A stretch of DNA of 63,323 bases, the filler included, from Craspedostauros australis (lineage: Eukaryota): assembly GCA_030167865.1 (NCBI GenBank). It is 14 parts of 14 records of this genome, joined end to end, with 100 filler letters (N's around TTAATTAATTAA, not from the genome) between each part and the next. Parts side by side here need not be neighbours in the genome. Positions count along the whole stretch, not along the records: positions 52,032 to 63,323 come from JALAGF010002301.1; 13 more parts are not named here. One strand, 5' to 3'. Each line of letters starts with the position of its first letter. Position 1 is the first letter of the stretch. A model generated the notes under the pieces. The model saw only the letters and a list, made by a program, of their open reading frames with translations, was not told the DNA's origin and searched no databases. The position numbers and the translations under genes were made by a program. Shown piece after piece: positions 1 through 63,323 of the stretch.

Positions 1-1580
1 GATGAGGACGGAGAAGAAGGCGGATCCCAGAATGGTGCAGCCCATGATGACGAAGGCGCTCTTGTATCCCAGCTGACGGAATCCAAGTCCGAACCCAACG
101 GCCCCAGAGTTGCCTCCGGCTCCGACGATTCCAGAGATGGATCCTGTGGCCGGTGGGTCGACGTATGGGACGATACCGTAAGTGGATCCCTCGGCGGCCT
201 GGACGAACAGAGAGAAGAAGACCATGACGGCGATGGCAGCTCCGAGAGTTCCGGTGTTGGCGAAGACCAGCACAAGGGCTCCCTCGCAGAACAGGAGGAT
301 GGTCTGGACCCAGATGCGTCCGCGCATTCCGATGCTGGCGTTGGCCTTGTCACTGAGGAAGCCTCCGATTCCGCGGGCGAACAGGTTCATCCATCCGAAG
401 ATGGAGGCGATGGCGGCAGCAGACTCGGTGGACTGGTCGAACTCATCCTTGAAGTAGAGGGCGGCGGCGTTGTTCATGGTCAGCTCGACTCCGAAGCAGC
501 ATGCGTACTGGATGAACAGGACCCAAGTGTTGAAGTTGGTGGCTCCGCTGCGGAAGGAGGCGGCGGCGCTCACCTCGGCCATGACTCCATGTGCCTTCAT
601 CTCACTGTAGTTACCCTTTGGAGCATCATCGCTGATCAAGTAGACGATGACACCGGATGCGAAGGCGACGACGGCCGGGATGATGGAGACTGTTCTCCAG
701 GCCTGCTCGGAGTCTCCGTCGAAGAGTTCCTTGAAGAGAGGGAAGAGGGCGGATCCCATGACGAGCTGAGTGACACCTCCTCCGAGGTTACCCCATCCTC
801 CGCAGAGCGCGTTGGCGGTTCCGACGACCTCTCTGGTGAACATGCGGCTGGCCCAGTACTGGCACATGACGAAGGTACCACCAGCAACACCGATGAAGAG
901 ACGGAGGACGGCGAGTCCTGTGGCGGTCTGGACGAATCCTGTGCAGGCTGTTGGGATGGAGGCGGAGCAGAGGACGAGGGTGAAGAGGATGCGGGCACCG
1001 AACTTGTCGCATCCTGGTCCAAGGACGAAGCGCATGAAGATGGTTCCTCCGACACCGACGATGCTGGATGTCCACACTTCCTCCTTGCTCAGGCCGAGGT
1101 CGTCACGGATCTCACTGAGGAGTGGGGCGATGGCGAACCAGATGAAGAAAGCGATGAAGAAGCACCACCACGAGCAGTGGAATGCTCGCATGTGCGGGCG
1201 GGCGAAGCTGCAGAGCTTGATCTCTGTGGCCTTGTCATCCTGGTCTGGATCGGTGTTGATGGCGTAGGTGGAGTACTTCTTCCACTCGCCCTGTTGTTGT
1301 CGTTGTTGTTGTTGTTGTCGTTATTGTTGTTGTTGTTGTTTTCGATGTGCAGAATGATTGCAATGATGGGATTTGGAATGAGGTGAGAGTGAGTTTAGGA
1401 GAGGCGGTGGATTGTCATCATTTCATTCATCCAATTCATTCATTCATTCATTCATTCATTCATCTGATCATTCGCATACAATGCACATGCACGCGGGGAC
1501 TTCGTGTATGTCAAGTTCTTCCATCAATCGTGTTGGATAGTGCAATCACTTACAGCGGCTCCTGAATCGACTGCTGCCAT
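1..1580 (-). CDS. NRT2: High-affinity nitrate transporter (NRT2/NNP family, MFS); exons 1580-1554 and 1290-<1; 3' end outside the window
   Basis: Minus-strand translation: MAAVDSGAA|GEWKKYSTYAINTDPDQDDKATEIKLCSFARPHMRAFHCSWWCFFIAFFIWFAIAPLL, later GWGNLGGG. Phase-0 intron 1291-1553 with GTAAGT donor and CAG acceptor. Missing from the ORF track because it runs off the edge. Confidence 0.95.
1292..1463. repeat. Intronic microsatellites, (GTT)n and (CATT)n
   Basis: Visible at about 1292-1340 and 1420-1463, inside the NRT2 intron. Confidence 0.85.
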
Positions 1581-3160
1581 CTTGTTTTGTTTATTTGCTT
1601 TGATGCGGTTGGTGGCTGGTTTGGTGTTGATGCGCAGGTGAAGCTCGTTGTGTTGAGTCAACTGGGATTTTTTTATGAGGATGAGAGAGGAGGATCAGAA
1701 AGTGGATCTCCGGATTGCGCCTTGTGTCGTTTGAGTTGTTGTGTTTTCGTTGTGTTGTTCGTGTTGACTTCGAGTTGGGCAGGACAGAACAGAGATAATC
1801 GTGGGCCGTAATCCACGAAGGACAGAGTGGAGTGCGTACCAACCGCGAGGACCTCGAACGGTGAGCGAAGATGTGTGACGCTGCGTGATGCCAAGAAGAG
1901 AGATGGAGGGGTGAGATGCTTGCACCCACAATCCGACACTCATTCTGAACTGACAAAATCGTGCTTTCGGCGCAGATGGTGCGTTGTCGGTGGGCTGGCT
2001 TGCGCCGTCCACTTCGGAATGTGTTATTGTTCCGGCATCTGATTGCATGTTGACGCTAAGTGATCGTGTCGGGTGTGACAGGAATCAGGCGCGCTGGTGG
2101 ATGTTGGTGGGTGTTGGTGGGTGGTGGAAGCCGCCGACGCTACAAAGTGAAGGTTCGTGAGTGGGAACAAGAGAATGGAAATGGCAAAATGCCGCTTTGG
2201 ATCGGGGAATAGGATCGCCACATCGGTGATACCTTGGTTCCGTTCCGTTTTGGGAAGCAGACGTGGCGAAAAAGACGATGGTGTGTTCGCGTCTGGGTGC
2301 ACAAACGCACGATCAGATTTTGTTGTTGGTGTTTGTGGTCACATGAGCAATGAAACGAGCACACTTTACGGCGTGTTCTCCGGTTTCATCGCGTCACGTC
2401 GGCGAAAGAAGAAGACAGAGGAACATCTGATGAGAACCGCCGTGGGTAATTTAGACCACGTGCGCACTCATACCTCAAGCCAATCATCGTCGCCACCTCC
2501 ACAACCCAAATGCAGAACAAAACAACGGATCCAGCCCCTTCTGTGGAGGAACAAAAAGCCGGCAGTCGGGACGTTCCGGTGTCTTTTTGAGACTGACTTG
2601 GAGTACGAAGCGAACACGCCCGATCCACGTTTGTGTCATGCTACCGAAGGCTAAAATAGAGAACAGAACGCAACACAACGAGGACAAGGAGATGTGTTTG
2701 GGATGCCTTCTTCACTCCAATCCAATCCACTCCAGACCAGACCACAGAAATCAAGTCCAAAAGAGTAGAATAGAGCAATTGTGCTTGCCACCGCCACGAT
2801 GTACTTTACTATCTTCTGTACCAACACGCCGCGCTGCATGAAATCCGAGATTAGCCACATGATACACGCTTGTGTTACATGAAATAGTTTGTGCAACACT
2901 TGCCAGCACCAGTGCTTTCTACGATCCGGTGGTGGCCGAGGGACATGCATGCAAGTTGGGCCTCGATCTTCCCAAGCTACCAGGCCTAACCACCTTCGTG
3001 GTGTCTCTGGAGGGCAGGCACAGGGGACAACAATGTTGGTGGCGTGGGTGGCCCGTTCTGGGGAAAGAACTCCAATCGGATCGCCGCGAGATGCTTTTCG
3101 TTCGTCGTCACAGCATGCATCGAGGAGTGTAGAGTACAGCATGATTCCTCGATCAGTATG

Positions 3161-3260
3161 NNNNNNNNNNNNNNNNNNNNNNNNNNNNNNNNNNNNNNNN
3201 NNNNTTAATTAATTAANNNNNNNNNNNNNNNNNNNNNNNNNNNNNNNNNNNNNNNNNNNN
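3161..3260. other. Artificial contig linker (N-TTAATTAATTAA-N, 100 bp), first of 13
   Basis: Same cassette at 3161, 5266, 7261, 9418, 10892, 28549, 34930, 36170, 37399, 39095, 41266, 43515 and 51932. The core gives stops in all six frames. Confidence 0.98.
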
Positions 3261-3466
3261 TCGTTTCTTCACCCTACTAACACCAATAAGCTAACTCATA
3301 ATAACGGACTAGGATTAGCTACAAAGCACTCTACTTCTCATCGTTACAAGTTATAACTATTCAAACAGCACACCTCTCTTGAACTGCATCACACGGCTAT
3401 CCCGAAGCCGGCAGATTCACGAGGCATTCTCCACCGATTCGCGACGCCTACGCACGAATCCTAACT
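3261..3466 (+). mobile_element. Diverged partial copy of LTR-like repeat family A
   Basis: Aligns to the 3' half of 10992-11402 and 28649-29059 and ends at the same GAATCCTAACT boundary. Confidence 0.75.
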
Positions 3467-3692
3467 CATCACAACCGTTCCGTTGCAATTGGCACGGAAC
3501 GGTCAATTCGTGCGAGGCATTCATCCATGTTGTTGATGGCATTTGCACAAGGTGGGAAGAATGGGAGAGTATGGGAATGAACCTTGACTCAATGAGACTG
3601 ATGGTCGTCCGAACCCACCAAATGAAGTCCATGCACAAAGCACCACAATTTTGCATCTGACGGTAAAATCCGTCGCGATGTCCTTGGAGTAG

Positions 3693-4460
3693 CAGTAGTC
3701 CGTGAATGGATTGGAATCGACGTTGACATGCATGAACAGTCGATTTACTGTGCTGTGTGTGCCATAACATACAGTCACACTCACACAATGATGTAATATC
3801 GTGTCCATCACATTTGAATACCTTCCAGATACAGTGGAGGCTTCATACTTCGTGTCCACACTCTCTGGGGTGTGGTTGGAGTGATAGTAGTGCGTGAATG
3901 GATTGGAATCGACGTTGACATGCATGAACAGCCGATCTACTGTGCCGTGTGTGCCGTAGCATACAGTCACACTCACACAATGATGTGATATCGTGTCCAT
4001 CCCATTTGAATGCCTTCCAGATACAGTGGAGGCCCCACACTTCGTGTCCACACTCTCTGGGGTGTGATTGGAGTGATAGTAGTGCGTGAACGGATTGGAA
4101 TCGACGTTGACATGCATGAACAGTCGATCTACTGTGCCATGTGTGCCGTAGCATACAGTCACACTCACACAACGATGTGATATCGTGTTCATCCCATTTG
4201 AATGCCTTCCAGATACAGTGGAGGCTTCATACTTCGTGTCCACACTCTCTGGGGTGTGGTTGGAGTGGTAGTAGTGCGTGAATGGATTGGGATCGACGTT
4301 GACATGCATGAACAGCCGATCTACTGTGCCGTGTGTGCCGTAGCATACAGTCACACTCACACAATGATGTGATATCGTGTTCATCCCATTTGAATGCCTT
4401 CCAAATGGATTGGAGGCCCCACACTTCGTGTCCACACTCTCTGGGGTGTGATTGGAGTGA
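3693..4460. repeat. 192-bp tandem repeat, about 4 units
   Basis: Anchor GATTGG(A/G)ATCGACGTTGACATGCATGAACAG recurs at 3709, 3901, 4093 and 4285. Confidence 0.95.
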
Positions 4461-5265
4461 TAAATAAATAAATAACTCAGTGATTACATCATAGATGTGC
4501 CTCGAGGCTTTACCCTCGCCGCCACCGGCCCCGTAGGGCACGGCTTTGAGTGAGCTGTCAAGTGCCGCCACTCATACTAATCCTAACCAGGCTGCCATGG
4601 TCTGCCGTTCTGCTTGCATCGACCGTGTCCTTCGCCTAGCCTTCACTACCGCCTGTACCGCCGTCATAGCGCCAACCCACTGTCTCATTTGCGCTTCCGT
4701 GCCATACTCGATGTTTCTGCCGTCCCGGAGGAGGTGGAGTTCTGACTCGTTCATATCCCGACTGTTGCTCTGGAGCATCCGTCGCACCTGCTGGCGCAGG
4801 TCCTTTGTCGTCGGGTGCTGATCGCTCTCGTGTACCTTCGCGTTTCGAGCATTCCACACCGCCCATGGAACCTTCCATATCCAACGCACCATCTCGCGTG
4901 CCCAAGCTTCGGCATCCGGGTACTGACACTCGTGGGTCTGCATCCACAGTTTCTGTTGTCGCCTCCAGTCCCGGTGGACGAATCCGACGAGGAGAGGGTA
5001 CCACCCAACGTGGCTTTGCGCCCCCTCGTTGTTCCGATTGCGTCTCCATTTGACCAACCCCACTCGCATGTTGCTGACCAACCTAGGGCAGGTACCGATG
5101 CGTACCATTCGATCCAAGAGCGCTGTCGTGGCTTCCTGCCACGCCTCCTGATGCTCGCTGCACTGCAAGACGTGAATTGTTGTCTCGTCCTGCGTACAAA
5201 ATTGGCACTTTGGTGAGTCCTTCTGACCCATCTGGTGCAGCTTCTTGTTCACCCCGACGAAGCCT
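4461..5265 (-). mobile_element. 3' end of a non-LTR retrotransposon (Ambal/L1-like LINE): ORF C-terminus 5265-4572, short 3' UTR, (TTTA)n tail
   Basis: CCHC knuckle SPKCQFCTQDETTIHVLQC, then GWYPLLVGFVHRDW and WIWKVPWAVWNARN, typical of LINE C-termini. Tail TAAATAAATAAATAA at 4461-4475 on the + strand. Confidence 0.85.
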
Positions 5266-5365
5266 NNNNNNNNNNNNNNNNNNNNNNNNNNNNNNNNNNN
5301 NNNNNNNNNTTAATTAATTAANNNNNNNNNNNNNNNNNNNNNNNNNNNNNNNNNNNNNNNNNNNN

Positions 5366-7260
5366 AGCTGCCAAGGATGAAGGCATCCTTTGAAACCCCT
5401 TCGCAGGAACTATCGCTTGCACATGAGTCCGGGGTGATGGTGATGATGTTGCTCCCGAGAGTGCAACCAAGAGTTCCTTGGCGGCAGGCCCCGCCCACAG
5501 CACCGCATCTCGTGGATAGGCTTGCGGCGTTCGCAGTGAGAAGGATGCCATCGCCTTCGAGAGCAGTGAGGATGGCTGCGATTGCTTGGGGGTCATTCTT
5601 GATGCAATGGAATCGCACTTGCACCTGTCCCTGCGACGTCCGGCTGCCTTGGTCATCATTGCATCCGAAGATGATTTTCACGAACCTGTCCTTGTTCGTT
5701 GGGAGAGACTCGTTGTCGTTGACGAATTGTGCGCATGTGCCCACATCATCATCGCAGAGGACGACTGGTCTGGAGGTGAAGCCCGCAGCAACCTCCCCAG
5801 CCTCATTCAAGCAAAGGGTCTGCAGGGTGGTCTTGTTGATGGTCGGGGGGCTTGTTGGGACAGAAGTCAGCAGATTGGACGGCTGCTCTGTCGGAATCGT
5901 CCTTGGGGTATCGCTTGCCAGCGGAGTAGGGGCGAAAGTCGGGCAATCTTTTGGGCGTTGATCTTTGTTGATGCAGAATTGATCGACCCTTTTCACTGGT
6001 TGGGTCGCCATCGACGTCTTTGGGGCAGGCGACGGCAGCATCGTAGATAATGANNNNNNNNNNNNNNNNNNNNNNNNNNTTTGTCATGCATTCGTAGCAC
6101 GCGCCGCCGCTGTCACAGCCATATTCTGGCACAATGATGTCAGTCGTCGCTGAGTCACCAAATCCCAATCCTGCGCAAGCGTAGGCTGCGGCGCAGGCAT
6201 TGTCGCTGATGATCAAGCTGCCCTGAATCTTCCCAGCTGACGGTGACGGTGTGCATGTGCAGTCGTAGTAAAAGCTCGCATGTGCTCCGGTGCATGCAAA
6301 CTCACCAAGGCATGCATTGAACCCAATTCTGACGTGGCTCTGGGAACGGCTGGGCCTGTACTGTTCAACATGGTAGCCATCGCCCGCACAGGCGTAGGGT
6401 CCAACGCAGGCGCCACTTTGTATGATGACGTCTCTGTAGGAATAATCGCCAACGAGGGTGCAGGAAAGATAATCAGTGCAGGCCAGTTGACCAATGAAGG
6501 TGACGCCGTACGTTGGGTGAGGACCATAGCAATTGGAAACATAAAGAGAGTTCATGCCGGCGCATGCCCCTTTGCTGGTACAGGATGAATCCAGGACCAA
6601 TGTGTTTCGTCCCATCCTGTCGCAAGATCCAGACCCAATGCAGGCAGTGGTGGCAATGGTCATGAAACTGTAACTATCGGCGCTGGTATAGTGATACTCT
6701 TCTGCACAGCATGGAGCCCCGGCGTTCTGGCACACGTAGTAGATGTCATCACCACCGAGAGCTGCGAACAGAGTGGTGCCGGCGGCGGACAACAGTGTCA
6801 GCTCCTCAGCTAGCAAGGGGCTGGACGCATATCGGTTGAATAGCTTGTACGCACCCTCCTCGGTCAAGAGGCCAGCGCATGCAAAGTAATTCTGCAATCC
6901 TGGTGTGCTTCGAACAGCAGTGACGGCCTCGCGGCACGATGTCTTGGATGGATTGCAGATGATGGTCTTCGGCTCGGATACCTCTGGCGGAAAGCACGGC
7001 GCAACATCTGGCTTGCAGGCCACGGAGATGCTGGAATCAAATGCAAACGAGGTGGTCGTTGGTGCAGATGTAGGCCCCGATGTCGGCATGGAAGTTGGAT
7101 CTCGCATCGGCATGCTGGTTGCTCTGCCTGTTGGCTGGTCGGTCGGTGATGAGGTAGGCCTCAAGGTTGGATTGCTGGTCGCCGAGGCAACTGGCCGCCC
7201 AGTTGACCTTGAAGTTGGTGCCCCAGTTGGTGGCAAGGTTGGTGTAGAAGTCGGTGTTGT
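5366..7260 (-). CDS. Cys-rich repeat protein with Pro/Thr-rich linkers; partial at both ends, N gap 6054-6079, apparent 1-nt frameshift near 5990
   Basis: Repeats of I/V-x3-[AS]C-x-G-x2-[AS]C and PTS.PT linkers. Colinear with the paralog at 35030-36169 only if the frame switches at GAAAAGGGTC. Confidence 0.75.
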
Positions 7261-7901
7261 NNNNNNNNNNNNNNNNNNNNNNNNNNNNNNNNNNNNNNNN
7301 NNNNTTAATTAATTAANNNNNNNNNNNNNNNNNNNNNNNNNNNNNNNNNNNNNNNNNNNNATTGTTTTGAAGTATCTCCAACGCATCCGCACTATGCATA
7401 TTCAGGACGAAGACCAATAATGCATGGAAGATGCAGTGCATAGAATATCAAAAGACACCCTGGCAAATGGGGCACGCCAGCAAGTTGGAAGCATATGAAG
7501 GAACATCCGAAGCAGGTAGGCAAGTATATCAAGAATTGGAGGCTGTACAACCGTAACGAGCAGGATTGCGCAAAAGGAGCAAGATCCAGATCGAAACGTG
7601 GATGGGATACACGACTCATAACGATCCATTGAGTCGATACGCTTAACGGGACTAAGATCGTGACTCGGGATAGGGGCGCGCCAGCCTCGCCAGTTATGAA
7701 ATTATGAGCCACGCAAACACCTCCAATGTTCGTGGAGACGCGCCAACAAAAGGCTTCGTCTCTGTGACGAAAAAGGCGAAGCGCCACCCCCACAACAACT
7801 CACAAGCATCAGCTCAACCGATCACTCTTGTTCGGATCATTGGATTCAACAACACAACCATCAAACACACAATTCCAACCGATCAGCAACTGAAGCGCAT
7901 C

Positions 7902-8750
7902 ATGTCCTCAACCGATTGGAAAATCGACACGTCTTCGCCCGTCCTGGTCACCGGCGCAACAGGGTACATCGCCGGTGTGCTCATCAAGCAACTTCTTGAC
8001 GCAGGCGTCACGGTCCACGGCACCGTCCGCGATCCATCCAACACCGAACGTCTTCAGTATCTCGTCGATGTAGCGGACAAGTCCCCAGGAACTCTCAAGC
8101 TCTTCCATGGTGATTTGATGGAAGACGGATCGTTCACCGAAGGCATGAAGGGATGTTCCGTCGTCTTCCACACAGCGTCGCCATTTGCCATGCAAGTGGA
8201 GAATCCAAAGAAGGAATTGGTCGATCCAGCGGTGAATGGAACCAAGAACGTGCTCAACACGGCAACGAAGACGCCATCCGTACGCCGCGTGGTGTTGACC
8301 AGCTCCGCTGCATCGATCTACACGGACGCAACGGACACCTACAACGCACCCAACAACACCCTGACAGAGGACGTCGACAACATCACCGCGAGCCTCGACT
8401 ACCAGCCGTACCGCTTCAGCAAGGCACAGGCAGAAATGGTGGCATGGCGACTTCTCGGTTGTCAAAGTCAATGGACGATGGCCACCATCAATCCATCTTT
8501 CGTCATGGGTCCGGGATTGAAGTACCACGCAAACAGCGAATCATCCAAATTCATCATTTCGATGTGTGGCGGGAAATTTTCAAGCGGCGTGCCCAAGTCT
8601 GCCATGAGCTTCGTGGATGTCCGCGAAGTGGCGAGAGCCCACATAGTGGCAGCCTACAAGGAGGGTGTGACCGGTCGACACATCCTCGCCGCCAAGAATT
8701 CCAATGCCTTCGAAGCTGCAACTGTAAGTGCACTCCGTTGCTTCGAATAG
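7902..8750 (+). CDS. NAD(P)-dependent epimerase/dehydratase (extended SDR, DFR/aldehyde-reductase-like); probably 3'-incomplete
   Basis: VLVTGATGYIAG, VFHTASPF, VVLTSS, catalytic YRFSK, FVDVREVARAH. ATG at 7902. Homology ends at a GTAAGT donor at 8724. Confidence 0.9.
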   Translation: MSSTDWKIDTSSPVLVTGATGYIAGVLIKQLLDAGVTVHGTVRDPSNTERLQYLVDVADKSPGTLKLFHGDLMEDGSFTEGMKGCSVVFHTASPFAMQVENPKKELVDPAVNGTKNVLNTATKTPSVRRVVLTSSAASIYTDATDTYNAPNNTLTEDVDNITASLDYQPYRFSKAQAEMVAWRLLGCQSQWTMATINPSFVMGPGLKYHANSESSKFIISMCGGKFSSGVPKSAMSFVDVREVARAHIVAAYKEGVTGRHILAAKNSNAFEAATVSALRCFE

Positions 8751-9517
8751 GAGCCCGGATAGCGAGTCGACCTGCACTTTGAAATGGACCTCCAGAAATA
8801 TTGTCTCGGATATCCAGACCGAGCACATATTCGTAATCCTTGTAGGTCTAATACAAATAATTAACTATTACATTTTTGAGTTATATCCTATCTTAAGTTT
8901 TATGGACCAATGGATGTGCGCATTTTTCGATCTCTTTCGGGTTTCAGCCTGTTGGCTACGACTAAATCGATCCAACTTAACCCTTCACTGTTCTTCCCTT
9001 CAGCGAGGTTGTTCCCATTTTGAATTGTTTAGTCTCTTTTTGAGGTGATCTGATGAGATCATCCAACGCCTCCTCCGCGATAGCGCTAGTTGTAGAGTTT
9101 GGGGAGAAGCGGCGAGTTCGCGTTTACAACCATTCTACCCTCCGTTTGTCTGATCCTTCATCTACGTCACCAAACTGGCTGCTGCATCATGAACCACCAA
9201 TCACAGGACGACATGAATCATCGTCCTGTGTGTTTCGTTGTGACGGAAGGGTTGGGTGGGTTGGTACTATTCGGAGTGTTTGTGTGATGCTTCTTTCGTA
9301 CGTTTGGTAAAATAATCAATGGTTACCTCAGCCCCCAATATGTGAGGCCGGTCGAGAGCGCAAAACTCGACACAACCACATGACGAGAGAGAAACACCAA
9401 AAAAAGTCCACAATGGCNNNNNNNNNNNNNNNNNNNNNNNNNNNNNNNNNNNNNNNNNNNNTTAATTAATTAANNNNNNNNNNNNNNNNNNNNNNNNNNN
9501 NNNNNNNNNNNNNNNNN

Positions 9518-10891
9518 TGTGGATGTCAACCTGCATGGCGAAGATGCGTTGTCCCCTTTTCATGCTGCTTGCAGTCATGGCCATGTGGACTTGGTGAAAT
9601 ATTTGATTGAAACAGAGCAATTGGATATTGATGTGAATGGAAGAAGCGGGCGAAACAATGACACAGCGTTTCATCATGCTTGCCGGGGTGGCCATGTAGA
9701 TGTTTTCAAGTGGCTGATCGAGTCTGAGAGAGTCGGTCTTGATTTCAGCGCCAGGAATACGTACGGGGAGACAGCGTTGCACGTTGCCTGCCGCGAGAAA
9801 ATGAGTACCGTGGTGAAGTGCATGGTAGAGTCGGATCCAGCGAACTCCAGCATCAAGATCCAAAACAATTGCGGACAAACTCCGCTTCACCAAGTCGTGC
9901 ACTCTGATTCTTTGGATGCGATGGAACACCTTCAGAAGTTTGACCAATTCAACGATAGTGTCAACCTGAAAGACAATGGAGGCAGAACAGTGCTCCACCT
10001 AGCATGCCGGTACGGTGCCGCGTCCATGCTGTCTTCATTGTTGGAACGTCGCAACGACATGATTGATGTCAACATCAAAGACAATGATGGAAACACAGCC
10101 CTTCACTATGCCTGTCGAAAGGATTGCTCGCGGCAACTCGAAGCTTTGCTTGCATCAAGCAAAGGTTTACTGGATGTCAATGTTCGAAACAACGACGGCG
10201 ACACTCCTATCCATCTTGCCTTACAGCACGCCTCCTGCCGTCTCTTGCTGTCAACATACGCAGACGCGATTGACTTCAACATCCAAAACAACAAGGGTGA
10301 TACTCCTGTTCATATCGCATGCAGACGTAAGTGTGAAGATACCTTCCGTAAGTTGGTGGAAGCGTCCAAGGGCAACATCGACTGGAACATCCGAAACAAC
10401 GAAGGGAACGCCCCGCTCCATGTTGCTTGCGAACATTCGGGTTCTTACGCAGATATCGCTAGCGATATCGTTTATCTCAAGGAGTCACATGTCGACGTGA
10501 ACATCCAAAACAACGATGGCGACACTCCGCTTCATATTGCGGTTCGGGGATATGGCGCCGGGATCGGGCTTGTGCTCAGAGGAGGTCGAGACAGATTCGA
10601 CTTCAACTTGCGGAACCACCAAGGTAAGACCCCGTTTCACATTGCCGTGAAGAAAATCGACCGGGAAGACTTCAGAGACTTTTTATCAGAGTCCTGTGGT
10701 GGGAACATCGACCCAAGCATACCATTCACCGACGATGATGCGCCGTTCCACAGAAAGAAATTTTGGAACAAGATCGATAACAGAGGACTCGAATCTCTGA
10801 TGTACCAGAATCGGGCAAGCATTAACTTCAACGTGCAAAACAAGAAGGGAGACACGGCGCTTCATGTTCTCTTGCGCATTTGCTACGAGAC
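9518..10891 (+). CDS. Ankyrin-repeat protein, partial at both ends
   Basis: More than 10 G.T(P/A)LH.AC ... D.N.(Q/R)NN units spanning the whole contig. Confidence 0.93.
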
Positions 10892-10991
10892 NNNNNNNNN
10901 NNNNNNNNNNNNNNNNNNNNNNNNNNNNNNNNNNNTTAATTAATTAANNNNNNNNNNNNNNNNNNNNNNNNNNNNNNNNNNNNNNNNNNNN

Positions 10992-11402
10992 TGTATCCAA
11001 CCTGCTTCAACTCAAGCAATGGAATCCGAGAGCCAGCTCCAACCACAGCCACTGCCTCATGGTCGTCACTGCCATCTGCCATGATCTACACTGCAGTGTA
11101 TCTACGTGTGTGGAGAGCAAGGCGCTGTAATGACAGTATACCCTGTAGCACTGAACCAAGTACATCAGTGCAGGGTCTCACCAAGTTGTGTGACATCGTT
11201 TCTTCACCCTATTAACACCACAAGCTAACTCATAATAAACACAGACAAAGATTAGCTTCAAAGCACTCTTCTACTCATCGTTACAGTTATAACTCTTCAA
11301 CCAGCACACCTCTCTCTTGAACTGCATCACACGGCTATCCCGAAGCCGGCAGATTCACGAGACATTCTCCACCGATTCGACGCCTACGCTCGAATCCTAA
11401 CT
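10992..11402 (+). mobile_element. LTR-like repeat family A (411 bp visible)
   Basis: Identical by eye to 28649-29059. Contains AATAAA. Sharp shared right boundary with different flanks. Confidence 0.8.
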
Positions 11403-12501
11403 CCACTCAACAAAGCGCTCATGCGCACAGTGCGACTAATGCTTCATTCCCACCTCCGTCCCACCCCCGGAGGTGGACCTACAACTCGTACTCCCTCCTG
11501 CATGCGCGTACGTGCAGTGGCCATTTCACGTCCGTTCTTTGGCCATGCAGACAAGGAACTCGCCTACGACTATGCCAGGGACCATGCCGCAGCTGGTGTG
11601 CCTCGTAGGTCGTAAACAGCAGTCGCGGATGGAGCTGCCAAGAAGTGTCATGGATGAAATAGAAGACTCTCCACAGACGATTTGTCTTCTCTCCTTGTCA
11701 AAGCTAAAGTACTGATTTGGCGCATCGCTATCTTGCTTCTCCCGTTTCGCCAAACGCCTCTCCTCGTTCTCTGTCTTCCTCCCCATCTGGATGTCGAAGA
11801 TGGGGCGACAAGCAACGAGTATTGACAAAAGGAGACAGCGCAGCAAGATTCAAGAGAGCGGCGGGTTGCGCCAGAGGTTATTTTTGCTCTGCCCATTTCG
11901 ACTAGTGGTTTCCCACTTCTCGCCATCCCGAAGTTGCTCCAATCGGTGAAGTTGCGGTGACGAGACGCCGTTTGCGCGAACTTGCATCATGTCTGTTGGA
12001 TGGGGTAGAATCATGACTCCACGACCACAACAAGACAAGTGTTGGCGAAGTTGTGGCGTTTTCGGTTCGGTTCGATTCGAAACAAACAGCGAATAGCCAT
12101 TCCCGTGATTCGCATCAAAATTCTCCATTTGGCGCGCGTGCTTCTTCATCCTGAGGTCCATTTTCGTCTGATTTCGTCGGACACAGGTGTTTGTAAAATA
12201 GCAATGACTAAAATACGTTCATTTCGTGGGACAACTGTATTTTACCAACCATCTACATCCAGCCAAACATCACAAAAGCGTGACAAACGACAGGATCCGC
12301 CTCGCCAAGTGCAAACGCACCTCATGAGCCAGGAAAGGTGTGAGGAAGGCATCAGGAAGACATCAGGCAACGAACGCATGCACACACGCAAGTATTATAA
12401 TCAAATATAATATAATACATGCCAATACGGATGCACTGCTCCTTGGGGATCAAGTCAAGCCAATATCAGTCTGTGGATTAGCTCCAGGAAGTTGTGTGAT
12501 C

Positions 12502-14067
12502 ATGACAGGGCAGAAACAGTTGGGAACGGACGATGTTGGGCAATCAAAACTCCCAAGGCAGTTGATCAAGCCATCACTGGCTTGGTTGACCGTCTTTCTT
12601 CCTGCGCTATGCTATTACATGTCGACGCGGTTGGTCGCGGTAGGCTTGTTTCGATCTTCCAGCATCGGCCAGCTCATACAAGATCGGTTGGACATCCAGA
12701 TCGATTCAAACGACGCTGCCACCGGCAACACCAATGCAATCCACGCAAAATGCAAGGCATTGGAGTCAATATTCTACATTTCGTGTCCGCATCGGGATGC
12801 TCCAGCCTCATCGAAGGACAGCAGCACACGACAGGGTCAAGCATCTTCCGATATCAAAACTGACGACGATGATCGCATTGCTCTGAAACGACCAGTGTAC
12901 ATGGTTCAAGATGGCACATTGGGTGGCCTCGTTGCGACCGCATGGCGTCACGACTCGGAGCTTGGCAGAGGGTACGTGCTGGTGTCCATCTCTGAAGGAT
13001 CTGGTCGGATTTGGAGATGGGAGACGGGTGGTGGACCGATTGCCATTGGACGATCGCTCAGCGTGGATCAATCTGGATGCAGATCGAGTCAGTACAGACA
13101 ATGTGGCGCTGGGTCAAAACTGAGCGGCGTTGTTGGGGATGCTGGCCAAATAGACAGATATGGAAGTGGCGGTATCGCAATTGACAGCTCTCATAGCGAA
13201 GAACACTTCGCGGAAGGGAATTTGATCGTTGCCGAGTGGGGCGAAGGGCGGATCGTCCGAATGGAAGAGAATGGTGCAAGGACGCCATTGGTCATTCAGG
13301 TTCCATCGTTGCGATGTACTCGCGACCCTCCTGACAACGAACATGGGGCTGCGAGTCTTCGGCGTGTCAACCAACCATCGGCGCTACTGTTTACCCCGTT
13401 CGGCGACTTGCTGTTTGTGGATTCGAACTCAACGCCAGCTGAACAGTGCAACGGCGGTCAACAGCATGGGATTTACCGTCTCAAACAGATCTCCAACATT
13501 GAAGGTCTTCCGTCATTGCCGGCGAGTCGGAAAGCGCATGCGTGGACCGACGTCATGCACAACAAAGAGCTGCCGGATATCATCTATCAGACCACCAGCA
13601 TTGGTGGGATGGCACTTGCCAAGTCATGGGCAGATATTCTGGTAACGGCAGAAACCGCAAATGCCGACGGGTCCAAGAGCATCGTCGTGGGTTCGCTTTC
13701 CATTCAAGATGATGAAGACGATGACGATGATGACGCCATCGATGGAAATGGACATGATGGCGGGGCGACGGCAAAGGGTATTGGTGGCACCCTCAAGGTT
13801 TTGCTAGACTTCTCATCTCATGCTGCGAAGCCAGGAGCAGTCGCCATCGATAGCAACAGCAACATCTTCCTCGCTGTGGACCAGGGTGTCCTCATCGCCA
13901 ACGCAAATAACCAGGTCATTGGCATGTTGGCGCTGCCAATCATCCCAGCGTCGTTGACAGTCGGGGAAGACAACTTCCTATACATCGGAACGTCGGATTC
14001 GTTGCTCCGAATCAAAATCCGGCAAGGACCCCTCGTGACGCCAACCAATCTCATCGTGAAAAGGTAG
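12502..14067 (+). CDS. SMP-30/gluconolactonase-like beta-propeller protein with an N-terminal TM anchor
   Basis: TM segment SLAWLTVFLPALCYYM; blade-like motifs GRIWRW, GSGGIAID, LIVAEWGEGRIVR, PSALLFTPFGDLLFVD, PGAVAIDSNSNIFLA, LYIGTSDSLLRI. ATG at 12502. Confidence 0.75.
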   Translation: MTGQKQLGTDDVGQSKLPRQLIKPSLAWLTVFLPALCYYMSTRLVAVGLFRSSSIGQLIQDRLDIQIDSNDAATGNTNAIHAKCKALESIFYISCPHRDAPASSKDSSTRQGQASSDIKTDDDDRIALKRPVYMVQDGTLGGLVATAWRHDSELGRGYVLVSISEGSGRIWRWETGGGPIAIGRSLSVDQSGCRSSQYRQCGAGSKLSGVVGDAGQIDRYGSGGIAIDSSHSEEHFAEGNLIVAEWGEGRIVRMEENGARTPLVIQVPSLRCTRDPPDNEHGAASLRRVNQPSALLFTPFGDLLFVDSNSTPAEQCNGGQQHGIYRLKQISNIEGLPSLPASRKAHAWTDVMHNKELPDIIYQTTSIGGMALAKSWADILVTAETANADGSKSIVVGSLSIQDDEDDDDDDAIDGNGHDGGATAKGIGGTLKVLLDFSSHAAKPGAVAIDSNSNIFLAVDQGVLIANANNQVIGMLALPIIPASLTVGEDNFLYIGTSDSLLRIKIRQGPLVTPTNLIVKR

Positions 14068-14622
14068 GGAATAGAGCGCAACAGTTCTGCTGTCTTAGTA
14101 TCGGAGACTGTTCTGATCGGCTTTTCAGCCCTTTTGTTCCAACATGGGGAGACGTCCCCGCCTTTGATCAAATGAGGCGCGTCGTAGGAGAGCAGGCTTC
14201 TGCTTGTAGCAGCGGAAGGGCGAAAACCGCTTCGCGAAACGCCCGGAAATACTCATGGAACGGTATTGTTCTTGTACCCCAGAGTACGCTGGATTCTCTC
14301 ATGGTCTCGCGAGAGTTGTGTCGCCACGTATTACCACAGGCAATAGTGCTCCGCTCGTGAGCGCAATCGTCTTCTACGGATACTCCACTCACTCGTCTCT
14401 TTGCTGCAAGCAGTAAGAGCAGAATGGCAAGCCGCGCCAGAGTGCATGGCGGTGTATTGCTCGTGCATTGGCTGAAGTACGAGGAGGATAGGTAGTAGCT
14501 GAAGAATGTAGCGGCTCTTTGTGTTCTATTGTTAAAAATCGTTCATCTGGGACGTCCCAGGTGGGAACCAAAACTGCCCTTGTTTCATTGCCGGGCGGTT
14601 GCGAAATTGATTGGCCAATACA

Positions 14623-16311
14623 TTAGTCGGCCGAGAAGCTTACATCGGAGAAGCTCAGGAGAGACTCTGTGTCTGAGCAATTGTTAAAGTCCCATCCCTC
14701 GTTCCACTTCATGGATTCTGAGTGGGCTCGGTCGCAGTTGGCATTGTTGTCGGCATTGCTGCTAGTCTCATCCTTCTTGCCGAAAGGGTTGTGCAGACTC
14801 TGTGTACGTTTGAGCTTCCTCGGTTTGTTCTTGGAACCGTCTTGGGGGATCTTGGCGCAGAGCGCACGAGACGATTGGCTCTTCGTCTTGATGGAGTTGT
14901 CGTGCTGCGATCCTTGGTTCTGCTTGCCGGTCTGCTTGGGTCTGCGTCTGCGTGGGCGGTCCACGTTTGGTGGGTCTGGACGTGACATGGGCATGTGGTC
15001 GCTGTTGGACCGTCGCAAAGCAATCTCCTTGCGTCTGCCGCGTCTCGCACCACGTGTGTTCGAGGATGAAGTCGCGTGCTGTTCGCCATCAGCGCTGTTT
15101 CGGCTGTTGGAAGGTGATGGCATGGACGTCGAGGAATGATTTGACCTTTTCGACGCGCTGTCCCCACGGCGCTTCGAAGGAGACTTAGATCGTGATGATC
15201 GCTCGTTGGGGGATTCACCTTTCAGAGGCACGGACGCGTGTCTGCCCTCGGGGTCGAGGGTTTGCCTTCTGCTGCGTCTCTCGGTGCTGGTCGCCCTGCC
15301 GGCACATCTAGTCCTCGCACGGGATCGCGAGCGAGAGCGGGAGCGTCTGCCTACCTTTGGCTCGGTGTCGGATCTCCTCCGCCCAGATTCGGCGGTTGGG
15401 GTGCGCTTGACGGATGCCGTGCGCCTCTTGGATGGACTTGAGCTGCGCAAGTTGCGCCTTGAGCGTCTCAGCACGCACGGAGACTCGTACTCCTTCCGCG
15501 ATGACGAGTTGAGCGACTCAATCGACGTCGTTCTCTTGGGTTGCGTTGGAGCGCCCGCAGCCGGTCTTCTTCCACGACGAAGAGGACGAGGGAATGTGCT
15601 GCCCGTATCGGCGCCTTGGTTGTCGCCGAGGCTTGATCTTCGAACTGCCTCGCTTTCCGTCGAAGCCGCAGCTGCCGAGCTGGTGCTGGTGGATGAGTTG
15701 ACAGACGCATCTGATCTGAAACGCAGACTCGAGCTGAGTGCGGATCCATCGCTTGCCACGGTCTCGCTTGACGACAGAGAATGTCGCTGGGCACGTGAAG
15801 TTCGGTGGCCGAGATGTCCCAAGCGTCTCGCGGCGTTGATGCTTGGAGGTGACTGCGCGGGAGCTGGAGGAATCGAACTGGGACCAAACCGGGCCGAAGT
15901 TGGTCGCCGCAGCCGTTGTCGTTGCTGCTGCAGTTCCTGCTCTGCTGGGCTGCTTCCTGTTGAGGATCTGCGAACCTCGCGCATCGAGGGCGGTTTTGCC
16001 TTGACGATATCACCGCTCGCAGACACGTAGTACTGGTCGTCCAACGTCGTCGTCTTGGGCTGCGACTGCGACCGCAACTGTGCCAGTGCCTGCCGCTTGT
16101 TGCGTTCGCAGACTGATCGTGGCGATGGTGCTTGATCGTAGTCATACGAGATCTTGCCGAGTGCGCTCGCGTTCAGGCCGATCGTCCGCTCTCCCTTCAG
16201 AGTATCGTTCTCGATTTCCGATAGCACACCGAAAACGGATTTGGATGCTTTCAGATCGCTCATGATAGATCGCTTCGAAGATCGTTGCCTGTCCATGTCT
16301 ACTTTGTTCAT
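14623..16311 (-). CDS. Hypothetical Ser/Arg-rich low-complexity protein (562 aa)
   Basis: Long intact ATG-started ORF with RSRSRS tracts; no recognisable domain. Confidence 0.7.
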   Translation of the reverse strand: MNKVDMDRQRSSKRSIMSDLKASKSVFGVLSEIENDTLKGERTIGLNASALGKISYDYDQAPSPRSVCERNKRQALAQLRSQSQPKTTTLDDQYYVSASGDIVKAKPPSMREVRRSSTGSSPAEQELQQQRQRLRRPTSARFGPSSIPPAPAQSPPSINAARRLGHLGHRTSRAQRHSLSSSETVASDGSALSSSLRFRSDASVNSSTSTSSAAAASTESEAVRRSSLGDNQGADTGSTFPRPLRRGRRPAAGAPTQPKRTTSIESLNSSSRKEYESPCVLRRSRRNLRSSSPSKRRTASVKRTPTAESGRRRSDTEPKVGRRSRSRSRSRARTRCAGRATSTERRSRRQTLDPEGRHASVPLKGESPNERSSRSKSPSKRRGDSASKRSNHSSTSMPSPSNSRNSADGEQHATSSSNTRGARRGRRKEIALRRSNSDHMPMSRPDPPNVDRPRRRRPKQTGKQNQGSQHDNSIKTKSQSSRALCAKIPQDGSKNKPRKLKRTQSLHNPFGKKDETSSNADNNANCDRAHSESMKWNEGWDFNNCSDTESLLSFSDVSFSAD

Positions 16312-17958
16312 CTTCGTTGCTATCTGAATGGGTGTTGCTGCCTTTTTATGACGAGTTGATGGGGAGTGCGTGGTGGTGGTGGTTGTTGGACCAGTGATGA
16401 GGTTTCTGGCTGCGATGCGATCAAGTTGTCCCAGTCGCAGAATTTGTGGGCGTTGGTGGTCGTCGACATTTCGATGAGTTCTCCATCATGAGTGTGAGTA
16501 CGTACCACACAAGTACGAGCACATGTACGACTATGCTTGTGCACGTCTCTCACTCTTTCTCTGTTTGCGCTCTGTCTCGACTTGCGGTTTCGCGCTCTGT
16601 TTGGGTTCAGTGGACGCGATGATCTCGCCAGCGCAGGATTGCAGCTCGTACGACTAGTACTCCTGTGAGCAGCGTCGGTGCAGTTTGGAAATGCGGAAGA
16701 AGCGCGCAGGACGCAGTTGTTCGACGGAGGAAAGTGGTTGATGCATTTTTCTTTCCTTGTGAGGAGGACAATGTCGAAGTTTGTCTTCCCGCGCGTACTG
16801 GACCGGATACGGGAGCTTTTCAGGACCAAAACATCAATTGATCCCATGTGAAGATCTAAATAGCGCCTTTGCGGCAACAGCACAAGATGGACACAATGAC
16901 AACGAATATGTCGCGTTCACTATCTTGGCTCCAATTCACAAGCCTTTGATAATGCCACCTGTACCGTGGGTCATGAAAGCTTCAAGCTTTGTGCTTGGTT
17001 GTGGACATTTCAGTTTGTATCATTGTGATCGGCACCAATCTTGTAGAACCCTGCGCGACCAATCCACGCTCAGTGAAGGAGAGGGAATATCTGCTTCAAC
17101 CTTCACTTTTAACCTCGGTCGCTTCGCGCAACATAGCACAACAAAGCACAACACAACGCAGACGTGAGAGTTGTGACTACGCCGGTTCGCGAGGTTGGCA
17201 CCGCCGTGGAACCTGTGCGAATTCAAGACCACCTCGCGCACTGTTCAGCACAAATGATGTGCATTGAGGAAGAGGCCCGATACGAAATGGGCGAAAGCTG
17301 CGTGTGCCAATACTCGTACTCTCAAGCCGCGATGCAAGTTCGTGTGGCCGCGAACGCACTTTTGACACAACGATTTTGCACCCAGCTCACGCCCAACCCA
17401 CCATGCCCATAGTAGTACCCATGTGATTATGACTCCGTCGCATCGTTCTGTGCATCCTCTTTACGTTTAGACTGTCCAACTACGCACTGTTGCGAATGAC
17501 AAAATATCAAGACAGGGGCCAAGAATCCAAGTAGATTCATTCCACTGACAGCGAAATGCCGGGATTGGATACGACAGATGCGCGACGTTCTGTCTTCACC
17601 CGAGATCGTGGATTTCAGGCAACCACGGAGGATATCTCAATTCCCTCTTCCCCCACCGCGTATCTTCCGCACCAACTCACACAAGTAGTGCATGAATGAG
17701 AGCACCACAAAGATCGCAGAGCCATCAGCTACGATTATGCAGCACAGAGAGCGTTGCATGGGGCGCACTTGTGGCCAGGTTCGTCGGCTCGAGGGTTCGT
17801 TCTTGGAATTCTGGTCTGCCGGGTCAACTGTCAAGCCCGGCAACGCGTCTCTCTTCTGCGCTGCATGCCAACCATCAATAATGTATCCCTAGAGAGTGCG
17901 CTTGTGCTTTGTCACACTCTACAATTATTGAGGGATGCAGCAAAGATCGTGGGTCTAA

Positions 17959-19502
17959 CTACAGTGGCATATCTCGGATCGGCATCCGCGGCGCGTGTGA
18001 GGTGCTCGGCGTTGCCTCGACATTGTGGAAGATGGTGGCAGGAGATCGTCGCGGTTGCAGTTGATGCAGGAGGGAAGGGTCACCCTTGATTGTATCCAGT
18101 ACTGAGACGTTTGCCTCCGAGAACAGGCTCATGACTACTGTATCCGCAGCTTCTTGCCCTCCCTGCATCCCGACATCCCATGACAGCCGCGCCATGCGAT
18201 CACGGATGTTGACGTTGGAGTGAACGACCTCCTCGATGTTGACTGGACTATGCTGCCTTGGCGGAGGTGGTGTCGTCTTGGACTTTCGGCGCTTTTGTTT
18301 GGCCTTCGTGCTGGATCGATACTGATCGTGGAGGCTATCTCGCAGGCTTTGCCCGATTTTCTCTATTGCGGAGACGGGGATATTCGTATTGGCAGGTAGA
18401 CATATTGCAAGTGCATTTGGGTGGAAGAATGGAGCGATAGAGCGATGGATGGGTGCAAGAGATGTCAGGTATTGATCTGCAGTGCAAAACACGATATGCA
18501 GCATATGGTGTTGCGTATTGCAGATGGTAGAGACGCGTCGCGAAGCGCGCGGATACTCATCTGTGCTGTGCGCGATGCTCGTTGTTAACAAGATGCAATA
18601 GGCCAACAGCCGTATGGTGGGAGGGAGCATCAAGTAGCAAGTAGCAAGACCGTGCGTTCCATTTGTCAAATGCAAACCGCTCTCGATGAGCAAAGGTTGC
18701 CGACAAGATCCAGATCTCAACAAAGCAGAGTGGCATATTGCAACGTACCTCTGGCGAAGTGTTCCGTCACTTCCACCCACTGTCCATTCTTCTCTCTCTT
18801 CACGAACATGCCATTGTCGATGTTCTCGGTTGACCCAATGCACCTGTACACTGAGTCTGCGATCTGGGACACGATGACGGTCTTCTGCAATTTTGTCATG
18901 GCCTTCGAGTAGGCCAGCGATGCCGCAGCAATCAACGATCGATAGCGCACGTTGCCGCCATGATTCCACCAGCTCTTCCCGCGAGCGCAAATCACATCAA
19001 CCGAACGAGGTTTGTAGTCTTTCGGCAGCAGTGCTTTGCATGACGGGATGTTCTCTTGCCTATACATCACTTGGTAGTTATGAACAGAGAGGCTTTGCAC
19101 GTGCTTACTCTCGACGTTGCTGTGCATGATCGTATGTGCAACGCCGGTACTCATCATCCCAGCTTCGCCACTGTGCGAGTATTCGCAGCTTTTGTTCAGC
19201 ATGTTGATATCGTCGTCGGCGAGGTTGAGCGTCATGGTGGTACTTCTTGGAGATTGAATCATTATGACTGACTGTCTTCTTCTCTTTGTTGTTGATGTTG
19301 TGTCGCTCACCGTTGACACCAGACAGAGCTGGCTGATGTTGCTGTTACTGTTGCCGTTGCTGTTGTTGCTTGGATTGCTGGTGCTAATGATGCTGATGCG
19401 TTGTTGTTTTTGTTGATGTTGGTTTGATGGGACTAATTTCTGAATTGTGAGATTAGATGGTTGATGTATCGCCCCTGTCATCGCCTTTGTGTGCTGTTGC
19501 AT
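17959..19502 (-). CDS. DUF6824-domain protein; exons 19502-18749 and 18362-17959
   Basis: DVICARGK...HGGNVRYR...K..IV..I...FVK...W.EV. Removing intron 18363-18748 (GTACGT...TAG) restores AREKIGQSLRD. Start codon uncertain. Confidence 0.88.
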
Positions 19503-20570
19503 GGATTGTTTGCAGAACTCGCTGACGCCTGACTAGGTCACAGATGTCGGCCAGAACACCGATGTCGACTGCAACACCAATACACCGAGGTACCGCCGCC
19601 TTAAACAAGGAGAAGATGACGGCAGCACGACGTCAAGGAGGCCCGTTGCACTGGCCTAGCGAACAGGTCTGCCCAAGGAATGTACGTGCAAAGGTGAACG
19701 CCACAGGATAAGCAGGACTTGGACGTCGTCGCATCTGGACAGATGTCGCACCAGACACACTTGTGCATAGAATACCAAGATCTCGCGGCAACCTACCAGT
19801 GTTCAACCAACGAATATCATTCGCAAGGTACTACGGCCTCGGTGGCGCTTCTTGCTCAAGTCGTTTGGTTCCCGACACGTCTTGTTGCTACTTGAATCGG
19901 GTAGCTCGTATCGGATCTCACAGGCGTCATTCCTCTGGAGAAGCCGACTTTCTGTTGGAAGTGGTGCATGGTCCGGCGCAGTGGTGAGCTACCACTCCTT
20001 GCTGTTCGTGTCGATTTGACACGATTGATGAGAATTGCCGTGGTAGCGAAAACCAAAGCCCACACCATCTCGTGGAGACCGTTGCGGTTCGACTTCAACA
20101 TCGCCAGGTAAGAAGGAAACCCAACGAAAGCAGTAGAACACCCAAGATGCACGGTCTTCATAAGTCCCCTAGGCGTGCCAACCCACGTACTACTGAAAAC
20201 GTTGTTCTACTGATACTGGTATTAGGGCCGCCCTTTTCGATGTGAAACAATACCGACAGTTCTGCACACCGTGCTCCCCGCTTCGATCTTCAAGTGTCCA
20301 GGCTTGGTTTGTGGCAGTACCAACTCGTGCGAGTTCTTCTATTTGTGATGTGTTAATGGCATGCGGCGGAGACACGCAGGGAGCAATCAAAGGAGGCCTC
20401 CCCATCCAGAAAGGACCCGTGTTCTTTGTATGCAGGCGCACGCACGAGCACGTAGGAAGTAGGAGAGAGGAAGCGTGCGGGCGACGTTTCCAATAGCGCC
20501 GAGAGTATCATCTGCACGCTGGTGTTGATGAAGGCGCCATCCCATCCCATCCCATCACTTCTCTCTCTCT

Positions 20571-23500
20571 CTAACAGCGGACCGTGTCGCGTCGGCATTG
20601 ATCTTGCTCGCATGGATTCACTATCTGACCAGTACTGATGAATTGCGCGACTTGCCTTTGCATCCGTGAATCCATCTTGAGGCAAAGATGTACGTAGTTG
20701 CTCGTCCGCGCTTCGTCGTCGATGGGAAGAGAATCGTACTGCGTCTCATACAGCATTTCGGTCAGTGTCACGTGAGGTCCATCGTAGGTTTTGTTCGCAG
20801 GCTTGCCTTCAGGAATACCGAACAACTTGCGTGGGTTGTTGGGGAGCGTTCTCGCATCAAATCCTCTCGCCAGAGCCTCGGCTGCTATGGTTGGCACTTC
20901 GACATCTCCGAGTCCTGCTTGCATTAGAACCCTCGGAAACGCTTCGGTTTGCGGTCGTGCCAATGTGCCTGCACCCTCGACCGAGTCCCAGGCCATCTGG
21001 ACAAGACCAAGCAGCAAACGAACATGGCGATTGTTGTAGCTGTTCAGCAACATCAAGGTGTCGTAGTCAGCGAAGTCCAGCGATCTCGTCATGATCAAGG
21101 CAAATGGGGTTCCAGGCACACCGAGTACGCTGCGATCAATGAGCTTGGTGGGACCAGAGAGCGCAGTATATCCTGTACCCGAGTGGGAGTGGAGGTTTGC
21201 AAAGAGAGAACAAGATGGTGTTTGAACAATCCAAGCAATGCATCTGTTAGTACTCGTAGGTGCTCGTATGTCGTAGTGGTATGAAGGGTTGCACATGCTC
21301 GTACTAGCATGCAAGCAGTCGTGATGGAGATGCTAGCAATCGTGATGGCAATGGCGACAGTAATGACGATAGCAATAGTGACTTTGACTCGGCGCGGTAG
21401 TTGCGGCAAGTGCATCCAGGTATCCATGCCAACAGCCAACTGCCAACTGCAAACAGCGATATGCCTGAATGCTGCATGCTGATCAAGGCACGCACCCACC
21501 AGTGAAGATTATACAACAAGCACTTTGATCTCTCTGTTGCACGTACCGGCCCCAAGGATCCCACCCTGCGAGATCCCGTAAAAGACGTAGCTCGGCTCCC
21601 TGCCTTCGAAGGTTGGAATCATGTTGCCGTCAAACTTCATCTCGTCGATGGATAGCAGACCATTTCGCATGAAGTGCTGAAGGGCAAACTTGTTGGCATA
21701 TCCCTGGATGAGATTGTCTCGGACCGCTTGGAACACTCTGGGCTTTCCAATGAGCGTCTTGATGACAATCGGCAAGTCAAAGCTCGACATGCCTCTCCAA
21801 TCCATCGCCGTCACGACGTATCCGTTTTCATTCGCCATGCTGTCAGTACATTCAAGTGAGGCGAGGAGCATGAACAGAGAAGAGCAGCGAGAGTGATCCA
21901 GACAAGTAAGTCTTCGTACGTTGCAGGTGTGCTCAATACATACGAATTGCAGCCGTGCCAACCCAGCAAACAACAATCAGCAAACAAGACGTAGCACCAG
22001 CTGACACCACGCTCAAATACTCGGACGAGACATCATCGCAGAGCGCATCACCGAGCACCGAACAACTTACCTCACCAAGAAGTCGTTCGTGGCCTCAGCG
22101 CGGTTGTAGAAGAGTCCGTGGCCGAATTCCATGATTGCCCTCAGGGGCGTTCCTTCGGATGGCCTCAGCGCCGCCTCTCTCACCGAGCATGGCACGACTG
22201 TGATGAACTTGGCTTTCCCAACCTTTCGAGATGACCACGAGCGATCGACGATGTCCCTCTTGCTAAGCAGATGAGCTGATCTGCTGTGAGGATGCTCAAG
22301 GAACCATGGTACGTTGAGCTCCCCATGGATCGTGCGGGCCGCGACAGTTCCAGCATTTGGCGTGCTGCAAACGCTCGGATTGTCAACGACCTTCACCACC
22401 TTCACGTTGTCTGCCCACTCCCATTTGTAGCTCCCGATCTCTTTCATGGTTTGATCTCTCACAGCCCGGACCATGCCCAGCTGCGATTCTGCGCTGATAG
22501 TTGTAAAGTCAAATGTCAATTGGATAACCTTCGGGTCTGTTTTCATGTCAACCCACGGTGCCGCTGCTTCGAGGGCTGGCCTCAATTTGCTGCGAAAGCG
22601 CTTGCCCGCGAGCCCGCTGCTGTCTGCGAGCAGTTCTTTCATGCCAGATGTTTGCGGCAGGCGCTTGTTGTCCTTGTCGGTGGCATGCACAACGAACAGA
22701 GCATAGTGTGCTGCGTGCTTGAGAGGTGCTGCCGGAAACACCTGCACGATAGGTCGGTCAGGATCGAGGTAATCCATGTCAGCAATGTGCGGTACAAGCT
22801 GCTGCGATTCCACGTCGAGAAGCAACGTGACCGATTCCTCCGTGATGGATTTCTCGATGTCATCAGCATTGGGGAACTCCAGCGTGGCGTTGCTCTCCTT
22901 CCTGGCCACGTGCGCTTCCTTCATTCCGTCCATGTAAAACATCAACGGCCCCATCGTCGAAAAGCCGTCGAGCTCGTTCAGGAAATCGACGTGCATCTTC
23001 CACCCTCCGCGCAAAGGAGGCAGGACATTTTTGCGCAAGTTGACCCTCCAGCCTGTTTCTGATTCTGAATCAGTCTTCATGTGATGAAACGATGGGAATG
23101 GAAGCATGCATTCCGTTTCATCCATGGCATCGCAGTGGTCCAATGTTGGTTGAATTCGGAAAAAGCCCCCCAAGTGAATCGGCCATGGCCCAAAGTGCGA
23201 GACGGCAGAGAGCAGACTCCAGATGTACACCAAAATGGCGACGAGCATGCCGTACAGCAAACACTTCGCCACCCGAGCTCTCCGTTCCAACCATTCCTCA
23301 GGGACGGTGCTCACTAGTCCCTCCATGGCCGTGAGTGCGGACGGACGCGTCGTTTGGCTCAGCGAGAGCAGTGACGGCGATGTGATGGATGAGACATCGG
23401 AGCAGTTGATTGGGAAAGTTTGGAATGTCGGACGCCAGTTGCGATAGTGATGCGGGTACTTCCATTTGAGGTATCTCACAAACAGCGTCATGCCGCCGAC

Positions 23501-24301
23501 GACACATCGCGACGCCACCGCAAGGTATCCAATCCAAATCGCCACTCGAATTCGAACAACCATCGAATGCCATTCTTCGACGATGGTGTCGTCGATATCG
23601 GTGAATAGAGCGCCGATGACGCCCTTCATTATGGAAGGATAGACGATGCCAAGTAATATGATATCGAGCAGTGACGCCAGCGATGAAAATATCCGGCCTT
23701 GGCCAGAGCAGCAGCAAAAGCAACTCCTGAGCTGGCGTTCTCCGTCTTCCTCCATGCGCCTGTTGGTCGCCGTCTTCGTCGTGGAGTCCTGATTGGCACG
23801 CACCAGGTTGCGAGCATTGGCGATGACGACGACCAGGTGCAAGAGGAAGATGAATCCGGCCCACCACCTCCCACCAGTCCAATCAAACACCACCGTGATG
23901 ATGTTGATGGTCAGTGCCGGGATGACCAAGAGGATCGATGTGACGACGGAGAGCAACCAAGGTTCCTCCCATCGGAAGAAGGAATCCTGCAACATCATGT
24001 CCTCCACGAGCCGAGGGATGCGGATCTGCCCTTGCGAGATGTTCGTCTCGTCTTCGTCGTCCAACGAATTGTCGTCGCGGAATCGTGACGACCCCCGTCG
24101 GTCATGTTGCGGGTAGTCGGTCAGTTCCACCTCGTTGGGGGCATCATCGTCCAGGCCCGGCTCGCCGCTTTCGCCATCGATGGAGCCAAGTTCGTCGTCG
24201 AAGGATTCGGCGTAATCTTCCTCCTCTTCTTCGATGTCGTCGTCGTCATCGTCGTCGCTGCTTGTGTTGGCAGCAACTTGGGAGTAGAATCCCAGCGGCA
24301 T
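20571..24301 (-). CDS. Multi-TM membrane-anchored alpha/beta-hydrolase, paralog 1; exons 24301-22071, 21839-21547, 21172-20571
   Basis: Two GT-AG introns give an in-frame protein colinear with 53949-57053. Motifs GHGLF, MDWRGM, GISQG, GLGD, NYVH. Confidence 0.88.
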
Positions 24302-24737
24302 GTCGGTATGGTATTGAGTTGAGTGTCTTTGGTGCGCACAGTTCCACAAGTACGAGCTATGTATCGTCGCACGAATGTGGTGGATGGGCGAGTTGCGGCG
24401 TGTGTGGTGAAATCCTGCTGAGAGTATCTGCGGATGTGTTTTGGTTGATTGGCCACTCGGCTTTTCGTGTTGGTCGTTTCGTTCGTGGAGGAAAGGGAAC
24501 GAAATTGTTCCAAGTCATCTGAAGGAAGACAGGCTATGCATGCTAGAGTGTAGATGACACCACCAGTTATAGTAAGTCAAGAACGGTACAGAGCGAGTAG
24601 AGAGAGAGAGCATCCGTCGTCTACTTTGTTACGACGGGAAAGTTTGCTAAAGTGTGACGAGATGGCTAACCGGAAAAGAAAAAGAAAATAGTCGAGTAGA
24701 GGAAAGCGCATTGCAAGCACAGAAGGCGACTACCATG

Positions 24738-25835
24738 CTAATCCCACTGATTGGGGCTGACACGCACCGTCATCTCGCCCTCCTTCATGCCAAAGCCGAC
24801 GATCGATTTGCATGCCAAGCGCCAGCGCGGCGTATCTGCCAACATCTGCTGCTCCGCTAGACGTTGCGGATTCAACAGATCGCTTCCGGATGACACAGAG
24901 ACCGCGCACGTGCGACACAGTCCACCAGCTCCGCAGTTTCCGCCATTCTTCGTATCGAATCGCTTCGCCAATGGATCGTTGAGCTTTACGCCACGGATTA
25001 GCATACCCTGTCGCAGATTCTCGCCTGCGTACATTGTGATGGTTTCGTCAGGGATTTTCTCGCTGGGTGGGTATTGCAGATTAACGGTCACCTTGGGCTT
25101 GCGGCGGATTCGTTTCAACGTCACTTCGAATAGCTCCGTCATAGGGCTGGATGCCTTGAGTGGCGGTGGGAGCTCAGATAATGCTTCGACGGTGGCATCG
25201 TACGACAGGCACTCCAGATTCACCGTCGTCACGTCGGCGCTCTCAGCGAGCATTCCGTTCGCCGTCTGCGCTTCTGCTTCATCATCTTCGTCGGATGGCG
25301 GTGCCAAAGCCGCAGCCTGCTGCGCGGCGGACATGCGGATCAACGCCACCTGCACCAGCGAATCGCCCGGCACTATATCGATATCGCCTGCCGCTGCCGC
25401 CGAACCGCCGTCGACCAAGCCGTTCACCAAGGTGATGCCGACCCCATCGTCGCGACCACCGGCCAATTCGAACAGCTCCAATCCGAGACCACCGGTCGGC
25501 AATCGCGGGAACACGACCCTCACAACATCGGCGAACAGCTCGCGATCGTTCTTGGCTTGCAGATAGATCTTGCCTTCTTGTTCCGTGGCCTTTTGCACCA
25601 CCGATGCCGTCCATTCGTTCTGAATGTCTTCTATGGATGGCAGATTGTACTGGTTCAGATCGACCGTGGCCTGTCCAGCACCTTGAAGCACTTGCGTCGC
25701 AACGTTCTTTGTCGTTTGACCGAACGGTGTCGACATTGCTTCCGCAACCAAGCTGCTGCTTCTGCTGCCATTATTGCTGTTGCGTGGAGCGCCCCACTGG
25801 GTGGCGCACAGGAAAAGTACGCAAAAGGATCGCAT
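24738..25835 (-). CDS. PDZ-like plus 2Fe-2S ferredoxin domain protein, possibly plastid-targeted
   Basis: NCGAGGLCRTC...RLAC (Cx5Cx2C...C). PDZ-like GGLGLEL...V.GLVDGGSAA...PGD. Hydrophobic N-terminus. Confidence 0.85.
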   Translation of the reverse strand: MRSFCVLFLCATQWGAPRNSNNGSRSSSLVAEAMSTPFGQTTKNVATQVLQGAGQATVDLNQYNLPSIEDIQNEWTASVVQKATEQEGKIYLQAKNDRELFADVVRVVFPRLPTGGLGLELFELAGGRDDGVGITLVNGLVDGGSAAAAGDIDIVPGDSLVQVALIRMSAAQQAAALAPPSDEDDEAEAQTANGMLAESADVTTVNLECLSYDATVEALSELPPPLKASSPMTELFEVTLKRIRRKPKVTVNLQYPPSEKIPDETITMYAGENLRQGMLIRGVKLNDPLAKRFDTKNGGNCGAGGLCRTCAVSVSSGSDLLNPQRLAEQQMLADTPRWRLACKSIVGFGMKEGEMTVRVSPNQWD

Positions 25836-26693
25836 GCTCGCTTGTTCAACTGCGATACAGCTGATTGCGTTGAGATGAGATGAGGTAGACCTTGACGCCG
25901 CTGCTGCTACTGTGGTGGACTCTGCCGTGCCTTCAAGTCGGCCCTTGCGAATGTGATTGCCTTTCGCTCTGCTTGAGCCTCAACGGACAGCTGGGATTCA
26001 ATGAATCGAAGGAAGCGGATGCAGGTGAAGATGAAGAATTGACACCACGATCACAGCGGGAAGGAGCAATCAAATGGCAGTGCTGGTGTTGCCGGTGTTG
26101 CAATGGGAGTTGCTGTTGTTCAATCCGGTTGGTCCAAGGGAAGTGTTGTTGCCTCAAAGAGGGTGTGTTGTGATTGCCATGGTCATCATGTTCAAGGAGC
26201 ACAACTGACGCCGACACCTCTTCGTTGCGATTGGGCAAAGATCTCACACTCACGATTGACGTCACCATTGAAGTCGATCATCGCTCGTGAATCAAACCGA
26301 CACAACAATTTGAATCTGTCCCACATAACCGTTATTTCAATTCCCATACAACCAACCACACACAAAGGAGACGCGCTAACGCAACAGCGCAAATCTCACC
26401 ACAACAGAACAACAGACAACACAAGAGAGAAACAAGGAAAGCCCAACGCCACAACGTCCCAACATCTCAACATCTCGACATCTCATTGTTCCAGTCTTCA
26501 TCTTCCATCCTCCTCCATCTCACATCCCACATCTCACGCCACCATCGAGCATCGCGCATCGTGGATCGTTGGTTGCACCAATACTGTAGACATCGATAGG
26601 AGTAGCAGGCATCGGATACCACCCAGCAGCCATCAGCCATCAGTCATCAGCCTGCGACCGTCACAGGCAACCTCCTCTGCGACAAACACAAAC

Positions 26694-28548
26694 ATGCCTC
26701 CAACTCGGCCACGTGGATCGGCATCCAAGTCCACGTCGAAGGCTGCAACGAAGTCCACATCATCTTCTGGTGCGGAAGGTCTCCAGCTCTACAAGGGAAC
26801 CACTCCACAATGGAGAATCGGGAAGATGCTCGGTGCTGGTGCGTGCGGCACCGTGCATGAGCTTCTGTCACTCAAGCCATCGTCGGCCTTCACCTCAAAC
26901 GACTTTGCCATCAAGATCGCACCGCTCCCCACCAAGACCACCAAGAAGCGCAACTCGCCTGCTGAGGTCAACGCATCTCGGCTCTACTACGAGCACAACA
27001 TGTATCACAATCAGTTCCAGACTCTGCAGGGCACCTTCGTTCCTCGTTTGCCACCCAGCAAAGGGCCGCAGGCATTCGGTGACATCTCAGGTGAGCTTGT
27101 GAGGCAGGCATATTGTTGACTGTGCTGAAAGTGATGAGTGATGAGTGATAAGTGTGATGGATATGTTCGATCAGTGGCGTCTGCTTCGTTTGCTGACATT
27201 GTTGGATCCTCCATCATACCATGATGCCGTCATGCCATCTCATCATCGTACTAATCTCACTAATCTCACCAAGCCCAATTCTCTCTCATGCCATCCATAC
27301 ATACATACCTTCATCCATCCCTTCATTCATCCACATGTTCATCTGCACATACGTATTCGTACAAACGTAGGCTTCCGATTCATGGTGATGGAACGGATGC
27401 ACAGCCCGCTCGAGATGATTGTCCCGCTCCTCCTCGAACTTGCCACTCCATCCAACAGTGCCACCACCAAAACCTCAAGGAGCTCAAAGAGCTCAAGGAG
27501 CAACAGAAGCTCCAAGAGTGACAGCGGAGGTTCCCGCGTGGTGCCATTCGGACCAGTTGCTGCACAGCTGATCAAGTCTATACAAGCCATCCACGAGTGC
27601 AGACACATCGTCATCGATGTCAAGACCGACAACTTCATGTTGGCTCCATCCACTACCTCACCAGCATTCCCAAAGATCAAATCAACCAAGTCTGCAAAGT
27701 CTTCGAAATCAACAAAAGCAACCAAATCAACAAAAGCAACTGCAGCAGCAGCTCTCGCTCAACGCATCCGCATCCTCGATCTCGCCCTCGTCCAACCAAG
27801 GGCCACCTTCTCTGCTTCGCACAGACCGAACGAGACCGCTGACGGAATCAAGGCAGGCACGCCACTCTACGCATCGCTCAACGTCCATCAAGGACAGACA
27901 CCGAGTCGCAGGGACGATCTGGAAGCACTCGCGTACATCATCGCAGAGCTCATCATGCAGCTGTCGTCTGGTGGGGACATGTCCCTCACGTTGCCATGGA
28001 GCAACGGAAAGTCGGATGAAGACATCGGCAACATCAAGGAATCGCATGTGACCAACCCCGATTCTGACTTCTACAAGATGCTTGGACCGGTTGAGGTGGG
28101 CGACACGTTCCGCAAGTTCCTTGATGAGATCAGAGGGTATTCGTACAAGCAGGAGCCTGACTATGATGGTCTTGTGGAGATGCTCCTCGATCTTGATGTG
28201 GTGGTGGTTGATGGTGATGGTAGTACTCGTACTAGTGGTGGTGCTATTGGTGGTGCTAATGACGATGGTTTGTCGTCAAAGAAGGCAACACCGAAGCAGC
28301 CATCTGCAACAGCGAAGGAATCGATGGCATCGATGGCAACAAGAACGACCAGGGCAACCAGGGCAAGCAGAGCAACCAGATCGAGCAAAGCAGTTAGAGC
28401 ACCGGCAGAAGAGCCAGCCACGGCTCCAGCCACAGCTCCAGCCACGGCTACAGCCAAGCGAGCAGGTACCAAGAGAAGAGCAACACGAGCCTCGCAAGCG
28501 TCAGAAGTAGCAGCAGCTGCAGCTACGCCTGCTTCATCCTTGGCGCAG
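26694..28548 (+). CDS. VRK/casein kinase 1-like Ser/Thr kinase; exons 26694-27090 and 27371->28548; 3' partial
   Basis: LGAGACGTV, FAIK, spliced GFRFMVMERM, DVKTDN, GTPLYASLNVH.G..PSRRDDLEAL, PDY. Intron 27091-27370 (GTGAGC...TAG). Confidence 0.9.
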
Positions 28549-28648
28549 NNNNNNNNNNNNNNNNNNNNNNNNNNNNNNNNNNNNNNNNNNNNTTAATTAA
28601 TTAANNNNNNNNNNNNNNNNNNNNNNNNNNNNNNNNNNNNNNNNNNNN

Positions 28649-29059
28649 TGTATCCAACCTGCTTCAACTCAAGCAATGGAATCCGAGAGCCAGCTCCAAC
28701 CACAGCCACTGCCTCATGGTCGTCACTGCCATCTGCCATGATCTACACTGCAGTGTATCTACGTGTGTGGAGAGCAAGGCGCTGTAATGACAGTATACCC
28801 TGTAGCACTGAACCAAGTACATCAGTGCAGGGTCTCACCAAGTTGTGTGACATCGTTTCTTCACCCTATTAACACCACAAGCTAACTCATAATAAACACA
28901 GACAAAGATTAGCTTCAAAGCACTCTTCTACTCATCGTTACAGTTATAACTCTTCAACCAGCACACCTCTCTCTTGAACTGCATCACACGGCTATCCCGA
29001 AGCCGGCAGATTCACGAGACATTCTCCACCGATTCGACGCCTACGCTCGAATCCTAACT
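28649..29059 (+). mobile_element. LTR-like repeat family A (411 bp visible)
   Basis: Identical by eye to 10992-11402. Confidence 0.8.
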
Positions 29060-29904
29060 ACGCACTTGTCACTTGAATTAATCACAAGAGCACACTGGCA
29101 AGAATGCCTTGGGTATTGCATAGGCCAAAGAGTGGGTCTGAGAATCATCAGAGCACTAGTTGAAGTTCATCTAAAGAACAGACTACTTTCCACTTAGTGT
29201 GTTCCATGTCGCACCATAAAATTGTTTTGGCGCGTCAATTTTGGCGCGAAACCTTCCGCCTACGACTACGGAAAATTCTCCTTTCTCCTTTCCTCCCGCT
29301 CGCATTCACAAATCATTGCTGACTCAAATCACTTGATTCGCTGGACACAACACACTCCAGGAACTATATGCTCCCCTGAATCCTTGTGTCACAGTTTATC
29401 TTGATTCCATTGTCAGCTAAACAACCTGACAACCCTGCACAACACCAGTCAAGAGATCTTCCCTGCTTCAACACATGCAGGGAATCGTACATCAATTCCC
29501 TTTGCCTGACAACCTGTGTTCTCGATCTCAACCTCAACCAAGGTGTCAAGGCTTAGTACTTGAACGTAGAACAACTACAATGAGATACTGGAGAAAGAGA
29601 GAAAGAGAGGACCTGTCTGCCCTCAGCACTGAACCTCTGAAGGTAAGTGCAGAGCCGCACTACTCAAACTGACTATCGTTTCTTCATCCTGCATCTCAAT
29701 CTGATCAACTCACAATGCAGACTATTCAAATAATAAATAGCACAACTCAAGATCAGCACAACAACACTAATCCACTTCATTGTCATTCACTACTAACCCC
29801 AGACGGTCGCCCCACGTTGACTTCACCATCAGATTCCTCGAATCTGGCAGTCAACCAGGCCATCTCTTCCGGATCGTGTCACAACAGCACACGAAAATCC
29901 AACT

Positions 29905-30127
29905 GACGGACGATATTTCTGATTCTCTCAGAAATCGTCGAGTGCAAATTTCCTCCAGAAATTCTGCTCATTTTCGTGTGTTCCATTTCCACTGTAATTC
30001 TGACGAATCACAGCATACTATCGAAACGAGTGTAGTTATACCGTCCAAGTGCGTATGAGAGAATAACGGGTGAACGATGCACATATACACGTACGTCTCG
30101 ACATATACTCACATGTACATCTCGACA
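29905..30127 (+). mobile_element. Truncated copy of LTR-like family B
   Basis: Matches the last ~220 bp of 30258-31060 and ends in CTCGACA. Confidence 0.8.
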
Positions 30128-30257
30128 GCCGATACCACCACGATACTACAACGATACTACGATACTACGATGCCACGATACCACAATACCACCGGATACC
30201 ACCGTATCCGTCACCAGAAATGACACCTCAAGACCTTCCTTACCAGGTCTACAGAGA

Positions 30258-31060
30258 TGTTGGCAAGTTACGCACACGGATGCCTACAATTGTGGAAGAT
30301 GGCGTTGTTGATAGTCGGTCTGTTTGCTATTTCATTACATTGGCACTCCAATCCTCTCGGTGTCCGTTCTCTTGCCCGATGCTCTCGGCACGTTTATCTG
30401 TTTTGTAGATTGGGTCACCAACTATGAGTCGGTGCGCGAGATGCTCTCTCCCTATTATTCGTATTCTCTCTCTCTCGATATCGTGTACTTGTGCTACACG
30501 ATACTCCGTGTTCAATGCGTACTCCGCATTCGACACTCCATTTGTTCATTGCTGGGTCCTACTCCATGAGTACTTACCACTTGAACTCCTCTTTGTGTAT
30601 CCATGATCTCAATGCCCTTCAGTCATCAAATCTTCACCTTCTGCTTCTGACATGGAGACAGATGTCGACGTGGTGACATGATGACATCCTGTCAACGTCA
30701 GCTGTCGTCTTTCTGCTCTCCAGATGTCACAATCCATTGATGATGGAATGGTCTGTCAGATGATATTGTCATGTGGGGTTTAGTTGGGAGGTACATCGAG
30801 CTTTGCTCGATACCATGCATTTTCATTGATGGATGGACAGACGATGTTCCTGATTCTCTCAGAAATCGTTGATTGCAAATTTCCTCCAGAAATTCTGCTC
30901 ATTTTCGTGTGTTCCATTTGTGCTGTGATTCTGACAAATCACAGCATACTATTGACACGAATGTAGTTGTACCGTCCGTACATGTATAAGAGAATAACAG
31001 ATGAACGATGCACATATACACGTACATCTTGACACATACACGCATGTACATCTCTCGACA
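30258..31060 (+). mobile_element. LTR-like family B, full copy (~800 bp, TGTTGG...TCGACA)
   Basis: End-to-end homology with 43824-44632 (reverse) and 60801-61615; TG...CA termini. Confidence 0.85.
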
Positions 31061-31804
31061 CTGCTGGCTGGGTCACTGGGCCTATACCAATCATTGCTAT
31101 CGTTCGGAAACGTTCAGGTGTGCATTGAAGACGCACTGCATGTCTGCTCCGGCGATCCCTACACGATGGAATCCGTCTGTGATCTGTTTGCCGCGAATCG
31201 CGAAGGCATTCTGAGTTGCGTGGGGTATGTCTCAGTCTATTGGATGGGGCAAGCCATTGGTCAGCAATACCTGTGGTCCCAAACAGATCCAACAGACATG
31301 ACGAAGGTCCCGCAAGCGCGGCCATTGGCCTTCCTCAAGATCGCAGCGGCGCTGTGGATTATCCATGCAATCCTAACAGTCGCATTGCAAATTCCAGTAT
31401 CGCGACGAAGTGCCAACTCCAGTTTTTGCGTCTGGATAGCAGCACATCATGCGTCGTTGCTGGCAATGATCGATTGGACATGGGCGCGCATTCATTCAGG
31501 CAGCAGCCATCCCACGACAGACTCGACCGTTCCAGATGTGTGGTCCAAGATCAATCGCCATGGATTGCCTATGTTCGTCATCGCCAACGTCCTCACAGGA
31601 ATCGTCAATCTCTCCATCGATACGATGGCTGTATCCGACCCCATCGCAGTTTGCATCGTGTTTGCGTACCTTGCCATCGTGGGTATCATTGCCACGAAAA
31701 TCGGCTGGATACGGTCAACGATCATCGCGGTGGCGCAATTGTCAAGAAAACCTGCCAATCTGCAAGTGTCGGGAGCATCCAAGTTCGAGGAAAAGGAGCA
31801 GTGA
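31061..31804 (+). pseudogene. PIGW: C-terminal part of GPI inositol acyltransferase PIG-W/GWT1, cut at the 5' end by the family B element
   Basis: ANREGILS..GY, PVSRRSAN..F..W, INRHGL..F.IANVLTG.VN. Homology starts directly at the element end; no 5' part seen upstream. Confidence 0.8.
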
Positions 31805-32229
31805 CGGCACCATCTATCGCCGCTTCGGATCCTCTCCCTCTGTTGCATTTGCATGTTGCTTGATGGACTCCAACAGACGAGTACGACCACATACCGTGTC
31901 CCGGAGCTGGATGGGGCGAGTACTCGTAGGCCACAAGCACTCCGCGGGGGGCGCAAACTACGTCACTTAGAGCCTTCAAATTGAATCCCGCGCGGACATG
32001 CTCGATGATCTCAACGAACAGGAGGACAGGTAAGAGTATGTATGGTTCTTATTGTTAACATTTGCGATTGTGCAAATTGGGTCTCCGATTTCCTCTTCCC
32101 TCAGAGTCTCCGTTCGCCCTCAGATCTAACACATTGCCATGTCTGGGCAACCTCCGTCGTGATTCCATCATCGACGTGACCTCCCACGGTCACTTTATCG
32201 CTCCTTGCGTCCACCAGTTATACTCACGG

Positions 32230-34929
32230 TTAAGATGAAGCCATCGACACTGAGGTTGATGCCGACAGAGCGAGTGGATCGGGTTTCGCTGATTCGGAAG
32301 AGATACTGCTGTTCTCCAAATCGAGCGCATCCACCATGTCTGCCAGCACCTCACGCCCTCTGGCCTCCCACTCCTTTCGGTTTGCCATTGCATAGTTCAG
32401 GTACTCATCGCTCGACTTGCCAAATACACCACACTCCTTCAGCTTCTTGGCCAACGGGATGATGTAAAAGTCAAAGAAACCGATCTCACCTTCATACCAA
32501 TTCTCCATGGGATTGGTACCCGATCGACCAGCTTGGTAGGCTGTGTAAAACTCCTTGAACAGCCTCTCGTTCCACTTGCGATACACATGCCAGTGCTGCA
32601 TGGTGTGCGCGACATCGGAGGCCTGGATCAAGTGCTCAATCACGATCGTGGCCTTGCGGTTGATCGCATCTCGGGGATCGTCCAGCTGGGTTGATGGATC
32701 GTCTGGCGATGACACCGATTCACCCGCAGGCTGTTGGTTGAAGGCCTTGTCCCATCGATCGTTCCTCAGCTTCTTCAGATCGGCGTCGACGATGTCTGTT
32801 GCCATGACACCGTTCACCACAAGCTGTCTCAGACGACGGAGCTCGGATGTCGTGGAGCAGATGCACTCACGAAGCTCCAGGAAGTCTTCGGCCATGAATA
32901 GATCCCAGGCAAGGACCACGGAGTTCTGCTCGGCCACAGATCGGTTGTTGTACAGCGCTGCGATCCTGGTCTTCTCCTTCACGAGCTGAGCGTTGGTCAC
33001 TCCGAGATGATCGACATCATGGATGAGAGCAGAGAAGGCGCAGGCAAACTGGGTCAGCGGATCAGAGGTGATACCGTACGTGTGATCGTGGAGGCTGGCC
33101 GCGACTTGATCGGTGGCTTCGGTGACCGAAATTCCATCGATCGACTTCTCCAGCATCAGGTCGGTCGGCGCAACGATGCGAGCCAGGAGCTTGATGACGG
33201 ACATGGTCACGTGCGATGCGTGCTCGAAGTTGTGGAAGGAGTTGGCGCGGTACATGCTGGCGATGCTGGCGATCAGCTCTCGCAGCTGCTGCACGATGAC
33301 AGGATCGAGATGGATCTGATCTGGATCAGCGTACTGTCTGGCGATCTTGGAATCAAACTCAGGAAGGCTGATGATCTCCCGCACCTCATCGAGCGGATTG
33401 AAAGTCGCACCGATATCGATATCGATGTCGATGTCGGATGGGTGAGCAGAAGGCTGGTCCCAATTTGCGGAGCTTGCGTACACTTGAGATCGACGTGGCT
33501 TCACAGTCTTGGAGTTCTCGTTGATGGCATGCTTGCGGGCGACGATCTGCTTGATCAGATTCAGCAGCATCTCCACGTTCCAGTCCACAAGACGCAGACT
33601 GCGCTCGTCTAGTCCGCTTTCTGCGACGCGGCCTGATTGGTCCACTGGTCTGGACGCAGCTGGCATGAGGCTCTGCAGGCATCCAGCATCGCTGTTGCTG
33701 GTGCAGCTTCCGCGATCCTTCTGGTCGTATCCAGAGCCGATCCAGTATCTGCGCATCGGAGGGGCGTCGAATGAGCGATGGAGCAGACAGGAAGGCAGGT
33801 GGCAATTGAGAGATAGATTGCACAGAACAGTAGTAATCAGGTGTGAGATGAAGATGAAGAGGAAGAAGACAAACGAAGCAACAGCCGTGTCGGTAATAGT
33901 ACCAACAGCATCAACAGCATCAACAGCATCAACAGCATCAACAGCATCAACAGCATCAACAACACAAACACAAACACGAATGCAACCGTCAACTCACGTT
34001 TGCATATCCCCCTTTCCTTTGGCCTTCACCATGTGCTCGCGTTTGATCAGCCAGTGTCCCTTGCCGCAGAACTTCAAATACTCAGCAGTCTCCGTAGACA
34101 CCTGGATTCGCCCAACCTGACCAGTGTGCTCGATACGGGAAGCCGTATTCATCGTATCTCCGAACAGCTGGAAGCGAGCCCTCTCTCCTCTCAGGACACC
34201 AGCGGTCACCGGACCAGAGTGGATTCCGATACGAAGCGACAGATCACCCGTATCTGGACCGTGCGTGATCTCCAGCTCCTTCGTCATCACGTTCACGCGT
34301 GTGAGGATATCGCAAGCGAATTGGACCATCACCACGGCATGATCCTTTCGCGGATCAGGGATGCCGGTGGCGGCGACGTAGCAGTCACCGACGGTCTCGA
34401 CCTTGAACACACGACGGGCCTTGGCGATCTGATCGAAGGAAGAGAAGATCTTCTCCAGGAACGTGAACACCTGGGATGGCTCACGGACGGAGCTCCAGGC
34501 GGTGAAGCCTGCGATATCCGCGAACAGGATCGTCGTGTCAAGGAACAGATCAGCCATGGGACGTGAGTCCATGCCAGAACCCTCAATGTCTCCGGCCAGG
34601 AAGCTCTTGAGGCCGGAGATTTGGCTGGCAACGCCCTTGTTTTTTCCTGCCTGACTGTTGGTGATGAGTCGATCGCGGATGTTTCGCGGGAAGAGGGACG
34701 AGACGATGGCGTTGGACTTGGCCGCATTCTCGACCAGTCTTTCGTTGCGGCGGTAGACGAAGAGGTCGTAGATGAAGAAGACGACCGCAACGAAGACGAA
34801 TGTACAGCACACGATGATGGCGAATATCTCCGGAGTGAACTTGTCGTATGGTTGCTGGAAGTCGCGGGAGGGGTAGAGGAACATTGAGTACTGGCAGTGT
34901 CCTGGGGTGGTTGCGAAGTCTGCATGATC
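32230..34929 (-). CDS. Membrane class III nucleotidyl cyclase fused to a class I phosphodiesterase; exons >34929-33998 and 33748-32230; 5' partial
   Basis: TM helix, FADIAGFT, KVETVGDCY, GIHSGPV.AG, LFGDTMNTASR. Removing intron 33749-33997 gives KGKGDMQTYW. PDE motifs FHNFEHA, IHDVDH.G, ATD, ASDV. Confidence 0.95.
33903..33960. repeat. Intronic 9-bp tandem repeat (CAACAGCAT)n
   Basis: About 6 units visible. Confidence 0.9.
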
Positions 34930-35029
34930 NNNNNNNNNNNNNNNNNNNNNNNNNNNNNNNNNNNNNNNNNNNNTTAATTAATTAANNNNNNNNNNNNNNN
35001 NNNNNNNNNNNNNNNNNNNNNNNNNNNNN

Positions 35030-36169
35030 TGCTGCCAAGGATCCTCGGGATGCACTTCAGTCACCGGTTCCGCCTCCAACTCTCCTCCATTCATGACCAT
35101 CGCCATTACAGCATGCACCGGCGACAGCGCATGCAAAGATATGGGCCCCAATCCCCTCATCCTCGATTCCTCCTGCACTGGAGACAGTGCATGCGAGTTG
35201 ATGAATGAGAACGAGATCAACCCGTCCATCACGGGAGTCACCTTCGTTGGTGAGATGGCATGCACCACCCCTCGATCTTGTGAGGGAGTGGGACGCCGTG
35301 CTCATGGCGATGTCACCATCCAGACTGGAGCATGCATTGGGTCAGAGGCATGCAACTCCGCTGGCCGTCGTGTGGAGCAATCAGCACCATCTTTTCGCTT
35401 CCGCAGCCACATCGATATTGGTTCGAACGCGTGCGTCGGCAGCAATGCCTGCAAGGATGCCCATTCCGCTGTCAATCATGGGACTGGTGGCAAGTATGCA
35501 GGCAGCCTGACCATTGGTGCTGGCGGTTGCGCCGCCGATGGGTCATGCGAGAAAATGGGCTTCAGTGACAGGATGAGAACCGACCTCGTCGTCCCTCCTG
35601 GTGGATGCGGCAGTGTCAAAGGCTGCAGGGGATGCATGACGAAGACGGAGTGCAGCTCCGACGAAGTTTACATCATCAGCGATGTCGATGGGGCTTGTCC
35701 AAAGGGAGGCAATGACAGCAACATGAATCCCACGGGTGACAAGGTAGAGGAGTACTGCATTGCCCAAGACACATTGCCCACAGACTGTCCAACTTTCTCT
35801 CCAACTCCTTTCCCAACACCTGCCACGTCACCTCCCACATCAGCCCCCACATCAGCCCCCACTGCTCCAACTTCAGCACCGACATCAGCCCCCACATCGG
35901 CTCCTACATCGGCTCCAACATCAGCTCCTACATCGGCTCCAACATCAGCTCCAACATCAGCTCCCACATCGGCTCCTACATCGACTCCGACGTCAGCCCC
36001 CACATCGGCTCCAACATCAGCTCCAACATCAGCTCCTACGTCGGCTCCCACATCAGCTCCTACATCGGCTCCAACATCAGCTCCCACATCAGCTCCCACA
36101 TCGGCTCCTACATCGACTCCGACGTCAGCCCCCACATCGGCTCCAACATCAGCTCCGACGTCAGCTCCC
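35030..36169 (+). CDS. Cys-rich repeat protein with a mucin-like (PTSA)n stalk, partial at both ends
   Basis: AC.G..AC repeats, homologous to 5366-7260, followed by a long PTSA tract. Confidence 0.85.
35833..36169 (+). repeat. Coding 12-bp minisatellite encoding PTSA
   Basis: CCNACATCRGCT-like units running into the linker. Confidence 0.93.
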
Positions 36170-36269
36170 NNNNNNNNNNNNNNNNNNNNNNNNNNNNNNN
36201 NNNNNNNNNNNNNTTAATTAATTAANNNNNNNNNNNNNNNNNNNNNNNNNNNNNNNNNNNNNNNNNNNN

Positions 36270-37398
36270 CAAGAACAGAGGAGAAGAGATGGTGTTCATC
36301 GGATATGCACACCAACACGCATCAGGAGTCTACAACATGTACAGACCATCGACAAAGTCACTCATCTGTTCACGGGACATCAAGTGGCTCAACCAATCAT
36401 ACGGACAGTTCCGTGGCTGGGCACCAGCACCGAACATATCCAATGAAATAGGAATAACGGACGCAGACGGCTTCACAACCATCGGACGGAAGGGAGCAAC
36501 GCCAAGGACGGCAACGCGTCAAACATCGGAAGCGAAGAGAGTATCTTTCGCTGATAGCAACAGATACTACATCCTATCAGACAGCGATGATGAGGATAAT
36601 GAGGACGACGGAGTAGTGACTCAACTAGTCCAGAATGACGAGGAAGATCGGAGCGAATCCAATCATGAGGATGACGAAATCCTACCCTCCGGCGACGAAG
36701 CCGATAACGAGACAGGTGTCACCCCTCCGAATACACCAGCGAGGTCTACATATGACACACCATCCAGACCTCCACCAAGCAAACCAAACAAACGTGACAT
36801 AGCTAGAAAGGAGAGGATCCGACGTCACGAAGCACGAGGCAGGAAGGGAGAAGCTAATCCCAAGTCAACTGCAGGGAAGAGNNNNNNNNNNNNNNNNNNN
36901 NNNNNNNNNNNNNNNNNNNNNNNNNNNNNNNNNNNNNNNNNNNNNNNNNNNNNNNNNNNNNNNNNNNNNNNNAGTGACGAACTCAGCGACGAGATGATCG
37001 ACGACTCCAACAACGAAACTACAGATGATGAAGAAATCGAAGACGAAGATGAAGAGATCGAGATCACCCATCATAGCACAACAGGACTATACGGAATGAA
37101 TGCAATCATCACCGAATCACCAGCGATCGACATCGGATTGTCGATGCAGGACGAGAACAAGGAACCAGAGAAGCACATCGAACCTACAACGTTCGACGGA
37201 GCCTTCAATCACCCAGATCCTATCCATCGGAAGGGATATCGAGCAGCCATTAAGAAGGAGTTCGACTCCATGAATACACGCAAGGTGTATAGCAAGATCA
37301 AACGAGACGCCATCCCACGCGGCCGCAGATGCTGCAAGTGTAAATGGGTCTTCAAGCTGAAGCGTGACGGCACACATCGAGCGCGGCTCGTTGCATGT
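36270..37398 (+). mobile_element. Ty1/copia pol fragment (post-integrase SH3 region to start of RT)
   Basis: VFIGYA......YNMY.P......SRDIKW; EPTTF..A...AI.KEF.SM; CKWVFKLK.DG..RARLVAC. Confidence 0.92.
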
Positions 37399-37498
37399 NN
37401 NNNNNNNNNNNNNNNNNNNNNNNNNNNNNNNNNNNNNNNNNNTTAATTAATTAANNNNNNNNNNNNNNNNNNNNNNNNNNNNNNNNNNNNNNNNNNNN

Positions 37499-39094
37499 GC
37501 GTGGCAACAGCCGTTGCGTTGCGTCATCTAGTACCCAGAACGTCAGTTCGTCACCCTTGTGCTCGCATGGTCCAGCCCAGCGACCACGCCGTTCCTGCGT
37601 GGTGCCTGGGAAGGCAGCGTTCCCGACCTTGTAGTACACTGGCTCCCACCAGTGGAAGCTGAGGTACTTGCTGACATCAGGGCGCTGGCCTGTGGCGGCT
37701 TGGATGGGCGTGATGTGGCCAGCCGTGGACTGCGACAGATGGTTGAACAGTCCCACGACATACAGGGTGCAGATGAGCCAGAACCTGGCAGGAGTGCCAG
37801 TTCTGTCCATGACGCCGTTGGCGGTGCGCTTGATATCCTGGATTCGTCGCTCGACAGGATTCTGATGTTGGTGGTGTGGCTCGGACTGGTGGTCTGCGAT
37901 GCAGTACTGCCGGAGAATGTCCTTCATCTTGCCTCCGATCTGCGCCGTGGCGTTGTCGGACATCAACACGTCCATGGCACCATGCTCCCGAATGAAGTCT
38001 TGCACAACATGGGGAACATGGGATTCGCTTGCCAGAGGGTACNNNNNNNNNNNNNNNNNNNNNNNNNNNNNNNNNNNNNNNNNNNNNNNNNNNNNNNNNN
38101 NNNNNNNNNNNCCATCATGATGAGCAGGCGTGTCAGAGAACAACGTGTCCATGGAAACAACATCGTGTAGTCGACTGACATTGGCTGCGGGGAATCTAGA
38201 CTTATAGTGCTTACGCATGGGATAACGCTCAGACATGCGGTACCATTGGGTAGTACATGCAAGAGTGTCACGCACGCGGTCTGCTGGGATCCACCCGAAG
38301 TAGGGCCGTAGCGCATGGAAGTTGGGCGCTTTACCCACGATGTTGCGTGGCCCGGCCTTGACCGCCTTCTCCCCATCCCCGAGCGTTGCAGCGGATTGAG
38401 CGTACTGAACGCACTTGGAGATGGTGATGTCGATGTCGTCGTCTTCGCCGCGTTCGGTTGCGGGAATGTTGTCCAGATCAGCCTCCCCGTCCAGGACAGA
38501 TGGGTCCCATTCTTGGTCGGAGGTGAAGAACACGTGTGGCAGATCGTCTAGCTCCGTTTGAGTTGGCTTGTGCATATCCATGTATGCGAGGCCTTGACGC
38601 ACGGTGAGCGGGATGACGAATCCGTCCGGCGTGACGATGGTCTGCCGACCGCCAGGGAGACCCTTGGGTCTATCGTTGACATCCAATCCAAACGCCGCGA
38701 GTTGGTTGGCAGAATGGATGGTGCGTCCTCTCCCGTAGTTGGCGTATTGATGGAACCAACCGATCACCGGTCCTGAGGTGGTCTGGATGACAGCGGTGGC
38801 CGTGACCAGCGCCAGATCCTTGATCTCTGCGTCACCAATTCCAGAAACATCAGCTCGGTTGGACGTGGACTCCATCACCAGCATGTCATCCCCAACGAGA
38901 CCGCCGTTCGCACCTCCATCCACCAATGCGCCTTGCACAGTCACGTTCGCGTTGTTGAACTTGTACGATACGTTCGTGTGCGACAGGGTGTAGGTGCGAC
39001 CGTCAATGAAGAGGGTAGTCGGCGGGCTCCCGGACGCGCTAGACATGGCACTGGAAAGCATACGGTTGATTGCTGTTCCAGCGGTAGAACTAGA
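37499..39094 (-). mobile_element. Diatom CoDi-type copia polyprotein fragment (protease and integrase)
   Basis: ALVDGGANGG protease motif; integrase DTLFSD, SDNA, SEPHHQHQNPVERRIQ; downstream RGRWAG..EH.GD.LTFWVL. Confidence 0.9.
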
Positions 39095-40376
39095 NNNNNN
39101 NNNNNNNNNNNNNNNNNNNNNNNNNNNNNNNNNNNNNNTTAATTAATTAANNNNNNNNNNNNNNNNNNNNNNNNNNNNNNNNNNNNNNNNNNNNTGCTGT
39201 TGTCTCTCGCCAAGGGTGTTGGCGATTCTTCGTGAACGAAATTGTGAGGAGGGGAAGCGAAGATGATGTGTGTGACGATTCCAAACGTGTCTGTGGTGCC
39301 CAAACACGTCTCGAATGCCTGAAAGCATTCATGAATGAAAAGGGTGCTTGACAGATCACATCAGTGCTCACCGAGCAAGAGAGCAACGGCCACCAAACTT
39401 TAGGATTGTATATATAAACTATATGCTATGCTACAATAGAAATACGAGTACAGGAACACGCACAAGAGCTAAGTCCGGAGAGTTTAACTTTGGTTGATGC
39501 TGTTTTTGGCCTTTTTTTGTTCGGGACTTAAGTAGAAAATGTACTACATTCTACAGAGCAGTTTCTGTGATCCAAACATCGCCAAACATCGCCAATTTGT
39601 TTGGCTACAGCCGGCTCTTTGAGGCACTAGTTTTCTGAGTTGGGATGCTTGTCTGGACGAGCTTGGAGATGTCTTTCTCCGTTGGTGTTCTGTTGGTTGC
39701 ACACATCGTGGTACAATTGGTGGTAGATCGGTGAGTCTTGGGCGCCTTGGGTGGGAATGTGTGTTCTCTTGGTTGCGCTCTCTGGCACATCTTCCTGACT
39801 CGAACTGGCGCCGGAGAACGGCAACGGCACTTTGTGTGCGCCCGCATACCGCCCGGGTACAAACATGATGCATTGGCAGCGCGGACCCGAACCAATTGCC
39901 TGTTCGACACAGCCCGAAATGAGCTGCCGCACAAGGCGTAGAGGCATGATCCGTGGTCTTCGATGTGCTCTTGGTCGACCACACATCGCGAACTCGCGAT
40001 GCATTTCATGTTTGATCCGCTCCCGCCTTGTTGTCATCGTTGGTGGGCGAGCGTTTCATGAGCACCGCTATCTGTGCCATGCCTCGCTCAACAAATTCGC
40101 GACGATAACAGACGCCATCGGCGTAGCCACCGCAGCCAACCGCCAAACCACGAACACCTTTTTCAAGCACGGAGACACGGTCCCACGCCTTGCTCTTGGT
40201 TTCTGTCTCGCTCTGACCTCCTCGCTCTCTCGGTCCAAGTTGTGCATCAGAGCTGGGTGTCCTCATAAATCACAATCCAAACTTGCTGATCCAAATCAAG
40301 TCAAATCAAGTCAAATCACACCTCAAAACATCATCCATCAACAATCAGCCACCTGACGCAGTTTCCACTTCCGACG

Positions 40377-41265
40377 ATGGCAAGAGAAAAGGCAACAGCA
40401 GCCACCAAGGCAGAGGAAGGCAGGGCCAACTGTGGCAAGCCACCAAAAGGAGGCGGCATCAACGATGATGATGCTTGCGACGTGCTACAAAGCATCCCCA
40501 TTCTTGCTGGCAAGAAGAAGAAACGCCGTAATCTGCCCATCGCTTCCATTGCCATCATCGTCATCGCAGCAGCGCACGCACTGGGCCTGTTTGCTTTTGT
40601 GGGCTACGGAACATCTTCTGGTGCCCACGCTGACGACCATCAACGAAGCAACCCAAAGGATAACAGCGCCACCACTTCTGACTCTGGTGGCACCAGCACA
40701 GTAGATCCACCAACAGATGCACCAACAGAGAAACCTGCATCTCCTGTTGACGAACCTACGCCAAATGATGGCGATTGCTCCGGTGCCCCAGGCTGCGACA
40801 TCGAGCAGCCCGCACCGTCCGAACCAACTACATTTGGGGTGCAGCCCAAAGAGGTCGAGTATGAAGCTGATCCATACCTCAACCTCGATGTCCCCTTGCA
40901 AAGCTCTAGATTCGACATCTACGACAACATGGAAGACTTTAGGTCCGATCTTGACACCATGTGCAAGTTCCTAATTGGCAACAAAGCACAACACGAGCTT
41001 GGCAATCCCGACTTCTCGAGTGTCGGGCATTGGTCTGACTCTGGTCGTGCCCTTAATTTTGCCCAACTCCAAGGTGGGGATAGCAACGTTCTGAGCGAAT
41101 CTCACGCTGCAACTGGCGTAGAAGATTCAGATGATTCTTTCCACACAAACAATCAGGAAGATCATGTGGATGAAGGCGATGTCTCGAAGTCGGATGGCAA
41201 ATTCATCTACTCCTTGGTGGACGATGTCATCTTCGTTCTGCACGTTGAAACCAGTCAGGTGGTTG
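40377..41265 (+). CDS. Type II membrane protein entering a Beta_propel (PF09826-like) domain; 3' partial
   Basis: KKKKRR followed by a TM helix, a Pro/Thr/Asp stalk, then TNNQEDHVDEGDVSKSDGKFIY, matching the TN.Q..GVDE.D.VK.DG.YIY signature. Confidence 0.75.
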
Positions 41266-41365
41266 NNNNNNNNNNNNNNNNNNNNNNNNNNNNNNNNNNN
41301 NNNNNNNNNTTAATTAATTAANNNNNNNNNNNNNNNNNNNNNNNNNNNNNNNNNNNNNNNNNNNN

Positions 41366-43232
41366 GATCTAGGGCGGCAGCTCTATGCAATGGCTGACAG
41401 AACAGTTGGACCGGGTCAGGAAGTGGTCAATGGGTATGAATACAGAGGGAGTATCATCGTCCCGAGCTTGGGGCCGGGACAGGCACAATCTGAGGTGCCA
41501 AGCTTGGAGTTTCCCGATCTGATCGGCCAAGTGTCACAGACCAAATCTTGGGCGATCCAGGTTCATGATATCATGGGAGACGTACTCACATTCACAGAAG
41601 CAATGCAAGCTGGATTGCTCGTGGAGTGCAGTGGCGGATCGGTCACAGCCTGTAGAGGCGCAGCTGGCGCGGGCATACACGCCAAGCATGGTGACAAAAC
41701 AGCCAGGCTGTGCATAACCCACCACACACCGGCCACCAACAAAGTCATGCAATTGCACCAAGTGGAGCTGGCAAGCATTTACAGGTCCTTGTCATGCCAG
41801 AGGTGATATGCAAGGCATGCCAAGTCACCCACGGCAAAGCTGTGCCGGAGTGCGATGCCGTGGGTGCTCTTAAGGATCTCGGCCAAGATTGGCATTTATC
41901 CCCAGGGTCCGCAGATGCAGACCTGCAGAGAGCAGTCCAGAATCAAAGTCATGAGCTCCCGATTGAGGTGCAAGGGCGGCACATATAAGGGCACCAAGAC
42001 AGCGGCAGGGCGTGGGCAGAGCTAGACAACTGGGCCCACCTCAACGTGGAAGCAGATCGACTCGCAGGGGCGGTGCACACTTCCCTGTCAGAGGAGTGCA
42101 TTTACGGCTGCCATATCTGAGGGGAGCGAGCGTCATTCCACCGCCAATCCAAGCTGATGTCCATAGGATAGGACAATGTATCAGGGAGCAAGCCACTCGA
42201 TAGGTGATTGGTATTCTTCAGGCGCGAAAGGTGTTCAGCAGCAGCGACCACATACAGTGGGAAGCCATTGCAGGGGAGTTACAAGGTCCCAACCATTCCA
42301 AAAGGATTATATCATTCAAACTCATTGCAGGAGAGGCGGTGACAGGAAAATGCATGCAACCGTGGGGCCTGCGCAGCTCTGATATATGTCCCAGTTGTGG
42401 AGAACAGGAGAGCAGCGCGCACTCTTGGGAGTGCAAGGACCCTGCCAGGGTGAGAGCGGTGGCAAGGCCTGCGGCTGACACCCGCAACTGGATGAATTGA
42501 TATACAACCAGCCCAGGCGTCTCGCAAGCAATGGTTTCAGTTCTGTGCAGTCAGGTCAGCGGCACAGTCTTTCTGCAACCAACAGACATGGGACCAGGAA
42601 TGAGATCCGCAGTGAGCAGTCAGGCATCTGTGGGGTCCATGGCCCTGCGGAAGGGAATGCTATCCAAAGAATGGAGCATCTTGCAAGAAACATTCCTGAG
42701 TCAGCATGATGCCAAACGAACGGCCAACAAGTGGTCCACACGCTTAATTCAACGCATTTGGGAAATCGCATGGGAGCAGTGGCAGCTTTGGAATGAAAAA
42801 CTATTTCAACAAGAGGAATCGGCCGAAGCCAAAATGGAGCAGGCTCTAAGACAGCAAGCAGCTTCAGTCCGGCTTCACCTCAAAGACACCCATACCAACA
42901 GCAAGAGGATTGTCAGAACAGTTCCAGGAAGTGCAGCTCCGGTGCAACAAATTGCGGTCTAGTTGGAGCAAGCAGCGCGAATGCTCGCGGAGCTAGCCGC
43001 CTATGGCACACCGAGCCGATGGATATGGTAAAAGCAGCAGGTCCCAAGTGACAAGGGGAGCGTTTGATGGATTAAGGAGGGCCACAGGCCCAGCGTCAAT
43101 ATTCATATCAACTACGTACTATGGAGTCCGTGCTCCCTTTCCGCGTGGCGGGAAATTGAAAGGAGGAGGAGAAAAGTGCAGACGGCACAGATGTCAGAGA
43201 GGTAATCCAATCCTTGCGGTATTCATTAATTG
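41366..43232 (+). mobile_element. Degenerate LINE 3' region (RNase H and CCHC C-terminus) with frameshifts and stops
   Basis: HI.GHQD...LDNWAHLNVEADRLA (RNase H end), CPSCGEQESSAHSWEC, WSTRLIQRIWEIAWEQW; degenerate tail ATTC-ATTA-ATTG at 43221-43232. Confidence 0.82.
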
Positions 43233-43470
43233 ATGGATCTAGGACTCCACACTCTATGTATGTACTCTTTGGAGTGTGATTGGAGTGATATGGCTGGTTG
43301 GATCGCTCCAAACGGTCTGTGGAATGCACAGATATGAAGAAGAATGTACATTGTGATGCATGCCATGCAGTATCACACGATTCACAGATTTGGATACCAG
43401 TGTCTCTTCCAGACGGATCTAGATGTTTTTAAGCTGGTATTATACCCATTGGAATGCCCTCAATGCGCTG
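43233..43470. repeat. Diverged relative of the 192-bp repeat
   Basis: ATGGATCTAGGACTCCACACT...GGAGTGTGATTGGAGTGATA matches about 4405-4462; CCCATTGGAATGCC matches the repeat's CCCATTTGAATGCC. Confidence 0.65.
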
Positions 43471-43614
43471 ATCTTGTTATAATGTAGTATGTTTATCCTT
43501 TCCAATGAAGGTTTNNNNNNNNNNNNNNNNNNNNNNNNNNNNNNNNNNNNNNNNNNNNTTAATTAATTAANNNNNNNNNNNNNNNNNNNNNNNNNNNNNN
43601 NNNNNNNNNNNNNN

Positions 43615-43823
43615 TAACTGTGGAGTATATTCAAACCTGTGAGACATTGGTGCGCGATCTGGACCTAATGATCACATTCCTCAAGTGGGAGTATACTGAT
43701 TCGCACATGCAGATCAAGTGCGAAGAAGACCCCATGCACTGCGCTCATTTCGCGCTTCGCCGCAATTCAAAAATACGACAGGATAAATCTACACTCAGCA
43801 CCACCACCACAACAGCACCTGCC
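43615..43823 (+). mobile_element. Fragment of the same transposase family as 49564-51931
   Basis: FLKWEYTDSHMQIKCEEDPMHCAHFAL aligns with LVKWEYTPSHVHIQREDDHLHSAQFAL. Confidence 0.65.
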
Positions 43824-44632
43824 TGTCGAGATGTACATGTGAGTATATGTCGAGATGTACGTGTATATGTGCATCGTTCACCCGTTATTCTCTCATACGT
43901 ACTTGGACGGTACAACTACATTCGTGTCGATAGTATGCTGTGATTCGTCAGAATTACAGTGGAAATGGAACACACGAAAATGAGCAGAATTTCTGGAGGA
44001 AATTTGCAATCGACGATTTCTGAGAGAATTAGAAATATCGTCCGTCCATCCATCAATGGAGACGTATGGTACCAAGCGAATCTTGAGGTACCTCCCAACT
44101 AAACCTCAGATGACGATGTCATCTGACAGACCACTGCATCACCAATGGAACGTGACATCTGGAGAGCAGAAGGATGCCTACTGACGTTGACAGGATGTCA
44201 ACATGTCACCACGTCGACATCTGTCTCCAGGTCAGAGCAGGAGGCAAAGATCCAATGACCGAAGGGCATCAAGATCATGGATACAGGAGGTGAACTTCAA
44301 ATGGTAAGTACTCATGGAGTAAGAACCAGTAGTGAACGAACAGAGTGTCGAATGCGGAGTACGCATTGAACGTGAAGTATCGTGTAGCACGAGTACACGA
44401 TATTGAGAGAGAGAGAGAGAATACGAAGAGTAGCGAGAGAACATCTCGCACACCGACTCAAAGTCGGAGACTGAACCTACAAGACAGGACAAACGTGCCG
44501 AGAGTATCGGGCAAGAGAACAGGCGTACACCGAGAGGATCGGAGTAGCCAAGTAATGAAAAAGCAAACGAACGACTATCAACCAACACCATCTTCCACGA
44601 TCGTAGGCTTCCAATCACGGAACTTGCCAACA
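43824..44632 (-). mobile_element. LTR-like family B, full copy in reverse orientation
   Basis: TGTCGAGATG...CTTGCCAACA on the + strand, the reverse-complement homolog of 30258-31060. Confidence 0.85.
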
Positions 44633-46284
44633 GAGGTGACTTGCTCATCGTCTCCACCTGCAACCCGTCCTCTTGGAATGACATGTGCCTGCCGTTTCCG
44701 CTCTGCCCTTTCTCTGGCAGCCTGCTTTTGCAGTGCCACCCTCAGCTCTAGTTCGGCCACCCTCCCAACCTGGCATTCCAATTGTGCCTCCAACACCTCG
44801 GTCACCTGCGTTGTCACCGATTGATCATCTACAGACACCATTCCCAGTGCCTGGACGGTGTGGAGACTCTGCATTGTTGTTGGCGATTGCAAGGGTCGTT
44901 GGATGCGGCTGGCCATTGGGGTCACGGGTTGGATCGTCTGTGGCCATAACGATGCCTTGCGGATGTTGCTGGTAGATGGTGAGTTGGTGGAATTGTTGTT
45001 GTTGTTGTTGTCATTGTGGAAGGGGATTGTGTGTGCCTGTGATGAAACCATGTGAGACTTGGCTCCCTTTGCGATGTCATTGCTTTGGCCTGAGCTGAAA
45101 CCAAGTGAATGCATTTTTGAAAATCTGCATGTCATGCCCACAGTGGTTGTCTTCTCCTTCAGCCTTGTTGACAAAATGAGCACTTTGCATGGTGCCCCAG
45201 TGTTGTCTGACATCACATGATTGAGCCAGACAACGCCCCCAAGTGTGCCGCAAGCGGATGGGCAGAACATGGTGTCAATTGCAAAGGGCATTGGCACGAG
45301 CATTTCGCACTCGTGCCCATTCAAACAACTGGCCTTCTGCATTTGTCGGTCATGTGCTTGCGCCTTCTGTGTTGCATCCACCAACTCCCTTGCCTGCAGC
45401 TTGCATATCACCTTTGTGACACCCCCTTCTGCTCCAATTACCACTGGAGGCTGATACTTCAGTACCACAAATGAACGAGGCACGCTGTCCACATCACAAT
45501 ATTGAATCGTGAGCTGGGTGTCTTCTTGTATGGTCCCTGCTAGCATGTAGAAGTTGATGCTGATCATCCTGAATGCCTCTCCCTTCGGTCTCCACATTTG
45601 CGTTGTGTAGAAGACGTCCACATGTTTTGCAAGGGAACAGAAGTTGGAGACGCGAGCGTTTTCGGACATTCCAAAGAAATGCCCATACCTTGCTGTGAGT
45701 GGATCATACAGTGGTGGGCATGACATGCCCACAACTGCAATGTCATCATCGAAATCCATGTCCGCACCAACCACTGACGAAATCTCTGCTCCAAAGTCAC
45801 TGATGACCCAATCATTGTTGAGGCAGGTGTCATTTTGTGTGGACGTGTCAGCTTCGGATGCCATTTTGGAGGTTTGGCTGGGATCTGACTCCCCATGGTG
45901 GCTGTTGTCTGTGTTGGTTGCAATGTTGCATGGTAATTCAGGCATTGTGGAAGCTTTGGTTGTTGCTGTGTTGGCCTTGGCAGGAGGGGACTTCGAAGGC
46001 TTGGTGTTGTCAAAGCCATCAGGCTCATCAATTGGGCGAAGGTGCATGCCCAGATTGCCGGACGCGTCCGGATTGAAGCCACCATTTGCTGGCACACTCA
46101 GAAACAAAAGCACAAAAACAATGAAGAGATGGAGTTCCTGGTGAGTGTTGATGTCATGGCAAGTAGTGCATGAACACAAGCTGCAGAATGACAATTGCAA
46201 CAAGGTTATCACCAGCATCCCAAACGAAGCTGCCCATCCAGTGGAATGATTCACTCTTTTGTTGCATTGGCAACGACTTACCAA
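44633..46284 (-). CDS. Hypothetical ORF, possibly TE-associated, cut at its 3' end by the family B element
   Basis: About 550 open codons, CpG-poor, no domain recognised, start uncertain. Confidence 0.4.
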
Positions 46285-47137
46285 AGAAGATCTTGTTCTT
46301 GACCAGCGTTTTCTTGAGTGTCACGTACCCTTTGACGAAGTTCTTTTCTGGGTACTTGTGTTGGAAATCCGGGGTATAGATACTGTAGTTTAACCTTTAT
46401 ACACCTTCATTTCTCAATTCCTCAAGTCGTTTGCCCATGATGATGCTGGTTGCGCCCTGAAGTTGCTCCTGCAATCATCATAGCACACCCTCTCCATCAT
46501 TCACATCTCATTGCTCATGAAAGGTTCATTTCATCATGTTCAATCATAGAGGTTTCCTCCTACACTCCTGCAGTGCATGCATGCCGATGCTGAGTTTCAC
46601 TCTCTTCCGATCAGGCATCCATCACTCATCCAGTGCACTCTTTCATGTTGTTCACTCACTCTTCTCACATGTTCACTGTTGGTCACATTTGGTTCAGAAC
46701 ATAGAGTTCTGGCACGATCAGTCCAGTCCTTCGATACTGTTCCAGTCCGCGCTTTGTTCTCCTTCGGCGGTTCTCTGTTAGTCACGTAATCATGGTCTGA
46801 GTTTTGATTGATACAACAGTGATGGCATTTTCGCATGATGGCATTTTCGCATAGGTGTTTCGGTTCGACTGGTCAACCCTCGTGATTGGAACACTTCGGT
46901 GTTCCAGTCTCCCTTTCGCATCCACTGTTCGCCATGTTAGTTTGCCAATCATCTCAAAACATGTCACATCATTAGTCTGTCCTTTGTCCGTCATACTCTT
47001 GACACACAGAGGGCGAAGGTCCACAATCGACTTGGGAGTGTGTCCGACTTTGGTAGATCGGTCAGTCTATTTTTGGTATTATGGGAGGTGTGGCAATCTA
47101 GGATAACACGACATTGTCGTACCCTCGATTCCTGACA

Positions 47138-47443
47138 AGCAACAGTGGGCAGCAACAGTGGGCAGCAACAGTGGGCAGCAACAGTGGGCAGCAACAGTGG
47201 GCAGCAACAGTGGGCAGCAACAGTGGGCAGCAACAGTGGGCAGCAACAGTGGGCAGCAACAGTGGGCAGCAACAGTGGGCAGCAACAGTGGGCAGCAACA
47301 GTGGGCAGCAACAGTGGGCAGCAACAGTGGGCAGCAACANNNNNNNNNNNNNNNNNNNNGCAACAGTGGGCAGCAACAGTGGGCAGCAACAGTGGGCAGC
47401 AACAGTGGGCAGCAACAGTGGGCAGCAACAGTGGGCAGCAACA
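47138..47443. repeat. 13-bp minisatellite (AGCAACAGTGGGC)n with an internal N gap
   Basis: More than 20 perfect units visible. Confidence 0.97.
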
Positions 47444-48080
47444 CAGTAGGAGCATGAGCAGCAGAAGATGCAGTGGTGGATGCAGCAACAGCACCACAAC
47501 CCAGCCGCAGTAACACCAGCGGCAGACAGCAACACCAGATGTGGTGGCAATGCAACAAACAATGATGCCAGCAGCGCCGCAGCCAAGCTGAAGCAGCAAC
47601 TAGAGCACCATACCACAGCAAATACAGAAATATAGACATTGGATACTCTTTATTGAATTCAGTCCTCTCAGATCTCTAGTTCAGTTTTGTATGGTAGGCC
47701 TGCACTGTCTGCGAGGATGTCTTTGATGTTCGTTTTCGTTTCTTGGGTTGTCCTTGTTCTGGTTGTGGTACGATCGATGCAGTTTCCTTTTCTTCTCGAG
47801 TTCGACTGCAAGTGCGAACAGTTGATTTGGACTTTGGTGGTAACGGTTTTCTCTTTGTGGTTGGTTTGGTTGGTGGCGATGATGGTGGTGGTTTCAGTGC
47901 ACTTGTTAGCCGGAGTTTCACCGTTGATTTTCGCGGCGGTGTCGCGTTGGCCGTTGGTATGGTTGTTGATGTGAGTGCTGGTGGGGGTTTGAATCCGGCG
48001 GTTGTCGCCATTTTCTCCCTTGGTCTTGTTCTGTTGAAATTGGCCTGCAGCCACTCATCTGTTGTCTGAAAGCGAAGCAA

Positions 48081-49130
48081 TCAATCATGCTCGACCAATT
48101 CTTGCACCACTGTTTCCTGTCCCTCAGCCCCTGTGGCCTGCTTACGAGTGGATGGGTCATTCAGCTTGTAGCAGTCATCAAGCAATGCTTTCACACCCAA
48201 CACCAGACCTGCTTTCCTTGTGGATTTGGTGACTGCCCATCCAGCGCACATCTTTGGTGGCGTCGAGGCTGTTCTGGTAGCATTTCCTGGGCGTGTCCAC
48301 AATACATGACTCTCCGCACCGCTCATGTTGACAGCTGCACAGAACACATTTGGGTTGTTGTGCATCTCTCCATCTGATTGCTCCTTGGCAACATTAGCCA
48401 GGCTCTTTGCCTTGCGCCGCTGTGTTAGTGACTTGGTTGTGAGAGCAGGCCCATCCGACTCCTCACCAACCTTGCAGTTGACCATCAGTTCTTGCCCAAC
48501 AAATCGAACCAAATAGTCCCAGCTGATGATCTCAGGGTCAGTAAGATTCGAAGATGAATACACCTCCACACGACCATCGAACCATTTGAAGTGATGGGTG
48601 GCTCTGACTCCGACCTTCTGTGTCCTGAACTTGATGTCATTGATGCCGTTGGATACAATCAACCCTTTCAATTCCGATGCATCCACAAACACAGCCGTGG
48701 TTCCTGCAATCTCCGCAAAGTTCATTGCCTCGAAGATGCCCAATTCTGTGGTGATCTGGTTCCCTTCCTTGATGTATGCATTCAGCACATGGGCGATGAA
48801 GCTGAAGTGAGTGTCCAGCCGACTCTACCCTATCTGTGCTTCGGTGTACACCCATTCCCTGATCTTGGGAAGATTCTTATTGTCTGCATGGGCATTCCAG
48901 CCAAAGATGAATGTGATCAATTGCTGGCTTGCGAAGCAACTAGCATTGTCACTTTGCACCATGATATCCTTCACATTAGGGTATTGTGCAACATTAGGGT
49001 ATTGGGCATGAATCTGCTCCATCAGGAACGACAAGACATGTCAGGAATCGAGCGTGTGACTATGTTGCGATACTCGTAGATTGCCGCACCACCCAATACT
49101 ATCATGAGGCCGAATATAATCAACTCATGG
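48081..49130 (-). pseudogene. Degenerate Sola3-like transposase (catalytic C-terminal half)
   Basis: VQSDNASCF, YTEAQIG*SRLDTHFSF with an in-frame TAG at 48825-48827, later GWA motif. Confidence 0.65.
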
Positions 49131-49563
49131 TGATCACACTTGGACAACCTTGTCCCTGTCATGAAGCCTGTCCCTATCATGAAGCCTGTCGCTACCAGCT
49201 TTTCCATTCTGTTCAGCTCTTGCTTCTCTCTGTCTGTGAAGAACAGTGTGACTGGGACACCCTTGAAAGAGTGTCTCAATCGCTTGCGATCTATTGGCAC
49301 GATCGATTTGTTCCTTTTTGTGATGTTCCAATCCATACTTCGTCCTCCTTCATTATCCATTCACATACAGCCTCATGTTCTGGGTTGTGAAGGATAAAAC
49401 AGGAATGGCGCATGTGCATACATGTTGGCACACCAGTCAACAGCCATGCTCAGAACACTTCATCATTCCAGTCTTTCTTCATTGCTCATAGTTCACCATG
49501 TCTGTGTCTCATCCATCCGCCTTGTGAAATGCAGGGAGGACAGGCTGCAAGAGAATCAGAAGT

Positions 49564-51931
49564 GTGTCCGTCTTTGATGGATGGACTGGTTCAATATTGC
49601 TAGTATGGGAGGTGCGGCAATCACAGGGTAAGTCAACTAAATCGTACCCTCGATTGACGACACATACTGCCATAGACAATGAATCTGTTGATACCATCAT
49701 CGAGGAGGATGCTGTGGTGTATGATGCTGCGATGTATGATGATGACAGTGCAGAGCTCCTCAACAATGAGATGGCAAGTGATGACAGCCAGGAGGATGGC
49801 AGAGATCTTGAGTATGATGAAATGGAACATATGTGGACAACATGGGATGGCAATACAAAGTCTTGGGAGAAACTGTCCTCCATCATCAGCATGGCCCAAC
49901 ACAACATGCATGGTTTGAGAGACTTCTGCAAACAAGGATACAGCACGATTCCTGGCAAACATGAGACACAGAAGTGGTCAATGATCAACAGAGCATGGGA
50001 GCGGTTGATCACGATCTCATCGCACATCATCTTTCCCAACAGACCATGTCTGCGCCAATTTGCCAATGTGATGAGATTTGTCAGAGATGACAAACGCCTG
50101 CCTTAACTCGCCTTGGAAGAAACTGTCTGCCTGATGCTCTTCTTTGGCAATAGAGAGGTGTCCAAAAATGGCAGGTGCAATCCTCGCGTCAACTTCAACC
50201 TGCAAAGACTGTGCTGCCATCCTCACGCACCACTACAAGTGCCTCTCTCCAGAAGATCAGGCAAAGGTCATCTCCATGCGGACTAAAATGCACAGCTCCA
50301 AGCACAAACGGCTGATCCGTGCCACCAGAACAATTCTCAGGAGCGGACCAATTCCTGTTGGGAAGGCGAGAAGCCGCCTTGGTCGTGAGAAACTGCAGGA
50401 GGTAACTTCCTTCCTCGCCTCTGTCACAAATTTCAAGCCAGGCAGATCGTGCAAGGTGAAGCTCCATGGCGTGGTGTACGATGGTTTGCCTATCTTCCTC
50501 CGCGGCAACCAGACTGTCAGACAGCTATTTCGCCAATACAAGCAGACAGCAACAAAACTGGTGGGATTCAACACGTTCCACAAGGTCTTGCCCTCCTCAC
50601 CAAACATGGCAACTGCAAAACAGGTCTTTCATCCTACTATGTGGATATTTTGGAAATGTCCATCAAGTTTACCGATATGCTCATGCGAATCATCGAAATG
50701 CTGGGCACAGATGATGCCACCAAGGATCTGCGCAAAGAGGCACTCGAAATTGGCGAAGAGTGGAACGAAGTCTTCACCTTGTCAAATGGGAGTACACACC
50801 TTCTCATGTGCACATCCAACGTGAGGACGACCACCTCCACTCAGCACAATTTGCTCTCACCACCGGCGAATGTGACGCCCAACAGGAAGGCTGTGCACGT
50901 TGTGCGCATGCAATGATGTTCTTCTCCTTCCGTGTCACGGACTACCTTGAACGCACCAAGGCTCACATCCACAACCAACAGGACCAAGCAGAGTTCAACA
51001 CCATGTTTGGGGCTGTGTCTCTGTGTGATAAGCAGCTTGGTGTGTACATGTCACACAAGGTGAGGGCAATGGTGCAATTCGAGCAAATCCGAAAGGAGAA
51101 GGAATCACTTATCAATGAAGAAGACAAAATGATCATTGTGCTTGATCACAAGCAGAAGATATTGCCCATCTGCAGCAAAGAATGTCAATCAGCATATTTT
51201 GCCAAAAAGGGAATGTCACTTCTGGGTGTGATGACCATTACTTATGAAGGAGGTGAGTACCACTATCGCTTTGTGGACATGCTGATAAAAAACTACCATG
51301 CACAAGATCAAGTGCAGGTTGCAGGACTTCTCAAGCTACTTATGGCAGACATCTTTCCTGTCATGCATCCGGACAAGAAAAAACGTCATCCAGAGTGACA
51401 ACGCAAGCTGCTTTGACAGCCCATCATTGATGCACTACATTTATGGGCTGAACCGAGGAGAACATGATGTGAAATTCAACCCCGAAGGCACCGCGGAAGA
51501 AAAGGCCCAATCATACACCGATGCAAAAATGGAGATCAACAACATCACCACCCATCCTGATGCCTCCTGCAGGACAAGGCAATGAATAAGCCACCCAACC
51601 ACCCAATCCACGCCCAAGATTGCCAAGTGCATCTACACTGAAGCACAGACTGGAAAGGGGCTCCTTGATGCACATTTCAGCTACACCAATGGCAGGCTCA
51701 TATGGTACATTGATGGGGCCAAAATGGTAAGGAACAAACAGAAGAGGATGTTTTCCATGTGCTTGTGGAAGGGGAAAACTTATTGGCACCGCTCTTGTTT
51801 CCAGTCAACGAGAAGCGAAAATCGACCTTCTCCACCACGATTAAGCTCCGGACAAGAGCAACCCACCAGGTGGACATCCTTGACAATTGTGTACATGTCA
51901 CAGCATCATCCGGAGTGTCCAAACCAGAAGT
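49564..51931 (+). pseudogene. Degenerate Sola3-like transposase with several frameshifts
   Basis: IVLDHKQKILP...ECQSAYFAKKGMSLLG, QD...V, IQSDNASCF, YTEAQTGKGLLDAHFSY. Superfamily assignment is from recalled motifs. Confidence 0.65.
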
Positions 51932-52211
51932 NNNNNNNNNNNNNNNNNNNNNNNNNNNNNNNNNNNNNNNNNNNNTTAATTAATTAANNNNNNNNNNNNN
52001 NNNNNNNNNNNNNNNNNNNNNNNNNNNNNNNATTGGAGTACATTATGGATCTGTTTATTGAGTCTGTTGTGAGCGACGAAAATACTAGCACTAGCATGGT
52101 TTCGAAGCAAGAACTAAACTAGAAATACAATTTATTGTAGACATCGATCAAAGTTCCCTGATTGGATAATCCCAAATCTCCGCGTGGAAGTGACACTTTT
52201 GCCGGGACTCT

Positions 52212-52292
52212 CTGAGTGGAAACGATTTCCATTTCTGCCGCAGAAGTGGAAATCATTTCCACTCAGCGAGGGGGTGATTTCTCGCCACCCCC
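52212..52292. repeat. 55-bp near-perfect palindrome followed by a GC-rich hairpin
   Basis: 27-bp arms at 52212-52238 and 52240-52266 with 2 mismatches; GGGGGTG-N9-CACCCCC at 52270-52292. Confidence 0.9.
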
Positions 52293-52733
52293 GAAAAAAT
52301 GTCTCTATCAGGTTATGACTCCCTCATGGGACTGTTCGTGACTGGGTGAGTGGAATGCAGAACTTCTCTAGTGGCTGTGTTTCTCCACCTAACAACTTAT
52401 CATCACGGATATTCGTGACTGAAAAGTGAATGTCATCTGAGTCGGTGCAAAATGCGGACGCCTAACAGTCAATGTTTGTGATGAATACATGTCATTGTTG
52501 ACATTGCAAACAAACAATAGCAATTCAATGAAACTGACAGACAAATGACGGTTGATCTGAACCCAACAAACAGCCAAACATGGATATCGCACGAGAGTAC
52601 TCGTCCGTAGCCTTGTTCCCAAAAGGGCCTAGAGTATTTGGGACAGCATCTTTCAGGCTCTTGCCTCGATCTCCACACGCTTGCTCACAACAAGGAGAAT
52701 CATATAATCTGAGAGTACTCCAGGTCTCAACTC

Positions 52734-52768
<35 letters not shown>

Positions 52769-53948
52769 TGTTCTCTGTACTGTTGTGAGCACAACATGCA
52801 CGGCTGAGTACTCTACGAACTACTCAACTCTGTCATGATGTGGGTGGCGTGCATTGTGCCATACTACTACAAGAGGGTATTGATGCAGACATCTTGCGTG
52901 TATCCATCATCTTTGTTGCCTTGATTCTCTGTTTCCCTTGGTTGGTTGGTTCTTCTTCTCGTGCTTGGTGGCGTGCTTGTGTTGCCTTTTCTTCTTGTCG
53001 GCGCACGTCTGCAATCGTACCATAGATTTTGTTGCACCAGTGGTCGCACATGCACAAGCAGAGTATTCCAGCCCGGAGAGTGGAGGGTACAGTCTGCTCG
53101 TCATGATGGTGTTGCGTACGATACTCAACTGCAGAGTCGGAAGATCACCATCTTCAGTGTGCGTCCACGTTCCTGCAGATTCACTGTCAGAGAACTGCCG
53201 TTCTTGGCGAAGAGGAAAGTCAACAGGATCCTCTCTTGGCCCGACACCAGCAAACGCATGCGGCGTAGATTGGAGCGAAACTGGCCGCTTGGGCGTAAAC
53301 TTCTGCTCACGAAGCCGGCAGAGGGCACAGTTGATGGGAATTGCGAAGTTTCTCATGTGACGTCGATCATTTTCCCTTTCGGGTTCGTCTTCCAACGCCA
53401 CGAACACGGTGCAAAAGTGCACATTTCTCTGTAGTTCCCGAGCTCCACGATTGGGCCTTGGACAAGAAACCAAAGAACGAACCAGCACAACAGTGTTGGC
53501 TTTGGCGCGAAACCTTGCCGCATCGCAAACAACGCAGCACGTGATGCACACAGCAACAACAAAAGAACATTGGAGTGCTCTCTGCTCATAATTCTTCATT
53601 GCAACTGGACAGATAGCCGACGGCGGCGATGTGCAAGCCTACTCGCCCGCGTCCATGAAACCTTGCGCTGCTATTGCGTGTTACACATCGTATAATAATG
53701 TACAAGCCATTGCATAATATTGCATACTAGAATACATATTCTTTCCTCAACCCTTCATTACATGCAAAGTCACAAGCACATGCATCACAACGAGCACCAG
53801 CATACGCACCAACGATAAGAGGAAGCCCAAGAAAGCAGTCGCTCTCTCTCCAGAGAAACCGCAACGACGCTCTCCTCGTGCTACTCACAGCCACTCACAG
53901 CCATTGGCAGCCATTCACAGCCACCCACAAGCGCGCGCATTGACAATC

Positions 53949-56900
53949 ATGAGCGCGGCTGGAGAATCGAGCAGCGAGACAATGGCGGTTGTCGGCGGCA
54001 AGGACGAGAACGACGCGCTGCTGCCGCGCCATGATGCATCGCCGCCATCTGCCCGTCGGTGGCATGGCGGCCGCAATGCCCACAAGTACGGAAGCAGCTG
54101 CAGCGACAGCGACAGCAGCAGTCTGGACAAGCACGCGCCATTGACGATGCAGGATGACGACGCGCGCAGAACGTGGTGCGAAGTGATGGGCATGCTCAAT
54201 ACATGGACCACGATTTGCCTCGCGGTGCCCGCCATCCTGCTGTGCGCTGCGCATGCCACCGACTTGACGCGGCAGATCTGGCCGTGCCTCGTCTTCAGCC
54301 TGCATGCCAGCCTGCTGCTGATCGCCACGGGACATCCCCACCAAGAGAAGAGAAGTAACGCGGAGGTCTGCGTCATCATCCTTGTCTGCGTCTTCGACGT
54401 GGCCTTGCTGCATCGTGGCTACCTTCCCGCGGTGCGCATTCTCGTCCATGATTTCTACGGCGACGTCGATGGAACGGTGGTGGCGGAATGGTGGTGGCAG
54501 TGGGCGTGCTGCATCCTCATCTTGCGGATGCTGCAGCTGGTCTACGCGCTGCGAACCTTGGTGCTTGCGAGCATCATGCTCTGCATGCTCTTCAATTCCT
54601 GGTGCGTCTCCTTCGCCGGGCTTGCGAAAGCGGCGCCTATCCAGTGGTTGGAATCCAAGGCCGCGGCGGTGCGCATGAGGATGAGCGCTATGCGCAAGAA
54701 CAGGCAGGACGCGCTGCAACTCGCGTGGATGGCAGAGCTGGCCATCGCCGCGGTGCTCGTCACCATCTCCTTCACCGTCTGCGTGCAGCGCTTCGCCATG
54801 GCATCACGGTACGAGCGGCCGGGGTACTACGACCACTGCGATCCGCTCGACGACACCGAATGCGCGTTCCCCTACCCCTCATTCCATCACATGCAGCGCG
54901 ACGATTCCACGGCAACGGGCTGGCGCATCAACCTCGAGCAGTCGGCCTTGCCGGTGCTGCGGGATGGTTACCACGTGTCGGTGGATTTCCTCAACGAACA
55001 GTTCGACGGCTTCAGCACGATGTCCCCGATCCTGTTCTACATGGACGGTCTCATGGAGGCAGACGAGCATCTGCGCGGAACCCAAACACACGGCCTTCAG
55101 GGCGTCGACCAAATACCTCTCTCCACCACGGATAAGTCCTGGACGTTGCTGCTCAACGTTGACACTTCGACGCTGGTGCCGCACGCGGCGGAGATAGACT
55201 ACTCCGATCCCCACCACCCATCCGTCACCCTCACGCCGGCTCAACCGCTCGATCATTCCAGCCACTACGCCGTCGTCCTGTACAATGCGACGGACAAATA
55301 TGGCGACAGGCTGCCGCCCACGAGAGGCATGTTGCAGCTCCTCCGGGATGGCATCGATCTCAGCCATGATCAAGGCAACCGTTTGCACAGATACCAAACC
55401 GACGTCATCCCCGTTCTCGAGCAGGCAGCGCCGTGGATCGACCATGCGGACGATCCCATGGGCCTGCAGCTGTTGTTTGACTTCGTCACCGTCAGCGAAA
55501 CGGCGCAGCTTGGACCGCTGATGAAGATCCGAGACGACGCCTTGCGCACGATCGAAGACGAATGGAACGGCGATTGGTCGGGCCACGTACGAACGGTCAA
55601 GATGGATAATTTCAATTGCGCGGAGAAATTCAGGGACGCGAGCGGCACACTGACGACCCGGTTGATGGCCAGGGTCGTCCACGGTGAGATCGATGTGCCG
55701 TGGTATCTGGAAGCTCAAGGCCAAGGGCAAAGGCATGCCATCCTTCGCGAACCGTTGGAGCAGGACGCCACGACGATCGGGAAGGCAAAATTCACCATGC
55801 AGATTCCATGCACCGTGCGGGACGAGATCTTGAAGGCACAGGCAAGCAATTCCGCAACCTCCGATCATTTCGCCATCCCGAAGGCGATCATCGATTACGG
55901 CCACGGGCTGTTCTTCAATCGCTGGGAAGCCACCATCCACGCTGTCCAGGAGCAAGCCTACCGTGAGAAGTACGTTGTGATGGCCATGGAGTGGCGTGGT
56001 ATGTCCTCATTCGATCTCGGGGTCGTCATGAAGGCCATCCTATCAAAGCCTCAAATATTTCAGGCCATGCGCGACAACCTCATGCAGGGTTTCGTGGCCA
56101 AGCTGTGCCTTCAGCATTTCGTCCACAGCGGCCAGCTATCGCAAACCGATTTCCTCACCTTCCGCGACAAGACGCAGCGAACATCGGGCACGCAGCGTCT
56201 CAACCAAGCAGCAGCAGCAGCAGCAGCAACGGTACCGGCGACGCTACCAGCGACGCTACCAGCGACGCTACCAGCACAAGCACCAGCCAAAAAGCCCACG
56301 AACGTGTACTACGGTAATTCACAAGGTTCGATTCTGGGCGCGGGATACACTTCGTGGATGGCGCCCCTCGAGCTCATCGAGAGAGTCATCTTGGGAGTCC
56401 CAGGCATATCCCTCGGCTTCACCATGAACCATTCGCCAGCCTTCGGAACGTTCGAAATGCTGCTGACCTGCACGTTCCTTCACAGGCGGCACATCCGCAT
56501 CATCGTTTCCATCATGCAATCGTCGTGGGATGCGGTGGAAGGTGCGGGATGGTTGGCATCGCAAGGCGCCGCATTGAGCGGCCAGCACCGACCGCCCGTG
56601 CTGCTGCAGGCAGGACTGGGCGATCCCGTCATCCCCAACTTCGCGTCCGAATCGCTGGCGCGTGCCTTCAACGCAACCGTCGTGCCGCACAATCCCAAGA
56701 AGAACATCGTGGGGGTCCCCGTGGCTTCCAAGTCCACCCTGCAGTCGCCATCTCTGATATCGCAACCAGGCAGCACGGTCGTTCTGACGGAAGTCCTGTA
56801 CACGCACGAATACGCGGCGTTGCGCGACGACTCGCGACCACTGCCCGAGGACAGCCACATCAGGCGAGTGAATCACGTGCATTTTTGCCTGCGACAGAAC

Positions 56901-57053
56901 TGCAACGCGATGGATCAACTTGCCACCTTTGTGAACAGTGGCGTCATCGTGGACCCCTGCGCCAACGGTGGCTGCGTCGTGGACCATGCCGAGTGCTACA
57001 TGTTCTGGCAGAAGGACAACACGAGGTCGAGCAACTGGACCTGTCCGGCATAG
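53949..57053 (+). CDS. Multi-TM membrane-anchored alpha/beta-hydrolase, paralog 2 (intronless, ~1034 aa)
   Basis: About 5 TM helices, HCDPLDDTECAFPYPS, DGFST, GHGLF, MEWRGM, GNSQG, GLGD, NHVH. Confidence 0.9.
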   Translation: MSAAGESSSETMAVVGGKDENDALLPRHDASPPSARRWHGGRNAHKYGSSCSDSDSSSLDKHAPLTMQDDDARRTWCEVMGMLNTWTTICLAVPAILLCAAHATDLTRQIWPCLVFSLHASLLLIATGHPHQEKRSNAEVCVIILVCVFDVALLHRGYLPAVRILVHDFYGDVDGTVVAEWWWQWACCILILRMLQLVYALRTLVLASIMLCMLFNSWCVSFAGLAKAAPIQWLESKAAAVRMRMSAMRKNRQDALQLAWMAELAIAAVLVTISFTVCVQRFAMASRYERPGYYDHCDPLDDTECAFPYPSFHHMQRDDSTATGWRINLEQSALPVLRDGYHVSVDFLNEQFDGFSTMSPILFYMDGLMEADEHLRGTQTHGLQGVDQIPLSTTDKSWTLLLNVDTSTLVPHAAEIDYSDPHHPSVTLTPAQPLDHSSHYAVVLYNATDKYGDRLPPTRGMLQLLRDGIDLSHDQGNRLHRYQTDVIPVLEQAAPWIDHADDPMGLQLLFDFVTVSETAQLGPLMKIRDDALRTIEDEWNGDWSGHVRTVKMDNFNCAEKFRDASGTLTTRLMARVVHGEIDVPWYLEAQGQGQRHAILREPLEQDATTIGKAKFTMQIPCTVRDEILKAQASNSATSDHFAIPKAIIDYGHGLFFNRWEATIHAVQEQAYREKYVVMAMEWRGMSSFDLGVVMKAILSKPQIFQAMRDNLMQGFVAKLCLQHFVHSGQLSQTDFLTFRDKTQRTSGTQRLNQAAAAAAATVPATLPATLPATLPAQAPAKKPTNVYYGNSQGSILGAGYTSWMAPLELIERVILGVPGISLGFTMNHSPAFGTFEMLLTCTFLHRRHIRIIVSIMQSSWDAVEGAGWLASQGAALSGQHRPPVLLQAGLGDPVIPNFASESLARAFNATVVPHNPKKNIVGVPVASKSTLQSPSLISQPGSTVVLTEVLYTHEYAALRDDSRPLPEDSHIRRVNHVHFCLRQNCNAMDQLATFVNSGVIVDPCANGGCVVDHAECYMFWQKDNTRSSNWTCPA

Positions 57054-58317
57054 AGCATGATATGAATACCATTGGATGTTCGAGCAGCGCTATCAATCAC
57101 CAAGAGTAGAGAGGTACCTACCAACTCGTACAGTAGAACCCAAGGACGCAAAATAGAATGGATTTCGTTATGACCAACATGCGGCGCAGTCTGGTGAAGT
57201 ACAATCTTCGTATGGTGTGAGTAGTCTATTGTCGGGCAGCGCGATATGCCGAAAGAATGGATTTGCCCAGCGTCGGAAGGATGCACCCCTGAAGCGCATG
57301 AACCAGAGTCACACATCTGTGCGGCAATGGACAACTCAGGGGTGCGCGGATGATGCAATTGGAGCTGGTACGATCGAGCAGAGCTGAGCGGATCCACAGT
57401 TGCCCGTGATGGACGAAGCAGAATGCTCTCGAGAGGTCACCCGGACGGATTTGGAGACAAACATCATCATCGAGCGAACAACTTGACACATCTAATCATT
57501 CATCGTGACACGCAACCACCCGTGAGACTACTACCATCATCATCATCAGCAGCATCAAGAGCGCGGAGCAACACAGGAGGAGAGGATCAGTTGACACCAC
57601 AAGGGAGGGGAAGACGTGGTGGATGCAAAACCGCACATTCCTTTTCTGGCATCAAGGAAGTGAACCGACAACCACTCACAATTTCCCCTTTGGTCATCTC
57701 AGTTGCGCACGCAAAACGAGTCATGGATACCTACAGGCTCCGCCCAAACCGCCAATCCAGGAACTGCATGTGCAACGATCGGAAGAGAGACAAAGTCGAC
57801 ATTTGTGTTTGTTGAACAAAAGGAACAGACCAACGCGACACCACAAAAGGAAGGAAGACCAGTCGACAGGGGGCAAATCAATCTGTCGGCGGCTTCGTTG
57901 GTGTGCGACGACTTGAGTTGAGCGGCCGCGTGATTGGCGGCGTGGTGCGTTGCGTTGCGATGTGAGCGCCATCGTCGCTGTTTTCTTATCGTTGGCTGTG
58001 TTGGGAGAGTTGCGGAAAGGAGCCCGCCGCCGTTTTGGTTCGTTGGATGTGCAAAGGGAATGGGAGATTGAAATGCAAAGAGCGAAGGGGGAGAGAGGAG
58101 ACACAGATTCGTGCAAGTGTGCGTGCTGTCGCCGATGATGATGATGATGGTCGACGTCGATGATTATGATTGTGATGGTGGTGGACAGATTCCGTATCCA
58201 CTCGGCGAAGATGCAAATACAGGCATTCAACCACTATTTGTTTACTCTAAAACTGTCATATCTTGCTCTACAGAAACGGGGACGACGATGAACATCGAGA
58301 TCAAATAGGGAGATTGT

Positions 58318-60051
58318 TCACGGCACCACAGCGCACGCTTGTACACCGATGCATTCTCCATCGGGGATGGCGTCAATGTTGTTGTAACACGAGGAATTGC
58401 CACGGCAGGCTCCGTCCCCTACCATTCCGGTCTTGAGATAGCATGCTGCATATTCGTAGCACGAACCCATGCCCACGTCGGCCTTGTTCTTTAAGCAGGC
58501 GTATGGGCCTTGGCAGGAGCCCTGGCCGATGGCACCATCCTGCTGGGCGCATGCGACCATTCCAATGCAGGATTCCATGCTGATAGCACCAGCCTGCTGG
58601 ATGCATGCTCTCGTTCCAATACAGGATCCCATGCTGATGGCACCAGTGTTTCGGTCGCATGCTGCTTCTCCTCCGCAGGATCCGGCGTCGACGTTTCCCT
58701 TGTTGAGGAAGCAAGCATACTCTCCAATGCAGGACCTGTCACTGACGTTGGCCAGGTTCGTCAAGCAAGCATTCTCGCCGAGGCAAGCGCCAGTTCCGAT
58801 TGCTCCTTCGTTGAAAACGCATGCACCTTCGCCAACGCAAGAGTTTTTCTGGATGTTGCCTCGGTTGCGGAAACATGCTTCGCCTGTGGTGCAGGACTCC
58901 TCGCCAATGTCCCCTGTATTTTCCAGACACGAATTCTCCCCAATGCATGAGAATGCGGAGATATCGCCTGAGTTTCCGTAGCAAGTTGCCTCACCGTTGC
59001 AAGAATGCTCGCTGATTTTGCCAGAGTTTCCGTCGCAAGAATTCTCACCGTTGCAAGAATGCTCACCGATTTCGCCGGAGTTGCTGAAGCAAGCGTTGTA
59101 GCCGTTGCAAGAATGCTCACTGATTTTGCCGGTGTTGTATGAGCAACTGAGGTTGCCATTGCAAGCATAAGAAGGAATTGGCACCTCGATGCCGTAGCAG
59201 GCGTACAAATCGTTGCAAGCGTAGGGAGCAATCGTGATGGCCGTTGTCTCGTTGGGACTGAATTCGCAAGCGTATTTGCCATTGCAGGAGTCAGGGCACA
59301 CCGTCACGTGTCGGTCGCTGCCCCACACACACGCGGGAGCTATCTCATTGTCTGGTGCTTGACAGCAATTAGCCTCCTCGTCTGCACACTTCGCGGTGAC
59401 ATCTTCGGCCGTTCCAGTGAAGCAGGACTTGAATGCCTTGTTGGACTTGGAAGACTTCTCAGACTTGGCTCCCTTTGATGACGATTTCTCAGACTTGGTG
59501 GACTTGAGCTGGCGGTTGTGAACATCGAGGGTTTCGGTTGTTTTCTCATGACGAAGTTCTGCGATGGACTCAGGCGACACGGACTTCTCGGCATCGTGAG
59601 TGGTGCCTTGAAGACGGCCAAGATCGGTGAACTTGTGCTCAAGCTTGTTCTTGTCCTCGCTTTTGGTGTTGGTGGAAGAGGCGGCACGTCGACGACGAAA
59701 GTTGCTTCCCTTGGTGTTGGTGTTGGCGTTGCTGTCCCTCAAGTTAGGAACAATATCATCAATGTTGGGCATGGAGCTAGTGGCAGAGAGGAGCATGGTC
59801 TCCTTGTCCTCGGTGTCCTGTGCTGTGATCTTGGTGTTGTCACCGTGTGCGGAGTTGAACGCCAAGATCTTGGCCTTGCGCTCAGCTGCCAGCTTGCCGA
59901 ACTTCGCTTGAAGAGCGTCGATGTCAACATCGATGTTGAGATCGGTGGCGACCTTGGTGCGACCGCTCGTGTCGAGCACGGCATCGACGCCGTTGCAGAT
60001 GATGCTCTGTGCGATGACGAGAGCGAGGATGTCTTTCTTCATGGGTGGCAT
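58318..60051 (-). CDS. Secreted protein: signal peptide, pro-region, RQL, Lys/Ser-rich segment, 17 x 18-aa Cys repeats
   Basis: MKKDILALVIAQSIICNGVDA signal-like peptide; RQLKSTKSEKSSSKGAKSEKSSKSNKAFKS; repeats at 59232-58321. Confidence 0.92.
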   Translation of the reverse strand: MPPMKKDILALVIAQSIICNGVDAVLDTSGRTKVATDLNIDVDIDALQAKFGKLAAERKAKILAFNSAHGDNTKITAQDTEDKETMLLSATSSMPNIDDIVPNLRDSNANTNTKGSNFRRRRAASSTNTKSEDKNKLEHKFTDLGRLQGTTHDAEKSVSPESIAELRHEKTTETLDVHNRQLKSTKSEKSSSKGAKSEKSSKSNKAFKSCFTGTAEDVTAKCADEEANCCQAPDNEIAPACVWGSDRHVTVCPDSCNGKYACEFSPNETTAITIAPYACNDLYACYGIEVPIPSYACNGNLSCSYNTGKISEHSCNGYNACFSNSGEIGEHSCNGENSCDGNSGKISEHSCNGEATCYGNSGDISAFSCIGENSCLENTGDIGEESCTTGEACFRNRGNIQKNSCVGEGACVFNEGAIGTGACLGENACLTNLANVSDRSCIGEYACFLNKGNVDAGSCGGEAACDRNTGAISMGSCIGTRACIQQAGAISMESCIGMVACAQQDGAIGQGSCQGPYACLKNKADVGMGSCYEYAACYLKTGMVGDGACRGNSSCYNNIDAIPDGECIGVQACAVVP

Positions 60052-60800
60052 GGTTGCGTGTTGGTGTTGTCGGTGTTGTTGTTACTTGTTGTGTGTGCGC
60101 TTTGGCCTTGAGTCAAGTTGAGTTGAGTTGAGTTGGTCTGTTCTCGATTTTGTGGGTGATGGCAAGCAATCGCTTGAAGGGTGAAACTCTTTGGATGCTA
60201 TTTGTATCATCCCCTGCTGTTGTTTGGGTGTGTTTGGCAACAACATCTTCACCAAAATAGACAGTGGAGAGCGGGCGATCCAACAACTTCGGAAACTTTC
60301 AACTTCGCGGAGGTGGCAGCAACAGCGAAGCCACAGTTGGACGCGGGACATTGTGGCGCTAATTTCATTTCGCCTCGCCATTTTTGCTCAGCGTTCTGCG
60401 GGCAACGGAAGATTTCTTCGACCCTCACCGTCTCAGCGGACGCCACAAGATCCTGCACAAATGTGCTCCAGTGACAACGGCCGTCTGGGCGTTGAGGGAA
60501 ATATGCATATATGCCATTTATATGGAAAATACGTTGTGTCACTGTCCCACCAACAAACCCCGTTCGTGTTTGATTTCTGCTCGTCAGTCCAATGTCGAAC
60601 GCATACTGTAGTCTACGAAAAGGCAGCGCAGCTGTTATCGACACAATAAAGTGATTGTGGCATTCAATAGGATGTGGATCACTCTTGAAACTAGTAATTA
60701 ACTTGGTATGGACTAAAGCCTCCAGATTGAATAGACAGTTGTGTGAGAAAGGCAATTGTTTTGAACACCTCCTTCTGGCGTTCTCTATCTGACCTGTATG

Positions 60801-61615
60801 TGTTGGCAAGTTCCAGTCACGGAAGCCTACGATCGTGGAAGACGGTGTTGTTGATAGTCGGTATGTTTGCTATTTCATTTGTTGAGACTCCAATCCTCTT
60901 GGTGTCTCCGTTGTCTTGCCCAATGCTCTTGGCATGTTTGTCTATCTCATAGATTGGATCTCTGACTATGAGTCGGTACATGAGATACTCTCTTGCTACT
61001 ATTCGTATGCTCTCTCTCTCTCTCTTTCCTCAATGTTGCATGTCCATGCTACACGATACTCCATGTTTGATGTGTACTCTGCATTTGACACTCTGTTCAT
61101 TCACTACTGACTTCTACTCCATGAGTGCTTGCCACTTGAACTCCACCTCGTGTATCCATGATCTCGATGCCCTTCAGTCATCGAATCTTCACCTTCTGCT
61201 CCTGACATGGAGACAGATGTCGACATGGTGACATGATGACATCCTGTCTATGTCAGCTGGTGTCTTCCTTGTTCCTCCAGATGTCACATTCCATCAATGA
61301 TGCGATGGTCTGTCAGATGATATTGTCATCTGGGGTTTAGTTGGGAGGTACATCGAGCTTTGCTCGATACCATACGTTTCCATTGATGGATGGACGGACG
61401 ATGTTCCTGATTCTCTCAGAAATCGTTGATTGCAAATTTCCTTCAGAAATTCTACTCATTTTCGTGTGTTCCATTTCCACTGTAATTCTGACGAATCACA
61501 TCATACTATTGACACGAGTGTAGTTTTACCGTCTGTACATGTATAAGAGCATAGCGGGTGAACGATGCACATATACACGTACATCTCGGCATATACTCAC
61601 ATATACATCTCGATA
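60801..61615 (+). mobile_element. LTR-like family B, full and more decayed copy
   Basis: TGTTGGCAAG...CATCTCGATA, homologous end to end with the other copies. Confidence 0.85.
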
Positions 61616-62052
61616 TTGCTGGTGGGATAGGCGCGACAGGTGATGCAACATCAGGCGCAGCAGAGGGTGACACGTTCACGACAACGCTCACCAAAGTCCC
61701 ATCGCCGACACCTTGTCCTTCCGAGCGCACCCTGATGTTGGAGTCGTCAAAGGCACCTCTGTTGTTGTTGAGGATGTGTACAAACATGTGCAGCTCGCGA
61801 GTGTGTGCATGCATACTGTTCGGTACGAGGCCTCCATCCGTTGCATGCATCGGCTTCACATCAATCAATTGCATGATGGTGGTCGGCTTCCTCAATGTAG
61901 TGGATGGCTTGTCAGGCAACAGTTGCTCTGCAGTTGGCAGCAAGTTCCCTTTCGAATCGACAGGAGGAGCAGACACAGGGTGAGCGCGAGGTTTCTTACT
62001 GGGGGAGGGGTTGCCATCCTTGGAGAGGGCCTTGGTGGTAGAGAAAGGCATG
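61616..62052 (-). CDS. Hypothetical ORF start (MPFSTTKALS...) cut by the family B element
   Basis: ATG-started frame runs into the element end; no domain recognised. Confidence 0.3.
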
Positions 62053-63323
62053 ATGCAGTTGTTTCTGTGGAGTAGTGTGGTTTGCTGGTTGGATGTGACG
62101 AACTGCACTGGTGTGAGACGAAGTGAGAAAAGGAGAGCATTGAATGAAGGCCGATCATTCAGCAACAATGACAACTACTACCACTACTACTACTCTGACG
62201 AGAACAGGCATTGAGCGAAAGGGCGAGTGTGCATGGCATTGGCAAGGAAAGTTGTGAATGAAGCCAAAGTGTGGCACAATTTTATGAAATGATGGCGATG
62301 ATGTGTTTTGTGTGATGTGTTTTGTGACGAGCAGAACGTGGAATCATGTGCTGCATACTAACGTGTAATTAACGCGTACCAAACGACCGACACCTTCGGG
62401 AGGATGTCCGTGACTGATCACCTCACGGTAAATACACGAGAACATTATCGAACCTTCGGCAGAAACGAACAAATTTGCTGCTGTTGGATCAACGCGACTG
62501 CAATGCACACATAGATCACTCCATAAAAGTTAAAATGAAACCAAGTACAAGCTGAAAGGGTCCACCATATGTAAATAGACTACGAGGATTATATATGTAA
62601 TTAGTTTTAAACTCCCAGAAAAACGACTAGACTCTTCATTTCAAACAGTTGGTCGACTCGCTCAAGTGGGTCATGGATACTCCGCACAAACAGCCAATCC
62701 CGCAATTGCATGTGCAACGATCGGAAGAGAGATAAGACCCACTTGAGTGACGGGACCTGCAGTCGGTCCTGAGGGGGTGGGAAGATACGGGGCTTTCGAC
62801 CCAGACACCCACATATTCATAAACTAGAAACAAATATAAGAATCATAGTGGACGCCGATTTTGGTTTAATGTCTTAGTTTAATTTTTATCCACCTTTGTA
62901 GATTTACGGTCCTCTTGGTCGAATATGCACACTGATCCGTAATGATCGCAAGGCATTGATTAGCTTTTACGATGCAAACAACGGAATGTGCCCAGACACG
63001 TTCGGGAAAGAACTTTTTTTGACGGGTTGCGTACGGAATTTGACATTTCAGCGACGTCATTGTTTGGCCTGTCCGAACACGTTTTCGAAATAACTATCCG
63101 TTATTAGACGTTATCATTCAAATTCAAAATTTGACTCTCGTCACATGCCACAAATCTCCTCGCATTTTGCCACTAAATCGCGTTTTGCTTTTCGTGGTGG
63201 TGTGCAGTGCTTGTTGCATGTTCATGTAGTGTTTGCATCGGCACCTTCTTGCGTCCCTCCTGCTCAGTTCACTTCCATCACTAGTAGTCTTCTCCATCTA
63301 CCCATCAGTACCAATCAGCATCA

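What the first reader, a model, noticed from the sequence alone, without database searches (positions are those of the whole stretch)
58318..60051. Candidate biosilica/cell-wall protein: RXL site and pentalysine clusters fused to a Cys solenoid
Seen: a signal-like peptide, a pro-region with RRRR, then RQL directly followed by KSTKSEKSSSKGAK (5 Lys in 14 aa) and KSEKSSKSNKAFK (5 Lys in 13 aa) at about 59427-59514. Known: RXL processing sites, KxxK motifs and pentalysine clusters characterise diatom silaffins and cingulins and can target proteins to silica; those proteins are mostly disordered. Inference: cleavage exposes a silica-targeting tag on a rigid disulfide-rich rod, an architecture I do not recognise as described.
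Basis: partly seen in the sequence, partly recalled or inferred. Interest (0 to 1): 0.72.

Follow-up and report, generated by a model that had tools for sequence, protein, structure and literature searches.

The report
Lysine-tagged cysteine rod of diatom wall
This diatom gene encodes a secreted precursor that probably gets cut to expose a short lysine-rich tag, of the kind that sends proteins into the glass cell wall, on a stiff disulfide-locked rod, and it is one of a large family of such rods of different lengths related to wall proteins already seen in other diatoms.

Summary
Observation confirmed: an intact 577-aa ORF has a signal peptide, a disordered pro-region, RQL, a 27-aa tag with 9 Lys (two strict pentalysine matches), a 6-Cys cap and 18 C-x5-C units. 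The repeat is Pfam DUF7640; AlphaFold gives a confident solenoid (pLDDT 96), probably left-handed. The gene belongs to a family in this genome: of 29 distinct N-terminal segments, 27 keep RxLK and 21 a strict pentalysine cluster, while the pro-region drifts; 17 complete members have 12-36 units. One paralog is 457/457 identical to a protein labelled Craspedostauros australis. The architecture is not wholly undescribed: Skeffington et al. found the same motifs (IGxxSC, GxxACxxN) C-terminal in biosilica proteins; TpSSP16 (= silaffin-like SFLP15, strongly Si-induced) stays in EDTA/SDS-washed silica. That raises the odds of a wall role and lowers novelty. Against: DUF7640 also occurs in bacteria and mostly without the tag; RXL is not silica-specific; RRRR is not conserved; cleavage, localisation and homology to TpSSP16 itself were not shown. 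Best reading (0.55): RXL-processed, Lys-tagged, silica-embedded rod. Not found in my searches: the fold, the compact tag-on-rod form, the length-variable expansion. New variant of a known kind; interest 0.5.

The parts
58318..60051 (-). Whole gene, 577 aa plus stop, single exon; lies in the window segment 52032-63323 (= G000:C2301)
59980..60051 (-). Signal-peptide-like N-terminus, aa 1-24
   Evidence: hydropathy peak from aa 8; K5 K6 L9 A10 L11 S16 A24 at least 90% conserved in 20 aligned sequences; SignalP not run
59506..59979 (-). Pro-region, aa 25-182, predicted disordered, fast-evolving
   Evidence: pLDDT < 50 for aa 1-206; 24-29% identity to eight distant paralogs
59686..59697 (-). RRRR, aa 119-122; weakly conserved basic patch
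   Evidence: exact in 3 of 22 paralogs, R-x-x-R in 14 of 22
59611..59625 (-).
   Evidence: 95% identity, dN/dS 0.02 against eight distant paralogs; D-x-G-[RIV]-L about 30-35 aa before an RXL also in Cyclotella cryptica P0190 and in P0026, P0065, P0179
59506..59514 (-). RQL, aa 180-182: candidate RXL processing site
   Evidence: RxLK in 27 of 29 distinct paralog segments; R180, L182 at least 90% and K183 100% conserved
59425..59505 (-). Lys/Ser tag, aa 183-209: 9 Lys, strict pentalysine clusters at aa 193-205 and 196-208
   Evidence: strict cluster in 21 of 29 paralog segments, two or more KxxK in 28 of 29
59290..59424 (-). N-cap of the rod, aa 210-254, six invariant Cys and a short helix
58321..59289 (-). 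DUF7640 solenoid, aa 255-577: 18 units of consensus [IV]xxx[SA]CxGxx[AS]CxxNxGx; cap plus rod acidic (net -27, pI 4.2), 42 Cys

Best explanation
A silica-wall (soluble-silicome-type) protein made as a pre-pro-protein. Step 1 (inferred from sequence): the signal peptide (aa 1-24) takes it into the ER, where the 42 Cys of cap and rod form disulfides, probably one C-x5-C bond per 18-residue coil, giving a stiff, acidic, probably left-handed solenoid about 9 nm long (fold predicted; 0.48 nm per coil is a recalled figure). Step 2 (inferred by analogy to silaffins and Sin1): the unknown RXL protease cuts after L182 and removes the disordered pro-region, whose conserved DxGRL motif may serve that protease or sorting. 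Step 3 (inferred): the new N-terminal 27-aa Lys/Ser tag is methylated or polyaminated and phosphorylated as in silaffins and acts as a pentalysine address to the silica deposition vesicle. Step 4 (inferred): the protein is built into valve or girdle silica as a cationic anchor on a rigid acidic rod, a structural scaffold rather than an enzyme. Shown here: sequence anatomy, family conservation, non-random motif, predicted fold. Not shown: cleavage, modification, localisation.
For: Tag and RXL are conservation islands: between aa 25 and 209 the only columns at least 90% conserved in 20 sequences are D143, G145, R146, L147, R180, L182, K183, K186; against eight distant paralogs identity is 58% in RQLK+tag and 24-29% in the flanking pro-region, dN/dS 0.32 versus 0.63-0.74. 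RxLK in 27 of 29, strict cluster in 21 of 29 segments. Two proteins labelled Stauroneis constricta keep signal, basic site, Lys run, cap and rod (P0026 with RRL, P0008 with RRRA). Strict clusters occur in 29% of 92 silica-associated proteins against 1.5% of background (10.1101/2021.09.18.460806, section 14); KS.KS, SKS.K, AKS.K, KS.KA, each more than 20-fold enriched there, are all in this tag. The same paper reports IGxxSC and GxxACxxN motifs C-terminal in TpSSP16 and CcSSP23, and TpSSP16-GFP at fultoportulae, retained after EDTA/SDS; this protein has IG..SC 4 times and G..AC..N 7 times. TpSSP16 is THAPSDRAFT_8219, annotated silaffin-like SFLP15, log2 change down to -5.0 on Si withdrawal and up to +7.4 on Si addition (PMC5501833 supplement). 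DUF7640 proteins exist in T. pseudonana and C. cryptica. The genome is a silicifier (92 silicon-transporter matches). Model: pLDDT 96.1, pTM 0.89 for aa 208-577.
Against: DUF7640 is not silica-specific: it occurs in Chloroflexota bacteria, and only 6 of 152 database relatives have RXL followed by KxxK, one being a paralog from this species and two looking incidental; many of the 152 are fragments or bacterial. In this genome the repeat also sits in mucin-like and membrane-anchored proteins without a tag. 8 of 29 family segments lack a strict cluster and 2 of 29 lack RxLK. RXL is also reported in frustulins, which are not silica-embedded (PMC4557024). K..K is common in background proteomes, and 1.5% of a proteome is many more proteins than the 27 cluster-bearing silica proteins. 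The protein just misses the silaffin-like composition rule (best window 0.97 of threshold). The TpSSP16 sequence was not retrieved, so the link rests on motif text; TpSSP16 sits at fultoportulae, which pennate diatoms lack (recalled). Pentalysine targeting was shown in a centric species.
Confidence: 0.55

Rival explanations
1. A frustule-surface coat protein (frustulin- or CaFAP1-like in place): processed at RXL and secreted, then held on the finished silica from outside by the cationic tag, with the acidic, variable rod facing the medium as a protective or anti-fouling layer. It would not take part in silica formation.
For: RXL is reported in frustulins. C. australis has a Cys-rich, mucin-like coat protein CaFAP1 on the cell surface (10.1101/2023.03.06.531300). 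The repeat is used in bacterial secreted proteins and in mucin-like or membrane-anchored proteins of this genome. A large family with variable exposed positions fits a surface-interaction role.
Against: TpSSP16, with the same motifs, resists EDTA/SDS; strict pentalysine clusters are about 19-fold enriched in silica-embedded sets. Whether CaFAP1 carries this repeat could not be checked (paper not held).
Confidence: 0.25
2. A component of the raphe adhesive or biofilm matrix: the Lys tag binds substratum or acidic polysaccharide, the solenoid acts as an adhesin stalk.
For: The closest low-rmsd fold matches include adhesin heads (BpaC 7o23 Z 17.0, rmsd 3.0, 260 aligned; UspA1 3pr7 Z 12.3, rmsd 3.3), though a shared fold shows no function. 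The species is a gliding, fouling diatom.
Against: The eight adhesive-trail proteins described for C. australis are built of PTS, CAA, vWA, DUF4215 and six-Cys repeats; no RXL or lysine motif is mentioned in the main text. Its supplementary tables could not be seen.
Confidence: 0.1
3. A wall protein of one stage only (auxospore, perizonium or stress wall), or a secreted protein that is not cut at RQL, the Lys run being only a linker.
For: No clear expression evidence was obtained for this gene; 2 of 29 paralogs have lost RxLK and remain open frames.
Against: One paralog is recorded as a complete transcript in a public transcriptome (P0154); RXL and tag are conserved well above the flanks.
Confidence: 0.1

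Closest known systems
TpSSP16 (THAPSDRAFT_8219, SFLP15) and CcSSP23, Cys-motif cluster of soluble silicome proteins (Skeffington et al., 10.1101/2021.09.18.460806)
   Same: Low-complexity N-terminal part plus C-terminal IGxxSC / GxxACxxN repeats; SFLP15 was picked as Ser/Lys-rich silaffin-like; silica-associated and Si-induced.
   Different: Their N-terminal region is described as Ser/Pro/Thr-rich; here a 27-aa Lys/Ser tag joins the rod directly with no PT linker. They come from centric diatoms and TpSSP16 sits at fultoportulae. No fold was described. Sequence not retrieved, so orthology is untested.
Silaffins and cingulins (TpSil3, CfSil1p, Cin)
   Same: Signal peptide, RXL site, KxxK motifs, pentalysine cluster, Ser-rich phosphorylatable tag.
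   Different: They have one or no Cys and are random coil (PMC5525289); here 64% of the chain is a folded rod with 42 Cys, and the Ser/Lys composition rule is narrowly missed.
Silicanin-1 / SiMat7-like proteins
   Same: Signal peptide, RXL pro-domain, then a folded Cys-containing luminal domain.
   Different: Sin1 is a type I membrane protein with an NQ-rich domain; this protein has no transmembrane helix and a repeat solenoid. No sequence comparison with Sin1 was run.
Pfam DUF7640 (PF24646)
   Same: Match E 2e-45, 154 bits against a cut-off of 28.1.
   Different: Function unknown; no paper in the library names it; most members lack the RXL-Lys tag.
Left-handed beta-helices (GlmU, LpxA/LpxD, YdcK) and YadA-type adhesin heads (BpaC, UspA1)
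   Same: Low-rmsd structural matches: 7o23 Z 17.0 rmsd 3.0 over 260; 1hm0 Z 16.6 rmsd 2.9 over 190; 2f9c Z 16.4 rmsd 4.4 over 269. Handedness labels are recalled.
   Different: 7-16% identity, no Foldseek match at E <= 0.001; this rod has two Cys per coil and little regular strand in the model. Geometry only.
CaFAP1 and frustulins (surface coat proteins)
   Same: Secreted, acidic, Cys-rich diatom wall-associated proteins; frustulins carry RXL.
   Different: CaFAP1 alternates PTS and Cys domains; frustulins have about 50-aa ACR domains; this protein has no PTS region and no ACR/frustulin Pfam match.

Membership tests
Pfam DUF7640 (PF24646) | Score above the gathering cut-off | tested here: met
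   154.2 bits versus 28.1, four stretches
Pentalysine-cluster proteins | K..K..K.{1,2}K..K | tested here: met
   matches at aa 193 and 196; expression
Pentalysine-cluster proteins | N-terminal ER signal peptide | tested here: inconclusive
   hydropathy and conservation fit; SignalP not available
Silaffin-like proteins (SFLP) | A stretch of at least 100 aa with at least 18% Ser and 10% Lys | tested here: not met
   best window 103 aa with 18 Ser and 16 Lys, 0.97 of threshold; met by 8 of 22 paralogs at 100 aa; rule as quoted
Silaffins / cingulins | Almost no Cys, random coil | tested here: not met
   43 Cys; aa 208-577 fold with pLDDT 96; feature
Silaffins / cingulins | RXL site before the mature chain | tested here: met
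   RQL aa 180-182, conserved
Silaffins / cingulins | Cleavage at RXL and Lys/Ser modification in vivo | not testable with these tools
   needs proteomics
TpSSP16/CcSSP23 cluster of soluble silicome proteins | C-terminal IGxxSC and GxxACxxN motifs | tested here: met
   4 and 7 occurrences; motifs
TpSSP16/CcSSP23 cluster of soluble silicome proteins | N-terminal region rich in Ser/Pro/Thr (type f) motifs | tested here: not met
   no PT dipeptide, 2% Pro in the pro-region; such linkers do occur in other DUF7640 genes of this genome (L124, L125, L127, L132)
TpSSP16/CcSSP23 cluster of soluble silicome proteins | Sequence homology to TpSSP16 | tested here: inconclusive
   T. pseudonana DUF7640 proteins were found but none could be identified as THAPSDRAFT_8219
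TpSSP16/CcSSP23 cluster of soluble silicome proteins | Retained in EDTA/SDS-washed biosilica | not testable with these tools
   needs GFP tagging or silica proteomics
Silicanins | C-terminal transmembrane helix and cytosolic tail | tested here: not met
   top 19-aa hydropathy windows are all in the signal region
Hexapeptide left-handed beta-helix (LpxA/GlmU) | Left-handed 18-residue coil geometry | tested here: inconclusive
   rmsd about 3 to left-handed folds versus about 11 to right-handed ones; no Pfam hexapeptide match, no Foldseek match
CaFAP1-type mucins | Alternating PTS-rich and Cys-rich domains | tested here: not met
   no PTS region in this protein; feature

The most novel reading that the evidence does not exclude
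The family is a set of molecular rulers for silica: each member has the same cleavable silica address and cap but a rod of 12 to 36 coils (about 6-17 nm at a recalled 0.48 nm per coil), so that the cell lays rigid, tag-anchored spacers of chosen length into the deposition vesicle to set pore or rib spacing; diatom silica patterning would then use folded, length-tuned scaffolds and not only disordered polyelectrolytes, with DxGRL...RXL as a diatom-wide pro-peptide signal.
Probability: 0.1. Interest if true: 0.85.

Novelty: new variant of a known kind. Interest (0 to 1): 0.5.

Why it matters
Most known silica-wall proteins are disordered, and most come from centric diatoms. This gives a predicted fold for a Cys repeat already seen in biosilica proteomes but not structurally assigned in the papers I could search, and a compact natural test case (address tag directly on a rigid rod) in a pennate species for which GFP-tagged lines are published. 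The family offers built-in controls: paralogs with and without the pentalysine cluster or RXL, and rods of different length. It makes testable whether pentalysine targeting holds in pennates, what the RXL protease recognises (the conserved DxGRL motif), and whether folded rods shape silica. If the protein proves to be a surface coat, it is still a large unannotated wall-protein family, but of ordinary interest.

Tried and rejected
P0007/P0154 as an independent ortholog: rejected, it is 455-457 of 457 identical to a paralog in this genome. RRRR as a key site: weakly conserved. RQLK-tag as a genome-wide modular address: a degenerate DNA pattern gave 31 matches (21 for the reversed control); 18 of the 30 loci read belong to this family and the other 12 had no Lys run or no long frame; looser RXL-Lys forms on other genes were not surveyed. 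Expression: no RNA holder listed; run X1, whose RNA status is a guess, has a 281-nt exact contig inside the gene but also exact cover outside it, so it is not used. Homotrimer prediction: no verdict, score 0.00, neither for nor against. ESM Atlas: no usable hit. Foldseek against PDB and BFVD: nothing at E <= 0.001. Prokaryote genome scan with one protein: 36 pattern matches, none confirmed. TpSSP16 sequence not retrieved; its identifiers were not found in the 5 supplements of PMC9894196. Earlier scan notes: nothing. Papers not held and so not seen: Poulsen 2013 (pentalysine; known second-hand), Poulsen 2023 (CaFAP1), the journal versions of the Skeffington and Trailin preprints. Gene neighbourhood is uninformative: the window is a chain of separate contigs. 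A likeness of the C-x5-C ladder to beetle antifreeze proteins is recalled only, and the repeat profile shows no Thr array.

Full report
Observation. The finding is an intact single-exon ORF on the minus strand, 58318-60051, 577 aa. The window is a chain of contigs joined by N spacers; the gene lies in the last one, 52032-63323, which is G000:C2301, so only the immediate neighbours are linked. All quoted features are at the stated places: RRRR at aa 119-122, RQL at aa 180-182 (59506-59514), Lys stretches at aa 183-196 and 196-208. The tag, aa 183-209, has 9 Lys and 11 Ser/Thr, net +7. The strict pentalysine expression given by Skeffington et al. matches at aa 193 and 196, not at 183. In 100,000 shuffles a strict cluster arose in 0.07% (whole protein) or 0.65% (aa 25-209), and RXL shortly before one in 0 and 0.03%. 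After the tag come a six-Cys cap and 18 C-x5-C units, 16 spaced exactly 18 aa, matching Pfam DUF7640 at E 2e-45.

Family in this genome. The Cys part finds 89 matches in G000, the N-terminal part 40, the Pfam model 173 with 150 of 369 candidates scored. From the loci fetched, 29 distinct segments run from a DxGRL motif to the cap within 125 aa; 27 have RxLK, 21 a strict cluster, 28 at least two KxxK. Eight further rows were left out of that count: one truncated duplicate, one cut by a stop, five without DxGRL and one with a 250-aa linker. Some of the 29 may be alleles; of 22 N-termini compared only one pair was 95% identical or more, and they fall into 8 groups at 60%. Seventeen complete members have 12-36 units, acidic rods (net -13 to -53) and an even Cys count in 15 of 17. 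In an alignment of 20 full-length sequences (18 from this species, 2 from another) the only columns at least 90% conserved between aa 25 and 209 are D143, G145, R146, L147, R180, L182, K183 and K186. Against eight distant paralogs the RQLK-plus-tag region is 58% identical (dN/dS 0.32), the cap 59% (0.13), DLGRL 95% (0.02) and the pro-region 24-29% (0.63-0.74); against four close paralogs the tag is 94% identical but with few changes (dN/dS 0.50). RRRR is exact in 3 of 22, R-x-x-R in 14 of 22. Other DUF7640 genes here have different layouts: RXL/Lys region plus PT linker plus short rod (L124, L125, L127, L132), a long PTS mucin plus rod (L123), and membrane-anchored forms (L134, L135).

Organism and relatives. 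A paralog on G000:C6666 is 457/457 identical to P0154, labelled Craspedostauros australis and recorded as a complete transcript. The genome is therefore that species or one very near it, and P0007/P0154 is a paralog, not independent support. The genome holds 92 silicon-transporter matches. A full HMMER search found 365 relatives, of which the best 150 were listed. Among the 152 non-self proteins held at that point, 6 had RXL followed by KxxK; the rest, many fragmentary or bacterial (for example Thermoflexales), match through the repeat only. The full signal-pro-basic site-Lys-cap-rod layout outside this species was seen in two proteins labelled Stauroneis constricta (P0026 with RRL, P0008 with RRRA). 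DUF7640 proteins also occur in Seminavis robusta, Thalassiosira pseudonana and Cyclotella, and several keep a D-x-G-[RIV]-L motif 30-37 aa before an RXL (P0026, P0065, P0179, P0190).

Structure. AlphaFold2 on aa 208-577 with 40 sequences gave pLDDT 96.1 and pTM 0.89 for the best model (five models 60.7-96.1), with one bridge residue recurring every 18 aa. The full-length model (mean 62.4) has pLDDT below 50 for aa 1-206, so pro-region and tag are predicted disordered. Foldseek found nothing at E <= 0.001 in PDB or BFVD. In the wide VIA search, matches at rmsd about 3 are GlmU, LpxA/D, YdcK and YadA-type heads (7o23 Z 17.0, rmsd 3.0, 260 aligned; 1hm0 Z 16.6, rmsd 2.9, 190), whereas pertactin-like and tailspike helices align at rmsd about 11 (7akv Z 17.9, rmsd 11.4). 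As the first group is left-handed and the second right-handed (recalled), the model is probably a left-handed solenoid. This shows geometry, not function.

Literature. Skeffington et al. (10.1101/2021.09.18.460806; passages and sections 12-17 read, supplements closed) describe a cluster of soluble silicome proteins with Ser/Pro/Thr-rich N-termini and C-terminal Cys motifs IGxxSC and GxxACxxN; TpSSP16-GFP lies at fultoportulae and, like all but one tagged protein, keeps its pattern in EDTA/SDS-washed silica (the preprint numbers this cluster 2 in one section and 7 in another). This protein has those motifs 4 and 7 times. TpSSP16 is THAPSDRAFT_8219 (10.1101/2024.12.20.629074, passage), annotated silaffin-like SFLP15 with log2 change to -5.0 under Si withdrawal and +7.4 after Si addition (PMC5501833, passages and supplement rows). 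Strict clusters are in 29% of 92 silica proteins against 1.5% of background. RXL is also reported in frustulins (PMC4557024, passages) and in the folded, Cys-containing Sin1 (PMC5525289, passages). The eight adhesive-trail proteins of C. australis are described with other domains (10.1101/2023.03.06.531300, passages and section 17). Searches for prior description: 'DUF7640' 0 papers; IGxxSC only in the Skeffington preprint among the 20 of 28 papers listed; searches listed nothing on this fold or family by title and abstract start. Most subscription papers are outside the library. I could not retrieve TpSSP16, so the tie is by motif.

Mechanism. Most likely (0.55) a pre-pro-protein: ER import and disulfide folding of the rod; removal of aa 25-182 at RQL; modification of the exposed Lys/Ser tag; sorting to the silica deposition vesicle; embedding as a cationic anchor on a rigid acidic rod. 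Anatomy, conservation and predicted fold are shown; cleavage, modification and location are inferred by analogy. Rivals: a loosely bound frustule coat (0.25), a raphe adhesive or biofilm component (0.1), a stage-specific or uncut protein (0.1). It works like a pentalysine-addressed silica protein but is not a silaffin (43 Cys, folded; composition rule missed at 0.97), and it lacks the Pro/Thr linker of the TpSSP16 cluster.

Verdict. What I did not find described: the solenoid fold of the repeat, the compact tag-on-rod form, the conserved DxGRL pro-motif and the large length-variable expansion in a pennate. New variant of a known kind, interest 0.5; the ruler reading (probability 0.1) would deserve 0.85.

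Noticed in passing
G000, whole genome (L091, L092): Silicon transporter family PF03842 gives 92 matches, about nine of them nearly full length and many partial, on dozens of contigs: an unusually large expansion, or alleles and fragments of a split assembly.
   Followed up: no
L134:1015-2130 (-) and L135:1347-2402 (+): DUF7640-type repeats followed by a hydrophobic segment and a cytosolic tail sharing an ELRQY motif: possible membrane-anchored (SDV or plasma membrane) versions of the rod.
   Followed up: no
L123:4156-9501 (-): Very long Pro/Thr/Ser tandem repeat (over 1,200 aa, open at the start) ending in the same cap and a divergent solenoid: a mucin-like member.
   Followed up: partly
L124, L125, L127, L132: Genes with signal, RXL/Lys-rich region, long PT linker, cap and short solenoid: closer to the described TpSSP16 layout than the finding itself.
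   Followed up: partly
window 5806-7308 (-) and 34982-36214 (+): Two partial genes on other contigs of the window with divergent Cys repeats (family HMM E 7e-11 and 5e-10; Pfam DUF7640 below cut-off) next to PT/PS repeats: possible CaFAP1-like mucins.
   Followed up: partly
window 59611-59625 (-); P0190, P0179, P0065, P0026, P0233: A D-x-G-[RIV]-L motif 30-37 aa upstream of RXL recurs in secreted proteins from pennate and centric diatoms: a possible general pro-peptide signal.
   Followed up: partly
window 53949-57053 (+) and 20571-24301 (-): Two related genes of about 1,000 aa with N-terminal membrane segments and a hydrolase-like C-terminal part; the first has no Pfam match.
   Followed up: no
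window 57700-57810 and 62660-62735: A near-identical stretch of about 75 bases occurs on both sides of the gene in non-coding DNA (read), perhaps a small dispersed repeat; run X1 also has several variant contigs at 57929-58210.
   Followed up: no
window N runs, e.g. 34930-35029 and 51932-52031: The window is a concatenation of contigs joined by N spacers with a TTAATTAATTAA core, so apparent neighbours across spacers are not linked.
   Followed up: yes
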